From positions 58,156,001 through 58,220,000 of the forward strand of contig NC_135656.1 in NCBI RefSeq assembly GCF_964188315.1: a stretch of 64,000 nt of DNA, given 5' to 3'. Below are positions 1-64,000 of the stretch, one piece after another (position 1 is the stretch's first letter; each line of letters opens with the position of its first letter). A program made the position numbers and the translations under genes. The notes below the pieces were generated by a model. That model saw only the letters and a list, made by a program, of their open reading frames with translations, was not told where the DNA came from and ran no database searches. The DNA comes from Podarcis muralis. Its lineage: Eukaryota.

Positions 1-176
1 GGTAAACAGCGTTTCCGTGGGCTGCTCTGGTTCACCAGAAGCGGATTAGTCATGCTGGCCACATGACCTGGAAGCTGTATGCCGGCTCCATCGGCCAATA
101 AAATGAGATGAGCGCCGCAACCCCAGAGTCGGCCACAACTGGACCTAATGGTCAGGGGCCCCCTTACCTTTACCTT
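1..176 (+). mobile_element. Sauria SINE, 3' part (cut by the window edge)
   Basis: Near-identical to the 3' half of the copy at 51917-52271; ends in an ACCTTTACCTT tail. Confidence 0.9.
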
Positions 177-1462
177 ATCCCTCCTCCAGTCCCATCACCC
201 CTCTTTGAATTCATGCTGTGTACATCTCAAGCAACTGAAACTAACACTTAAAAGGGGATTCTAGACCATAAAAGGTTCTCTCTGTCAGGAAAGTGTGTTT
301 AGGATTGCAGCCTAAGAGCAAGCCCCATTGAGCTCAAGTTCTACTCAGAACTTATTTCTGACAAGATTCTTTTGTAATTGTGGCTAAATATTTGCCTGAG
401 TATTGCAAGTTTGCTTTCAGCTGTTTATATTGGGGGTGTCAGAGACTCCAGTTCTGTTCTTGGCCTAAAGTGGAGTATTAAAAACCTACTGTTGTACCGT
501 GCTTTTTCTCCAGTATCCATTTTTTCCATCAAGCTGTTGAAAGTATATGGGGTATATACCAGGAGTACTGTTAGTTAGGTTGGAAAGGGGTGTGTATCCT
601 CTACCTGTCCCCCACAGAAAAGGTTCAAGAGAGGGATGGCTGCTGGTCCACAATCTTCTCACTTTTTTCTGGAAAACTGGCCTCGGATTGTTTCAAATAT
701 TTATTTGGCCAGAAAGGTTGACACAAAAAAATGGGATGACTTTATCAAAACTATATTCAGCTCTTAATTAACCTGCTGACTGTCTCTACCCAAAACTGCA
801 GGCTCCAGCCAGGAGCTCTGATGCTGGAAACATCTCTTTGGAACCTGTAGAGCTTACTTTCTATTAACAAGGGAGTGTAAAAAAAAACAACCCCAACCCT
901 TTCCATTTTCCAGAAATGGAGGAGCAAAAAGCCCTTCTGTTCCTTTTCTTTCTCTTTCTACTTTCTCCCATGTACTTTCTCTGTACATGGGAAAGACCCT
1001 GGTTTTAAGGGCAAGCCCCATCACTTCAACCAGGAAATCTCTTATTGATTTCATTGTAGTTCACTTCAAAGTTAAGTGCACTGTATTTAATATTGTAGCA
1101 CTGAGATCACAATCTTGGAAACAATATCACTGGAATCTATGCACTAAATATAGGGGACTAATTCAATGACTTTGAGGCAAATCCCACAGTAAAGTCCACG
1201 GGACTCAATTGCAATATTCAGTGTCAAAGTTATAGTGATACTTGATCAATTTATGCACAGGCCACTCTTTCACTTGGTCTCATAGCATGTTTACATTTTG
1301 GGGCTCATTATATAAGAAGACAAAGAAGGAAAAGCCCACCACTACCAGACTGCAGTATTAAATGTAATATTCAAAATATCCTCTGGGATATTTTCTTTAG
1401 ATTAGTGGATCTAGACATTAATATAGCTAGAAAGGAAGACCGAAAGCATTTGAAGAGGTTTT

Positions 1463-2894
1463 TTTATTATTATTATTCCCATGCTCTTAATTTTGAAAAA
1501 AAAATCACAAAAACATAACTTATAAAACAATATATATACTGCATCCTCCACAACAGCATTATTGAAACATCCAGCGTAACGGTTACCACAGGTGGGAATA
1601 CACTGGGAAAGAAGTACCTTGTGCATTTTATATTACGTTTCTTTGTCATCTACAGGTAATAAGTATTGACAGAAAGAAGCAACAAATATGTCTGCAGGAA
1701 AACTTCATATGCGTTTTTAATGCGTATTAATAGTTAAAGATCATATTTATCATTTTCATAGTCATTTTAAGTATTATCTACATTTACATCATAACACCTT
1801 TTTAAGATTTCTTGTTTGGGCTCCTTGCTTTTTGTTCAGAGCTGGAAAAGCAAAGTCACTTTTTTCAAACATTTCCCCCAACCTCGAGATTACTATACTC
1901 CTTTCCTTTTAAGATGCAGTATCGACGTTTCAGGATAGTCCTTTTCCGTATTTTAAACATTTCTGTCCCTAGATTCTCTAGGAGAATTCTTTCTTAATTA
2001 AAAAAAAAAGAGCCATTTAAATAAGGATGAACGATAATTTGATTATCAGGGGTAAGACTTTGCAAAGGGGAAGGGCTGGGGGGGGGGCGTTCTGCAAAGT
2101 TCCTTTTTAAAGGGAGGCGATTTAAAGAGGGATGTTGGGGGGGGGGGGAGATACTGCCGTCTTGGGAGGGAATAAACGAGAGAGAGGTAGGAACCTTTTC
2201 CAGCCGCTTAGTGCTCGGCATGGCCGGCTCTCCACCGCTTTCAGCTAAAGAAACAAATCCCCATCGAGAGTCACTCATGCACGTGGAAAGCAACGCCGCC
2301 CACCCGACGGCCAAGCGCAGGGAAAGGCGAAAAGATAAACAGCACCTCCCTGAAGTGGTTGACCCTTGTCAGGATGACATTTGCTCCGCTTGAGAGTTCC
2401 CATCTTGCCATTGACCCGAAGCCCCGCCCCCTCTCGCCAGAGTCCCCGCCCCTTCTCCTGAAGCGGCCGGAAAAGCAAGCAAAACCCCGCCCCGGAAACC
2501 GCGCCTCTTCCCCCTCCCACCCTCTACCACAAAAAGCCCCGCCCACGAGCCGCGCATTTCTTCGCTGGCGCGGTTTCTCCCCCCGCCCCGCCCCCTCTCC
2601 TCCCCGCCGTATGTCCTCGAATAAAGTGGACGCTTAGAAGAGGAAGTCCTGTGCAAGTTCAAGTAAACACGCATACAAAACCCGCATCATCCAGAGGAGA
2701 ACGAAATACATTGCAACTCATCCCCGTGTTTCAGGGCCGGGCTGGGGCGTCGTCTGAACCCCCGCCTCTCTCTCCTTCTCTCTCGCCTTTCCCGTCGTCG
2801 TCGCCGCCGCCGCCCCGCCGCGCCCTTCCTCCGCGGGGCTCCCCGGGGCCCCTTGGCGCAGCCGCCGCGGTCCCTGTCCGGAGGCACCGGCCCG
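1463..2894 (-). other. Probable Pitx1 3' UTR, with candidate poly(A) signals AATAAA 1468-1463 and ATTAAA 1721-1716
   Basis: Sequence downstream of the stop codon. These are the canonical hexamers I could find on the minus strand; the true 3' end is uncertain. Confidence 0.4.
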
Positions 2895-3548
<654 letters not shown>

Positions 3549-5327
3549 TCATCTCAGGGTCGTGGGGTTGGGCAAAATATTCCAGCGGGCCAGGAGTTGG
3601 ACTCAGGGATGCCAACTTGAATAAAATATTGGGGGGGGGGGGGAGGAAGGCAAGTCACACCCCGCATAACTGATAATTGAGCCTGGATAACTCAGCTGGT
3701 CAGAGCGTGGGGCTGATAATGCCAAGGTTGCAACAGTTGCATAGTCCTGCAGTGGTCCCTGAGTTTACTATCTGCAAACGGGCGTTTAATGCTCACAACC
3801 GGTTCTATGATCACATGAAGTGGCGCGCACACGCCATTTGAATTGCAATACCCATCAACAGGGGGGCTTCCTCAAATATTTTAGGGGGGGGCAAAGGACC
3901 CCTAGAAGTTGGCTCCTATGGTTGGACTAGATGACACTGGGACATAGCTGTCAACGTTTCCCTTTTTAAAAGGGAAATTCCCTTATTCCAAATAGGATTC
4001 CTCGCAAGAAAAGGGAAAAGTTGACAGCTATGCCCTGGGATCCCTTCCAGCTCTTACGATTCTGATTTCAATGGCCTTATTTCCCCTGCGCCCCCCCCCT
4101 TTATTACATGTCACATTAAGCGGTACAGAAAATAATTAATAATAAGAATAATAATAGAGGGCTTCAAAGTTGGCTGCCAGCCCTGCTGCCCTAAAGTACG
4201 TCTCCCTGTGGCACCCACCGCTACGCGGTCGGAGCCTTTTTAATGGGAAGCGCTCAGCAGATGAAACTGAAGGACCCAAGAAGGGTAGCATCAGATTCAA
4301 AGTCCGGCTATTCCAGGGATGGCCAGCTGATGGGTGCGCTTCAAGATGCCGTTGGCGTCCACTTCCCATCATCCCTGGCCTTTGCTGATGCTGGCTGGGG
4401 CTGACCGGGGGTAGACAATATCTGGAGGATACGACCTTGGCAACGCTGGAGCTAGTTGCGTACTGGCCAGCCCGATGCTTCCGGAAAGCGTCTCCGCTCA
4501 GCTGAAGCTCGATTAAGATGCTGTTTAGTTAACAGCTAATATACTGTCTCTCCGTTGTGGCATCTTCATGCCAGATTATGGAATCACTTGGTGGAATTTC
4601 TGGAGGCCTTGCTAAAATGTAGCAGAAAACTACCGTAGAAGTATTCTGCCAAATGCTTTGCAAGGGTGCAACATGGTTAAAAGTCATAGTTGCTTCTGAG
4701 CCATTTAGAAAGGAAAAAAGGGACAACCAAAGTAAAGGGAGAAACACTTCGAGCATGTTCAGAATAGCTTTTCTTTCTCTAAAAGAAGAGCTGTCATGTT
4801 CAATAGATTTCTGCTATTTCTTTCTCCTTTAATCCCCCAAATATGAAAGAAATCTATGAGTTAATCTACTAGCTTATTGCACGCAAATGCATTGCTCACC
4901 TGATCTAGCAATATAACCCTGGCACTAAAAATAGATTTGGGGCCACCTTGTAAGGACAGCCTATATTAATTCTTAAGTTTATTGAAGTGGATATGGAAGC
5001 ATGAAGTTTATTTATTTTTAATGGTCTTTCATGTTTTAACTTTGTACGTTGCCTTGATGTTTTATGCTACGATAGTGTCGAAACACTGTTTAGAAATTTT
5101 AAAAAAGGATGGCAGAGGGTGACTGGAATGTTAAAAACATGCAGGATCAGCACATTAAACTGTTGTTTGTTTTTTAAAATTCTCCACTGTATATAGACAC
5201 CTATGGGCACTGTATATAGACACCTCCATTTTATGTAGACACCTACCACTCGCTCAGCCCAACTTATGCATTTGATAAAATTAAGCTATTGCCTTTAAAA
5301 TATTGCACAACAATGTCAGCCTTTAAA

Positions 5328-5450
5328 ACAGGTGTGGGGACCTGTGGCCCTCCAGATATTACAGCTCCCATCATCCCTGACCATTGGCTATGCTGGCTGG
5401 GGCTGGTGGCATCCAGCAACATCTGGAGGGCCTTAGGAGTTCCCTGTCCT
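5328..5450. mobile_element. Short hAT-like MITE (related copies near 4340-4450, 22130-22250, 26800-26915, 39206-39311 and 58830-58900)
   Basis: Internal inverted repeat GGCCCTCCAGAT...ATCTGGAGGGCC with a CCCATCATCCCTGACCATTGG core. Confidence 0.55.
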
Positions 5451-8400
5451 GGCTTTAAAAGGTGCCATGGTACTTTTGACCGTCTTTTTGCTGCAAGCTA
5501 GCATGATTGCTGGTCTGGATTTTTTTAAAAGCTGAACTGTCACTTGCAATATTTCTCATATTCATGCTGCTCCACTCCACTGGGAAAGCTGTTTGTGGAT
5601 AATCTATTATGCCAGAGAGGCCATTCAGCCTCCCTCCGCCTCCACCTCCACCCCCCAGCCCTCCCAAAGGAACAGCTGGAGCTGAAGTCAATTGAGTAGA
5701 ACCAAGAAGCCAGTGGAGTACAATTTGTTTCTGGGTCTCAGCTAGGGTCCAGTTCCTGTCTCTGGGGAGCAATTATCCTTAAAACTATGGCTGCGAGCCA
5801 GTTAAAGAACATTGGCTTTAAGAGGGCTTTTAATTGATTAATCAGCAAATGAATTAAATATAAATAAATATGCCAATTTCCGAAACCTCCGTCTAGGTGC
5901 CTTTCTGAGGATACTGAAGAAAATACATTGTCCATCTATTTGTGCCCAGTCTGAACTCATGTCAGATTCTAGATTTCCCTTATCAAGTTTTCCTGCTCTC
6001 TTTTAAAAAGCCCTGGAGAAAGTTGTCCTAGGAAGAACACACTGAATTCCGTATCTGCCACCCCTCTCCCAAGCATGATGTCTTTGAGGTTCCATGCAAT
6101 AAGACATGTAAGCTGTTTTTGTCCTTGCATAAATCCCTTCCTGCAGACTGCTGCTTTGGGCGGGCATCCGATCTCTCTCCTCTTGATGATCTCCAAAATT
6201 TCAAACCCTCACTTCCTTTCTCTGCAGAGAATTACCTACCCTTGACCATACTCTTGTTGTGATCAAGCCCTGGCTATGGCGGCTGGTCTGCTTTGTCCAA
6301 TGCTAACGCTTTTAACAAAAAACACACCAAAAACACCCTCCTTACAGATCATAAAAAGTGGGACTGGGCAAGTAGGTTTAAGGTAAACACAGAGCCAACC
6401 ACCCCCTACATCCTTCGCCTTTCAATGGATGCAGCATCTGCCTTTGCGTTTAATATTCAGAATTTACAGCTTTGCTGCTGGAGAGCAAAAGGAGGCTGGT
6501 TGCTCCTGGGGTTTGATGTAAAAAACGGCGAAAGAGGAGGGGGGAGGGACCTGATGCAGATTTGTGGAAAGTGCATCTTTGGGAAATGCTTTGAGTTCCC
6601 TTTCATAAAAATCCAGGGCTCAGAGAACAGGAAAAGACACCCAACTCATAACCTGAAGCAGGACACAGCCGGATCTGGTTTAGCGTCCTGTTAAGAGACG
6701 GCAGATCTAATGGGGAGGTATGTCTTCCACGTGGTTTCTGCTACAGGTTAAAATATCTTCCCCTCCCTTGGTGGAAAATATCGGCCTCCGGAACTGCCTG
6801 TGTTACTGGTGGGTTGTGTGGTCTTTGTACAGGTCCTGGCTAAGGAGAGTCAGGGAAAGAAGCAGATGTGAGACGACATCACGTCCACCTGGCCTCTTAG
6901 AAAGTGAGCTCTTCCTTCTAACAGAAACCAGTTTTCCTTAAGTAAGGTCCTCCCAAAAAGTGGAATGGTTGGTGTGTCATTCAAGGGGGCCTTTCAGACT
7001 CAGGCACCTACTTCAAAATTATGCATGTAGCTGATGCTCATCAGTGTCTGAGTTTAGGGGCAACAAACTCGAATGCTACATTGAGAACAGGAAGGCAAAT
7101 TGTGAGGGGAAAAGGACCAGGGAGGAGGAAGGATCCGGTGTAAATATAAAAGAGGAAACGAAGAAAGGCGACACACTCAAAACCTGTAATTCATTTTTCA
7201 GAAGGTGCTTCCAGACAGGAATTTCCTGAAAATGAGGCTAATAGTTTTAATGATGGCTTCTAGACGTTTGCAAATTAAGGGTGGATTGGCAAAACTGAGT
7301 TTTAAGGCTGCTTCTAAATATATGTGTGTTATCTACAGAAGGCTGAAGGAGAAGAATTGCAATGAATGGGAATGAATTCCCCGAAATTTTTCCACACCAA
7401 ATGTTCAGCTTGCCCACACGTCTATTTATTGATTTATCTACCTCTTACTTGCCAAAGTGGCTTCTAAGCTGTTTACAAGTATAAGCGCAATCACAAAATT
7501 TACTTGGGAGGAAACCTGATTTTTCTGGCTGCCCCTGAAAGGTTAAAAGCGGCATCTGCAAGCGACGTTTTTATTGGTTTGTTTTGTCCAGGTCTCAGTG
7601 ATTTACGAAGGCCAAAGTGGGATTTCCGAAAACGGCCTTTCTTTTAGATTTGGACAGAAGTAAGGACCGGGCGATTCCAGCCGAATGAAGTCCTAAAAAC
7701 GGGGCTAGTTCCTAGCGTTTGAGGCTGCAGTCTTACATCTCGCTTAGGGGGAAATTGAACCCGTGGGGAGGGACACCCCTTGGCAAGAATATAGGAAGGT
7801 GTCCCTTGCCTTCCAGTGATCCTCAGGTGATCCACTTCGGTGGATCGCGCCAAAACTAGACTAAACGCATCCCTGGAAAAATGCAGCATATTCCCCGTTC
7901 TTGCTCATGCTTTGTTTCAGACACATTGACCTCAGGGATACTTCCTCTCGAGTCACTGAGCCTCGGGGTTGCTGCTTAAATTTCCTACACTGCAAAAACG
8001 ACCCATAGCCCCCCCCCCTTTTTTTTTGCTTGTCACAAGAAGGGCTGCCATTTCGTGCGCAGTTCCCGGGGATTAAGCCGGGATTCACTTTTGAGGAGAC
8101 AGAGCTTGCCTAATTGCATTTTCTGAAATAAATATCAAACCTCTGCGGATTTCCCCGTTCTAATAGCCCGATCCCTAAGCCGGTTAAGTGCCCGTTTATT
8201 TATTTATTTGAAAATAAATTAGCGGGGCTTCCTTTGCAAGTGCCACTTGGGGACAGACTATCAGCCTAACAGGGCGATTTAAGCAGCCTGAGGAGGAGGT
8301 GGCTGAGATCCCATGCAGGCGTGACTTGAGAGTCACACTGGACTTGGTGTGATTTACCCCCGAGTAAAAGTGCATCGGATCCGGCTTCACCGCGGTTTCA

Positions 8401-8920
8401 AAAACCCCAATACTCCAAGCTGACCTCCAGCGAAGAAAGCCGTTCCCTTAACGTTTTCCCGAGCTGAGTTTACGCATATACTCCCCGATCGCGTCTCCTG
8501 CCCCACTGCGGTATACAAGCCCCTTTGGGGTGGTCGCCAGCTGGAGCCCATGATGACGCGGTTTTAAGAGGATGCAACGCATAACCATTGAACTGAATGG
8601 GCGTCTTGACATTCGCTTCCGCCCACTGTAGCTATGTCGCAAACTATCCTCAGCGCGGATTAAACGCACCCGCAGCTCTGGCGCTAGAAGGATTCATTCT
8701 CCCCACAGTGTAAGGAAGTATCCTGGGCTCATAAATGGGAGGTGGGGGTGGAAGAGGAGAAACAGAGAAAGAAAAGAGGACGGAGAGAGAACCTCCAAAA
8801 AAGTCCAATAAACTAAAAATCCAAAGTTAAAAACAAGCAAAGAGAAAGTCTAATAAAATACTAATCCTCTCCCTACGGCAAGATATTTTTTCCTACCAGT
8901 TGGGGCAGGAAAAACTTTTA

Positions 8921-8963
8921 AAACAAACAAACAAACAAACAAACAAACAAACAAACAAACAAA
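8921..8963. repeat. (AAAC)n microsatellite in intron 2
   Basis: Direct reading. Confidence 0.95.
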
Positions 8964-11900
8964 CAGAAACAGCCTCTTCAGTTGTAGGCAAGAGAGGCGT
9001 AAGAGAACATCTCTGTACTGATTTAGGACCATAATGATTTGTTGACTTGGGAGCCCAATGCAACGGGCCCTGGTAGCCGAGTTTACTCGGCGGATCCTGT
9101 CCGTGCTGCGCTAGCGATTCCGACCTACGCACAGACTTGGAAGTCGCGGATCCTTTGATTTCAACGAAATCTCTTGAAGCGAAAGTCTGCTTTGGGGTGT
9201 GTTAGAGCTACAAGTTAGGAAAGATATTAATAATCAATATATCCTCTCCTGCCACCCTCAACATCCCCACACCCACAAGGCCCAGTCCATATAAAGCCAA
9301 CACCAATGGGATTGTTACTCCGATCCCGAACACTGAATTCGTAGTTTCTTTAACTCCAGGGGAACTTAGCGTTTTAGGGCCACGCGCTTGAAATGAACTC
9401 TCACCGAAAGCGGGTTGGGCACCGTCAGGGAGACGGAGCCATCCGCTTAAAAAAACCAGTTTTGTGAATCAGGCTGTTGGCGTTCAAACAATATGTACAC
9501 GAATATAAGGAAGGGGTGGCCAAAACAAAGCGAAACAAAACAAACCGCACAGGAAATGGGGCCTTTTATATATGGTTCCCTGCTGGTTTTAGGGATTTTG
9601 CACAGCTCTCTCTAACACACAGAGAGCACCCTCAGCGCAACATATCAAATGGCATTTCATTTCGCCGGGATTTACTTTCACGCAGTGGGCACGATCCAGC
9701 AACAAACCCTAACTATGTTTAACTGAGAAGTCCGACTGAGCGCTATGTAATTCACCCTTGCGGATTATGTTTCCTGGGGAGAGTTAAGCAGGTACTTGGC
9801 TAGGCCGCTGAATTCAATGTGACCTTCCAGGCCAAAGCAGTGCATTGTTGCTTGGAATTAAGTCTCAGTGAGCTCTGGTGAACCTGAACCCACAGCAATG
9901 CACCTTTCTGAAGTGCTTATTTTGGGCTGGATCCTGTCCAGGGCACTCCAGGACAAGCCTCTTAATTTATTTTAAATCTCCGCTTTCTGCAATAATTGAA
10001 GTACAGCGCGCAAATGCCACGTTCTGTCCAGCCAGCGCCATTCACAATGCCCAGCACGTGCAAACGAGCGCGGCCCTTGCCTTCTCCTACATTAGCTAAA
10101 GGCGCGGTGTGAGACGCCAGAATGTGGGCCGGCGCTCTACAGAGGGCTAAAGAAACGAGGCATTTCAGAGGGTGTCTCCTATTCTTTCCCGCCTCTGGTT
10201 TGTTTAAATATGCTTAAACTTAGAGCTGAAGTGCAGGGCTCTGTCCTGGACGTGTCTCCCGGTCTCACTGACCAAGTTAGCTGCAGTCTACCATCTAAGG
10301 AAATGCGCCAAGGAAACGCCGCGCAAGCGAAGCACCACCCAATGAAAGCGGCCGGGGCCAAGACTGGGGAAAAAAAGAAACCCACAAGTTGCTCACTTCT
10401 AGATCAGACGGCACAATTGTTTTTGTTTTGTTTTGAAAGATCCCTTCATGGCCCCACGAAAAAGAGCGCATTCATAAAGGCTTTCTACCCGGATGCCTGG
10501 GCTCCCTCTCTCTCTCCCCCAGCAATCGCCCGAAGAGAAAATAGATTTCCTGCTTGGTATTAAATGGCTGCATTTAATTAATGCAGGAGAGAACAGTAAA
10601 TTCTGAAAGATGGCTCCCTGGCCAAGACCCGCTTTTCCCATGCTACGGAAAAGGACAATGATCTGGGGCGGTCTCAATGATCTCAAGCTTATTATTTGTT
10701 TACGGCCCAATCCTGGTCATGTTTACTCGGTTGAGCTTGCTCCTTACCGATCGTAGGATTGCGCCTTCAGCAGTGCAATGGAGCAGTGATTTTGTTTTAA
10801 ATAAAGCCCGCGTTTCTGGAGGCCTGTCTCTCTAGCGGCTTTAAAGGGCCAAGGACGCGCCAGGAAGGGCGCCTTTCCACTGCCGCCTTCTCTACCCCAG
10901 ACGCCTCGGAAGGGCTCGGGGCTGCTTGGATCCTGCACTCTGCGGATCCTGTGGGAAATCACCTCTGATGCTCCTCCGGGGAACTGGCTCCAGCCCTGGG
11001 GTCGCGGCCTGAACTCGCCCCGGGATTTCCCCTCCGCCGGGAGCCCGACGCGCAAAGTTTGTTGCGCGTGGATTCTTTGGTCCTCAGGCGCCCAAGTGAG
11101 GCCCGATCCCTCACCTCGTTTACTGTGCGCCATGCACGTTTTCACTGGGTTTTGCTCCCCAAATGGCAGTCTCCTCGACCCCCACAACCCTTGGCGTGTA
11201 GGGTGCTTCCTCGGATTTCCTAAAGCAGGCTTGGAGCTGGAGCTTAGCCGAGTCCACTCAGAAGTAAATCCCGTCTGGTTTCTTACTCCCGAGTAAAGCT
11301 GAGGCCGCTTGCGTGCGAGCCCGTTGCTTGGGAGTAAGCAGCGAGGCGCGCGTCTAAGGAGTGAGTTGCGCGGCTCCTACACAACATTCGACGGGGACTT
11401 TCTCCTCCATGCTACCCAACTCTGTGCACGTTTATTCTGAAGCAAGTCTCGCTGTCCTCGGTGGGACTTCCTTCCGAGCAAGTGGGAATATAGGGCTGCA
11501 AAAATTACCTTGGTTAAGGAGATGGCAAGCACAGAGCAGGTCAGGCCCAGCTCAGCCTTGTTTTCCTGCATGGAATTATGCATTTTGCTGCCTTCAGTAC
11601 TGTAAAGCAGATTCCCCCATTCCTGAAATACTGCCTCTTTTTTCACTACGAAGGAGCTAATTCTAATTACAAGCGATAGAACTTCCCTTCTCTTTCTGTA
11701 GATCTTTCTAGCATAAGGTGATATCGACCAGAGACGGCTTAGGATCTGTAAAAACAAAGCACCCTTGGACAGTCCCACCAGCGCCAGATCCCCCGGATCT
11801 CTTCCTCATCTTCCAACAACGGGCGCTTCCTCTTAAGCGCCTCCTGCCCCAGTGGCTCCCTCTCCTCGGATTTCACCTGGGGCTCCTCTATTTGGTAGAC

Positions 11901-12118
11901 CGGTGTCTAAATAAGGCTCGAGGCTGCGCTCCTCTCGGCACAGGCGCACCTACCCGGGAGGAGAAGGCCGCGCTACCTCTGGAACAAACTTATTTGGATG
12001 TCCGTCCCCTGGGACGCGCACATGGGGGGGGGGCTCTTTCTCGACCTGGGCTCCATCCGCGCCCGGCCAAGAGGGAGTTGGCGATGGGCTCTTACGGGCT
12101 GCCTCGGAGTTGTCTTCA

Positions 12119-12427
<309 letters not shown>

Positions 12428-15400
12428 TTACAATTGGAAAGGGCGGGGGGGGGGGAATAAAAATGTCCAAACTGCTTCTCCTAACTCCCCAGCCCAAGTC
12501 AGCGCCACCCAACTCTCCTTCGGAAAGGAATCTGAATGAGGTCTGGATTTGTAGCCCAAATCTTCCTCCAATGCATCTTTGCACAGCAGCGAGAGCTCCT
12601 GGACTGGAACCATCGCGTCTGTTTTAGAAAGCCTCATCAAACACAACCCAGAACCAAGGATTTTCCATTACAAAAGCAAAGGCCAATCCAGCCCCGATCC
12701 TGACCTACAGTCTTCCTTTTACGCAAATGACAACAGATATTTTGTTTTGGTTTTGTTTTCATAATGTACTTTAAGAGATTCAAGGTGGGGAAAACATTTC
12801 TTTAAAAGGCGTGGGAAACCTTTACAAGTCATTTCTTTAGGCACTTTTAAAAAGTCTCTAAAAACAATGAAGAATTCACATCGATTTTGTTGTTGTTGTT
12901 TTTGGATATTTTCCTAGCAGGCACCAGGACACAAAATATACTCCCCACAAGGGGAAAGTTTGAATTTACTTAACCCGAAAACGAAGCCTTTCACACAACT
13001 GGATTAAATTTCTACTTTGGGCATTTGGATTTTGACAGTCAAATGATTTTTCAGTTAGGTAAAATTGAGAACCTCATTTTTCTATGGTTCCTTAAATAAA
13101 GTAAAACAACAGCAGCAAAAACAAACTACATTTGATCCCACCTACACGTTTCAAAAATGGAAATTATATGATTTTTTTCCAGTTTCAAAGTGCAAGATGT
13201 GTGCACGTGCACACACAATTTAAGGCAAAACATAATATCTGCTAGTTAGTTACAGTACAGCATGTACAACTGGTACAAGCTTCTATTGGCACATTACATC
13301 AAGACCGGGGCTTCACTCTACGACCCTCTGAAGTCAATGAAGGAAGACTTCGAGGGCAAGAGCTCCATTGACTTCAACGGGCAAAATTTAATCATATTCT
13401 GAACTCTGCCTGACATCCATAGGACTTTCAAGATGTCATAGGTATGCGCCCTGGAGTGCAAGTATCCTCGCCTTCAATTGACTCGCTTCCGAATAAATAC
13501 GCACAGGATCGTGCTGCCTGGGCAGTGGTTAAATATATTGCCTTTTGCTGGTTCGATGTCTCCATATTTTTTCCCCTGCTTAATAATATTAGTATATTTA
13601 CTTAAATTATACAACGTTCATTTTATAGCAATGCATTCTACAATGGGGCGAGGGGCGGCGACGGCGGGGAAATCTATGGCTTCTTACTTCTTTAAAAGCA
13701 ATATAAGAGGAAATACCTAGAGAGGTCAATTTGATTTCAGTGAATTTCGTGGTTCACCGGAACTACGGTGCTAACATATTAATGTAGAAGAAACATATTT
13801 CAGACCGGCGACCTTTTTCTATCATGCAGCACGATCCTCTACTTGTTTACTCAAGAGAAAATCCCAGAGTCCAATTGGGACTTGCTCCCAAGGGGTTGAC
13901 TCCTAAGGTGATGCTTTGAGAGCACTAATCATTTCGTCTTAACTGAAGCTATTCAGCTTGCAATCCCTGGCAACAAATATTAACCACTGAACCCAGCGGC
14001 ACTTTCTTCCGAGTAGAAACGTTTAGGGTTGGGTCACCAGTGGTCTGTTTTTCTGCATCGATATATTCGTTCATTATTGCAGAGCCACTCCAATTTTACG
14101 GGCTTGCAAACCGGTTTTTAAACTCATATTTTACGAAGTATTTTATCAATAGCAATAGACACGTGTGTTAACCGATGATGATGCGTTGCGCGTGTCAATC
14201 GTAGTATGCAAACAGGAGTCCATATGCAAATCTTTTCAGGTGGGATTATGTGTACTCCACACATAATCGACTATGCAAACGAAGCAAATATTATGAAAAC
14301 CACCCATTTTACTCGACAACGCTTTAAAAAAAAGTAACATCCTCAAAATAATTGCAGTAAGTTTTAAAACAAAGGGACTATGGACCTCAGCCATAGGCTG
14401 TTGTGTGTGTGTGTAGAATGAGAGCGATTTTGTTCTCACGTACATAAAACTTTTTTTTTAACAGGCTGATGTATAACAACATTATTTGAAGTCCCAGTGC
14501 TATGGCATTGACTTAGGATCGTCACCTTCTAATTTCTCTATGTATTGAAACGCACAAATTGTAATTGAATCCGTGCGTAAATATATGTACAACACATCCG
14601 TGTTTATGTAATTAACAAACCAAACCAAACCATAGCACAGGATCCATCAAACAGCAAGCTCTTTCCTCCCATTGATTTCAAAGGTGAGATTAAAGCATAC
14701 ACTTTAATCAGTGGGATGTGGGGGGCATCAGAATCTCCCCCCCACACACACTTTGTTTGGATCGGGAACTATGTGCCATTCTATAGAGCGAGAAGAATTC
14801 CGTGTGCTCCTATCAGTGTGTGTAAGGCACGCACAGCACACATACAAACACGCGCACGCATACACCTCAAGGACTCACGCGAACAAGAGTGAATGCGCTT
14901 TAATTCGCATCTGGAATGTTTATCCTAAATCCAAGGCTTAGTACTGAATTAATTTCCTTGAAATGTATTTCCTTGAAACGTCGCTTTATGTATCGGGCAG
15001 TGAGGATCTGAAAATCCTAAATAAACGAGCTCTCTACTCCTGCAAAAAACCCTCATTTCCCTTTAAGTCACCGATTAATGCCTATCCCCCGCTCTGGCTG
15101 TGCTTAAACTGACTCCTGCGTCCATCTGGGAGCTCTGAAAGCAAAGAGGCGAGTTCAAACGGTTACACGGTTCAAACCCCAAAGTGGTAAATGACCTTAT
15201 TGCAGCCTGTGATAGCCCTCTTTCCAGTAAGCGGTTTGCAAAGCAAACAAGGCCTGGAACGCGCTCGCCTCGTTAAAAGTTTCCTTGGTGGTGTCCAAGC
15301 CAGAAACCCATCGCTACCCAGATCCCACCCACTCCAGCCCCGGCTGGGCTCCTCCACCTCGCCATCCCTGGAAAGAGGGTCCGGCTGGCTAGCAGCACAG

Positions 15401-15449
15401 GGAGAAGATTTCACTTTGGGGCGCCTCCTCGAATTGGTAGAGGGAAGGA

Positions 15450-15599
15450 NNNNNNNNNNNNNNNNNNNNNNNNNNNNNNNNNNNNNNNNNNNNNNNNNNN
15501 NNNNNNNNNNNNNNNNNNNNNNNNNNNNNNNNNNNNNNNNNNNNNNNNNNNNNNNNNNNNNNNNNNNNNNNNNNNNNNNNNNNNNNNNNNNNNNNNNNN
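15450..15599. other. Assembly gap (150 N), in Pitx1 intron 1
   Basis: Run of N. Confidence 1.
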
Positions 15600-16972
15600 C
15601 ATCCATCAAGGCGATTGAGATCTTGGCCTTTGATTTATCCCTCTTGCCCGTTTCATTACAGGGGAAAAAAGGGGGGGTCTGCCTTCTCCAACGGGCCTCT
15701 GATACAGTTTCAAATCATAACACACATTAGGCTTAATTGGTCTTAGCACATTTTTCCACTTAGAAGAAGTGAGAGGTACTTTGTGTCTTGGCGTGGACTA
15801 GCGCGGGCCCTGCTCGCTGAACCGCTTTGGGATTTATGAGCCACAGTTTAGGGGGACAACGACCACTGGGAAAGGTCCCCCCCTCCTCTTTCCCACAGCT
15901 CCCTCTCCCCGCATCAAGACACACCGGCCTTTCAGCCTAGGCCCGGCCGCTTTCAAACTGCCTTTGGAAAAGAAAAAGGGGAAAGGAGGTTTCTTTCTTT
16001 ATTCCGTGACTTGGATTTAAGGCGCCTCCTTTGCGCTGGAGCTGCTAAAACCGAAGCTCCTTATGATTTCAAGACCTCGTCAGAGCGCCCAGAATCATCG
16101 ATTTCCGTGGGGAAATCTAGAGGCAATAATGACCATTCCCAGCCCTGTTTTTTTTTTTTTTTACTGCTTTTGTTACACAAATTAGGTTTGTTTTAAGTTT
16201 TCCTGCTACTCTTGATCCATTTTCCTTTGTCTACGGAGCTTATGCAGTGTATATGCGTTCTCGGTATATCTATATTGTGTAGATGGCTGCGCGTGTGTCT
16301 TACAGATCCGTATGTCGAAAGTTACAACTGTCTATGCAAAGGAAAACGCACGGGGGTGGGGCAGGTTGTTCGAGAGTTATAAAAAGATACTTAAATTTAA
16401 ATGAAGCCAATATATGTTTTGCCCTGGAAAACGAGGCTGCGATCCTGTGCACGCAGAAAGAAGTGTGGCACAATGAGACTTGATCGCAAGTAGATATGTA
16501 TGAAATTGGGCTGCAGGTCCCAAAGGTTTCCGTAGATCTCCCTTCCAAGGGTGCACGCAGTATCCCGGCCATAACCTCTTCCTGTGCTCTTTTAAGCTTC
16601 CAACCCTCCCCATTCACTTCCAGGTTACAATCTGTCATCGAGGCCTCTAATCGTGGTTTAAGTTTCACGGCATCTTAACCACAGAGCTCTGGAAATTAAA
16701 TGGCAAGGCAAGGAATAGGGCCGTATGTACCGACTTGAGGGACACGGCCTGGGTTTCTATGACTCTGTTTTGTGTTGAAATAAAAGATAACCTTTTCAGC
16801 GGAGGGGCCTTATTATATGCGGGACATCCGCCAAAATTGAAACAGGCAGACAGTTTGGAGGGGGAAGAAGAAGAAACCCGAAAGTCTCCTTAAAATAACT
16901 TTAAGCATTAACTTTAAGGCTGCGATTATACTACGCACGTTTACCTGCGAGTATAATCAGTATAAGCATCTA

Positions 16973-16974
16973 CA

Positions 16975-17034
<60 letters not shown>
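16973..17034. repeat. Compound (CA)n(GA)n microsatellite in intron 1
   Basis: Direct reading. Confidence 0.95.
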
Positions 17035-17036
<2 letters not shown>

Positions 17037-17623
17037 CACACACCCGTCCCCTTATTTTGGCATCTTCTAAAAATGATTTTCCCCTTTACGAATATATATT
17101 GTAACATAATCCAAGTTTTACGTGGTGGGCAGCCTATGGAACAATATAGATTCTGAATGTCTGGATTTCTCAGTCTTTCTCTCGTGTACTCCCACCCTTC
17201 ACCCCCTCCTGATTTTTGATGGGCGCTCCCCCATTTTGACAGAGAGAGATATTTTTACATGTTGTTCGGTTTCCAGGATGGAAAAGAAACCCATCAGAGC
17301 TGACATGCTTTCAGAAACATTCTACAAAAACCGCAATCGGAATGGCAGCTCTCAAATAAATTTATAGCGCATAAATTTATGTGCGTGTGCAACGCCAATA
17401 TTTCGCTTGGATGTGGAGAGCAATATACGACTATATGTTAGAAAGTTTTAATCCCTCCGCGCCTCTTTCCCTCTCGGTGATTAACATAGTTCTGCATTCA
17501 CCTATTTGGTTAAAAGACAAAAGTCCTCCGGTGTATCTTCCCTTGGTAAGGAAAGCAGGCATTTGCCCTCTTTTCTTACGTGACGCAAACAACCCCAAGA
17601 GGGACGCCACTCGCAGGACGTCA

Positions 17624-18620
<997 letters not shown>

Positions 18621-19570
18621 GGGCTGGGAAAAGGTAGATCGCCCCCACCCCACCCCCGCCAGTCTCAAGGAGGTTTTCCTCTAGGGAACGGCCATAGCTT
18701 TTAACCACATCCTATTGGAATCCACGAAGCCTCCCACGCCACTTCAGTGGCATCATACGGCGCCCACTCTTTGGTTGCCAGTGCGCATGCTCCACTTCAA
18801 AGTGGATTAGTTCCTTCCTAAGAACTCCTGTCCCAATTTACCTGTAAACGAGGCTGGTTGGAGACCGAGAGGCTGAGCCGCCAGTAAACCGGCCATAGGA
18901 TCGGCTTGTGCGGCTTTTGGGGGGGGGGGGCGGCGGCGGGGGTGGGATAGTCCAAATTGATCCTTAAGGCTTCCTTCCCCAAACTTGGGAGTGAGCCCCA
19001 CTGAAGACAAAAGGGTTTACTGCTGAGCAAACCGGCACAGGATTGCTGATAAAAAAGTGGGGGCATGGGATGAGCTCCCAACACCATTTCGATGCTCACG
19101 TGTGGATTTGCTCGGGATTATCATGTCTCACCTTCTCAATAGAACTTTCTGTGCCGATAGGATTGCTCAAGACTAAACGACTTTTAGGCACAGGACATAA
19201 GCCGCAAAAACCAGCCGGGGGTGTGTAGTTCTTTCGGATTAAATCGCGTTGTGCAAAACGGGCGTGCTATTGCTTAGGGCTCGTGTAAGAAGAGCACGAG
19301 AACGAATTCAGCCGAGTTGCTCTGGTTTCGGATAGGGTGGTGGCACGATGTTCTAACTTCTTCTAGGGGTTCGGAGGTCCCTCCGCGCCCATCCATAAAT
19401 TTAAGAGCGACAGAGAACATATTTCACCCCTGGATATAAATCCCCATCTAAAAAGTACAGTGATACTCACCAGATTTTAAAGAAAAAGCAAATTAAAGTA
19501 TTCATTAGGACCCCCACCCATTTTGCAGGATAAAGCACCCCAGCCAAACACTCTCTCTGGGACTGCTATA

Positions 19571-19793
19571 CAGTGGTACCTCTGGTTACGTACTTAATTC
19601 GTTCCGGAGGTCCGTTCTTAACCTGAAACTGTTCTTAACATGAAGCACCACCGCTAATGGGGTCTCCCGCTGCCATCGCGCTGCCGCTGCACGATTTCTG
19701 CTCTCACCCTGAAGCAAAGTTCTTAACCCGAGGTACTATTTCTGGGTTAGCGGAGTCTGTAACCTGAAGCGTGTGTAACCCGAGGTACCACTG
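19571..19793. mobile_element. Tc1/mariner-type (pogo/Tigger-like) MITE
   Basis: TIRs CAGTGGTACCTC...GAGGTACCACTG flanked by TA on both sides; no ORF. Confidence 0.9.
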
Positions 19794-21082
19794 TAATGAT
19801 GGCGTGGAAAGGTTGAACATAGGAAAGTTCGTTACATATTATCCTTAAATATATCTGTGAAAGAACTTGCCTAGCTGCCTGTAAACTGGCGACCGGGGAG
19901 CGGAGTCGGGAAATAATTTGTTTTCATGGGGCAAGAAAGGCAACGCCTTTCCCCCCTGGCCATTTTTGGAGCCTTTGGGCTGAAGGTGTAAGAATCCATG
20001 CCCCAGCCCCCCCCCTCCCAGCCCGCATTGCCGTGAGGCTGAATAAGAATATGCCCAATTGTTATCCTTGAAGGCCAGCCGGAGATTTCCTTAATGTGGG
20101 AAGTGGATTTATTTGGTTTAAAAGAAAGGCTTTTCTGGCGTGATCCTACCACCACCTGCCTGGGTAAGTTGCGGTGCCCCAGTGTTGCTGAACTGAGCGA
20201 TGGACTCATTTCTGAGACCCTTTGATCTCTTTAAAAAGTAGAGCCTTTGGGGAGTTTTCCCTCGCGAGGCGAAAACAGTACCGCTTGAGGATGTAGCCTT
20301 TGCATTCCGTGGGAATGTCTCCCGACCTTCCCGTGGCATTTGGATCGCAGCCCACGTGAAGTGAAATTCTCGTTCTTCAAGTCAGCCCATTAGGGATTGC
20401 CGCAACGTGCGAGGCTCTCATTCCATGCAACTTCGGGAAGACTACTTGGGAAACTGGTTGTGGATTACAGTTTGGAATAATAATCCCTTTTGCTCCTGTG
20501 GTTTAAAACTCGCCTCTCGGTTGTCTTAAAACTGGCCTCCTAATTTCGCCCCATTTTGCAGCCCAGTGCCACTTTTGGGGCAGGTTGGATGATGAAGGGA
20601 AGGTCGTAGCTGCCACGTGCGCGCGCGCGCGCGTATACATTTTGGTGACTCCCTAATGAGTTGTTTACAGATCTGTCGACCACCCTGAATTCACACACAC
20701 ATCTCAGCCCGAGAGGCCAACTTCTGAATCCGACTGCAAGCCCACCGAATATTTCAAATGGGGGAAGAGGCTCTTCCTATTCCTACTCCTTGAAATCTCT
20801 TCTCCAAACTGGGCTCAAGGGCAGAATATAAAGCCTGGCTCTCCCTTCTCCCACTCAATACTAAAAAAGAGACAACGCCACTTTCAGATCCTCTGGCAAC
20901 CAATGTTGAAATGTTTCTCTCCAGGAGGCCGGCTCGGTAGATCGGTTGTGGTTTGATGTCTACTAGGTATAATATCATTCGCACATGCACCATTACTAAA
21001 GGTATCAGCGGATAGCAATAAACCAGTCGATAACTCTCATAGAATCTACCTTACATTTATAAGTCCTTTAGTTGGCTATATA

Positions 21083-21304
21083 CAGTGGTACCTCGGGTTA
21101 AGAACTTAATTCGTTCCGGAGGTCCGTTCTTAACCTAAACTATTCTTAACCTGAAGTACCACTTTAGCTAATGGGGCCTAATGCTGCCGTTGCGCTGCTG
21201 CACGATTTTTGTTCTCATCCTGAAGCAAAGTTCTTAACCCGAGGTACTATTTCTGGGTTAGCGAAGTCTGTAACCTGAAGCGTCTGTAACCCGAGGTACC
21301 ACTA
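21083..21304. mobile_element. Tc1/mariner-type MITE, same family
   Basis: TA-CAGTGGTACCTCGGGTTA...TAACCCGAGGTACCACTA-TA; internally highly similar to the 19571 copy. Confidence 0.9.
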
Positions 21305-22995
21305 TATATAACTCTTAGTGTTGGTACATATTAAATTCCACCTTCACCTAGGAAGGGCTCTTGCACAAACCTGGGATTGAGGCATGTGGGCCTGGGGATA
21401 GATTCGGCGTCTACACACTGGAGAGGGCTCAGGATCAGAATTTCCCCCCATCCCCTATCACTCTGTCTTGTCTTTCACCCATGCTAAACAATAAATGCAG
21501 GCTGTAATGTTATTGAGCATTCTTCTTCTTTACAACTTGTCTGTTGCGGACAGAATATGCATTTATTTTGGATAGGAATGCCGAGTGTGGATGTTAAAGA
21601 AAGAAATCGCGTCGCAAAGAGATCAGCTCAGAAGCTGGACCTTTCCCTGTGTCCTGTTTAAGGAAGCCTCCTGCCCGCCCCCATTGTGGAGCATCCCAAA
21701 TCCCTCCTGTAACCCCGGAAAAAGGAACACCGGGAGTGCTTCAGTGATGCCAACTTCACCATTTGCAAGCCTAAGCGCAATTCCTTGGAAACTCTTCTAC
21801 TTGAAAGCAATCAGGAGGCCTTGTTCCAAATAGAGGTGGTTTGGGTCGAGAAGGCCACTCCTTGCAAGATCTTCTTGCTTGGCAGGGCTGATGAAACTGT
21901 GGTCCTCCAGATGCTGCTTGACTTACAATTCCCATCATGCCTGACCATTGGCTGCCTGGGATGCTGAGTTTCGCAACATCTGAAGGGTCGCAGGTTCCCT
22001 TCATCCCTGGTCTAAGCCGAGTGCCTATGCTGAAAGGATGGTCTCCCCAACAGACTGAAATCAGAGACAAACCTCTGTGTGTGTGTATGTGTGTGTTTTA
22101 AAGGTCTGTGTGGGTTACATAGAATCATGGACAAGATCTAAAGCAGGAGTGGCAACAGCACCCCATCACCCCATGCCATTGTCATGCCGGCTAGGGTTGT
22201 TGGGAACTATAGTTCAACAATACCCGAAGGTTCCCGGGTTCCCTTCCCCCTTGAGCTAAAGGGTGTCTTCGTTTCCCACCTCCCAGGTTCAAAACAGGTT
22301 CGATTCGGCCCAAAATACTTTCAGAGAGAAGAAGAAATCTGTGGTTAACCATCATGCTCCATATTCCGGGGGAAATGTCACTGGAGGGCGTTTTCCAAAA
22401 AGGGAATTCCTGTACTGGACTCTCTTCTTCTTTAATCGCACCCTCCCCAACTAATGTGCGAAAGGAAGACTGGAGAACTGTCTTGAACAGACTTTTCCCA
22501 GACAATCCCAGAGCACACAGCTCTAACGCTGACTCAGGGCCGCCGAACCACTCCCCGGTTAAAATGGCCCTTCAGCGTTTCACTCTCACTTCTCTTGAAA
22601 CCACCGACCCACCCACTTGCTCTGAAAGCGCCGGTTTCCTTAGAAGCTACTTGTAAGTAAGTGCGCCTAGGATTCCAGCCTTAATCCAACATCCCTGCGT
22701 TTTTCAGCTGCTTTAGGCTCGGATCCTAAACCCAAAGCTTAGAAATGCGCTTCAAATCACAGGGGCAAAAAACTTCCAGGGTGGCCGGGACAACGTTGCG
22801 TCGATCGCCCAGGGAAACTCCTGCGCTCTACAAATCCCCCAGAACAAACTCTGTGGCCTACACCAGGATCACTCCGGAATCAGGTGCCAAAGGCGGTTCG
22901 AGTGTCAAGCAGAGACTTGCCCGGGGGTTGTGTCACCAGAGGCTGCTGGCAAGCCGGATCCACCAAGCTGAAGTAGCGGGTGGGGATAAATCATC

Positions 22996-23127
22996 CATAG
23001 AAGCATAGAATTGTAGAGTTGGAAGGAACCCTGAGGATCATCAAGTCCAGCCCCCTGCAATGCAGGAATATGCAGCTGTCCCATATGGGGATCGAACTCG
23101 CAACCTTGGCGTTATCAGCACCATGCT
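22996..23127 (-). mobile_element. tRNA-headed SINE with CR1-like 3' tail
   Basis: Plus strand CATAGAAGCATAGAATTGTAGAGTTGGAAGG (CR1-type tail) followed by GGGATCGAACTC (reverse B-box). Confidence 0.65.
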
Positions 23128-23218
23128 GTAAGAACCTGACATCCGTTCCTGAGGCCAACAGGACCCAGCCGTTTAACTCCAGCTGCATCATGGGCTGTGA
23201 AGGAACTCAAAATTTGAG

Positions 23219-23461
23219 ACAAAAAAAAAATTCCTTCCAGTAGCACCTTAAACACCAACTAAGTTAGTTCTTGGTATGAGCTTTCGTGCATGCACACTTC
23301 TTCAGATACCCTTCCATAGTTCCAGTTACAGATAGGTAGCCGTGTTGGTCTGCCATAGTCAAAACAAGAACTAACTTAGTTGGTCTTTAAGGTGCTACTG
23401 GAAGGAATTTTTTTGTTTTGTTTTGACTATGGCAGACCAACACGGCTACCTATCTGTAACT
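23219..23461. mobile_element. Penelope-like element terminal (pLTR) fragment in an inverted arrangement
   Basis: GGTAGCCGTGTTGGTCTG and GTAGCACCTTAAA.ACCAAC motifs resemble reptile Penelope ends. Perfect 44-bp inverted repeat (23324-23367 / 23418-23461). Direct repeat AACTCAAAATTTGAG at 23204-23218 and 23458-23472. Confidence 0.75.
23273..23310 (-). ncRNA. Minimal type I hammerhead ribozyme motif (Penelope-associated)
   Basis: Minus strand GGUAU-CUGAAGA-A-GUG(UGCAUG)CAC-GAAAGCUC-AUACC. Stem I is 5 bp, the core is conserved, stem II is 3 bp, and helix III is the palindromic AGCU. Predicted cleavage after CUC, between 23278 and 23277. Confidence 0.8.
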
Positions 23462-23508
23462 CAAAATTTGAGCTCTCCCATGGCTCCGCTTGGAAACTAT
23501 TTTTCATG

Positions 23509-23657
23509 AACATAGGATGCTGCCGTTTACTGAGTCAGACCATGAGTCCAGCAGCATCTCGAGGGTTTCAGGGACAGGACATTTCCAGCCCCACCTGGGA
23601 TTGAACCCGGGACCTGTTGCAATGCGAAGCAGATGCTCTGCCCCTGAGCCGCGGCCC
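23509..23657 (-). mobile_element. tRNA-derived SINE (similar copies near 27345-27533, 31180-31340, 39090-39190 and 48820-48990)
   Basis: AACATAGGA tail, GGGATTGAACCCGGGACC reverse B-box and CTCTGCCCCTGAGC reverse A-box region. Confidence 0.65.
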
Positions 23658-24956
23658 TTCCCTAAGTGGTGCAATGGTGCGGGTGATCTGTTAAACAAAC
23701 GCACCGCCAGTGACCCGCATTCTCTGCCATCGTTATGACGGTTTCTGTTGACAAAGCGCCACGGAGCTCTGGGATGGAGCTCTCAGAAACACCCCACTGG
23801 GGTATTTATTCTTTTATTATCTGCGTCTCTTCCTCCCCCCGGGGTCCAGTCCCAAAACTACGACCTCTGGACTGTGTTTTAAAGAGACAAAATATTTGCC
23901 TGTGCTGATTTCAGACACAAGGAGCCCAGTTTGTTTTGTGGGGGTGTGTGTGTGTGGATTGGGAGTGGAGTTTTCCAAAAGAAAATAAAAGACAAGCGCT
24001 CCAGAAGTCAGTTTGCTTAACCGAAACTCCCAAAGTCCACGGCAATTTCGTCTCCTTGAGTTAATCCCCTCTTATCGCCCCTCCAGCAGCAACGCATGGG
24101 CGAGAAAGGTGTGAAACCAAGCCTGGAGATTTAGGCTACACAAATGCAACCTGCCCTTTCTTTCACGAAATCCAATTTTCCTCAGAAAGGATGCGCCCTA
24201 AATCAAGAACATCGATTTCCCCAAACAAACTAGGGCTCGAAACCTGCTTCCTCTCCCGATTCACGTCGGAAGCTAATAGAAAACACAGCTGGGTTTCTCC
24301 CATATGAGGCTTATCAATCGGCAGCAGCTAACAGACCAAGAGTGCTGTGGCACCTGGAAAACGAACTCGTTTCTTTGAGGGCATGCATTGAATTCGGCAC
24401 ACAATCCTGTGTCATAATTAGCGCGCTGTCTTGTCTCCTGTGTGAAGCCACAACGAGGTCCCTAACCACGTTCGGTGCGTTTTTGGATTCGCATGCATCC
24501 CCCCTACAAGTTAAAGGTCAACAGATGTATCCTCCAAGGCAGGCTCATTTCGTTTCGGAAATGAAACCCAGCATAAAAAAAGAACAATACGTTCTAATCC
24601 CCCCAGCCCTCATTTATTCCCTTTTTAATTTAAGTTTTATATTAGTTTTACAAAGGGATGATCGAGGCACTGCTTGGTTCCAAAGGATGCGGATCCCCTC
24701 GCTTTCTGATCTTCCATGGTTATGGCAAAGTGCCATTGAGACAACCACCCATGAGCTGGTTGGACCAGCAGGGAGACGGAAGTTACAGAAACACAGGAAG
24801 CTGCCGTCACACCACTGGTCTGCCTAAATCAGTATTGCCTGCACTGGACGGCTGCAGCTCTCCTGGATTTCAGGCTCTACATTGGGTTTCCGGTGGGAGT
24901 TTTACTTACTTCTTTAATATCCCGCCTTTCCTCCAAGGAACTCAATATGGCATACA

Positions 24957-25308
24957 TAAAGGTAAAGGGACTCCTGACCATTAGGTCCAGTCGTGACTGA
25001 CTCTGGGGTTGCGGTGCTCATCTTCCTTTATTGGCTGAGGGAGCCGGCCTACAGCTTCCGGGTCATGTGGCTAGCATGACTAAGCAGCTTCTGGCGAACC
25101 AGAGCAGCGCACGGAAACATTGTTTACCTTCCCACCGGAGTGGTACCTATTTATCTACTTGCACTTTGACGTGCTTTCGACCTGCTAAGTTGGCAGGAGC
25201 AGGGACCGAACAACAGGAGCTCACCCCATCGTGGGGATTCGAATCACCAATCTTCTGATCAGAAAGTCCTAGGCTCTGTGGTTGAACCCACAGCACCACC
25301 CAAGTCCC
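24957..25308 (-). mobile_element. Sauria SINE, full length
   Basis: Reverse complement of the 51917 copy, with tRNA-like head and TAAAGGTAAAGG tail. Confidence 0.92.
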
Positions 25309-25320
25309 ATACTTCTCCCC

Positions 25321-25473
25321 ATTTTGTCCTCACAACGACCCTGTGAGGTAGCTTAGGCTGAAAGCGAGTGACTGGCCCAAGGTCATCCAGCAAGCTTCAT
25401 GGCTGAGCGGGGATTTGAACCCTGGTCTCCCAGGTCCTAGTCCAGCACTCCAACTGCTACACTACACTGGCTC
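25321..25473 (-). mobile_element. tRNA/CORE-like SINE with L2-type tail (similar copies 27105-27310 +, 29250-29400 +, 55930-56090 -)
   Basis: ACAAC.ACCCTGTGAGGTAG, GGCCCAAGGTCA and GGATTTGAACCC motifs recur across the listed copies. Confidence 0.65.
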
Positions 25474-26523
25474 TTTTCTCTGTCGTACCTGGAGATGCCA
25501 GGGACTGAAGCTGGGACCTCTTGCCTGCAAGGCAGATTCTTGACGCCTCAGCCACAGTCTGTCCCCTGGTATTGGCAATCAAATTGTAAAGAGCATTCAC
25601 CTGAAATCTAAGGGGATAATTTTCCAGTGTCTGTGTTTATCACTGCACAATGCATCAATCAGTTAAAATCCATGTTTTCTCTTAATTTACTTGCCGGTAG
25701 AAATATGATTGAATCAATCACCCCCCCCTTTTTTCTTTTTTAGAAAAATGGCATGTTGTGGTGGGGAAATGACAAGTCTCCAATCGAAATCAGAGGGTCA
25801 CAACTCATTTGCTGCAAAATCAACATCGACAGACTTCACCGAAAATGCTCCAGGGAAAGCAACCTGAGACTTCGAAGTTTATTTTCTTGAGGAACGCCCT
25901 CTGCATTGTTTCACTGAAAGTTAACACAAAGGGACTGAATTGCCCTTATCTCTTCTTCAATGATCAGCTGAGTGGACTGGGAGGGAGGGAGGCTGCAGTC
26001 TGTGTTAGAAAGCCTGATATGGGAAGCTGCTGTGGCAAAGGGAGACAGGGCCTGTGACAGTCACAGAAGATGGCATTTGGGCAGGTGCAAAGGACAAGGA
26101 AGCTTTATCTCTCTCTCTTTTTTTTTTTTTTGCAAAAAGTAACTGTGATTCCTATGTTACCTTTCAACCATGTCACCAGAAAGCAATGAGAAAGATTTTG
26201 AGTTCAGTATAACTCTTATTTGGGCTGGAAGTTAAGCAAAAAAGGATAAATGAAACCGAGGAAAAGAGAAAATAAGTTGCAGGGTATTTTGCAAAAGGCC
26301 CAGTTCATAAATTGTGTTTTAAACACACAACTTGGGGCTCTCTAACCATGCTATGTTCCTCAACCCCCCTTTTTTGCTTGACATACAGCCTTACAAAGAG
26401 TTCTGTTGAATTTGAAAGTTTGTGACCTTTTAGGGTTAGGAGATCCAAATATAGGCACTGTGGAGGGGTCAGTGGTAGAGCACATATCCCTAGGTTTAGT
26501 TGCCAGCATTTCCAACCCAAGTA

Positions 26524-26714
26524 CAGTGGTATCTCTGGTTACATACTTAATTTGTTCCGGAGGTCCGTTCTTAACCTGAAACTGTTCTTGACCTCCCGCT
26601 GCCACCACTGCACGATTTCTGTTCTCATCCTGAAGCAAAGTTCTTAACCCGAGGTACTATTTCTGGGTTAGCGGAGTCTGTAATCTGAAGCGTCTGTAAC
26701 CCGAGGTACCACTG
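26524..26714. mobile_element. Tc1/mariner-type MITE, same family, internal deletion
   Basis: Same TIRs with TA TSD; 191 bp versus about 222 bp for the other copies. Confidence 0.9.
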
Positions 26715-29700
26715 TATCTGGATGAAACAAGTCTGTGGCATACTGTTTTTGAAGCCATGTGGATCTGTTAGGGGACAGAGCAGGTAAGACGTGGAGAACC
26801 AGTGGCCCTCTGGATGTTGGTCTCCAGTTCCCATAAGCCCCAGCCAGCATGACCAATGGTTAAATATGATAGAAGTTGCAGTCCAACAACTTTGGGAGGG
26901 CACCAGGTTCCACACTCCCAAGGACTCAATGAAAGACAACTTCAGCTATGGGGTGGGGAGCCATGCCAGTGGAATAGATTTCCTGGCATAGAGAGATAAC
27001 AGAATCAAGATAACATAGAGAAAAATGTAAATCTCTAGGGCATTTTAAATCTTCACAGGAAAGAACTGAGGACTTTGAAATTACAATATGCCACAACATG
27101 TGCAGCAGCATAGTGCAGTGGTTAGAGTGCCAGACTCTGGGGTTCAAATCCCCACTTGGCCACGAAGCTCACCGGTTGACCTAGGGCCAGTTACTGTACT
27201 GTACCTCGCAGGGTTGTTGTGGGGATTAAATGAAGAGGGGGCTCCAACATACACCACATTGAGCTCTTTAGAGGAAAGGTGGAATATAAATGCAATGAAT
27301 AAATAAATAATGAAATAAATAAACAGTGGAAGAGGCAAGTCTTCCTAGGAACATAGGAAGTCGCCTTTCATCAAGTCAGTCCATTGGTCCATCTAGCTTA
27401 GCACTGTCTATGCTGACGGGAGGTGCTCTCCAGGGTTTCAGATGGGATTCTTTTCTCAGCCATACCTGGAGATGCTGGGGACTGAAGTTCTGCATGCAAA
27501 GCACCTGCTCTGCTGCTGAGCTCCATCCCTTCCCCTTCCTGTAAGCTTCCTACAATTATTTCACCATCATCATTTTATTATTTATACCCCGCCCATCTTC
27601 CTGGGTTTCCCCAGCCACTCTGGGTGGCTTACTGAAAGGCTGACAGTCCTCATGGAATCAGAACTTTTGTCTGCCTAAGGTCACTTCTTTTTACCATATC
27701 TGTTAATAGGACTGATATGCCGTCCCTTATCACATGGGAACCTCAGGGCAGGTCACAACATTTTTAAATACAACAGCCTGTGTCAGAGAGAAAATAAAAT
27801 ACAATTAAAATCAGAATCGCCAGTCCCTGTATTAAGTATTACAATCAGTAGTTACAGGGACCGAGTGGACGCCTTGATTTAATAGGGCCTAGTCAGTAGC
27901 CAAAGCAGCCACCAAAGAGGAACTTTCAGAAGCTAAGAGAGAATTCTTTGAAACCACGACCTCCTGTGCCAAAGATGCAACAGCTCAGGGTCTTCTGGCA
28001 TAATTGCCTTTAAGTGTTGACACTCCTGCAGCCAATCTAAAACCAGCTTCAAAATCATAGCCTGTCCCAAGAGGCCTGGAGAATTGCAGTCTTGTAAAGT
28101 GGCTGGTCCCACCAGAACAAGTACAGCCCCCAAAGTCCACTGCAGGGCCATCTCTTTGAATGCAAAGTTCTGCAGGATGTTTGAAGGCCAAGAGGAAGAT
28201 CCATAGACTTCTAACTATCTTGTTCTCTTCCTCCCTGACCCATTTTGCAGCCTGACCCTTTGATACGAAACTCTTTGCTCCTTTCGAAATAGCATCTGCT
28301 TAACACCTCAGCCCTCCTTGGGGGGGGGAGGGAGACATTTATTTGGAACACTACTGATTCTATGCAACGTTGCTTACTCTCAAGGAGCGATGCTCACGAT
28401 CGAGTGTGGCTGCCTGATTTTCCTGGCCAGGAAAACGTTCTCATGGACTAAGGGGGTTTGTTTCCAAAAGAAGCAACCCCTCATCCCCAATTATCAGTTT
28501 CTTTTCACTGAAGGGAATTGGATGCGTGAGCTACAAGGCCTGGTGGTGTCTGAAAACCCCCAACTGCAAGCAAATGATGGGTGCAGATGCATATTTGGGG
28601 ACGTGGGAAGAGGGCTGCCTTGATGTGGGCCCGCCCCACACAGACGACCATAGGCACAGATCAGCTGTAACGGGGGCAATGGGATTGAATCTCCGAGTGC
28701 GTAAAAGTGATATTTTTAATTGGGGCGTTTAGTCGTCCCCCCGTCTGCTCTTTTAGAGGGGTCCAGGGCTCTGAATGAACCCTTCGACCCCTTAAAAGAG
28801 TGGCACCCAGCGCTGGGCTCTGCCAAGTGGCTGGTGCGACTCTGCAACCCAAAGGGTCCCCGGCCGGTGCTCGGCGCTCGCTCTCCCCTCCTGGCGCCTT
28901 TCAAATAGATCCGTGTCGGCCTGTCATCTTTTCCGAGAGCGGAGGGGCATCCGGAGGCGCCGGTTGGTGCCAGCGGAGCTCCTGCTTCCCTCCTCTTTGA
29001 GCTGTCAAAACTTACACCCGCCTTTTCCATTGCAGAGAGAGAGAGGAGAGAGAGACCCACCCGTGGCTTTCAACGAAATCTCCCAGCGGAGCCTCCGGGG
29101 TTTGTGGCTTGGAGAGATCTTCCAAGCCAAACAACCAAACAACCGCCGTCGGTTGGTTAGCAGCCTTAGCCGAGTGGAAAAACTACCGAGGCAGCCTGCG
29201 ATTGTCACCGCGGTCGATCTCAACCCGTCTCGCCTCTCTCGCCAGCCAAGAGCAGTTTGGTGCGGCGGAGCTGGGAACCAGGAGGTGGCGGGTTCGAATC
29301 TCACCAAGCGACTCTTGTTATCTCTAGCCAATAGGGAAAATGGAGATATTGGCCCACCTTACAGGGTTGTTGTCGTAAAAGGCGGCGCACGTTATTAAAA
29401 ACATGACCGCCGATCCCAAATGTGTCTGCCTTGCTTTGGAGGCCGCCCGTAGCTTTCGATGGGGCTTGCGAGGAAGCGCGCTTAAACGTCCTGCCTTTGT
29501 TTCACACGCATTCCTAAGCATATTTGGGAAGAAATTCCCATTGGTTTCCTCGGGATTTCTCTTCCAGGTCAGCATGAATAGGATTACAGGATTTCCTCAA
29601 GTGACAGTCTCTTTTACGAATTTGTAAACCCACTAGAAGGAAATTTGTTGCAGCCAACCAGTGCTAGTCCTGCTAGACTATGGATGAGCACCACTAATTT

Positions 29701-32700
29701 GCCTCCATTGACTTTAATGTCTCTACTCTTGGTTGGATACAGCCCATAACCTGTATTCTCCCATGCCATTTCATCTGTATAAAGTAAGGGGGTCCAATGA
29801 AGTAGTGGGCCTTATCTCTTGTAATATGTTTTCCCACTCATACTAGTCGGTATGACGGAAGAGCGCCGGTTCAAATGGAGGAATGGACGGAGAGGATGGC
29901 AGATGAGCAAGATTTCATTAGTTAAAGGGTTCTGATAGCTTTGTCTTTTTCCCCTTTTAAAGCAGACGCATCAAAGGACGCCCACCCACGTTTCAATCTG
30001 GAGTTGCGACTATATAACGTGTGTGGACGTAGGATCTCAGAAATAAAGGCCTTACAGAGACCTGTCTGGTTGTTAGCGCTCTTATTTGAGTCCACAAGAA
30101 ACATCTAACCCACTCTTCCAAATATTTCGCCAGTAAAATATAGGGATTGCACGTTTGTGCTAAATTTATTTTGCCGCGCAATTCATGGTAAACTTATGTT
30201 CAAAGTGGGTTTTCTTCTTTAATCCTAGTAGGTTATTTTTTAATTCTTATTTAATTAGACGCTCTTTCTGCCCCACGTGTCTATCATTTGGAAGCTGCAG
30301 CTGAAGGGTGATGTCACCAGGCTCCTTTAATGCATGCGCATGACGTCACAGGCTGGAACTAATCCCGGTCCAGAGGGCTCTCAACTTTGGCGCCCTCGAT
30401 AGCGTCCACTGATCGTCCTATGTCAGGACATCTTGAGGGGGCTGGCTCTATTTTCCGCGGGGAAATTCTCCTATGAATGCGTTGGACGCCTTATGGAAAA
30501 GAGTGCTAAACCGGAGTTTTTTTCTTACGTTATTATAGATTTATTTATTAAATTTATATTCCGCCCTCCCTCCTAAAGGTGCTCAGGGCGGCAAAGACAG
30601 AAACCATAAAACAATCAAAACACCCGAAAACATTTTTTTTTAAAAAAAAATAAACTAAGAGCCATTCCAATGCACATATTTTGGAGAGCAACAAAGAGGA
30701 CGCATTTGCCGACTTCTACTCTTAACTATGGATCGCAATGACGACTCTCATTTTACATACCCATGAAAAACAGGACATGTCCTGGCGACAGAGGACATAT
30801 GGCAACCCTTGAAAGCTTCGTTGGAAGCCTTTTTGTTGTCGTTGGCTTGTTCGGGAACAACTACAGAACAGAGAGTCCATTTTAGGAGGATCTGGTGGGG
30901 CGAGGGATGCAGGGCCTGTATCCAGCGTAAGGGGTCGAAGAGGCTTGGGAAGGCCGAACACAGGAGACAAGACGTTGGGAGTGAGCCAGCAGGAGAAAGG
31001 AGGGAGATGGGCACAGATGGGAAGGCAGGTGTCGGAGATGCGAGCCTGCACACCATTGAGGGTGTACTATGGAGGGTGAATGAAGACGGCAGGAGGGGGC
31101 CTTGGAGCAAAGCAACCTGGCGGGCGGAGAGAGGCTGGGGGTAGAAGGTCCACCTGCTTGTATTTCAGTTCAAGACTAACAAGAACACAGGAAACGGTCC
31201 TATCTGGTTCAGTCTTATCTACACCAGTTGGCAGCTGCTCTCCAGGATGTCAGACGGGGGTTTCCCGCAGCCCTACCTGGAGATATGGAGAATTGAACCT
31301 GGGATCTTCTGCGCGCAAAGCAGACGCCCTGCCATTCCCCACATTAATCCTATGCCCACTCAGTGGATTTAGGATCGCGCTGAAAGACATGGGACGCAAT
31401 CCTAAATCACTTGCGTGGGCTATCTAGATAGAGCAGTCAAGTCCAACATGAAGTCGTTGTCATTGAACACGTGGATCTTTCTCGCATTGGCTCAGCGAGG
31501 TAATTTCAGGCTCTGGATTGACAATGAAACTCCATACATGACTTTTCAGAAGTCAACTCCACCGAACTCAATGGGAAGTGTACAGGATTGCAGCTTAAAC
31601 GGCTTTGGGGTTCCTGTTTTTTTCCCCAGATGGCAGAGTGCTTTACTTCCCTGACTTGATAGGCCAGGCAGGCTGCATTTGAGGGCCCTGCTACTGATTC
31701 CGCCGAGTGGGATCCTAGAGCTCTAGAGCCCCGAGACCTCTGCCCTGACGGCAACACGGGTTCCTTGCTCTGATCGGGCGGAAGCAGATTCTGTTGGAAT
31801 CGGCGCGGGTCTTCCTCCCAGAGGCAAATGGGATTTGAGTCAGGGATGCAAGCAGGGTTGTGCGTTAACAGCAGCAGTGCAGTTCTCACTTATCTCTCTC
31901 GTGATTATTAAATCCAGATTTGGGGACGAGGGGAAACAGCAGCAAGGGCGGCCTGCACAGGGGAGCCGACCAGCCAAACCGTTAAGCCGGAGTACTCGGC
32001 TTGTGCAGTTCCAGCCAAGGCGACATACACCGAACAAACCAGTCCGAATTGAACCAGATTGTGGGCCAGAGCCGCGCTTTAAAAGGTCAGTGCAGCCCAG
32101 CTCTCGCTTTCCTGAAAGGTCTGAGGTTTGTTTGCGTTCAAGGAATTCCAGCAACCTTCCTACTGAAGACCGAAATTACCCTGAACCGATTAACCCTTTG
32201 CTTTCCACGGCGACCACACATCTGAAGGCCTTTTCTCCGGCAGGTAACTTTCCTTTCACGAAAAGTGTCAAGGCACTTAAGTGGAAGTAAGTAAATCCAC
32301 AACGACAAACCTGTTTTCTTTTAATGTGTTGAGGGTCCCGGTGTCAGAATGGTTGCAAAGGCCCATCTGCAACAATGCTATCCAGAGCCAGGATCCCGAG
32401 CCTGACATCTTATACACGCCTCCTCAGAAGTGTCCCATTGAGCACGGTAAGCGACTCACTCCCAGGAAAAGGTGTATAGGGATTGCGGCCCAAATCTGCG
32501 GCCTTAAACGCATTTATTAGGGAGCAAGTCCCTCTGAACACAAAGGGACTTGTTTTATCAGTGAAATGTAGAAGGTTGCGCAGTAAACTTCTACACGACT
32601 TGTTTTCTTTCCCGAGTCTGGGATCAGGCTAGAAGGAGTTCCTCCAATTAAAACCTGGCTATAAACCCGGATCTGAGCCTAAATTTCGAAGCTGCAAGCA

Positions 32701-35227
32701 TGTTTGCTTTGGCTGAAAATGCAAGTGAATGTGTGGTTGGGACGCAGTCTGTTGGTCTTGCGACAACGGGACTGCACCGTTATTTACTACATACAAGCCT
32801 CGTTCCTACAAGGCGGTTTAATCGTCGCAAGAAGCTATTCCCAAATGCCTGCATTCCCCTGGGAACAAAAATGTGCTGCGGACATAAAGTTCATCACAAC
32901 ACACTCACGAGAAGGCTGAAATGCGATTGTAAATCAAGCTTCCTACCTGGCCATCAATCAATTAAAAAACACGGTGCAAAGGTATTTGTATAGTTCAAAT
33001 GCCAATGGTGGGACGCGGTGGCTTAAAAGTGGTACGTGTGAAAACGCGGTTTGGGGTTTCCGGATGGCGCTGCTTGGAGCTGTTCTGAGCCAGAATTGTG
33101 GAAGGTTGCAAATAGGCTTCCCCGCCTGACCCCCGCCCCCTATCTGTGTACAAGAAAAATACCTAGAGTTGTTGAGCTGGATCTGTACGTCCAGGAGCTC
33201 CTATGCGCTCTGGATCCGTATGCCTATGTATTTGTGGGTTTTTACAATAAAGTCTAACTCGATCCCATGAATGTTCAGACTGGGCGATTTCCTTCCACCG
33301 CTTGGTCGTTTTGCGACGGCTAATTTCTTAGTTGTTTTCTAATGTTCAAACTAGCAGCCCACGATGTGTGTGTGTTTTTAAACTTGATGATTCCTTTTAA
33401 AAGAAAGTCTCCCCGCCCATCTTGTACAGCCCGATCCATAAACCAGTTAAGTTATAATATAGAGCTGATTACTAAACAGGGTATTATGCACAGGACAGTA
33501 ACCCTTAAATCTCACTTAAAAGCCACCTGGCAGCAAAATGTGGAATTCCGCCTCCCCCACCCCTCCTCGATTTTCTGCAGGATTATTAGCGCTAAACAGA
33601 CTCATGTTTCGCCGATAAATTATTGAAAATCGTTAAAGAGTAAGTGACACCGTTTCCTCTCAAATTCCAAGGAGAAGCCTATTATAATGAACTTCTAGTT
33701 TATATATTAGGCAGTCTTCTGACGCACAAGCTCCACAAACGCTCCTAGGACGACATGGATATTATTTTGTGTTTTTTAAAACAATAAAAACTCCTTATTT
33801 CCTCAGACATTTAGCAAGCAATATTTTAACTGACTGATATTCCCAGTCAGTCCATCGTGCTTTCAGTAGGGCAAAGCGTTGGATGGCTGCATGAAGCTCA
33901 AGGGTGAGATTTTGGTCTGGCTACAATCTAAGCGCCCGGAACAGGGCTGAGAGCAATCGCTGGCTGATACAATCGATTGACCAATTCACACGTGCAAGTT
34001 AATCAGGTGGCTTTAAATGGGACTTGAACTGGTCCTTGAGCCGGTTCACTCCGGCAAGCAATCCTGTGCCCTGGCCGGGCGTTTCCCTTCCCGGCAGGAG
34101 TATTGCGTTGCGTTGGGTTGCCCAAGACATTGCCAAGACCAACTGGGTTCCGTAAGAAACGCTTCCAGCCAAGAAAGGAGAAAGGGGGGGCGGGGCGGGC
34201 GGGATGCGTAACTCTCGACAGAACTTGTCCAAATTGTTATGCTTTATGGACAGTTACTGGGGAGTAAATTTCATTGGGTTCAGTGCGACCTAACATCCGC
34301 GCATTTTTTTTAAAAATGCACAGGCTCTGGTTGCATATGTCTCCAAATGAGGGCAGTTGGTTAATGGATAACAAGGTAAGCCTATGTATGTCTACTCAGA
34401 GGTAAGTCCCCCTGAGTTTAATGGGACTTTCTCCCAGCGGGATTGCATCCTTAATACGGTATAATTCATTGCACACAAACACGTACGCGTGGATGGCAAG
34501 TTCTGACAAAAAAACTCGTAGGAAGACTTTTGGACGTTGGTTGACTTGGGACTGTGCTCTCTCCCGTGGAGGAAGCAGAGAGTTAGGAAATTAGGGAGAA
34601 ACATTATTCTTATTATTATTTAGGCAATTTGAGCCCCTTCATTTCAGACTCACCAGCTGTATGTGCGCTGCTTGCCAAAGCAAAATATGCCCCAAGATTT
34701 CTAAGGAAAATATGTAACTGTTTTATCAAGAAGACAATGAGACTGTGGGTGGCGTTGAATGATGTGCCCATTCTCCTCTTCCAGACAACAAACAAGAACA
34801 ATAGCCATTTCTATCTCGTCAGGAGAGATAAGTTCTATCTGCACAAGAAGGTGCAGCTCGGAAAATGGCTGGAAGGAGCAGGAGGAGGGAGATACTAAAA
34901 AATTGAAAGGCAGAATACAGCTTCAAGCTGCTCTTGAGTTGGCCTACATCATTCTGTTCACTATTACGGCACGCCTTTTACTTTTAAACTAAGGCTTGCT
35001 TGGTTGTTATTTTTAATGATTTTACAGAGCGACAAACAAAATAAATACCTAAATAAAGGGTTCCTGCCCCAAGGATCTTACAATCTTCATTTTGCCAGCA
35101 GGAAGACAACTGCGCAAAAGGAAGAGAAGCTTTCTAAAATTATGGATATTTGCATAGGAGTAAGCCTTCCTAAATGTATTGAGCTACTCCTTAAGGACAG
35201 CAGTCTTTATTTTACCTGTGCGTTTAC

Positions 35228-35394
35228 ATGGGTGCAGCCAAGGGTGGGGCAGGCGGGCAATTGCCCCCTAGATCAAGTAAAACAATAGAAATACTTAACC
35301 AACTGACCAATCACGTCGGTTCTGCCCCCTAACGAAAGTCCTGCCCCCCATACCAAGTCCCGCCCCTCCAACAAAAATCCTGGCTACGCCCATG
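35228..35394. mobile_element. hAT-like MITE
   Basis: Imperfect TIRs CATGGGTGCAGCCA / TGGCTACGCCCATG. Confidence 0.5.
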
Positions 35395-38300
35395 ACCTAA
35401 TCTGAAAAAACCTCTTTTAAATTATTCTCCTATTGCACTCATAATCTTAAAATATGGGACACGACTCGCTTGTGAGTCCTTTCCCCCCCCCCAAGAGAGT
35501 ATTAGACAGGCCCCTAACAGACCACTCTTGTGCATGTTGACTTCGAAGTAAGCCCATTTTCTTAGGACTTCACTGTGCGTCTATCCTGATCTCAGGGTCA
35601 AAGAACCGTAGAGTTGGAAGGAACCCAAGTGTCATCTAGTCCAACCCCCTCCAATGCAGGAAGGATATACCTTGTAAGAAAGGAATCGACGTAGCTGTGT
35701 CCCTTTCTTGGTCTTCCTCATTTTTTGTCCATTTACATATAACCGCTCTCTCATCTATAACTGGGGGGGGGGGGGGCTATTCTAAGCTCCGCATCAGTAG
35801 TACTGTATTCTGTTTTGGGGGGAATACTTTCTGCTTCTGCATTATTATTTTTAATTTGAGAGTTACATAAATTAGTATAAAACAGCACACTGCTGGCTTG
35901 AGGTTAAATGGTTGTACCCTCCTCGACTTTGAAACCTATCAATAGCGCAATCCTAGGTCTGTTTATGGAGAAGTAAGTCTCACCCAATTCAACGGCGCTC
36001 ACTCCGAGGTAAATGTGCATGGGATCAATTCACTTTGTACACAAGGAATTCGGATTAACTGGTTTGTCAGCTCAGAGCACTGGAACCCAAATAATGAAAC
36101 CAGGAGGGAGGTGGAAAACATTCAATGGTGTGCACACTAACGGCGTGGGATGGGACGCGACTGGTACGTGTTGAACTCACAAAAAGCAGACAAAAGCTAA
36201 TATCAGTCAATTATTAAAGCCTTAAATCGCCAACGAAGACCTCCGCGTGGTTTAAATGCAGTTCCTCGCTCAAATGCAAAGCACACAGTCCCAGGGGAGG
36301 GTGAGCGCCAGCCACGTCTCACCGAAGCCCGAAAGGCAGGAAACTAACCGCACGGATTGCCACGAGAATCTCCATTGCGCGCACTGAAACTTAATCTGTC
36401 CCGCGTGTGGGGGGGGAGAAGTTCGCATCCCGCGCCACCAAACCCAGGAGACAAAGACACTTATGCGAGCACCGCGACAGCTCCAGACGCCCATTATCTG
36501 CGGATCATTATTTGCCTGCATTTCCCGGCCAAGGAGCGCTCCATAAGGAGATCAGCGAAGTCGGTCCAAATCTTGCGCCCTTTTAAATCTGGAAGTCCGT
36601 CCCCGTGGGAGGGTGAAGCGGGACTTCATTCCCAGCTAGCTTTGGAGAGGACTGCAGAGCCACGCCAACCAAGGGGCAGCTCTCCGATCCCCGACCTCAT
36701 ACGTGCTGCGAGGTATAACTGATCCTCGAAAACCAGTTCCACGGGGACTTACTGTATTTCCAAACCATTTGTTTAGGTCGCTTCAGGGCGCGAGTCCCAC
36801 GAAAGCCAACTGAACCAATGCCCAACGCCTTTATTGGGGGAAATAAATGCATTTAATGATGGGGACGTAGATATAGGCTGAAATCGAAGCTTAGGGAAGG
36901 GGGACCCTTGCGGCGGAGCGGCGGCTCTTAGGATTTGCAAGCAGCCTGCTTCTTCTTAAAGCCGCGAGTCCCTGCGCGCCTCCCCGAGGCTAACGGAGTC
37001 CCAGGGGCGCGGCTCCTCCAGGCCTCTTTCTCCCACTTGCCCAAAGCGTTATAGAAGCGTGATGGCGCCGCGTTGCCGTCGGATCTGCCCGCTCAGCTGC
37101 CTCTGCCCTCCACCAACAGCCCTGGGCCTGCAGCCCCGCCACTCCGTCTCTGCGGTGGTGGTGTGCTTGTGGTGACCGGGAGGATGCCACGGGGCGGGAA
37201 TCACACCGGCCCCGTCCTTGGAAGCGGACCCGTGGCCTTTGGGCCCCGCAGGCGGATCCTTCGCCGGCTGGTCTGTCCTAGCCAGGGCGGAGAAGGAGCA
37301 GAAGGCGCCTGCCCCGCTCCAGGTGCCCCTAGCGTCCACCACCGTGGCAGCCATCCAGAGCGAGGCTGGTTTTATAGAGCCTTTTATTTTACACGGGACA
37401 ATAAAACAGCTCCCTGAGCCGTTTGCCAACATAAAAACACCCCCGACGACGGAGGTGCCAATGCAAAGCGGAGGGCAACGCGCTTTGGGCTTGGGAAGCG
37501 ATCGCAGCAAGAAGGGAAAGGGGGAGCATTCAAGAAGAAGGAGGCACTTTTTTTGGGGGGGGTTCAGGACCCCAGAAACAGTCTCTCCCTCTCTCCGTGG
37601 GCACTTGACATGGCTAGACGACGTTTACGCACTTAAGCGCGAGGCTGCTTTTTATTAAGGGTGTGTTGGGAGAACAAGCAGGCTGGTAGGTTTTCCTCGC
37701 GCATGGCGGCCCTCAGGACTGGAGGTCAACTTCTGGCCCTTTACACAAACCACTGCCAGGTCAGCACCGGCGCCCAAGCAGCGTCAGCGCTTGGAGAGGC
37801 GTCCCAGAGGTCCGAGGACCAACCCAGGCATGCGGGGGTCGCCCAGGAGGAGGAAATGGAAAGTTACAGGGGCTACAACAATAAGCCACAGGCCCTCCTC
37901 CCTCCAAGCACTGGGGGACTTCCCCCTCTCTTGGGGGTGCACAAGAAGAGAAAAACGAATCTCCTCGCTGATCAAAGCGTATCCTGACACGTACAGCCCA
38001 ACAAGCAACATCCCCTCCGCTGTGTGGAGTTCAGCAACTCCCTCACAACTACCACCACTGCGTTATTGCAATCCATGAAAGGTGGGGGGCTGTGCATGAC
38101 CCCCCACCTTCTGGCTTTGCCTTGCTATTTGATTCGCAGTCATCCTTGTCTTCGGGCAAAATCCCTCCTTTAGCCCCATGACGGGATCCCACTCCCCTCC
38201 TTTAAAAAAAAAATATGCAAGGGGGACATACAACCACACAAAAGAATTTGCTCGGGAGCTTGGTCTGCAAAACTTGCCTCTGGGCGATCTATTTATTCAA

Positions 38301-40277
38301 GTGACATTCCATCTTTAAGCTTCAGAAGTGGATAAATTCAAGCTAGAAAACCCAGATTAGTTAAATAAATGGGCGAGGACCACCTACTTTCTCTGTCTCA
38401 CCCCCCACCCTCTCTCTTCAGACGTGGCAAATGCACTCTTTCGCCAGCACTGGGACCTAGTGTGGGAGCACCATATCAGCGATCTAGCTGCACGGATTTG
38501 AGAGAGAGTGTGCGTGTGTGTGGACTCGTGTGGAGCTCTGACTGTAATAGGATGAGGCATCGCGCGCTGCGCAGATGCAACGTCTTTAATATATTACTGT
38601 CCAAACAGATGATGGGACTTTAATAATAAGGCAGCGGCCCTGAACTAAACGTTGGGAGAGCTGACAAAAACGCGGGCTAAAAAACAGAAAGCTTAATTTT
38701 CCCTGACAGATACAAATGACACCCCAAGGCTTTTTCGAAGAGCAGCAACTGGCTGCCGGAACCGCCGCTGATCTCTCCCGCTCCCCTCCACCCGCCGCTT
38801 GAGCATGCTTCCCAAAGCTGGGAAGATAGAAAAGCCCTTCCCTCCCCCTCTCCCCTCCCTCTACAGCAAAGCGAGCTGGGTTTCCGCTTGGCACCGGGAC
38901 AGCCGGCCTGCTTGCCTGCCTAAGGCGCGCCCGGGTGACTGCAGGGCCCCCAGGCCGCCAGAGCGCAATGGCTGAGCCTCTCTCGGGGGGCCTCCGCCTC
39001 TTGTTAGGATGCTGAGGCTCTCTTGCGTCCTGATCCTGGACGTTTCCAGGAGGAAGAGAAAAGGAGATGTTTGCAAAGCGCGTGAGGGAAGAGGTATCAG
39101 ATAATAAGAGCGGGCAGAGCATCTGCTTTGCATGCAGTCCCGGGTTCAAGTCCCGCCATCGCCAGGCAAGGGCTGCGAAAGGCCCCTGTCTGAGCCGCTG
39201 CCGGGCCAGCCACGGGGAACCTCTGGCCCTCCAGATGTTGATGGGTCCAGACAGCCAGGGGGAGGGTGACAGCTGTACTCCTGCGACATCTGGAGGTTCC
39301 ACCGGTTTCCTCATCCTTGGTGTAGACAATAGTGGTCTGTCTTGCTATTCGTTTAAAAGGAAAGAGGTCCCACAGTTCCAGTTTCTCCTAAAAGAAGCAG
39401 CCCTTGGGGCTGAAATACACGAGTGACAGCCTGGCACTTCAGTTTCGGGACAATTACATTGAATCCCATTTTGGACACCGTGAGGCTGAAGGCACGTAGC
39501 AGGGACCCCGCCCGACTCAGTGGCTTCTGAGTCGACGCGCTCCGAATCCCGGCTCTAGGTCGCACTTCGAGGCGACCACTCACTCCTTGGCTGGCCTGGG
39601 ACTTTATTGCTGCAAAATCGAGATGTTGCGTTGCAGTAGAACGCGCTGCATTCCGACTTCGGCTGCAGCCCGGTCCTGTGCATGTTGAAGACACGGAATA
39701 GGATTCGCTTTCCAGGGGGAAAGAAAACGCCTGTTAGGCTGCGCTGGGCACTTACACCAGAGCAGATCTATTGATCTTAGGCGGGCCCCGGAGTCCACGA
39801 GCTGCGGGTTGCTGTCTTCTTTAATAGCTCTGACTATCTTCGGAGCAGGAGAGAAGGGGAGTTTCGGAAGCGTCCGGAGGGGCAGGATAAGGAACTATAA
39901 TATCGTTCCTTAGCTCGCCCCCTCTGGGAACATGCTTTTCAGATTAATTGATGGAGGAAAAGGGCAGGGGAGTTTGTTAACCAGGCTGCTCATATTACTC
40001 AGGGCATCTCTTCATCTGAACTTGGTGCGCTTTTTTCCTTCTTCTTCTTCTTCTTTAGGGGGGAATTAAAAAATATGCCTCTGATCCAGTGTAATCAAAA
40101 GCGCAGGAACCACTAGCCTCTCTCATTCGTTAGGGAGCCTTCCCAAGCTGAAAAGAAGCTGCAATCGGAGCCACTCGGGATTGTGTTTCCAACATGTATT
40201 TCCACCCCCCCTCCTTGTCCTTGTTTCATTCAAGCAAGCCTCTTAATTGCTGGCAGTATTTTGCTTGGTGAGGGAGG

Positions 40278-40283
<6 letters not shown>

Positions 40284-40317
<34 letters not shown>
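40284..40317. repeat. (GA)n microsatellite
   Basis: Direct reading. Confidence 0.9.
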
Positions 40318-40321
<4 letters not shown>

Positions 40322-41468
40322 AACACTCCCCCCCCCAAACGGGACATTTCCTGAAAGGCTGAAGTATTCTAATAACGCACGGGGCTTTTTAATGTGCTCA
40401 GAGCAAACCCAGCCAGGAATGTTTCCTGTTTCAAACGACAAAAAAATCAGACAAATAATTACCCTTTGTGGAGAACCAACAAACCCAAGATGTCTTTAAA
40501 CACAGCTAAATTGACAACCCGGTGACTCTGCTGAGGAGAACGGTCAACGACCAATATTTAATAATGGTAATTATAAACGTTTCAAGAACTTCGTCCGCGC
40601 CCGATAAAACCCCCATTAAGAAAAACGGAACCCAGGCAAGTGCAATCCACAAGTCAGCTAAGCGGAGCTAACCACGACATCGGCTAAAATCCTTTCTGCT
40701 TCTGAGTTTAGCTGCGGATCCGTATGTATATTCACTCTAGAAAGTTTTATAGGAGGTTTTTTTTTTTTAAAAAAAATCTAATCATCATTATAAAACAGTT
40801 TTCACTGACTCCCCCCGAGTCGACACTCTATGGAAAGTGAGCCTCGTAGAAGGCGATCCTGCACCCATTGGCCCTGATGAAAACCCCGCTGGATTCCCCC
40901 TCCCCCTTGAGATCAAGTACTTGCAGGATCGCAGCACCCAAACAACATCCCCACCTTGAACATGTTTCTCTGGAAGTCAGAAAGCCACGGGACTTTATAC
41001 TTCCAAGTTCTTATCAGCGTGTGCCAGCTCCATCCATTATCTTCCCTGCAGTCATGGGGTCCAGAGAGCAAACAACGTCGCAGAGAAATAGCTCAGATAG
41101 GGCTGGTGATGCCTTTGCAGTTGTATTTGGGGGGAAAAACATCCCGCTTTATCTTAACACTAGTAGCAACTTGATAGGGGGGTGAGAGTCAAATATTCCC
41201 TTAAAGTCTTTTTTTTTGGGGGGGGGGGGAGAGAGAGCCGAGTTAATCAGCAGCACACGCAGAGTTCGAGATAGCGAGGCAAGAGTAAATAAAAGAAACG
41301 CGCCTCAATTAGTGCCTATAGAAATCCGCCCAACTAAAAAAGGGCTCAATGGACTTTACTAGAGTATTAAAAGCGACGCGGAGCCTAATGCCCAGGAAGA
41401 CACCCCCCTCTCCCCTCCCCCGCTTCCCTGCTATTCCGAATTTCTCTAGCGAATAGACACTGTCTTAC

Positions 41469-41514
41469 CTAAATCCACATAGGGAGGGATACTCTTGGGC
41501 AGACCCAGTTCCAT
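41469..41514 (-). CDS. PITX1: Putative alternative first coding micro-exon of Pitx1 (PITX2a-like; exon 41522-41469)
   Basis: TTGTTGTCTACACAG|ATTGTATT-ATG GAA CTG GGT CTG CCC AAG AGT ATC CCT CCC TAT GTG GAT TTA G|GTAAGA, giving MELGLPKSIPPYVDL+1 nt (46 nt, phase 1). Strong Kozak (A at -3, G at +4). In frame with exon 12384. Confidence 0.72.
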
Positions 41515-44485
41515 AATACAATCTGTGTAGACAACAAAACACACCGTAAATGAATCGCATGGGGATGCTCGTATGTGTGTGTATCTATGCATGCATGTTG
41601 GAAGGGTGAAACAGATAGATTTATACCAAAACCACGATTGTTATTTTTTAATGGAAAAATCCACATCCAATATTTCAGCTGAATGCCTTTTCTTAAGGGC
41701 CTATACCCAAGCCACCTCTTGCAAATAGGGGACACTTAGGTCCCGCTGATTTCACTGTTTAGGCACGTGCTTAGCTCACTTTAATGGAAATCAATGGAGG
41801 AATTAGGTTTGGCGGATCACGCCTGGGATTTATTGGGAAGTCGGCTCTACTGTCCCAAGGTATGTTAAGATAGCTCCCCTCCAAACAGAAAATCAAATGG
41901 CAGCGGCAAGTGTTTGACAGTCACTCTTGGAAAGCTGTATTTTAGCAAAAAGCTGCTTTCCCGCACACTGGATAGGGAGATTTTATAAAGCGAGCGGCTG
42001 CAGTCCTATTCCCCACTTATTCTGTGTTCCTCTGAGCACGGTGCGATTTACTTCCGAGTAAACATACAGAGTCGGGTTGCATTGGCGCAATCTAGAGCCA
42101 AGAGTGGATTTCCTACTAACTTGGACAGGATGCCAACCCCACATTCAAAACTACAGAAGCTGAATATCCCGTTTTTCCTTTTCTCCCCAGGGCTCCTCGT
42201 ACCTGATCGAGGTTTTCCGAATGGGGCGGGGTGTTGGGGGCAACGGGAGTACGAAAACACAAGATTAGGAAACTATGGGAATTTGCAGCTGGGCGCTTTC
42301 TTATCTTAGCAAGCAGTTAAATTTTTAAAAAGCCAAATAAAAGAACATTTCACCCGTCCACATAGTACTGTATTATCCAGACTGGAACTATTAAACAGAA
42401 GTAGTTTGCCACTCAATCTTAATATGTTTACTCATAAGTAAGTTCCATGGGATATATCTCCCAGGGTATGTTTAGGACTATATCTCAGGAGAGAGAGAGA
42501 GTGTGTGTGTAATTAAAATGAAAACCACACAACCAACACCTATCTATTCCCGGCTCCCCTCACTGTAATAGTAACAAGAATTTCCAGGGTGGATAACATG
42601 CAAAGAAACTAAAGATATTAGTCTAACCTCAAATTAGACAGGAACAGATTTAGAACCTTGACACAGATGTGTGTACACACATATACAGAAGTGTACACCA
42701 GGTAGCTTCTCTCTCTCTTATGGTGCTACTGCCTTATTCACAACAAAGGCAACAACTGTTGACAAATGCTTGGCTGATTGTTTTATTTATTTTTATTTTA
42801 CTCTACAATCCATTTTAAACCCCAGTGTTGTTTGGATTTAAAATGATTATGGGACTGGCACCCAGATTTTGATTTATTTTTTAAAAAAGTAATCAGCCTT
42901 GATAGAAATAGAACTTACTTCCAAGTAAAACTTAAGTCCTGAACAAACATACTTAGATGTCAGTTCTGTTTAAATAATGTAGCCTCTTCTATGTTTTAAT
43001 ACCAGGGTTTACTACGGAAACTTACATAAACTCAAGTAGTCTGCCTTAAGCTGTGCAAGGAGTGCAAAGAAAGCCAAGGAACTAATTTCTAGTAAGAGGA
43101 ACTAAGGATTATATTCAGCGTTTAACTAGGGCAGCAATTACTGTACATGGACGGGAAATGAACGTACATGCTTCATTATCAATAACACAAATCTCATTTA
43201 GGATTTAAGTCAGGACAGTTTTGATCGTGTATATATTTTTATTTAAATGGATATTTCCAGTTTAATAAAATAGCTTCCATTTAGGTTTTGAATGTGGAGA
43301 GTTTGATTTCCTATTTATTTTATTAAACCGTTTGTTTGCAGTTTAATAACTAGAACCAACAGTTATTTCGGTTTATGTAAAAAAAAAAAAAAGACATCGT
43401 CTTTGTAAGGCATCGGGTTTCCTACTTGATTTCTCTTTGGAGTAATGCATTCTTAGTTTTATTTGTTCTTCCTAAAGTCCTCCTAGACTTTTGGCAAATT
43501 ATTCGAGTTCTGGCGGATAAATCAGCGCTCTGAAAAAATCATTTGGACCTTAAGCTCTTGTCACATGACCTCTAGAAAAATACACCTGTGAAATATTAGG
43601 TTAGCCTTTTCAACTGCATATATATATTATAATAATACTTCAGGATCAAGTAGCTGCAGCTATAAAAAGAAAATCGAATTCCATAAAAATATAACATTTA
43701 TTAGCGACGTTCCGACGTGTTTCTTGTCATGCTGATCCACAACGCGCAGGAGACGAAATTGTCCCCTGCAGCCTTGACACTAGACAGCCCCGAGAACTGT
43801 CTCCCCTTGGCAAGAAGTTCTGGTTTGATTTCCATCTTTGCAGTATGCAAAATGAGGTAACCCCCTTGGAATTATTTTTTCGGGTATATTTGTCAGATTT
43901 GACGAAGCGCAGGAGCCCTCGAGAATTTATACAAGGTATAAAGAAGTCAAGGACTTGCAACTTCAAGGCTAAGCCCAGGCTGCAATTAGGAAAGCCGCGG
44001 GGACGGCGGCGACTTCGACGGGGAAAAAGGCCGAGGCAGCCAAGGAGAGAGAGGGCGGGGCCTGGCCGGGGTTGCCCGGCGAGCGACAGGATCCCTCCAG
44101 GCTGACAAAACCCGACGGGCGATCGGTCAAGGCGACTCCGCCGGACGGATCGTTCTGCGGGCCAGCTGATAACCTCGCTTTTTCATTCGCAAGAGAAATC
44201 CCCTTGGATGTGGGGTTAGGAACTCCAGATTCCGCCCCCCGCCCCCTTTCCAGATTTAAGCACTGCCCTCTAGAGTGGTGGTGGAGGAGAACCAAGGGGG
44301 TATATAAACAACGTGGGGTTTGGGGCGGGGGCAAAGGGGAAGCCTTCCCCGAGTCTCCCAAAACGATTGAGAGAAGGCTTCGAGCTCCCCTTGGACTACA
44401 ACAGACTCCGAGACCAGGAGCTCTGTGGAATCCGCAAACCGGCGACACCGGCCCGCCCCCGCGACCCGAGTAGCGAGGCGCTTAC

Positions 44486-45125
44486 CCTTGCTGGCGCCCC
44501 GGTCTTCTGGAGCGCCTCGTATGTTATCCCAGCAGAGAACGGGCTGCTAAAATTAGGATAGCAGCGGCGGGGGCGGCGGCCTCCTCCTCCTCCTCCTCAG
44601 CGCGCTCTAAGCGTCCTGCCAGGGTCCATGTCGACTCCGCTCTCCAAGCCTTTCGTGGGAAGCCGTCGGAGGGAGGCCCTTCCTTCCTTCCCTTCAGGGC
44701 GCTCCGGCCCAGCAGCAGCAGCCCTCCGCCTCCCGCCCCTCGCCTGCTCTGGTCCCCGGGCCCAGCAGGGAGCTGTGAGCAGCCGGCGCCGGGGGGTTGG
44801 CAGGTTTTCTCCCGGCGATCCCGCCGGCTCCTTCTGACGTCAGTCACCCAGGGTCCCACCACCAGCACACACGGTCGAGGAGTGGGGGAGGGGGGGAGAG
44901 AGAGACCCCTCCAGCCGAGAGCTGAGCCTTCCGCCGTGTATGCGTACCTTGCCCCGCGCCCTCGGTTTCTCTCTCGGACCCCGGCTCCCGCTTCCTGCAG
45001 TGCCGGCGGCCTCGAAGAACGTGATCCTTCCAATCCACCCCCCTCTTCCCGAAGGGGATCACCCTTTCCGGTGCGTGTCTGCCCTAGCAGAGGGCTGGTG
45101 CCAGTTGCCGAGGAGGCAGGAGGCG
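44486..45125 (-). other. Putative non-coding leader exon of a distal Pitx1 transcript (5' end approximate)
   Basis: Consensus donor CAAGG|GTAAGC at 44486/44485 at the edge of a CpG island. Minus-strand TATATAAAG at 45157-45149 places a TSS near 45125. Confidence 0.5.
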
Positions 45126-45440
45126 GCAACGGAGAAAATTCCCCCTGCCTTTATATATATACATATATATATATGGAGAGAGCGAAAGCTAGGAGATCCT
45201 GGAAAGAGGAGGGTAGGTTTGTTGGCCCACCTTTGGTTGGGGACCCTGCCTCGCCACGCTTTGGCAGAGAAGACATTCTTCTTGCAAAGGCGACCTCCTT
45301 TATCGCTTGTTATTCGGCCCCCCTCCTCCAGCAAGTCTCCTTGATCCCCCCTCGCCTATTCCCCTTTCCCCAATCAGGAGCAAAACGCGGAGGCCCCGAG
45401 CGGCCCTGATGAGGCACAGGGCCTACAAATTGGCTGCCTT
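44830..45440 (-). promoter_or_regulatory. Distal CpG-island promoter candidate
   Basis: Very high GC and CpG content. TATA box 45157-45150 (minus), CCAAT 45370-45374, ATTGG 45429-45433, palindromic CRE TGACGTCA 44835-44842. Confidence 0.55.
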
Positions 45441-48405
45441 CGTTTCCTTCTCTCAAATTGCCCCCTTCCACCCCTTGCAGCCCCCACCCCCAGCCGCCTG
45501 CTCGTTCCTTGCTCGCCACTGCCAGCGACAGACAACATTAACATTTCCTTTTTCCTTTTTCTTTCCTTGCCTTCTAGGGGATGATTATTATGGAGACCCT
45601 CACCCTGGCAGTGGATAACAAGGTCTTTGCCTGGGGATTTACAGGAGCAGGACTCCCTTCTCTTGCTAGGCCTAATCCTCCAGTTTCTCAAGTTAGCAAG
45701 GCCTTTTATTAAATCGCTGAATAACAGGATACAGCAACACACAGCCGAAGAAAGGACTAATAGGCCGGCGGGGGTCGGCGTGGTGGATTGGTGGGGGTTC
45801 GTAATAAGTGTTGCTAGCTTGCTGTTTCCTTATTGAAGCAAGAGCGAGCAAGCTCTCGATCATCCCATTGTGGCCAAGGCAGCAATCCTAAACTCTTTGC
45901 TAGGGAGGATGACCCATCGCACACATTAGAGCTTCCTTCTGCACAGGCTTGGCCCAACCTCCCCTATTTCCTGGGTTGAAGGGGACAGTGGTGAAGAAAA
46001 CTATAGCTTGTTTCCCTTTTCCTTTATGGAGGCAGCTTAGGAATGATGGTAAAGTTGGCAGGGGGTTGGTGGGGGGAGCTTAGCCTGCCTTGACAAAATG
46101 GCTTTAAGCCTAAGAGTCTTCCACTCCCCCCTTTTGGAGCTGATGATACAAAGAACCACCAGATTCTAGGTTTTGTACATAAATCACATATCCTGGTCTC
46201 GTGAGATTTAAGGCAAGGCAACTTCGGTCAAGGCAAGACTGACCCTCCTGAATTGGGGGATGCAGAGGAGCTAGGGGCCTGTTTGGAAAACAGGGTGGTG
46301 TGTGTGGGGGGCAGTGGTTTAGAAAAGTTGCAGTTGAGAACCTGGATTCAACACAAATCTGATTCTTAAGAACAGGTGTGCACAATGCAGTTTTTGAGCC
46401 AAACCATTTTAAGTGCAGATGATGATGATGATGATTTTCCTGCCTTTCACCTTAGAATCAAAGCACATAGTTCATAATACAGTTCATAATATACACTACA
46501 GTCTTCAAGATACTTGCTAGGAAGTAGTGCCATTGAACTCTGCAAGATGAATTTAGGATAAGGTTACCAGATTTTTTTCAGTGAATTTGGGGACACTTTT
46601 CAACTTCAATGGATTTTGTATGGGGACTGATTTGTAAATCCAGGAACTGCCCTCGGGAAACGGGGACGTCTGGTAAGCTTAATTTAGGACTTGGCGTATA
46701 CGTGTTTAGGACTATGGGTGGACTAGTTTCCTTCACTAGCTACTTAATTAAAAATGGATTTAAAACAATTACACCCTTATCCCCAAATTTGTTGTGTCAA
46801 CCATGATGCCTGCATTCCTCCAGAAAGCCATGGCAGCAGAAATGTTTAGAAAATGAGGTAACCAGCAAGCAACATACTCCAGTCTAATTAATGCACAAAG
46901 GGGTTAATGCCATAGAGTATGCACTCCCACCAGGCATAGCTATGTCACTTCCCCTCACCTTGGGAGGAAATAGGTAATCATTCCTATTGCCCCTAGTCTA
47001 CCTGAGAAACTCACTGTGTGAGGAGGTTTGAACTGGTTGCTGCAGCTCAACTGCTTGGCTCTTACCAGCCACTCTTGAGTTCCTATACCAATAATCTAGG
47101 AATTTTTACCACTTTGTAACTAAGCTAAGTTTTACTGCCTGTGCAAGTTTTCTGACTGATGTATGGAAAAGTACACGAACCAGATATTTGAAGAGTTTGT
47201 AAATAAACCAATTTTTAACTTACCAAACGTGTGGTCTTTTCCTATGCTGCTGGAAGGGAACTTACGGTACTTGAAAGGACATAGTTTAAAGGTCTAACAG
47301 CCGATATTTCCACACTTTACTTGCTGCATATTTTGTAACTTTAAATCTCTGCTGGGGTTCTCACAAAGCAGTACTTTTCCCAAACTTGGATTTTGGCATC
47401 TAGGAATTCTCTCATTCCCTGCTCCCCCCCCAACAGCATAGAATTTGTAGTGGTCTATGTGGACTAATTGCAAACTAAAATACCTGTATTTAAGAACCCT
47501 GAATCCATTATGTGGAGACAGGCTCTAGTGACATAACTGGATTTATTTCCACGCAAGCTTCAGGAGAATCGAGCGTTAGTGCTGTTACTTCTATTCTTCT
47601 TTGCCCTCTGTTCAACAAAATATGGATTTAAAGTCAGACTTGTTGAAATTAGTGGGGCTGCCATGCTAGGTGCAGTCTATCCAGTCTTCACTGAAATTGG
47701 AAAAACTGGACTATACTAAACATTGGAGTATGGGCCCATTTAAAGAAGTAGGAGTTAGTGCACATCATAGGCACAATCCAACACAGAGTTAGGTACACAT
47801 AAACCCATTGAAATCAATTAGTTAAGCAGGCCTAAGCTTAATTAGGATGAAGGCCTAGTTTAATTTACTTCTAAAAAACAGAAGGCTGCAATCTTCTGTT
47901 CACTTACCTGTGAGTAAACATCATTGATGTCAATGGGACTTGCTTTTGAGTTGATATGTCTAGGATTGTACAGTAAGACTGCTATAATATGCATATTTAC
48001 TTGGGAGTAAGTCCCATTGAAGACATGCACGAGTTACTTCCAAGTAAATATGATTGGATTAAGCCTGTATGTGTAACTGGGCTTCTTACTTATTTTAATA
48101 TAGTAAGATAGGGCTTTTATCTGAAATAAGTAATACTGTACATTAACTCAATAGTAATTCCGAGAAAGAGGTGGTAGAGAGATACTATGATACAAGAGAG
48201 GCAGACCCCATCTGTACTACACAGTGGCATCATAACACTAAACAGTCATGGCTTCCCCCAAAGACTCCATGGAATTGTAGTTTGTTGAGAGTGTTGAGCT
48301 TTGTTAAGAGACCCCTATTCACCCCCCACCCAAGCTACAGTTTCCAGAGTGGTTTTAACAATCCCTATTCCCAGGGAGCTCTGGTCTCTGAAATAATCTG
48401 TATGC

Positions 48406-48644
48406 AGTTCGAAAGCACCCCCGGGTGCAAGTAGATAAATAGGGACCGCTTACTAGCGGGAAGGTAAACGGCGTTTCCGTGTGTGGCTCTGGCTCGCCAG
48501 AGCAGCGATGTCACGCTGGCCACGTGACCCGGAAGTGTCTGCGGACAGCGCTGGCCCCTGGCCTCTTGAGTGAGATGGGCGCACAACCCTAGAGTCTGGC
48601 AAGACTGGCCCGTACGGGCAGGGGTACCTTTACCTTTACCTTTA
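48406..48644 (+). mobile_element. Sauria SINE, 5'-truncated, different subfamily
   Basis: GTGCAAGTAGATAAATAGG...GGAAGGTAAACGGCGTTTCCGTG core and (ACCTTT)n tail; the 3' body diverges from the other copies. Confidence 0.85.
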
Positions 48645-50171
48645 TATCTTAATGACTGCATCTTTCCATCAGGTCTAGACATTAGAGCTTGCAAGAGAGC
48701 TGCTTCCAAATAAGAGAACTGCACCTTTAGAGTGGCAGAGATTTCTAAGGAAGATTTTGGAGAGATTTATAGTGCACGGTCTGGGGCATATTTAGTGTAA
48801 AGCTAAGGGTACACATTTGGGGAAAGTAGTAGAGCACAAGCTGTGCATGTAAGAAGTCCCAGAGTCAATCCTTGTTGTCTCCTGACAGGGCTGAGGAAGA
48901 CTCCCATCTGAAATAATAGCCACTGCCAATCAGTGTGGACAGTACTAAGCTAGATGGACCAATGGTGTGACTTGATATAAGGCAACTTCCTATGTCCCTC
49001 AGCTTCATGCTGTCTTATAATTCTGCATTTTGATTGTGGAATACAGCTCCAGTGAAACACAATCTCAGAACTGGGTCTGGATCTGACAGTTACGCAAGAT
49101 ACGTTATGGAATTCAGAGGGTAAATAAACCAAGGCCTAGCTAAGCTGGGAGTCCTGTTATGATGCAATCACTGGGCAGTGCTTTCCTATGGAGAATATGA
49201 GCAGGACTTCTGGAAAATTCCTTACAGTGCAGCCGCAGCAAGGGGAAAATTGGCCAGGTTCCAATTCTGGACAGCTTTAAAATACCGTTGTATAACTAAG
49301 GAGAGCAGAATGAGTACATTCTCCATTCCAGGTGTACAGAATTGATGGGTTAGGAAAAAGATGGCTGCTCCTTGGAGCCTGTTTATCCAGAAGAAGAAGA
49401 GTATGATCCAGAAATAATGGGCGTAACAAGTTGTGCCCTTTATTTATTAATTTAATATTGGTAACAGTCTCCAAGACTGTAGAAGCAGTACACAGTACTC
49501 AAATTTGCCACTTCTTCTTCCTTCCAGCCAGGATGTTGCATTTACTGAAAGGATTCGGTTCATATTCACAAATTTGCATATAGTTTGTTTATGCTGTTTC
49601 TTATATGTAGCGGCCTCTGGGAAATTAAGAAGAAGGGTGGCTAGGATTTCATCAGCCACCTAGAAGCAAATGTTTTAAACAAAGTTGTTTTTTTTAAAAA
49701 GGAAGGGCAGGAGATTCGAAAGCAGAAAGGACACAGGGCTTGGACACCCATGACCACTTTCTAAGAATGTCCCTGCTTCCTTCCTTCTCAAGCACCCAGT
49801 GCTGCCAGGGCACTTAATATCCCAAGGAGGGAGTAAGTTTTTCAGTTTGCATGTAAGAAAGGGCATCTTTTGGAGTTTCTCAAGCACATCACGGAGGTCC
49901 ATGAGAAAACCTCACCTGAGCTTCCCTCTTGTTCTGCATATAAAGCAAAATGAGAGTATTCAATATGGAAAGGATCATAAAGATAAATAGCATTAAATGA
50001 GGAACAGTCCAACTGCACACTCACCGTTTGTTCAACAGGGAAAGAGTAAATGGAATTCACATGCCAGGCATTAGCCGATTCTTAGATGGTATGATAATAT
50101 TAATGTTAATATTTTATGGGTTGCTTGAGCTTTTGAAAGGCACTAGAAGGGTGGGGTTAATATGGGATGGC

Positions 50172-50173
50172 TG

Positions 50174-50220
<47 letters not shown>
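50172..50220. repeat. (GC)4(AC)20 alternating purine-pyrimidine tract
   Basis: Direct reading. Confidence 0.95.
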
Positions 50221-50222
<2 letters not shown>

Positions 50223-51916
50223 TGTGAGACATTTTGGCACAAGAGCCTACCCAATACAACAAGGTGATATGAAGGTCATAAAAACTCATTGGGGAGCTCA
50301 TAAATTAATGCATTTTACTGGTTTAATGCAGGCAACTAATAATGTGTTTCCTGTTTGGCTGGGAGTCCCCATTGCACTGTGGCAGCTGTTTTAAAGGGGA
50401 TGTGAAATTAAAGAGAGCAAAAGGCGATTGTCCCTAAATCAGTGCTTAATAGAGTGTTATTAGGAAGTCTTCTTTTATTCCCCCCCCTTCTTTAAACTCC
50501 CCTCAAACGGATCATACACAGACATCCTCCAAATGGAAAAGGAGAAGGGGGCATTTCCTGGCGTGGGTTGCATTCCCAGGAATGTGGTGAGAATGAAAAG
50601 CCACCAGGAGAGAAACACCCCAGAAAGATAGGCAGAAAACAATAATTACAGTCTATGTACCCACCTCTTCTCCTTCACTCTTTACTTAGACTGAGATGAT
50701 TGTTGAGACATCCAAGTGAGGTCTGTGGTCTAGCTCAGTTCCCCTTCATCCCTGCTAAGATGTCAGTTGTAAGTACACTTCAGAGGAAGTTCCACTGTTG
50801 CAAAATTCTAGGTATATTCAGAGCCAACTCACACCTGTATTTCAGAGTTTGTATAGGTGATGCGGGGTGTATGGGGTGTTAGGGGAGGGGTGATTTAGGT
50901 ACTTCCCCTGAATGCCAAGACAGGCTCTGGCGGATTGAGAAGGTGGTTTCTGCACATGCTGTAGAGGGAACTGAGGGGCAGATGGGGCTTGTCAACCTGG
51001 GAAGGTAGCTTATCTAGGAGAAGGAAAACTCTGATCCTAACCCTCCTCTGCCTTGTGGGACATCTTCAGGAGAAGAAAAGGCTAAGGAGTAAACCCTACA
51101 CCAGTGGTTTTCAACCAGTGTACCATGGCACTCTGGGGTGCCTTGAATGAGGTGCTGTGGGCAACACTGGCCTTCTTTCCTTCCCTCCCTCCTCTGATGC
51201 CCTCTCACGTCTCTGATTCCCAAAGGCTTGCACAGCTGTTTATTGCAGCAGCCCTGGCTATAAGCTCCACAGGTGTATAGTGCCTCTAGGAGGTATCTCT
51301 CTTGAGTGGGGGGCAGTTCAAAGACCAGGGATGGCAGCATTAGCTGCTCAGAGGACTCCCAAGGTGAGGGGAGAGGAGAGGAGGCTGAGGGAATACTTCA
51401 CAAGGGAAGGTGTTGGAAAAAAGGTGAGAGGCTGTCAGCTTTGCAGGCAAGGGGTGACATAACTGCACTCTTGAGTCCCACAGGGGTGCCGCAGAGATAA
51501 TGTAGTTGGTCAAGGGACTCAAAAAGGTTGAAAAGCTCTGCCCTACACAAATCCGGAGTGGACTCCCTAAGGCGGTTGGATGGCACCTTGTATGCCTCCT
51601 TCCGGCAACTCCTGTAGCCAAGCTGGTGCCAACGTATTGCTCTGCTTTCCTTTGGACCACATCAGCGAGGCTGGGGGTGTGTGTGTGTCGTGTCATCTGG
51701 GCAGCCCAGGACCTCCATACACACTGCCCAGGCTTGTGTCTTGCAGAGGTCACTTCAGTGCTGTTAATGCAGCTGTTTGACTTCACCCCTGGAGGCATAC
51801 TCCATTGTCTCTTGAGACAGGTGGATGCCAACCAGTAGGTGATGCAGGTGGAACTGTACTGCCCTGCTGCCTGTGGGGAGACATTTGTGTGAAATTTAGC
51901 AAAGTCTACCATTCCA

Positions 51917-52271
51917 GGGACGCAGGTGGTGCTGTGGGTTAAACCACAGAGCCTAGGACTTGCCGATCAGAAGGTCGGCGGTTCGAATCCCTGCGACGGG
52001 GTGAGCTCCTATTGCTTGGTTCCAGCTCCTGCCAACCTAGCAGTCTGAAAGCACGTCAAAGTGCAAGTAGATAAATAGGTACCGCTTCGGCAGGAAGGTA
52101 AACGGCATTTCCCTGTGCTGCTCTGGTTCACCAGAAGCGGCTTAGTCATGTTGGCCACATGACCCAGAAGCTGTACGCCGGTTCCCTTGGCCAGTAAAAC
52201 AAGATGAGCGTCGCAACCCCAGAGTCGGTCACGACTGGACCTAATGGTCAGGGGTCCCTTTACCTTTACCT
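51917..52271 (+). mobile_element. Sauria SINE, full length with target-site duplication
   Basis: tRNA-like head (GGTTCGAATCC B-box) and ACCTTT tail. Flanking direct repeat TACCATTCCA at 51907-51916 and 52272-52281. Confidence 0.95.
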
Positions 52272-54448
52272 TACCATTCCAGAAAGAAGATTGCTCCCCA
52301 CCTCCCCATATACATTGGTCCTTGCCTTGAAGTAAAATAAGTTTCGGACGGAGGCATTTACTAAACCAAGCCCACATTCCTTACTATGCACTATGGGGAT
52401 CTATGCAGGTTTCTTAGCCTTCTGTTAGTGCATTGTTGTCAGTGCCAGACCCCAGCCATTAATTTTCAGTTAGATTGATACGTGTATGGAGACATGACAA
52501 TTAGGCCAGGCAAACTGTCATGTCTCCAAAGATCCTCTTGGACATTGCAGGCTCTGTGGATAGGTTTCCAGTGTTTTCCAGAGGATGGCATGCCACATTT
52601 TAGACAGGTACTGTCTTGCCGTCATGGTATTGCTGCTGAAGCCTCTTTTGTAGGCAGCAGCTCTAAAGGCTGTTTACCAGATAATTCTGTAATGTATACA
52701 TTAACGGATTAATCCAATCTATACAGCTATTAATCCCCTTAGCTCTGTTTTCCTACACTGCAAAGGGCCAACCACCCACACTCTTCGTCCTAAGCAAATA
52801 CTTCTTTCAGCGCATCTGATTCAGATTTGCCACACAGTCATTGGAGCGATCCAGAAGATGAGCAGTCTATGTACCGTATCTCATAACCTGCCTGCTTAAC
52901 ATGTGCTTGGTTTGATGATACAATTAAGGGTAGTGTGAAAATAAAGACAATATGCCACACCAGGGTATTTCACTTCCATTTAATAACCCCTTTTCCCTTG
53001 CTCTCCTCCTCTCCTTGTCTATAATGAGGGATGTAATCCTCATTCCCCCCCTGAGGACCTTTAATGGCTCATGGAAAATTTGCCTTTTCTTGTCTCAGTC
53101 GTGCTGCATGGGAAGTTCCGTAAATTAGCTCTAGGGAAGACCAGCCTAATGATTGGTTGTTAAGGTGCATTTCCAAAAGGGGAATGTGTGGTGTGCTTGG
53201 TGCTACAGCTAAGGCAAGATCGCAACAGCATATCCATTTAAACAGCAGAATTCCTGCCTTACATTCTAAGGATTCCATCCTGAGATCTGCTTATTTTAAA
53301 GTTGTTTTGTGCTCAGCGTATATGCTCTTGATATATACATGGGGTGGGGAAAACAACTCGGGAGACCTGTTGACCCTTACTATGAATGTAACACAAGACA
53401 ATGCACTTAAACATTGTTATTATATACAGCTTTGGACTGTAGTGGACCTACATTTGGGGGCCCCTGAAGCTTGAACTGTTAGGGGACCCCCTTTGCAAGC
53501 AGCAATGAGGTCCGGGAAACCACTGTTATCTTCTTCAACAGGGCTGTTCCATAAGAGATTGCCACACTGAAAAAATAAATAAAAATTAACTACTATATCT
53601 CAGATTTTGATTAAAATTGTACTGGATTATCTCACATGCCAAAGTCACTGGTGTGAATAAAAAAAATATCATATGCCTTATAGTTTTCTAGTTATGGGGC
53701 GGTGATAGTTAGGTAAGTACATGCATGATGCATCATAGAATGATGAAACTGGGTCTAATTTTTTAAAGCATTGTGGACTAAAGTCGCTTCTGAGGCCCCT
53801 CCAGGATTAGGGCCCCTGAAGTTTAAGCTTCATTGGTTTCATAGTAGATCCACCTCTGGCTGTGGACTTGTAATTTCTTTTAAATTTACTTATTTATATC
53901 CCCAGCAGCATAGCACATAGATACCAAAATCTAGGGAAGGTTAGTCATATTCAAACCCCATTAAAATCAATTATTATCTTAAGCTATCCAACAAGGTGTT
54001 CCATTGGTTTCAATGAGAGTGAAGCATGAATAAGTTTCTCTGGATTTTGGCCAGAGCACACACAGCTCTAGGTACAAGCATACCGTAATCAAATCTGCAA
54101 GCACATTCGTATATATCCATGTTTGCTCTAGTTAAAGTTTAGGACATGTGGCCTTTGCAACTACAACCTGGGTTAGTCATCATAGCCTTCACCCAAAAAC
54201 CTTGGAATTTATAGCAGAGAGAACTCAAGTAATTGTAGAAGTTATATGTTCACTTTAGAAATTAAACCTTGCTTTGCGTAAACTAAGGCTTACTCAGGCT
54301 GCACACCTTTTGCCTAGGGATCTTTCCCCCCTTAATCCCAGATATCTGGGGGTTGGATGTGGTTAGGGGAAATAAAAGCACTGCAGCAATATTAGCAATT
54401 CCTTTTTTTAACCATTACTTTGCATATTTCAAGGCTGGGCCAGATAGA

Positions 54449-54618
54449 CATATTTTTCCGTGTATAAAACTAGGCTTTTTTTCCTAAAAAAATAAGGTCA
54501 ATAATTAGGGGGCATCTTATACACGGATACGTCCCCCCCCCCCATTTTCTTAAATCTGAGTCCCCCCAAAATAGGGGGCGTCTTATACATGGGGGTGTCT
54601 TATGTATGGAAAAATATG
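54449..54618. mobile_element. Degenerate Tc1/pogo-like MITE
   Basis: Inverted termini CATATTTTTCC / GGAAAAATATG with repeated internal TCTTATAC motifs. Confidence 0.55.
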
Positions 54619-56215
54619 CTAATCTTTACGGGAGAATCAAGATATGACATGTACATTGCCATGATATTTTTTTTAATGAGTTGGCGACTTATAAATTGAA
54701 TGAATGAATGAAATGTTTCCTCCCCTCTCTCTGGCTCATTACCATACCAAGAGAAAAAGTTATTCACCCAAGAAGGTACAGTGTGGCATGGCACAGGGGA
54801 ATTCTCCCATGCAATCAGAGTAGTGGCGGATAGTACCCACTGGGAGAGGGGGAGGCAGGAAGGCCAACTGGACATGACAACAGAGCCAGTCACAGGCAGC
54901 CCCAACTAATTCCAGTTTTGTCTCCATTCAACCCACTGAGGGTTCTACAAGGGCAAAACTGGAAATGAAGAAGAAGCTGGCAGTAAATGCAACCCCCTGG
55001 TTGAATTTAAGAGCACTGATTATTGTTCCTGAGTGGTTCAGTGACTCTTATGTCTTAAACCAATTATGGGGCACCGTTTGGGAATAAGGTAAGTGTCACT
55101 TCTGTGGCTGTTCTAAACCACACGCATTTGGAACATCTAGAAACAGCTTCAGTTTGTTGCTCAGTTAATGTCCATTTACCCAGTAAATGTAAAGTATTTG
55201 AAGCAAACTATTATTATAGCATTTTCTGTTTTGTCTACCTCCCTAAATGGTTTCCTTCTTCAAAGTACTGAGCTAATGTATGTGAAAGACACATGAAATG
55301 CGTGATATACTAATACGTGGTTATTAGCAGCAGGAATGGAGAGTTTCCCATCACCACCAGTCCCAGGGGCCGTGCTGGGAATAACTTTTCAGACCTCTGT
55401 CTGCTTCTGACTTTCTGACAAAGAATAGGATTTGAGGGATTTGGACATTCGCTTGAAGTAGTCAAGCGTGGACATTGATCTGTCTATATAAAATGTCATA
55501 TCATAGCATTTGGATATAGAGTTCCTTTACTTTCAAATGCTGTGTGTAGTAGTGGCCTGATTACATTTGATAACCATGTAAAAACAACCACCGTACATTT
55601 CAAAAAGCATTAATGTCATGAAAACAATTCACAAAAGCACAGTTGTTTTACACTAGTATTACTTGAATGCTGTGTACTTACTAGGATGTTAGTATCCTGA
55701 TCATAACCCATGTGTGATTTTCAAAAATGTTTGAAGTTACATCCACAGAAGGAGTTTAGGAACTGCTGGGTGCTTCTGCTGACAATTATTATTACATTTA
55801 ATATTCAATAACATTAAATATTTATATAAATATTTAATATACCTTTTAAACTTGAATACTAACAATGCATTTGATTTATTTAACTTTTAATTCCTCTCCA
55901 AGGACCTCAAGGCAGCATGCATGAATCTGGCCCCTCTTCATTTTATCTTCACAACAAGCCTGTGAGGTAGGTTAGGCTAACAGTTGGTGACCGACCCAAG
56001 GACAACCACTCACCTGCATGGCTAAATAGGGATTTGAACCCTCATCTTCCAGGTCACAGTCCAGCACTCTACCACTATACCAGACTGAATTAAAAGCATA
56101 CCTCTTTACCTGAACTTTTTCTGACTTGTAATACCAGTTCCTGGCATTTCCATCTACTGTAACTGATACTGATGTTTCTTGCTGCTTTAATGATATGGTT
56201 TTTACTGCTATATTT

Positions 56216-56219
<4 letters not shown>

Positions 56220-56271
<52 letters not shown>

Positions 56272-56325
56272 GAGAGAGTTTATGTGTGTATGTGTGTAAT
56301 ACAGTTATATTTACTGTATATACGG

Positions 56326-56369
<44 letters not shown>
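56220..56369. repeat. (CT)n(CA)n and (CA)n microsatellite cluster
   Basis: Direct reading. Confidence 0.95.
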
Positions 56370-56371
<2 letters not shown>

Positions 56372-57020
56372 TATGTATGTATGCATATAAACTGCTTTTT
56401 ACAATTCATCTTGTTCTTTAAACTCAAAACCCTTTAAGAGGTTTCCAACAAAATAGATATGTTCCCGGCAAATAAATCAGGCAGCTTCTAATTTTATATC
56501 TCCCCTAGTGAAGCCTAAGGATTGAAGGCATCTTGCGTTCTTTCATTCCAACAAGATATAAATAAACTCTATTTTGCAATAAAGGAGTTATCCCTTTGTC
56601 TGCCTCCCCTAATCCTAATGATATTTGTAGGTTTTATCATTGTGCTGTACGCCAAGCCTTATTTATTCAGGTTTCCAGTTTTGGGTGGGTGGGTGGGGAG
56701 GCCTCTGGATTCCTCTGCATCAGTAGCAGGCGGCAGGGTGGTACAGGCAGGACTGCCTTGCTCACCTGCCTTCCAAACACTGAGCATCAATGCTGTTGGT
56801 TCTTGGCAGGGAGAGAAGGAGGCGTGAGGCTCAGGGAGTTCAGCATGATATGACAGTGTCTCCCTAAGTGGGAGGTACCAGCCTCTGGGGGCAGTGGGTT
56901 ATCCTAGGGGTATTAAGAGGCAAGAGGGCAGCAGGGGAATGCTGGAGGTAAATGACTATCAGACTTTGAGAAGCTGGTATTACTGGATAAAGTTCATCCA
57001 TTTTGTTGAGTTAATTAAAC

Positions 57021-57514
57021 CAGTGGTACCTTGGTTCTCAAACACCTTGGTTCTCAAACAACTTGGAACCCAAACACTGCAAACCCGGAAGTAAGTATTC
57101 CGGTTTGCGAACTTTTTTCAGAAGCTGAAAAAGCTCCATTTTGAATGTTATGCTTCCAATTTGAGTGTTACGCTAAGGTCTTTCTTCCCCCTATTCATTT
57201 TGTGTTTTTGCAGCCCTTTTTGTTATTTGTTTTTGTGACTGTGTGGAATCCAGTTGAGTTACTGATTGATTGATTGATTGATTGATTGTGTGGCTGTAGT
57301 ACATTGTTTATTGCTTTCATTTTATGGATCAATGGTCTCGTTAGATAGTAAAATTCATGCTATATTGCTGTTTTAGGGGTTGTTTTTAAAAGTTTGGAAT
57401 GGATTAATCCATTTTGCATTACTTTCTTTTGGAAAGTGTGCCTTGATTTTGTAATGCTTTGGTTTTGGAACAGACTTCCAAAATGGGTTAAGTTTGAGAA
57501 CCAAGGTGTCGCTG
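57021..57514. mobile_element. Tigger-like non-autonomous DNA transposon
   Basis: CAGTGGTACCTTGGTTCTCAAAC ... GTTTGAGAACCAAGGTGTCGCTG-TA imperfect TIRs; contains an (ATTG)n tract. Confidence 0.7.
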
Positions 57515-58538
57515 TAGTTTTAATTGGATTTTGAGAATGTGTGCAATTAATTGTTACTGTTTTTAATGTGATTGTGTTATCATTTTCCTTAGTGGGTTGC
57601 ACAAACTGTTTTTAAAATTAAGCTTTTTCAGGGGCACTGGGGATGAGTTTATGAATCCAAGGAAGAGAGTGCCCCCTCCCGTAAATTTGGGAACCACTGG
57701 TGTAGGGAAATTCTTCCTTCCATGGGCCACTTGAAAATTGCTGAGGGTCTCTCCAGACCACTTAATGCCATTTCTGCCTGTGGTAGCAATTGTGCTAGAT
57801 ACATTGTTATTTTTAATTGCATTTGTATTGCTTCTTTTATTTCATATATACAGTATTGCATTTTATTGAATCATAGTTTGAATTCAATTTAACTCTAATT
57901 GTAATACAATGAAATACAATAAATAATAGGAGAAATAAAATTATTATTAAAATCAATATGCATACAGGTGACGACCATTTTGCTCAGGGGTTCCATTCCC
58001 CCCCCCCACATCAGTACAGCGGGTATAAGCTCCACCTGCCCCATTACTGCCTGCCCTGCCCCCATTCCACCCTGTTCCATCCCCTGTTCCACCCCGTTCC
58101 ACCTTCTTCTTCCACCTTCTTCTGGGTCCGAAAGGACCTGCGCGTAAGCAATTGCACATCAATTGGATGAGCCTAAAATGGTTGCCACCTGCCATCTCAC
58201 CTGTCTTCAGCCACAAATCCACAGATGCACCACGGACACTCTGAATGATGCTTGTGGATCAATGGTGCTTCATGGATCAAATTGGGAATCCCTGGTGTAC
58301 AGGACTTAGTTGAACCTTATTTCTTTTGAGCACTTTATGAAAACTAGACAGTTTGGATATGAATGGTGATTCCTGACTAAACAAAAGAAGTTTATGGCAT
58401 CTTTATCCTATTAGTCTGTTTTTGATTTCTCCACATTTCATTACCCTCAGGAGCATAACATCATTTTTGCAGAAATGGGCCTTTACCTATTCCTCTTTAA
58501 AATAAACAGCCTTTTTGGAAAGGAGATAGACATTTAAG

Positions 58539-58683
58539 GGCAGACATAAACTGACTCTGCACGCTGATGATGTGGTAATCTCAGCTGTAGATCCAGTATT
58601 GTCTTGTAGAGAAACAATGGATACAATTAAAAAGTTCTGCCAAATATCTGAGCATGAACTGAATGAGATCCCCCTCCTATGAT
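58539..58683 (+). pseudogene. Degenerate L1-clade reverse transcriptase fragment
   Basis: Frame reads GRHKLTLHADDVVISAVDPVLSCRETMDTIKKFCQISEHELN, resembling the L1 ORF2 region around the YADD motif; stops on both sides. Confidence 0.6.
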
Positions 58684-58901
58684 TATGTCCTTAATTTGGA
58701 AAATGAAACTTGAGTACAAATTATGATGTCATTTGTGTGAAGTCCCATGGGGAAAAAGAACGAGACAAGTAAAATATATGAGAATATATTTTAATCAAGC
58801 AACATTCAGGATTTTTTAAAAGCAGGGGAAGTCCATGGCCTTTCAGATGTTGCTGGATTCAAACTCCCACCAGTCCCAGCCAGCATGAACAATGGTCAGG
58901 G

Positions 58902-58995
58902 ATGATTGGAAGTATAATTCCAAAACCTGTTCCTCACCCTTCCTCTATATGATTGGAAGTATAATTCCAAAACCTGTTCCTCACCCTTCCTCTAT
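58902..58995. repeat. Perfect 47-bp tandem duplication
   Basis: ATGATTGGAAGTATAATTCCAAAACCTGTTCCTCACCCTTCCTCTAT repeated twice. Confidence 0.95.
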
Positions 58996-59184
58996 AGATA
59001 TCTATATATTTTAAAACAGATGTATGGCAGAGGACTGATTAGATATTTGTGGATTTACCTCCCCAAAACGACATTCTATTTACTATTCCAATTCCCAGGA
59101 GATATAATGGGGGAAAAGTTTTGCCTGGTATCTTTGCTGTTGCAGGAGTTAAGTAAATCACAAATCCTTTTCAAAAGTGATATA

Positions 59185-59411
59185 TAGTGCTACCTCGGTT
59201 TACAAACTTAATCCGTTCCCGAAGTCCGTTCTTAAACCGAAACCATTCTTAAACCGAGGCATGCTTTCCCCAATGAGGCCTCCCTTCCACCATTCGGATT
59301 CCATTCTTAGATCGAGGTAAATTTACAAACTGGGATGCTATTTCCAGTTTTGCGGAGTTCGTAAACCGAATCGTTCTTAAACAGGACTGTTCTTAAACTG
59401 AGGTACCACTG
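59185..59411. mobile_element. Tc1/mariner-type MITE, related subfamily
   Basis: TAGTGCTACCTCGGTTT...AAACTGAGGTACCACTG flanked by TA; shares GTCCGTTCTTAA internal motifs with the family. Confidence 0.8.
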
Positions 59412-60535
59412 TACAGATGGATGCAATAGAAAATTATAGACCATGCATGTTGCGTATATATAATCTGGAGGAGATGGACTAGATATTTCAATTTTTCTTG
59501 ACATTCCTTCTATATTCTTAGGGTTGTAGGCATGGCTAATTCCCATTTGTACACACTGCCTATTCCATGGTTTCGGAATTATTTGGGTCTCCCTTCAAGA
59601 TATGCACACAGTTCATTCCGTGTTGCAGTTTTTGGCAGTGAGCTGGCGAATGTCAGACACAGAATTCCTGAAAGAAAATACCAATTTCTGGTGAAGAGTT
59701 ACAATTGCCAAAAATATTCAAGGTGTGTTAGCATAATTACATATTGTATACCTCAGGATTAGGGAGTGCATTAAAATGTTTGCTTTTAAAGACTCAGGTT
59801 TACTCCACTTCATACTTACGTAAACATAGGAACATGGGATTTTTTTAAAAAACCAAAAGCCGGATAAGACCGCTGGTCCATCAAGTCTAATATCCTGCCT
59901 TCTCTGGCAGAGACCCAGGTCTTGATGCTTTAGAGGAAAGTCTCCTGTTCATAATGTACCAAAGAACCGTAAAGGAAAAGGCACATGCCTGATTTGTATG
60001 CCTATGTACATATAGTTATCATTTGCATGGCTGAATGTATTTTATCAACCAATTATTCTTTGTTTAGTTTTGCCCTTAGCAGCTTGTTTAGCCTTGCGGT
60101 TTTTTTCCGCCAAATTTAGAACCCAGTGCCAATCCACAGCATCTTCAGTGAACATGGCATTTTAAGAAAATTGCTGTGCTTATAGATGAAATGAAATGGC
60201 TAAGTCCAGTATCTCAACCATGGTAGCTAGATCCATGATGGGATCTCCATAGAATTGGAAGGGATCTCAAAGGTAATCTAGTTTAACTACTGGGCAATGT
60301 AGGCAACGTACTATATCAATACATTCCTGATAAGGATACAATTGATTTATGCAATGATATTGGGTTTAAGCTGTCAAATCAGTTTAGTTTATTTGTATTT
60401 ATTACAATGTTGCATGGACTGTTTTTTTGGAATTTATTTACATATTGATATTACAGTTATTTCCAGTTATTTCTAATATGTTTTTTTAATTGTTGTACTT
60501 ATTGTTCTTTTGTTTTCAGCCATTTTGGGCACAAT

Positions 60536-60760
60536 NNNNNNNNNNNNNNNNNNNNNNNNNNNNNNNNNNNNNNNNNNNNNNNNNNNNNNNNNNNNNNNNN
60601 NNNNNNNNNNNNNNNNNNNNNNNNNNNNNNNNNNNNNNNNNNNNNNNNNNNNNNNNNNNNNNNNNNNNNNNNNNNNNNNNNNNNNNNNNNNNNNNNNNNN
60701 NNNNNNNNNNNNNNNNNNNNNNNNNNNNNNNNNNNNNNNNNNNNNNNNNNNNNNNNNNNN
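60536..60760. other. Assembly gap (225 N)
   Basis: Run of N. Confidence 1.
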
Positions 60761-60789
60761 AGTATATCTATATCTATATAAGCAGATGA

Positions 60790-61080
60790 TGGTGAGGTGG
60801 CTATCCAGTCTCTTGAAAACCCCTAGCGAAGGAGTGTCCACCACCCTCCCAGGGTTGTGTTGAATATCTTGTTCCATCTTAATGTTTATTCTAAGTCATT
60901 TTACTTCCAACTTGAACCCAGTGGTTCAGGTCCTACCCTTTAGAGCAATGCCACCCCAAATGTTATTCATGTGATGCTATTTCAAATATTTGAATATGGC
61001 CACCCTCCACATAGTCACATAATTATCTCTTCTCCAGACTAAACACAGCCAACTCATCCAACCTTTCCTCATATAGAACT
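60790..61080 (-). mobile_element. CR1 LINE ORF2 C-terminal fragment
   Basis: Minus-strand peptides YEERLDELAVFSLEKR and GRVVDTPSLGVFKRLDSHL match the CR1 ORF2 end motifs. Confidence 0.8.
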
Positions 61081-63440
61081 AAATTATTTAATTGCATTTG
61101 TATTCTGCTTTCTTCCGTCAGGGAAGCCAAGGAGGCATACATGTGTGGGTCCCATGTGGTCACCCATCCAGATGCTGGCCAGACCCAGACTTGCTTAGCT
61201 TTAGCCAAAGGGTGGGTTAATGTGCCTTCAATATCCTGCAGCGTCAGCTCCAATGTTCTCACCATGCAGAGGCAGTTTACACTGGGACAGTGGGGATAAA
61301 CAACATATTATGGCTGTTGCCTTCATGATAAACAAAAAGAGAGGTGAAGCTGTGATTGGAGCCTGAAAGACAATTTATTGATTTAAATAATATCCTTTCA
61401 ATGGATATATATCAATATGTGCTATAAAAATGAATAAATACAAAATGAAATCAGTGTGAAAACACTTGGTGGTATCCAACAAAGCCATCCCATCAATGCA
61501 GGGGCTTCCGCTTGTGGAACAGGACGTCCTTTCACTGTGTGCCTCCTGAGCCTCCCCCAGATCTGCTCAGTAGGGGAGCTCTCAGAACAGAAGTTCTTGT
61601 GCTACTGCAGAGATGGGGAATCTCCAGCCTTGGGGGCCAGATGTGGCCCTCCAGCCCTCTTTATATGGCCTTTGGAACTCCTCTGAAACCACACCACACC
61701 CGCATTCCTCAGGCAAGCCACTCCCCTCCCTCACTCTGCTTCACATCCTGAGTGTTTTTGCCAGGCTGGAGCCTGTCCTTGAACTCCAGTGCCTCCTGGT
61801 GGTCTGGATGAAGCATAGCGATGGGCATGTGAGTGTCTGTAGAAGCTAGCCTTCTGTACAAAAGTCAATTTCACACTTGCTGCTTCACTCACTTTTGCCT
61901 CTGGACCTGCCCAACCATGGAAAGTTGCCCAGAAGGCTCTTTGGCTGTAAAAGCTTCCTTACATCTGTGCTAATGGGGCATCTTTGCTGGGTACAAACCA
62001 CTAATGAGATTCTGCAAAATGATAGCACCCATTAAATCAGAGTACAAACTGGAACCAATATTAAACCATCTATGTAAGAGATACGTTCTTTGACCTAGAT
62101 AGCTTCATCTTTTTCAGCTCACGTATTGAGGTTTATGTGATGATATTACTTAGGGCATTTAAAAGTTGGTTTTGAAATCTGGGCTTTAAAGAATTAGCTG
62201 CTTTCATTTAATGGGAAGACTTGGAAATCCCGCTTGGATCTTTCTTTTCCGAGTGCCGCTAACTTTTCGTAACTAGCCCATTGTTGTCTGTATTAAGAAT
62301 GCAGTGGACTTGATGACGCTACTTAATCCTGGAGACGGCTGTCCACAATTGCCCTATATGCTTTCCAGCAAGGCTGTTTCACAGATGCTTATTTCACAAA
62401 TTTGGTATGTTTCTTGCTTAACATATTTTTCAAAAAAAGGGATTGTTCTTGTGGTATTGATAAAGCATGTCTGTTTCTTGTTTTGTCAATTTTATAAATT
62501 CTTTTTTGGTGTGCTATCCAGGTTTATCATAGAATAACATTGTTCTTAGGTTGATTTCCACTCTGCATTATTGATATACTAACACACCACTGAGGAAGAT
62601 GTGTTAAAAAGCTTTGCTAAAATTCTTTTGCAGGCCCCAGTTGGATGTTTATCTACCATTGGCTTCTTTAAGCATTTCTGATGCTGCAGTTATTATCCCT
62701 CCCTGCACTTCTCCCTGCTTGGGAGTTAGCCATCGTTGGAAAACAGGTTGCCACACTCGATGGACCTTTGCTCCTGATCCACCCGGGCTTTTCTGGTGTG
62801 CTTACCCAGAATGGCTTGCTTGTGTAGTACATCTTCACTATGCTCCCCCCCGAAAAAGGATCCTTTTTATTGTTTTGAATGCAAAAACATCAGTAAACAG
62901 TTACAAAATTAAGGGCAACTTCATTGTACAACTAGCAATGCCAGGTCTCTTACGTTTCTACTGTGCAGGAGAATCATGACAAGGGAATGCAAGAGATGCA
63001 AGTTGGTAAACAAAGTAAGTCCCCTTATCATACAGAGTCTCTCCATAAGCCCACATGAGAGTCCAGTGGTTTCACTCTCTCGACCGACCTATTAATGAGC
63101 GTCATAAAAAGAAACCAGACAGTCTCAAATGCATCTGGCTTAGATTGTCCCTTGGCCAACCTGATGCTACTCTTCACTCAACTTGAACAAAAGTCGTTCC
63201 TGAGAGGTGAGTACATGGTAAAGGACACCCAGAAAACTCGGGAGGGAATGTTGCTATTTACCACTGCTTTGCCTCATAAGTCAGACTCAAGGGCATCTTG
63301 GGAGCTGCCATCATCTTGTTTCTGAGTCACCATATCCCCTACCAGTGACTGCCAGGAAATCTACTGGGGGCATAGAGGCTCTTGGTGTTAAGATTATGGT
63401 TCTTATGCAGTACCGGATTTATGTATAGGTTAAGTAGGCT

Positions 63441-63780
63441 GAAGACTAGGGTCTCTAAATCTAGGGGGCCTTGCCAGCCCTCCCGCTCCCCAGTGGGCAG
63501 TCTCCCTTCTCCCAACATTGCAAACCCAAGACTTCATGTGAGGGCAGGGCAACTCGGGCCTCTAAGACTAGGGGGCCTCACTAGCCTGCCCTCTCCCCAG
63601 TGCCGCAGTCTCCTCTCTCCCAAAATTGCAAACCCAAGACTTCATGCAAGGGCAGCGCAACTCGGGCCTCTAAGATTAGGGGACCTCACAAGTCTGCCCT
63701 CTCCCCAGTACTGTAGTCTCCCCTCACCCAACACTGTAAACCCAAGACTTCATGCAAGGGCAGGGCAACTCAGGCCCAGC
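63441..63780. repeat. 108-bp minisatellite, about 3 copies
   Basis: AAACCCAAGACTTCATG recurs at 63522, 63630 and 63738 (period 108). Confidence 0.9.
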
Positions 63781-64000
63781 AACTATGAGACTCAGGGCTG
63801 GCCAGTGGGGCCCAATTTGAAGCAGTGGGGCGCAACTTGAATTTTTTTTTGTAGTGCCCCAGTTCACAGCCAAAGTCTGCAAAATCTTATAGATATAAAT
63901 AAAATTCATCTAGATTGCCCTGGTGCAGGGGCCCCCTTAGGAGCAGCCCAGAGGGCCCAATTTGGCCCAATTGCTCTAATTGCCTTAAGGTGAGCCCTGA

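Follow-up and report, generated by a model that had tools for sequence, protein, structure and literature searches.

Pitx1 is a hindlimb identity gene, with roles in limb and pituitary, and a textbook case of regulatory evolution, as in the pelvic loss of sticklebacks. A known counterpart of the exon considered here is the start exon of PITX2. In PITX2a and PITX2b, the first coding exon encodes METNCRKLVSACVQL plus one nucleotide and ends in phase 1. A non-coding leader that originates from a distal promoter precedes both this PITX2a/b start exon and exon 1a of PITX1. In PITX2a, the start exon joins the homeobox exon directly, while the c-type exon of PITX2 has its own promoter. The resulting proteins begin with METNCRKLVSACVQL-EKDK in a bat (P0199), MESNCRKLVSACVQL-EKDK in a Sceloporus lizard (P0203), and MDSHCRKLASTCVQT-EKDS in a whitefish (P0201). 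In PITX2a, 15 residues precede the EK[DE][KR] motif of the homeobox exon, as is the case in the short PITX1 of fishes. The short pitx1 of ray-finned fishes, annotated as bowfin isoform X2 (261 aa) and teleost isoforms X2, X3, and X4 (about 262-265 aa), is formed by splicing exon 1a directly to the homeobox exon. Bowfin isoform X2 reads MEINLSKNISSCVDS-EKDR..., and the teleost short isoforms constitute a 238-member cluster of about 265 aa reading MELNLSKNVISCGDP-EKER.... In contrast to tetrapods, fishes have no MDSFKG start.

We analyzed a 64,000-nt stretch of the Podarcis muralis genome (the window) that carries Pitx1 on its minus strand (Table 1). A sequence-only reading of this DNA had proposed a hidden, PITX2a-like start exon upstream of the canonical one, and every element of this 54-nt unit (acceptor, 8-nt UTR, ATG, 15 codons plus 1 nt, and GTAAGA donor) is found at its proposed position. 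On the minus strand, the acceptor at exon 1a reads ...ttgttgtctacacag, and the exon begins with the 8-nt UTR ATTGTATT. The coding letters ATG GAA CTG GGT CTG CCC AAG AGT ATC CCT CCC TAT GTG GAT TTA G are followed by gtaaga, and the ATG is flanked by A at -3 and G at +4. From exon 1a, it is 23.7 kb to the canonical ATG at 17797, and 29.1 kb would be skipped by a direct join to the homeobox exon at 12384; both measurements agree with the distances first given. Scanning the window for similar units (an AG in a pyrimidine-rich context, followed within 30 nt by an ATG, with an open frame up to a GTAAG or GTGAG donor) returned 27 look-alikes; the minus strand carries 12 of them, of which 4 are in phase 1. 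Since so many comparable units occur in the window, splice and start signals alone do not lift the exon beyond chance. It stands above chance because it is conserved, its product equals an annotated protein, and a spliced RNA contig contains it.

Table 1. Features of Pitx1 in the 64,000-nt window of Podarcis muralis, ordered along the minus strand.
Feature	Position	Strand	Remarks
Leader exon of the distal Pitx1 promoter, non-coding	44486..44934	minus	3' end 44486 exact; 5' end at least 44934; RNA contigs
Leader-to-1a intron	41523..44485	minus	2963 nt, GT..AG
Acceptor, pyrimidine tract, and branch-point region of exon 1a	41523..41555	minus	conserved; alignments start at 41555
Exon 1a of Pitx1	41469..41522	minus	8 nt UTR, ATG at 41514, 15 codons plus 1 nt (MELGLPKSIPPYVDL-G), phase 1
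Exon 1a donor gtaaga	41463..41468	minus	GT in the same place in all eight species compared
5' extension of the canonical exon	17782..17797	minus	proximal-promoter start ATG GAT TCC TTT AAA G (MDSFK)
Core of the canonical first coding exon	17632..17781	minus	internal acceptor tttaaag then GT; encodes ...SDTEVP; phase 1 donor after 17632
First homeobox exon (EKERSGVQK...RVR)	12179..12384	minus	acceptor at 12384, phase 1
Last coding exon (VWFKNRR..., OAR domain, stop codon)	2895..3428	minus	

Three conceptual spliced products were built from the window and compared with database PITX1 proteins, which were collected by a protein search with the last coding exon that returned matches across vertebrates. 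Joining exon 1a to 17781..17632, 12384..12179, and 3428..2898 yields a conceptual product of 311 aa. It is identical at 311/311 positions to P0134, the RefSeq entry "pituitary homeobox 1 isoform X1 [Podarcis muralis]" (XP_028573916.2), which uses the same exon 1a and the same start codon and shows no difference from the 311-aa form. The homologue in Lacerta agilis differs at two residues. Equivalent models are present in Lacerta agilis, Crotalus tigris, Eublepharis, Heteronotia, Hemicordylus, Pangshura, Pleurodeles, Ranitomeya, and others, and the 261-aa form is absent among these. Moreover, every tetrapod model seen with exon 1a continues at the internal acceptor of the canonical exon (G, then GMNMERV..., 311 aa).

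PITX1 N-termini of the ME[LI]xL[SP]K...G-GMNLERL type occur in squamates and a turtle, in frogs and salamanders, and among fishes in bichir, bowfin, and teleosts. The tegu protein starts with MELGLPKSIPPYVDLG, and close variants are found in rattlesnake, geckos, frogs, bichir, and teleosts. Further, Lacerta agilis, Podarcis muralis, Hemicordylus, Pangshura (turtle), and salamanders appear with an exon 1a-type start in the cluster listings. A frog model (P0170) carries an extra cassette after exon 1a. Exon 1a is thus not hidden, as had been proposed, since it is part of RefSeq isoform X1 of Podarcis muralis and of models from many other species. Reptile gene models already list the isoform, including those of this very lizard, and exon 1a is an annotated, ordinary feature of Pitx1. 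The open-access papers searched yielded nothing relevant on Pitx1 isoforms, alternative first exons, or exon 1a peptides.

Comparison of the Pitx1 loci of Crotalus tigris, Eublepharis macularius, Heteronotia binoei, Pangshura tecta, Leptodactylus fuscus, Amia ocellicauda, and Salvelinus alpinus reveals an orthologue of exon 1a in all seven further species, positioned 7-23 kb upstream of the canonical exon. The ATG, the frame, the length of 15 codons plus one base, and the GT donor are shared by all of these orthologues (7/7). The AG acceptor occupies the same offset in six of the seven and lies 1 nt further upstream in Amia (exon of 55 nt, UTR of 9 nt). In four sauropsids, ungapped identity to the window within exon 1a amounts to 81-93%, and the 30 nt preceding the acceptor are 80-83% identical to other sauropsids. 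Farther out, identity is about 20-47% on both sides (21-33% upstream of the acceptor region). Because identity drops in the flanks, the conserved island corresponds to exon 1a and its splice signals. Variable sites among the 15 codons of the sauropsids number 7, 4, and 8 at codon positions 1, 2, and 3, respectively. As they are not strongly skewed toward third positions, constraint on the peptide is moderate. The exon had been regarded as ancestral, and this part of the reading is borne out, with the unit present from ray-finned fishes to squamates and its ATG, frame, and splice sites kept. Exon 1a is a very old alternative first coding exon of Pitx1.

Conservation does not extend to all lineages. 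While the exon with its splice sites is found in other squamates, a turtle, a frog, and fishes, it has decayed in quail. Here, the 10 kb upstream of Pitx1 run collinear with turtle through the site of exon 1a, and the acceptor region is kept, while the ATG is changed to GTG, an in-frame TGA is present, and the GT donor is missing. The relic aligns with a score of 51, compared to 22 +/- 2.6 for shuffled sequence. Additionally, quail keeps an element that matches the leader/promoter region (via turtle 3553-3652). MEL-type starts are absent among the bird PITX1 proteins in the lists examined, and the quail relic fits this absence. Such decay is expected of a real exon lost in one lineage. In the bilby, the 10-kb flank contains no significant match to exon 1a and may fall short of the site, and the gharial flank at Pitx1 consists mostly of N.

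The canonical exon itself carries information on the order in which the two starts arose. Its internal acceptor at 17781 is conserved across all species examined, and the preceding segment 17782..17797 plays a double role, providing both the MDSFK start codons and the acceptor region for exon 1a. In bowfin, this acceptor reads ttttcaag followed by GT, without an ATG. In all tetrapods examined, ATGGA[TC][TG]C[CT]TTTAAAG followed by G is found at the same site. Since bowfin lacks an ATG at the acceptor and no MDSFKG start occurs in the fish PITX1 protein lists, these few species suggest that tetrapods acquired their “canonical” start later than exon 1a, inside the acceptor region of the intron that precedes it.

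Transcription of exon 1a is documented in Podarcis muralis. RNA-type runs of the same organism were used, four of which were compared with 40700-46699. Run X1 contains one contig of 298 nt, of which the first 244 nt map to 44726..44486 and the last 54 to 41522..41469. At the 41522/44486 junction, 2963 nt are skipped, with CT..AC on the plus strand corresponding to GT..AG on the Pitx1 strand. Exon 1a is contained in its entirety in this contig; it is transcribed and spliced to the leader in this lizard, and the predicted 44486->41522 junction with its GT..AG ends is thereby found in RNA. A protein model agrees at this site: P0130 of P. lilfordi reads ...ASK then DCIMELGL over the leader-to-1a junction. 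Leader contigs cover 44486-44726 and 44701-44866 in run X1 and 44701-44934 in run X22. The contig through exon 1a ends exactly at 41469 without loose letters, at a depth of 5.8. It is the sole contig with exon 1a, and no contig spans the 41469->17781 junction. Runs X24 and X22 include the 3' exon of Pitx1 and no exon 1a contig, with contigs indicating presence only. As these runs carry the 3' exon without exon 1a, use of the latter may be low or tissue-limited. The raw-read run X9 was discarded as Pitx1 evidence: its 63 partial matches fall on a GC-rich repeat at 44579-44723, and all continue into unlike sequence.

The leader exon is embedded in a CpG-rich block (GC 0.60 over 44-46 kb) and contains an upstream ORF of 10 codons that starts near 44630. 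Within the leader region, the segment 44842..44758 shares 82% identity with turtle. Moreover, the leader-to-1a intron harbors a deeply conserved non-coding block at 44058-43394. The two-promoter, PITX2-like architecture proposed for this locus is corroborated on the side of the distal promoter, where the non-coding leader is represented by RNA contigs, lies in GC-rich DNA, and is conserved among sauropsids. This reading holds because the exon 1a peptide resembles the PITX2a start in register. Aligned in this way, PITX1 exon 1a and PITX2a peptides share a mean of 3.8/14 identities at positions 2-15 (column-permutation p about 0.0003). The exon was rightly called PITX2a-like, resembling that exon in length (15 codons plus 1 nt), phase 1, and sequence. 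The resemblance to PITX3 that had been noted applies to the first few residues but is not significant over 15 (p 0.12-0.28). Cyclostome Pitx starts show marginal similarity to exon 1a over 15 residues (p 0.01-0.05). In one respect, PITX1 departs from its paralogue. Unlike the start exon of PITX2a, exon 1a of the tetrapod PITX1 models joins the c-type exon itself via the internal acceptor.

Taken together, exon 1a is very probably transcribed from the distal promoter and, via the leader exon, spliced into the canonical exon to give the 311-aa PITX1. In this mechanism, a distal CpG-island promoter about 27 kb upstream of the proximal promoter would transcribe the leader exon (at least 44934..44486), which is spliced to exon 1a (41522..41469), with translation predicted to start at the ATG at 41514. 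Exon 1a would then be spliced into 17781 (tttaaag then GT), a junction that we infer for Podarcis muralis from gene models, the RefSeq isoform being computed. The transcript would continue through the homeobox exon (12384..12179) into the last exon (3428..2895). The predicted product is a 311-aa PITX1 starting with MELGLPKSIPPYVDLG, compared to MDSFKG from the proximal promoter, and the homeodomain, the OAR domain, and a 50-residue N-terminal segment would be the same in both forms. As the two forms differ nowhere else, the chief effect probably lies in the separate transcriptional control of two promoters, together with a different short N-terminal peptide; the isoforms may differ in function.

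The sequence-only reading had favored a different course downstream of exon 1a, namely an isoform ‘Pitx1a’ that omits the canonical exon. That such a form, spliced directly from exon 1a to 12384, PITX2a-like, and lacking the 50-residue segment GMNMERV...SDTEVP, is made at some level beside the 311-aa form is conceivable, though we lean against it. The 41469->12384 join is in frame in the window and gives an open product of 261 aa, and the identical architecture is annotated in ray-finned fishes (bowfin X2 and the teleost cluster), and in the lists examined only there, so the proposal makes biological sense. For tetrapods, however, it does not match the models, as all of those with exon 1a keep the core of the canonical exon. 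Nor is there a tetrapod protein with the 1a-to-homeobox join among representatives of up to 280 aa, listed cluster members, or short homeobox-exon fragments, a weak negative given that the fragments mostly stem from genomic contigs and that short isoforms can hide in 90% clusters. The end of the X1 contig at exactly 41469 would fit a branch of the k-mer graph after the exon, where the 12384 join would continue with A, and the 17781 join and unspliced intron alike with G. This is a hint only, as the same end could equally reflect lost coverage (depth 5.8) or a branch to another exon.

A second way of using the locus would leave exon 1a out. If it were a facultative cassette that is often skipped, the leader would be spliced to 17781 and translation would start at MNMERV..., giving the 294-aa RefSeq ‘isoform X2’; exon 1a would then enter no more than a share of the transcripts from the distal promoter. 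We hold this to be rather unlikely. Isoforms of 294 aa beginning with MN[LM]ER are indeed listed for P. muralis (P0136, an exact suffix of the window product), Lacerta agilis, Pseudonaja, and Pogona, and the element matching the leader/promoter is retained in quail although exon 1a has decayed. However, proximal start sites located 3' of the MDSFK ATG could also account for the 294-aa models. Skipping of exon 1a in some transcripts adds to the proposed production of the 311-aa PITX1 from the distal promoter and does not compete with it. Lastly, exon 1a might be a chance mini-ORF with splice-like signals and without function, a view to which the 27 signal-only look-alikes in the window lend some color. 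It is contradicted by the identity with the annotated isoform, by the spliced RNA contig, and by the conservation of start, frame, and splice sites from lizard to char, and we give it virtually no credence.

As gene models of Podarcis muralis already include exon 1a, its value as a discovery is small. For the Pitx1 regulatory landscapes of non-mammalian vertebrates, the locus adds a conserved distal promoter and start exon located 20-27 kb upstream in reptiles, and at least one bird, the quail, has let exon 1a decay. Tetrapods that keep the exon, lizards included, might also make the short PITX1 of 261 aa from the distal promoter in particular tissues, although we think this improbable. If true, the duality of a-type and c-type starts known from PITX2 would predate the duplication that gave rise to Pitx1 and Pitx2, and exon 1a, together with the option it provides, would have been lost in birds and possibly in mammals.

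Exon 1a, the alternative first coding exon of Pitx1, survives upstream of PITX1 in the quail Colinus virginianus as a decayed relic (locus L009, 3836-3889). The acceptor region of this relic is retained, its ATG is replaced by GTG and followed by an in-frame TGA, and the donor is gone. At the same locus, the counterpart of the non-coding leader exon and promoter region remains alignable.

The intron separating the leader from exon 1a contains ~600 nt of strong non-coding conservation (window 43394-44058), with 75-82% identity to snake and geckos. Within this block, the frog matches at 85% across 123 nt (43970-43850) and the quail at 80% across 77 nt (43925-43849). Judged by sequence conservation, the block is a candidate Pitx1 enhancer. 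Downstream of exon 1a, the long intron holds four more short blocks, each shared with another amniote, which are candidates for amniote-wide regulatory elements.

Intron blocks downstream of exon 1a that are shared with another amniote
Feature	Window position	Identity	Remark
Conserved intron block	38240-38387	~80% to bilby	Corresponding bilby segment also aligns to turtle
Conserved intron block	38654-38733	~80% to quail	
Conserved intron block	39926-40009	~80% to quail	
Conserved intron block	40332-40405	~80% to quail	

Upstream of the leader exon, window 45577-45767 displays 74-87% identity in snake, gecko, turtle, and frog, and is also spanned at low depth by one contig of the lizard's RNA run X1. 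Possible readings of this element are an alternative exon lying upstream, divergent transcription, or an enhancer RNA. Further out, ~80 nt at 46559-46641 have word depths of several hundred in each of the three contig-based RNA runs, where the contigs carry many differing flanks; this pattern resembles that of a SINE-like, abundant dispersed repeat or of an element derived from a small RNA. In the leader itself, RNA contigs show 3-nt insertions (GCG and CAG) in the triplet-repeat parts at 44563 and 44709, which are probably allelic length polymorphisms.

Further PITX1 5' variants occur in annotated protein models of Phyllobates (P0170), Paroedura (P0135), Sphaerodactylus (P0137), Rhinatrema (P0076), and Gracilinanus (P0043). 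One frog model inserts an additional cassette after exon 1a, ahead of the canonical exon, and the others use unrelated alternative first exons whose splice partner is either the internal acceptor or the homeobox exon. Variability at the 5' end of Pitx1 appears to be general.

Where tetrapods have the MDSFK start codons (window 17782-17797), the bowfin Amia (locus L004, ~13465-13480) has plain intron-end sequence, cattgttttcaag/GT (slash, intron end). This points to the 'canonical' PITX1 start being a tetrapod innovation inside an older acceptor region.

Follow-up and report, generated by a model that had tools for sequence, protein, structure and literature searches.

We report that a CpG island upstream of Pitx1 in the wall lizard Podarcis muralis, at 43.8-45.4 kb of the 64,000-nucleotide window that we analyzed (NC_135656.1, positions 58,156,001 to 58,220,000), is probably a distal, P1-like promoter of this gene together with its non-coding first exon. 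Judged by comparison of genomic sequences and by a public gene model, the leader exon is real and conserved, and the island around it is a probable Pitx1 promoter. Pitx1 acts in the limb and the pituitary and serves as a textbook example in studies of hindlimb identity and pelvic loss; the DNA upstream of it is commonly taken to contain enhancers only. In the model that we favor, minus-strand transcription would begin somewhere between about 45125 and 44780, and the leader would end at 44486 and, after removal of a 2.96-kb intron, be joined to the acceptor of the a-type micro-exon at 41522. The micro-exon would provide the start codon (41514) and then join the c-type exon at its internal acceptor (17781), giving the 311-residue isoform that is already present in public wall lizard models.

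Pitx1 occupies the minus strand of the window, and its exon translations match the P. muralis protein XP_028573916.2 (isoform X1), from which they differ only where residues were read from an intron. About 27 kb separate the distal island from the c-type exon. The RefSeq isoforms of P. muralis Pitx1 comprise 311 and 294 residues. Isoforms of 294 residues are found in RefSeq for several squamates and start at a Met just inside the c-type exon, suggesting that some other 5' exon is joined to the internal acceptor, perhaps the 44486 leader directly. For comparison we retrieved, via their a-type proteins, the orthologous loci of P. lilfordi, P. raffonei, Lacerta agilis, Hemicordylus, Crotalus, Eublepharis and Heteronotia, which together with the window form an eight-squamate alignment. 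The window DNA is about 95% identical to that of P. lilfordi and P. raffonei, and the leader region is collinear among the compared squamate loci. Runs of N are present in the window at 15450-15599 and 60536-60760.

Table. Positions in the 64-kb window of the Pitx1 exons, the proposed distal promoter and leader, and associated elements
Feature	Position	Strand	Remarks
Conserved upstream block, candidate proximal regulatory region	45314-45766	-	CCAAT 45433, inverted CCAAT 45374, GGATTA bicoid/Pitx-type site
CpG island with putative promoter and leader exon	43801-45400	-	GC 0.61, CpG observed/expected 0.74
CCAAT and inverted CCAAT (ATTGG) boxes	CCAAT start 45433; inverted starts 45374, 45034	-	Read on the minus strand
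TATATAAAG, TATA-like motif ending a (TA)n microsatellite	45149-45157	-	Lineage-specific
Predicted non-coding leader exon	44486-45125	-	3' end fixed at 44486; 5' end somewhere from ~45125 to ~44780
Perfect palindromic CRE (cAMP response element) TGACGTCA	44835-44842	.	Conserved
Motif GAGCAGGCGRGG	44738-44749	-	Near-invariant in eight species, 10/12 columns
Upstream open reading frame, 10 codons + TGA	44597-44629	-	ATG 44629, TGA 44599-44597
Stretch corresponding to the 56-nt GC-AG mini-intron of P. lilfordi	44547-44605	-	In the public model, fuses upstream frame to Pitx1 frame
GT of leader 5' splice site	44484-44485	-	GGTAAG invariant 8/8
a-type micro-exon, 54 nt	41469-41522	-	ATG 41514; receives leader
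c-type start exon of Pitx1		-	ATG 17797
Internal acceptor inside c-type exon	AG 17783-17782, first exon base 17781	-	Joined by micro-exon
Homeobox exons of Pitx1	near 12.3 kb and 3.4 kb	-	

The 3' end of the proposed leader is set by a donor that reads AGG/GTAAGC (the slash marking the exon boundary), with 44486 as the last exon base. Its GGTAAG is the longest invariant run in the eight-squamate alignment, kept in 8/8 species. On the minus strand of the 64-kb window the donor consensus MAG/GTRAG occurs ten times and the exact AGGGTAAG once. A donor-like AAG/GTACGC is also found inside the island at 44948 in lacertids, with a GTGAGT nearby in Hemicordylus; we rejected 44948 as a second donor, since it is not conserved in Crotalus or the geckos.

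On the receiving side, the pyrimidine tract, AG acceptor and GTAAG donor of the micro-exon are invariant in 6/6 squamates, and the conservation of this acceptor implies that the micro-exon is internal and requires an exon upstream. Proteins of lizards, frogs and fishes begin with the micro-exon and then run into the c-type exon, three a-type proteins (P0134, P0125 and P0001) passing from the micro-exon straight into GMN... at the internal acceptor. In paddlefish, too, an acceptor precedes the ATG of the a-type exon, by 9 nt (L008, 5400-5500), and from these sequences the internal-exon layout appears to be old; DNA similarity to the leader was not found in the paddlefish upstream region.

Both splice sites are used in a public model of P. 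lilfordi Pitx1, CAI5766653.1 (342 residues), whose first residues are those of the short upstream frame. When this protein is mapped exon by exon on the window, residues 9-28 fall at 44546-44487, residues 29-47 at 41523-41467 and residues 47-90 at 17782-17651, and the model thus uses donor 44486 and acceptor 41522. The splice from leader to micro-exon that the earlier note had proposed is therefore supported, the two sites being joined in this model and each being conserved, and the leader exon is already known at the level of annotation. The annotation of P. lilfordi drew its Illumina and Iso-Seq transcripts from five tissues (heart, kidney, liver, lung and tail) and processed them with PASA, TransDecoder and EVM (PMC10214862). 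Its leader exon presumably has transcripts behind it: the model contains a GC-AG intron that an ab initio predictor would be unlikely to produce, which we counted in favor of a transcript basis. A word search of the protein collection with residues 1-100 of CAI5766653.1 found only genomic c-type fragments and no leader-bearing lacertid transcript contigs. We also noted a Paroedura isoform with a long N-terminal extension, whose weak tblastn match in the Heteronotia island (E = 0.43) we do not take as evidence.

CAI5766653.1 shares with our reading of the window the leader donor and the micro-exon acceptor, in orthologous DNA that is 95% identical, but there the leader is coding, whereas here the AUG reads better as that of a conserved short upstream frame. 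The P. lilfordi locus (6001-6141, corresponding to 44629-44486 of the window) carries the same short frame and stop as the window, and the model reaches the Pitx1 frame only via the removal of 56 nt (6025-6080) with GC and AG ends. We consider it very unlikely that translation of a 342-residue isoform truly begins at the AUG at 44629, with a coding frame restored by a real 59-nt GC-AG intron (44605-44547), even though CAI5766653.1 exists, UniRef gives the same sequence for three Lacertinae and the ends of the mini-intron are found in all four lacertids. The donor AGA/GCGCGC matches the GC-AG consensus poorly and the intron is shorter than the vertebrate norm; its acceptor sequence could be aligned only within Lacertidae, whereas the stop of the short frame is kept in 7/8 species; and neither of the RefSeq isoforms of P. 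muralis has this length. The mini-intron is probably an annotation artefact, arising from reading-frame maximising or repeat alignment, and the public Pitx1 model could be corrected by the 31 N-terminal residues that it adds, which are probably not made. Given this doubtful intron, the sole model showing the splice is not flawless.

The surroundings of the leader have the properties of a promoter of the CpG-island type. We took as such a stretch of at least 500 nt with a GC content of at least 0.55, a CpG observed/expected ratio of at least 0.6 and a kept orthologous position. The region tabulated above is such a stretch: an island is found at the orthologous place in five loci, and in the other two (L006 and L007) this stretch shares 93-95% identity with the window. 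The elements that the earlier note had read from the window alone are all present: the CpG island, which sits at its orthologous position in all seven other squamate loci; the oriented TATATAAAG on the minus strand; one CCAAT box and two inverted ones; the perfect CRE, read as TGACGTCA; the consensus donor, now seen to be invariant; and the sole leader ATG, opening a 10-residue frame in strong context.

In the window alone, these motifs are no more than chance would give (the 64 kb contain TGACGTCA twice, and the TATA pattern five times on the minus strand); they rise above chance because they are conserved across species. The CRE is kept in 7/8 squamates, including the gecko Heteronotia, and is degenerate in Eublepharis. 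The CCAAT boxes are found in both Podarcis, Hemicordylus and Crotalus, with Eublepharis devoid of them. The motif GAGCAGGCGRGG, in which position 5 differs in Eublepharis and position 10 is A or G (invariant alignment columns 512-515, 517-520 and 522-523), may be part of the core promoter or start region. The TATATAAAG motif and its TA repeat are present only in the three Podarcis species and Lacerta agilis, i.e., in Lacertidae, and in the eight-squamate alignment they are absent from Hemicordylus, Crotalus and both geckos. Being confined to Lacertidae and adjoining a TA microsatellite, this TATA motif cannot be the ancestral core promoter, and we read it as a lacertid addition to the putative CpG-island promoter, which has a conserved CRE and conserved CCAAT boxes. 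The CCAAT (~45433 and 45374), TATA (45157) and CRE (44842) motifs imply differing start positions, and GC skew over the region gave no additional signal.

The leader also contains a short upstream open reading frame. The ATG that opens it is flanked by A at -3 and G at +4, and no other ATG occurs from 45125 to 44486. An AUG and an in-frame TGA, 9-10 codons apart, are found at the aligned position in 7/8 squamates, CTG replacing ATG in Eublepharis, and the frame is thus a conserved uORF in the sense of an AUG with an in-frame stop in the leader whose position is kept across species. From the CRE to the donor, the leader of every lineage is free of sense-strand AUGs other than that of the uORF, and between the point 30 nt past the TATA and the CRE there is no sense ATG in any of the eight species. 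Across five lineages, sense-strand ATGs number 4 against 16.35 expected, a count as low being reached in 0/2000 simulations, a P value that is optimistic since the five lineages share ancestry; all four are the conserved uORF AUG, and the antisense strand has 15. In the window leader alone, the depletion is not significant (P = 0.10). The asymmetry between the strands in the five-lineage count fits a leader transcribed from the minus strand.

The distribution of ATGs also bears on where the leader begins. The exon could be real but internal, in which case the true start and promoter would lie further upstream, for example near the block conserved at 50.7-49.9 kb or outside the window, and the island would be merely exonic or regulatory. 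We hold this to be unlikely. The start site in our model is a predicted one, more conserved blocks do lie upstream, and in lacertids a pyrimidine tract is followed by CAG at ~45203; but Hemicordylus, Crotalus and Heteronotia do not share this CAG, conservation at the leader itself extends to the CpG island, the CRE and the CCAAT boxes, and in Hemicordylus and Crotalus sense ATGs return just upstream of the equivalent of 45126, as expected outside a leader.

It is also quite unlikely, in our judgment, that we are dealing with an orphan CpG island, or with a Polycomb-bound regulatory element in the Pitx1 landscape, that gives no productive Pitx1 transcript, the P. lilfordi model being an artefact. 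Such an element would be consistent with the strongly conserved non-coding blocks on both sides, with the presence of several more CpG islands between this one and the c-type exon and with the implausible mini-intron of the public model, but it would leave unexplained an invariant GGTAAG exactly at the donor of that model, a strand-specific depletion of AUGs around a retained short frame, and a conserved micro-exon acceptor that needs a partner. A distal promoter with a spliced leader is the reading that we retain.

If the leader is spliced as in the exon-by-exon model, about 119 nt of the mature RNA would separate the stop of the uORF from the main AUG downstream. This spacing would suit translation of the uORF followed by re-initiation, suggesting that the most likely effect of the uORF is to lower translation from the a-type start codon. 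The frame is reminiscent of the conserved short uORFs of developmental regulator mRNAs in its single AUG in good context, its 9-10 codons, its stop well upstream of the main AUG and its kept position and length; it differs from them in the loose conservation of its peptide, of which most species share the first four residues, and in that one gecko is without the leader AUG. The fold of the leader RNA is no more stable than that of shuffled sequence (z = -0.06). The conserved short frame provides a concrete test case for isoform-specific translation.

The proposed arrangement can be compared with that of PITX2, where a distal promoter and a non-coding exon 1 lead to the ATG-bearing exon 2 of PITX2A and PITX2B, and where PITX2C has a promoter of its own inside the gene, upstream of exon 4 (PMC2330153). 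Lizard Pitx1 would likewise have two promoters, a putative distal one and a proximal one driving the c-type exon, and its distal non-coding exon would likewise be joined to a very short exon, a few kb further down, that carries the start codon. We take this short exon to be like PITX2 exon 2 in length and phase. The PITX2a/b-like layout that the earlier note had recognized holds in part: a short ATG exon with an acceptor is present, as is a non-coding upstream exon with a donor spliced to that acceptor, but the c-type exon is not skipped. PITX2A skips to the homeobox exon, whereas the short exon of lizard Pitx1 joins the internal c-type acceptor, and lizard a-type proteins accordingly include c-type sequence. 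Some fish isoforms do skip the c-type exon (P0108, P0112, P0116 and P0117). The stretch of some 27 kb between the distal promoter and the c-type exon is a further difference from PITX2.

Searches of the literature for a distal promoter or leader of Pitx1 yielded no paper. Relative to existing annotation our additions are modest, consisting of the conserved upstream frame and a likely mis-annotated N-terminal extension, and no new kind of mechanism is involved. More tentatively, promoter, leader and uORF could form an old Pitx1 regulatory module, found across squamates, sharing its exon layout with ray-finned fish, paralogous to the PITX2 P1 unit and exerting isoform-specific translational control; we regard this broader proposal as possible and rather doubtful. 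If it were true, an old module would sit in DNA that mammal-centred work calls purely upstream regulatory, and limbless snakes would have retained it.

A second, distal promoter and leader so far above the usual start exon would alter the reading of the conserved blocks in this region, two of which flank the leader. The upstream one (45314-45766) is 70% identical to Eublepharis over 460 nt, with three-lineage identity of up to 0.78 in 50-column windows. The other, at 43466-44031 on the minus strand, lies in the intron between leader and micro-exon and is non-coding and very strongly conserved, with 78% identity to Eublepharis over 641 nt and, among four lineages, up to 0.84 in 50-column windows. 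Homeobox- and octamer-like motifs abound in this block, which we regard as a candidate Pitx1 enhancer. Upstream of the island, a third block at 49934-50740 shows 62-69% identity over 700-990 nt with the geckos, Hemicordylus and Crotalus. Further CpG islands are found downstream of the distal one, at 28501-29500 and 36201-39900, before the c-type exon is reached.
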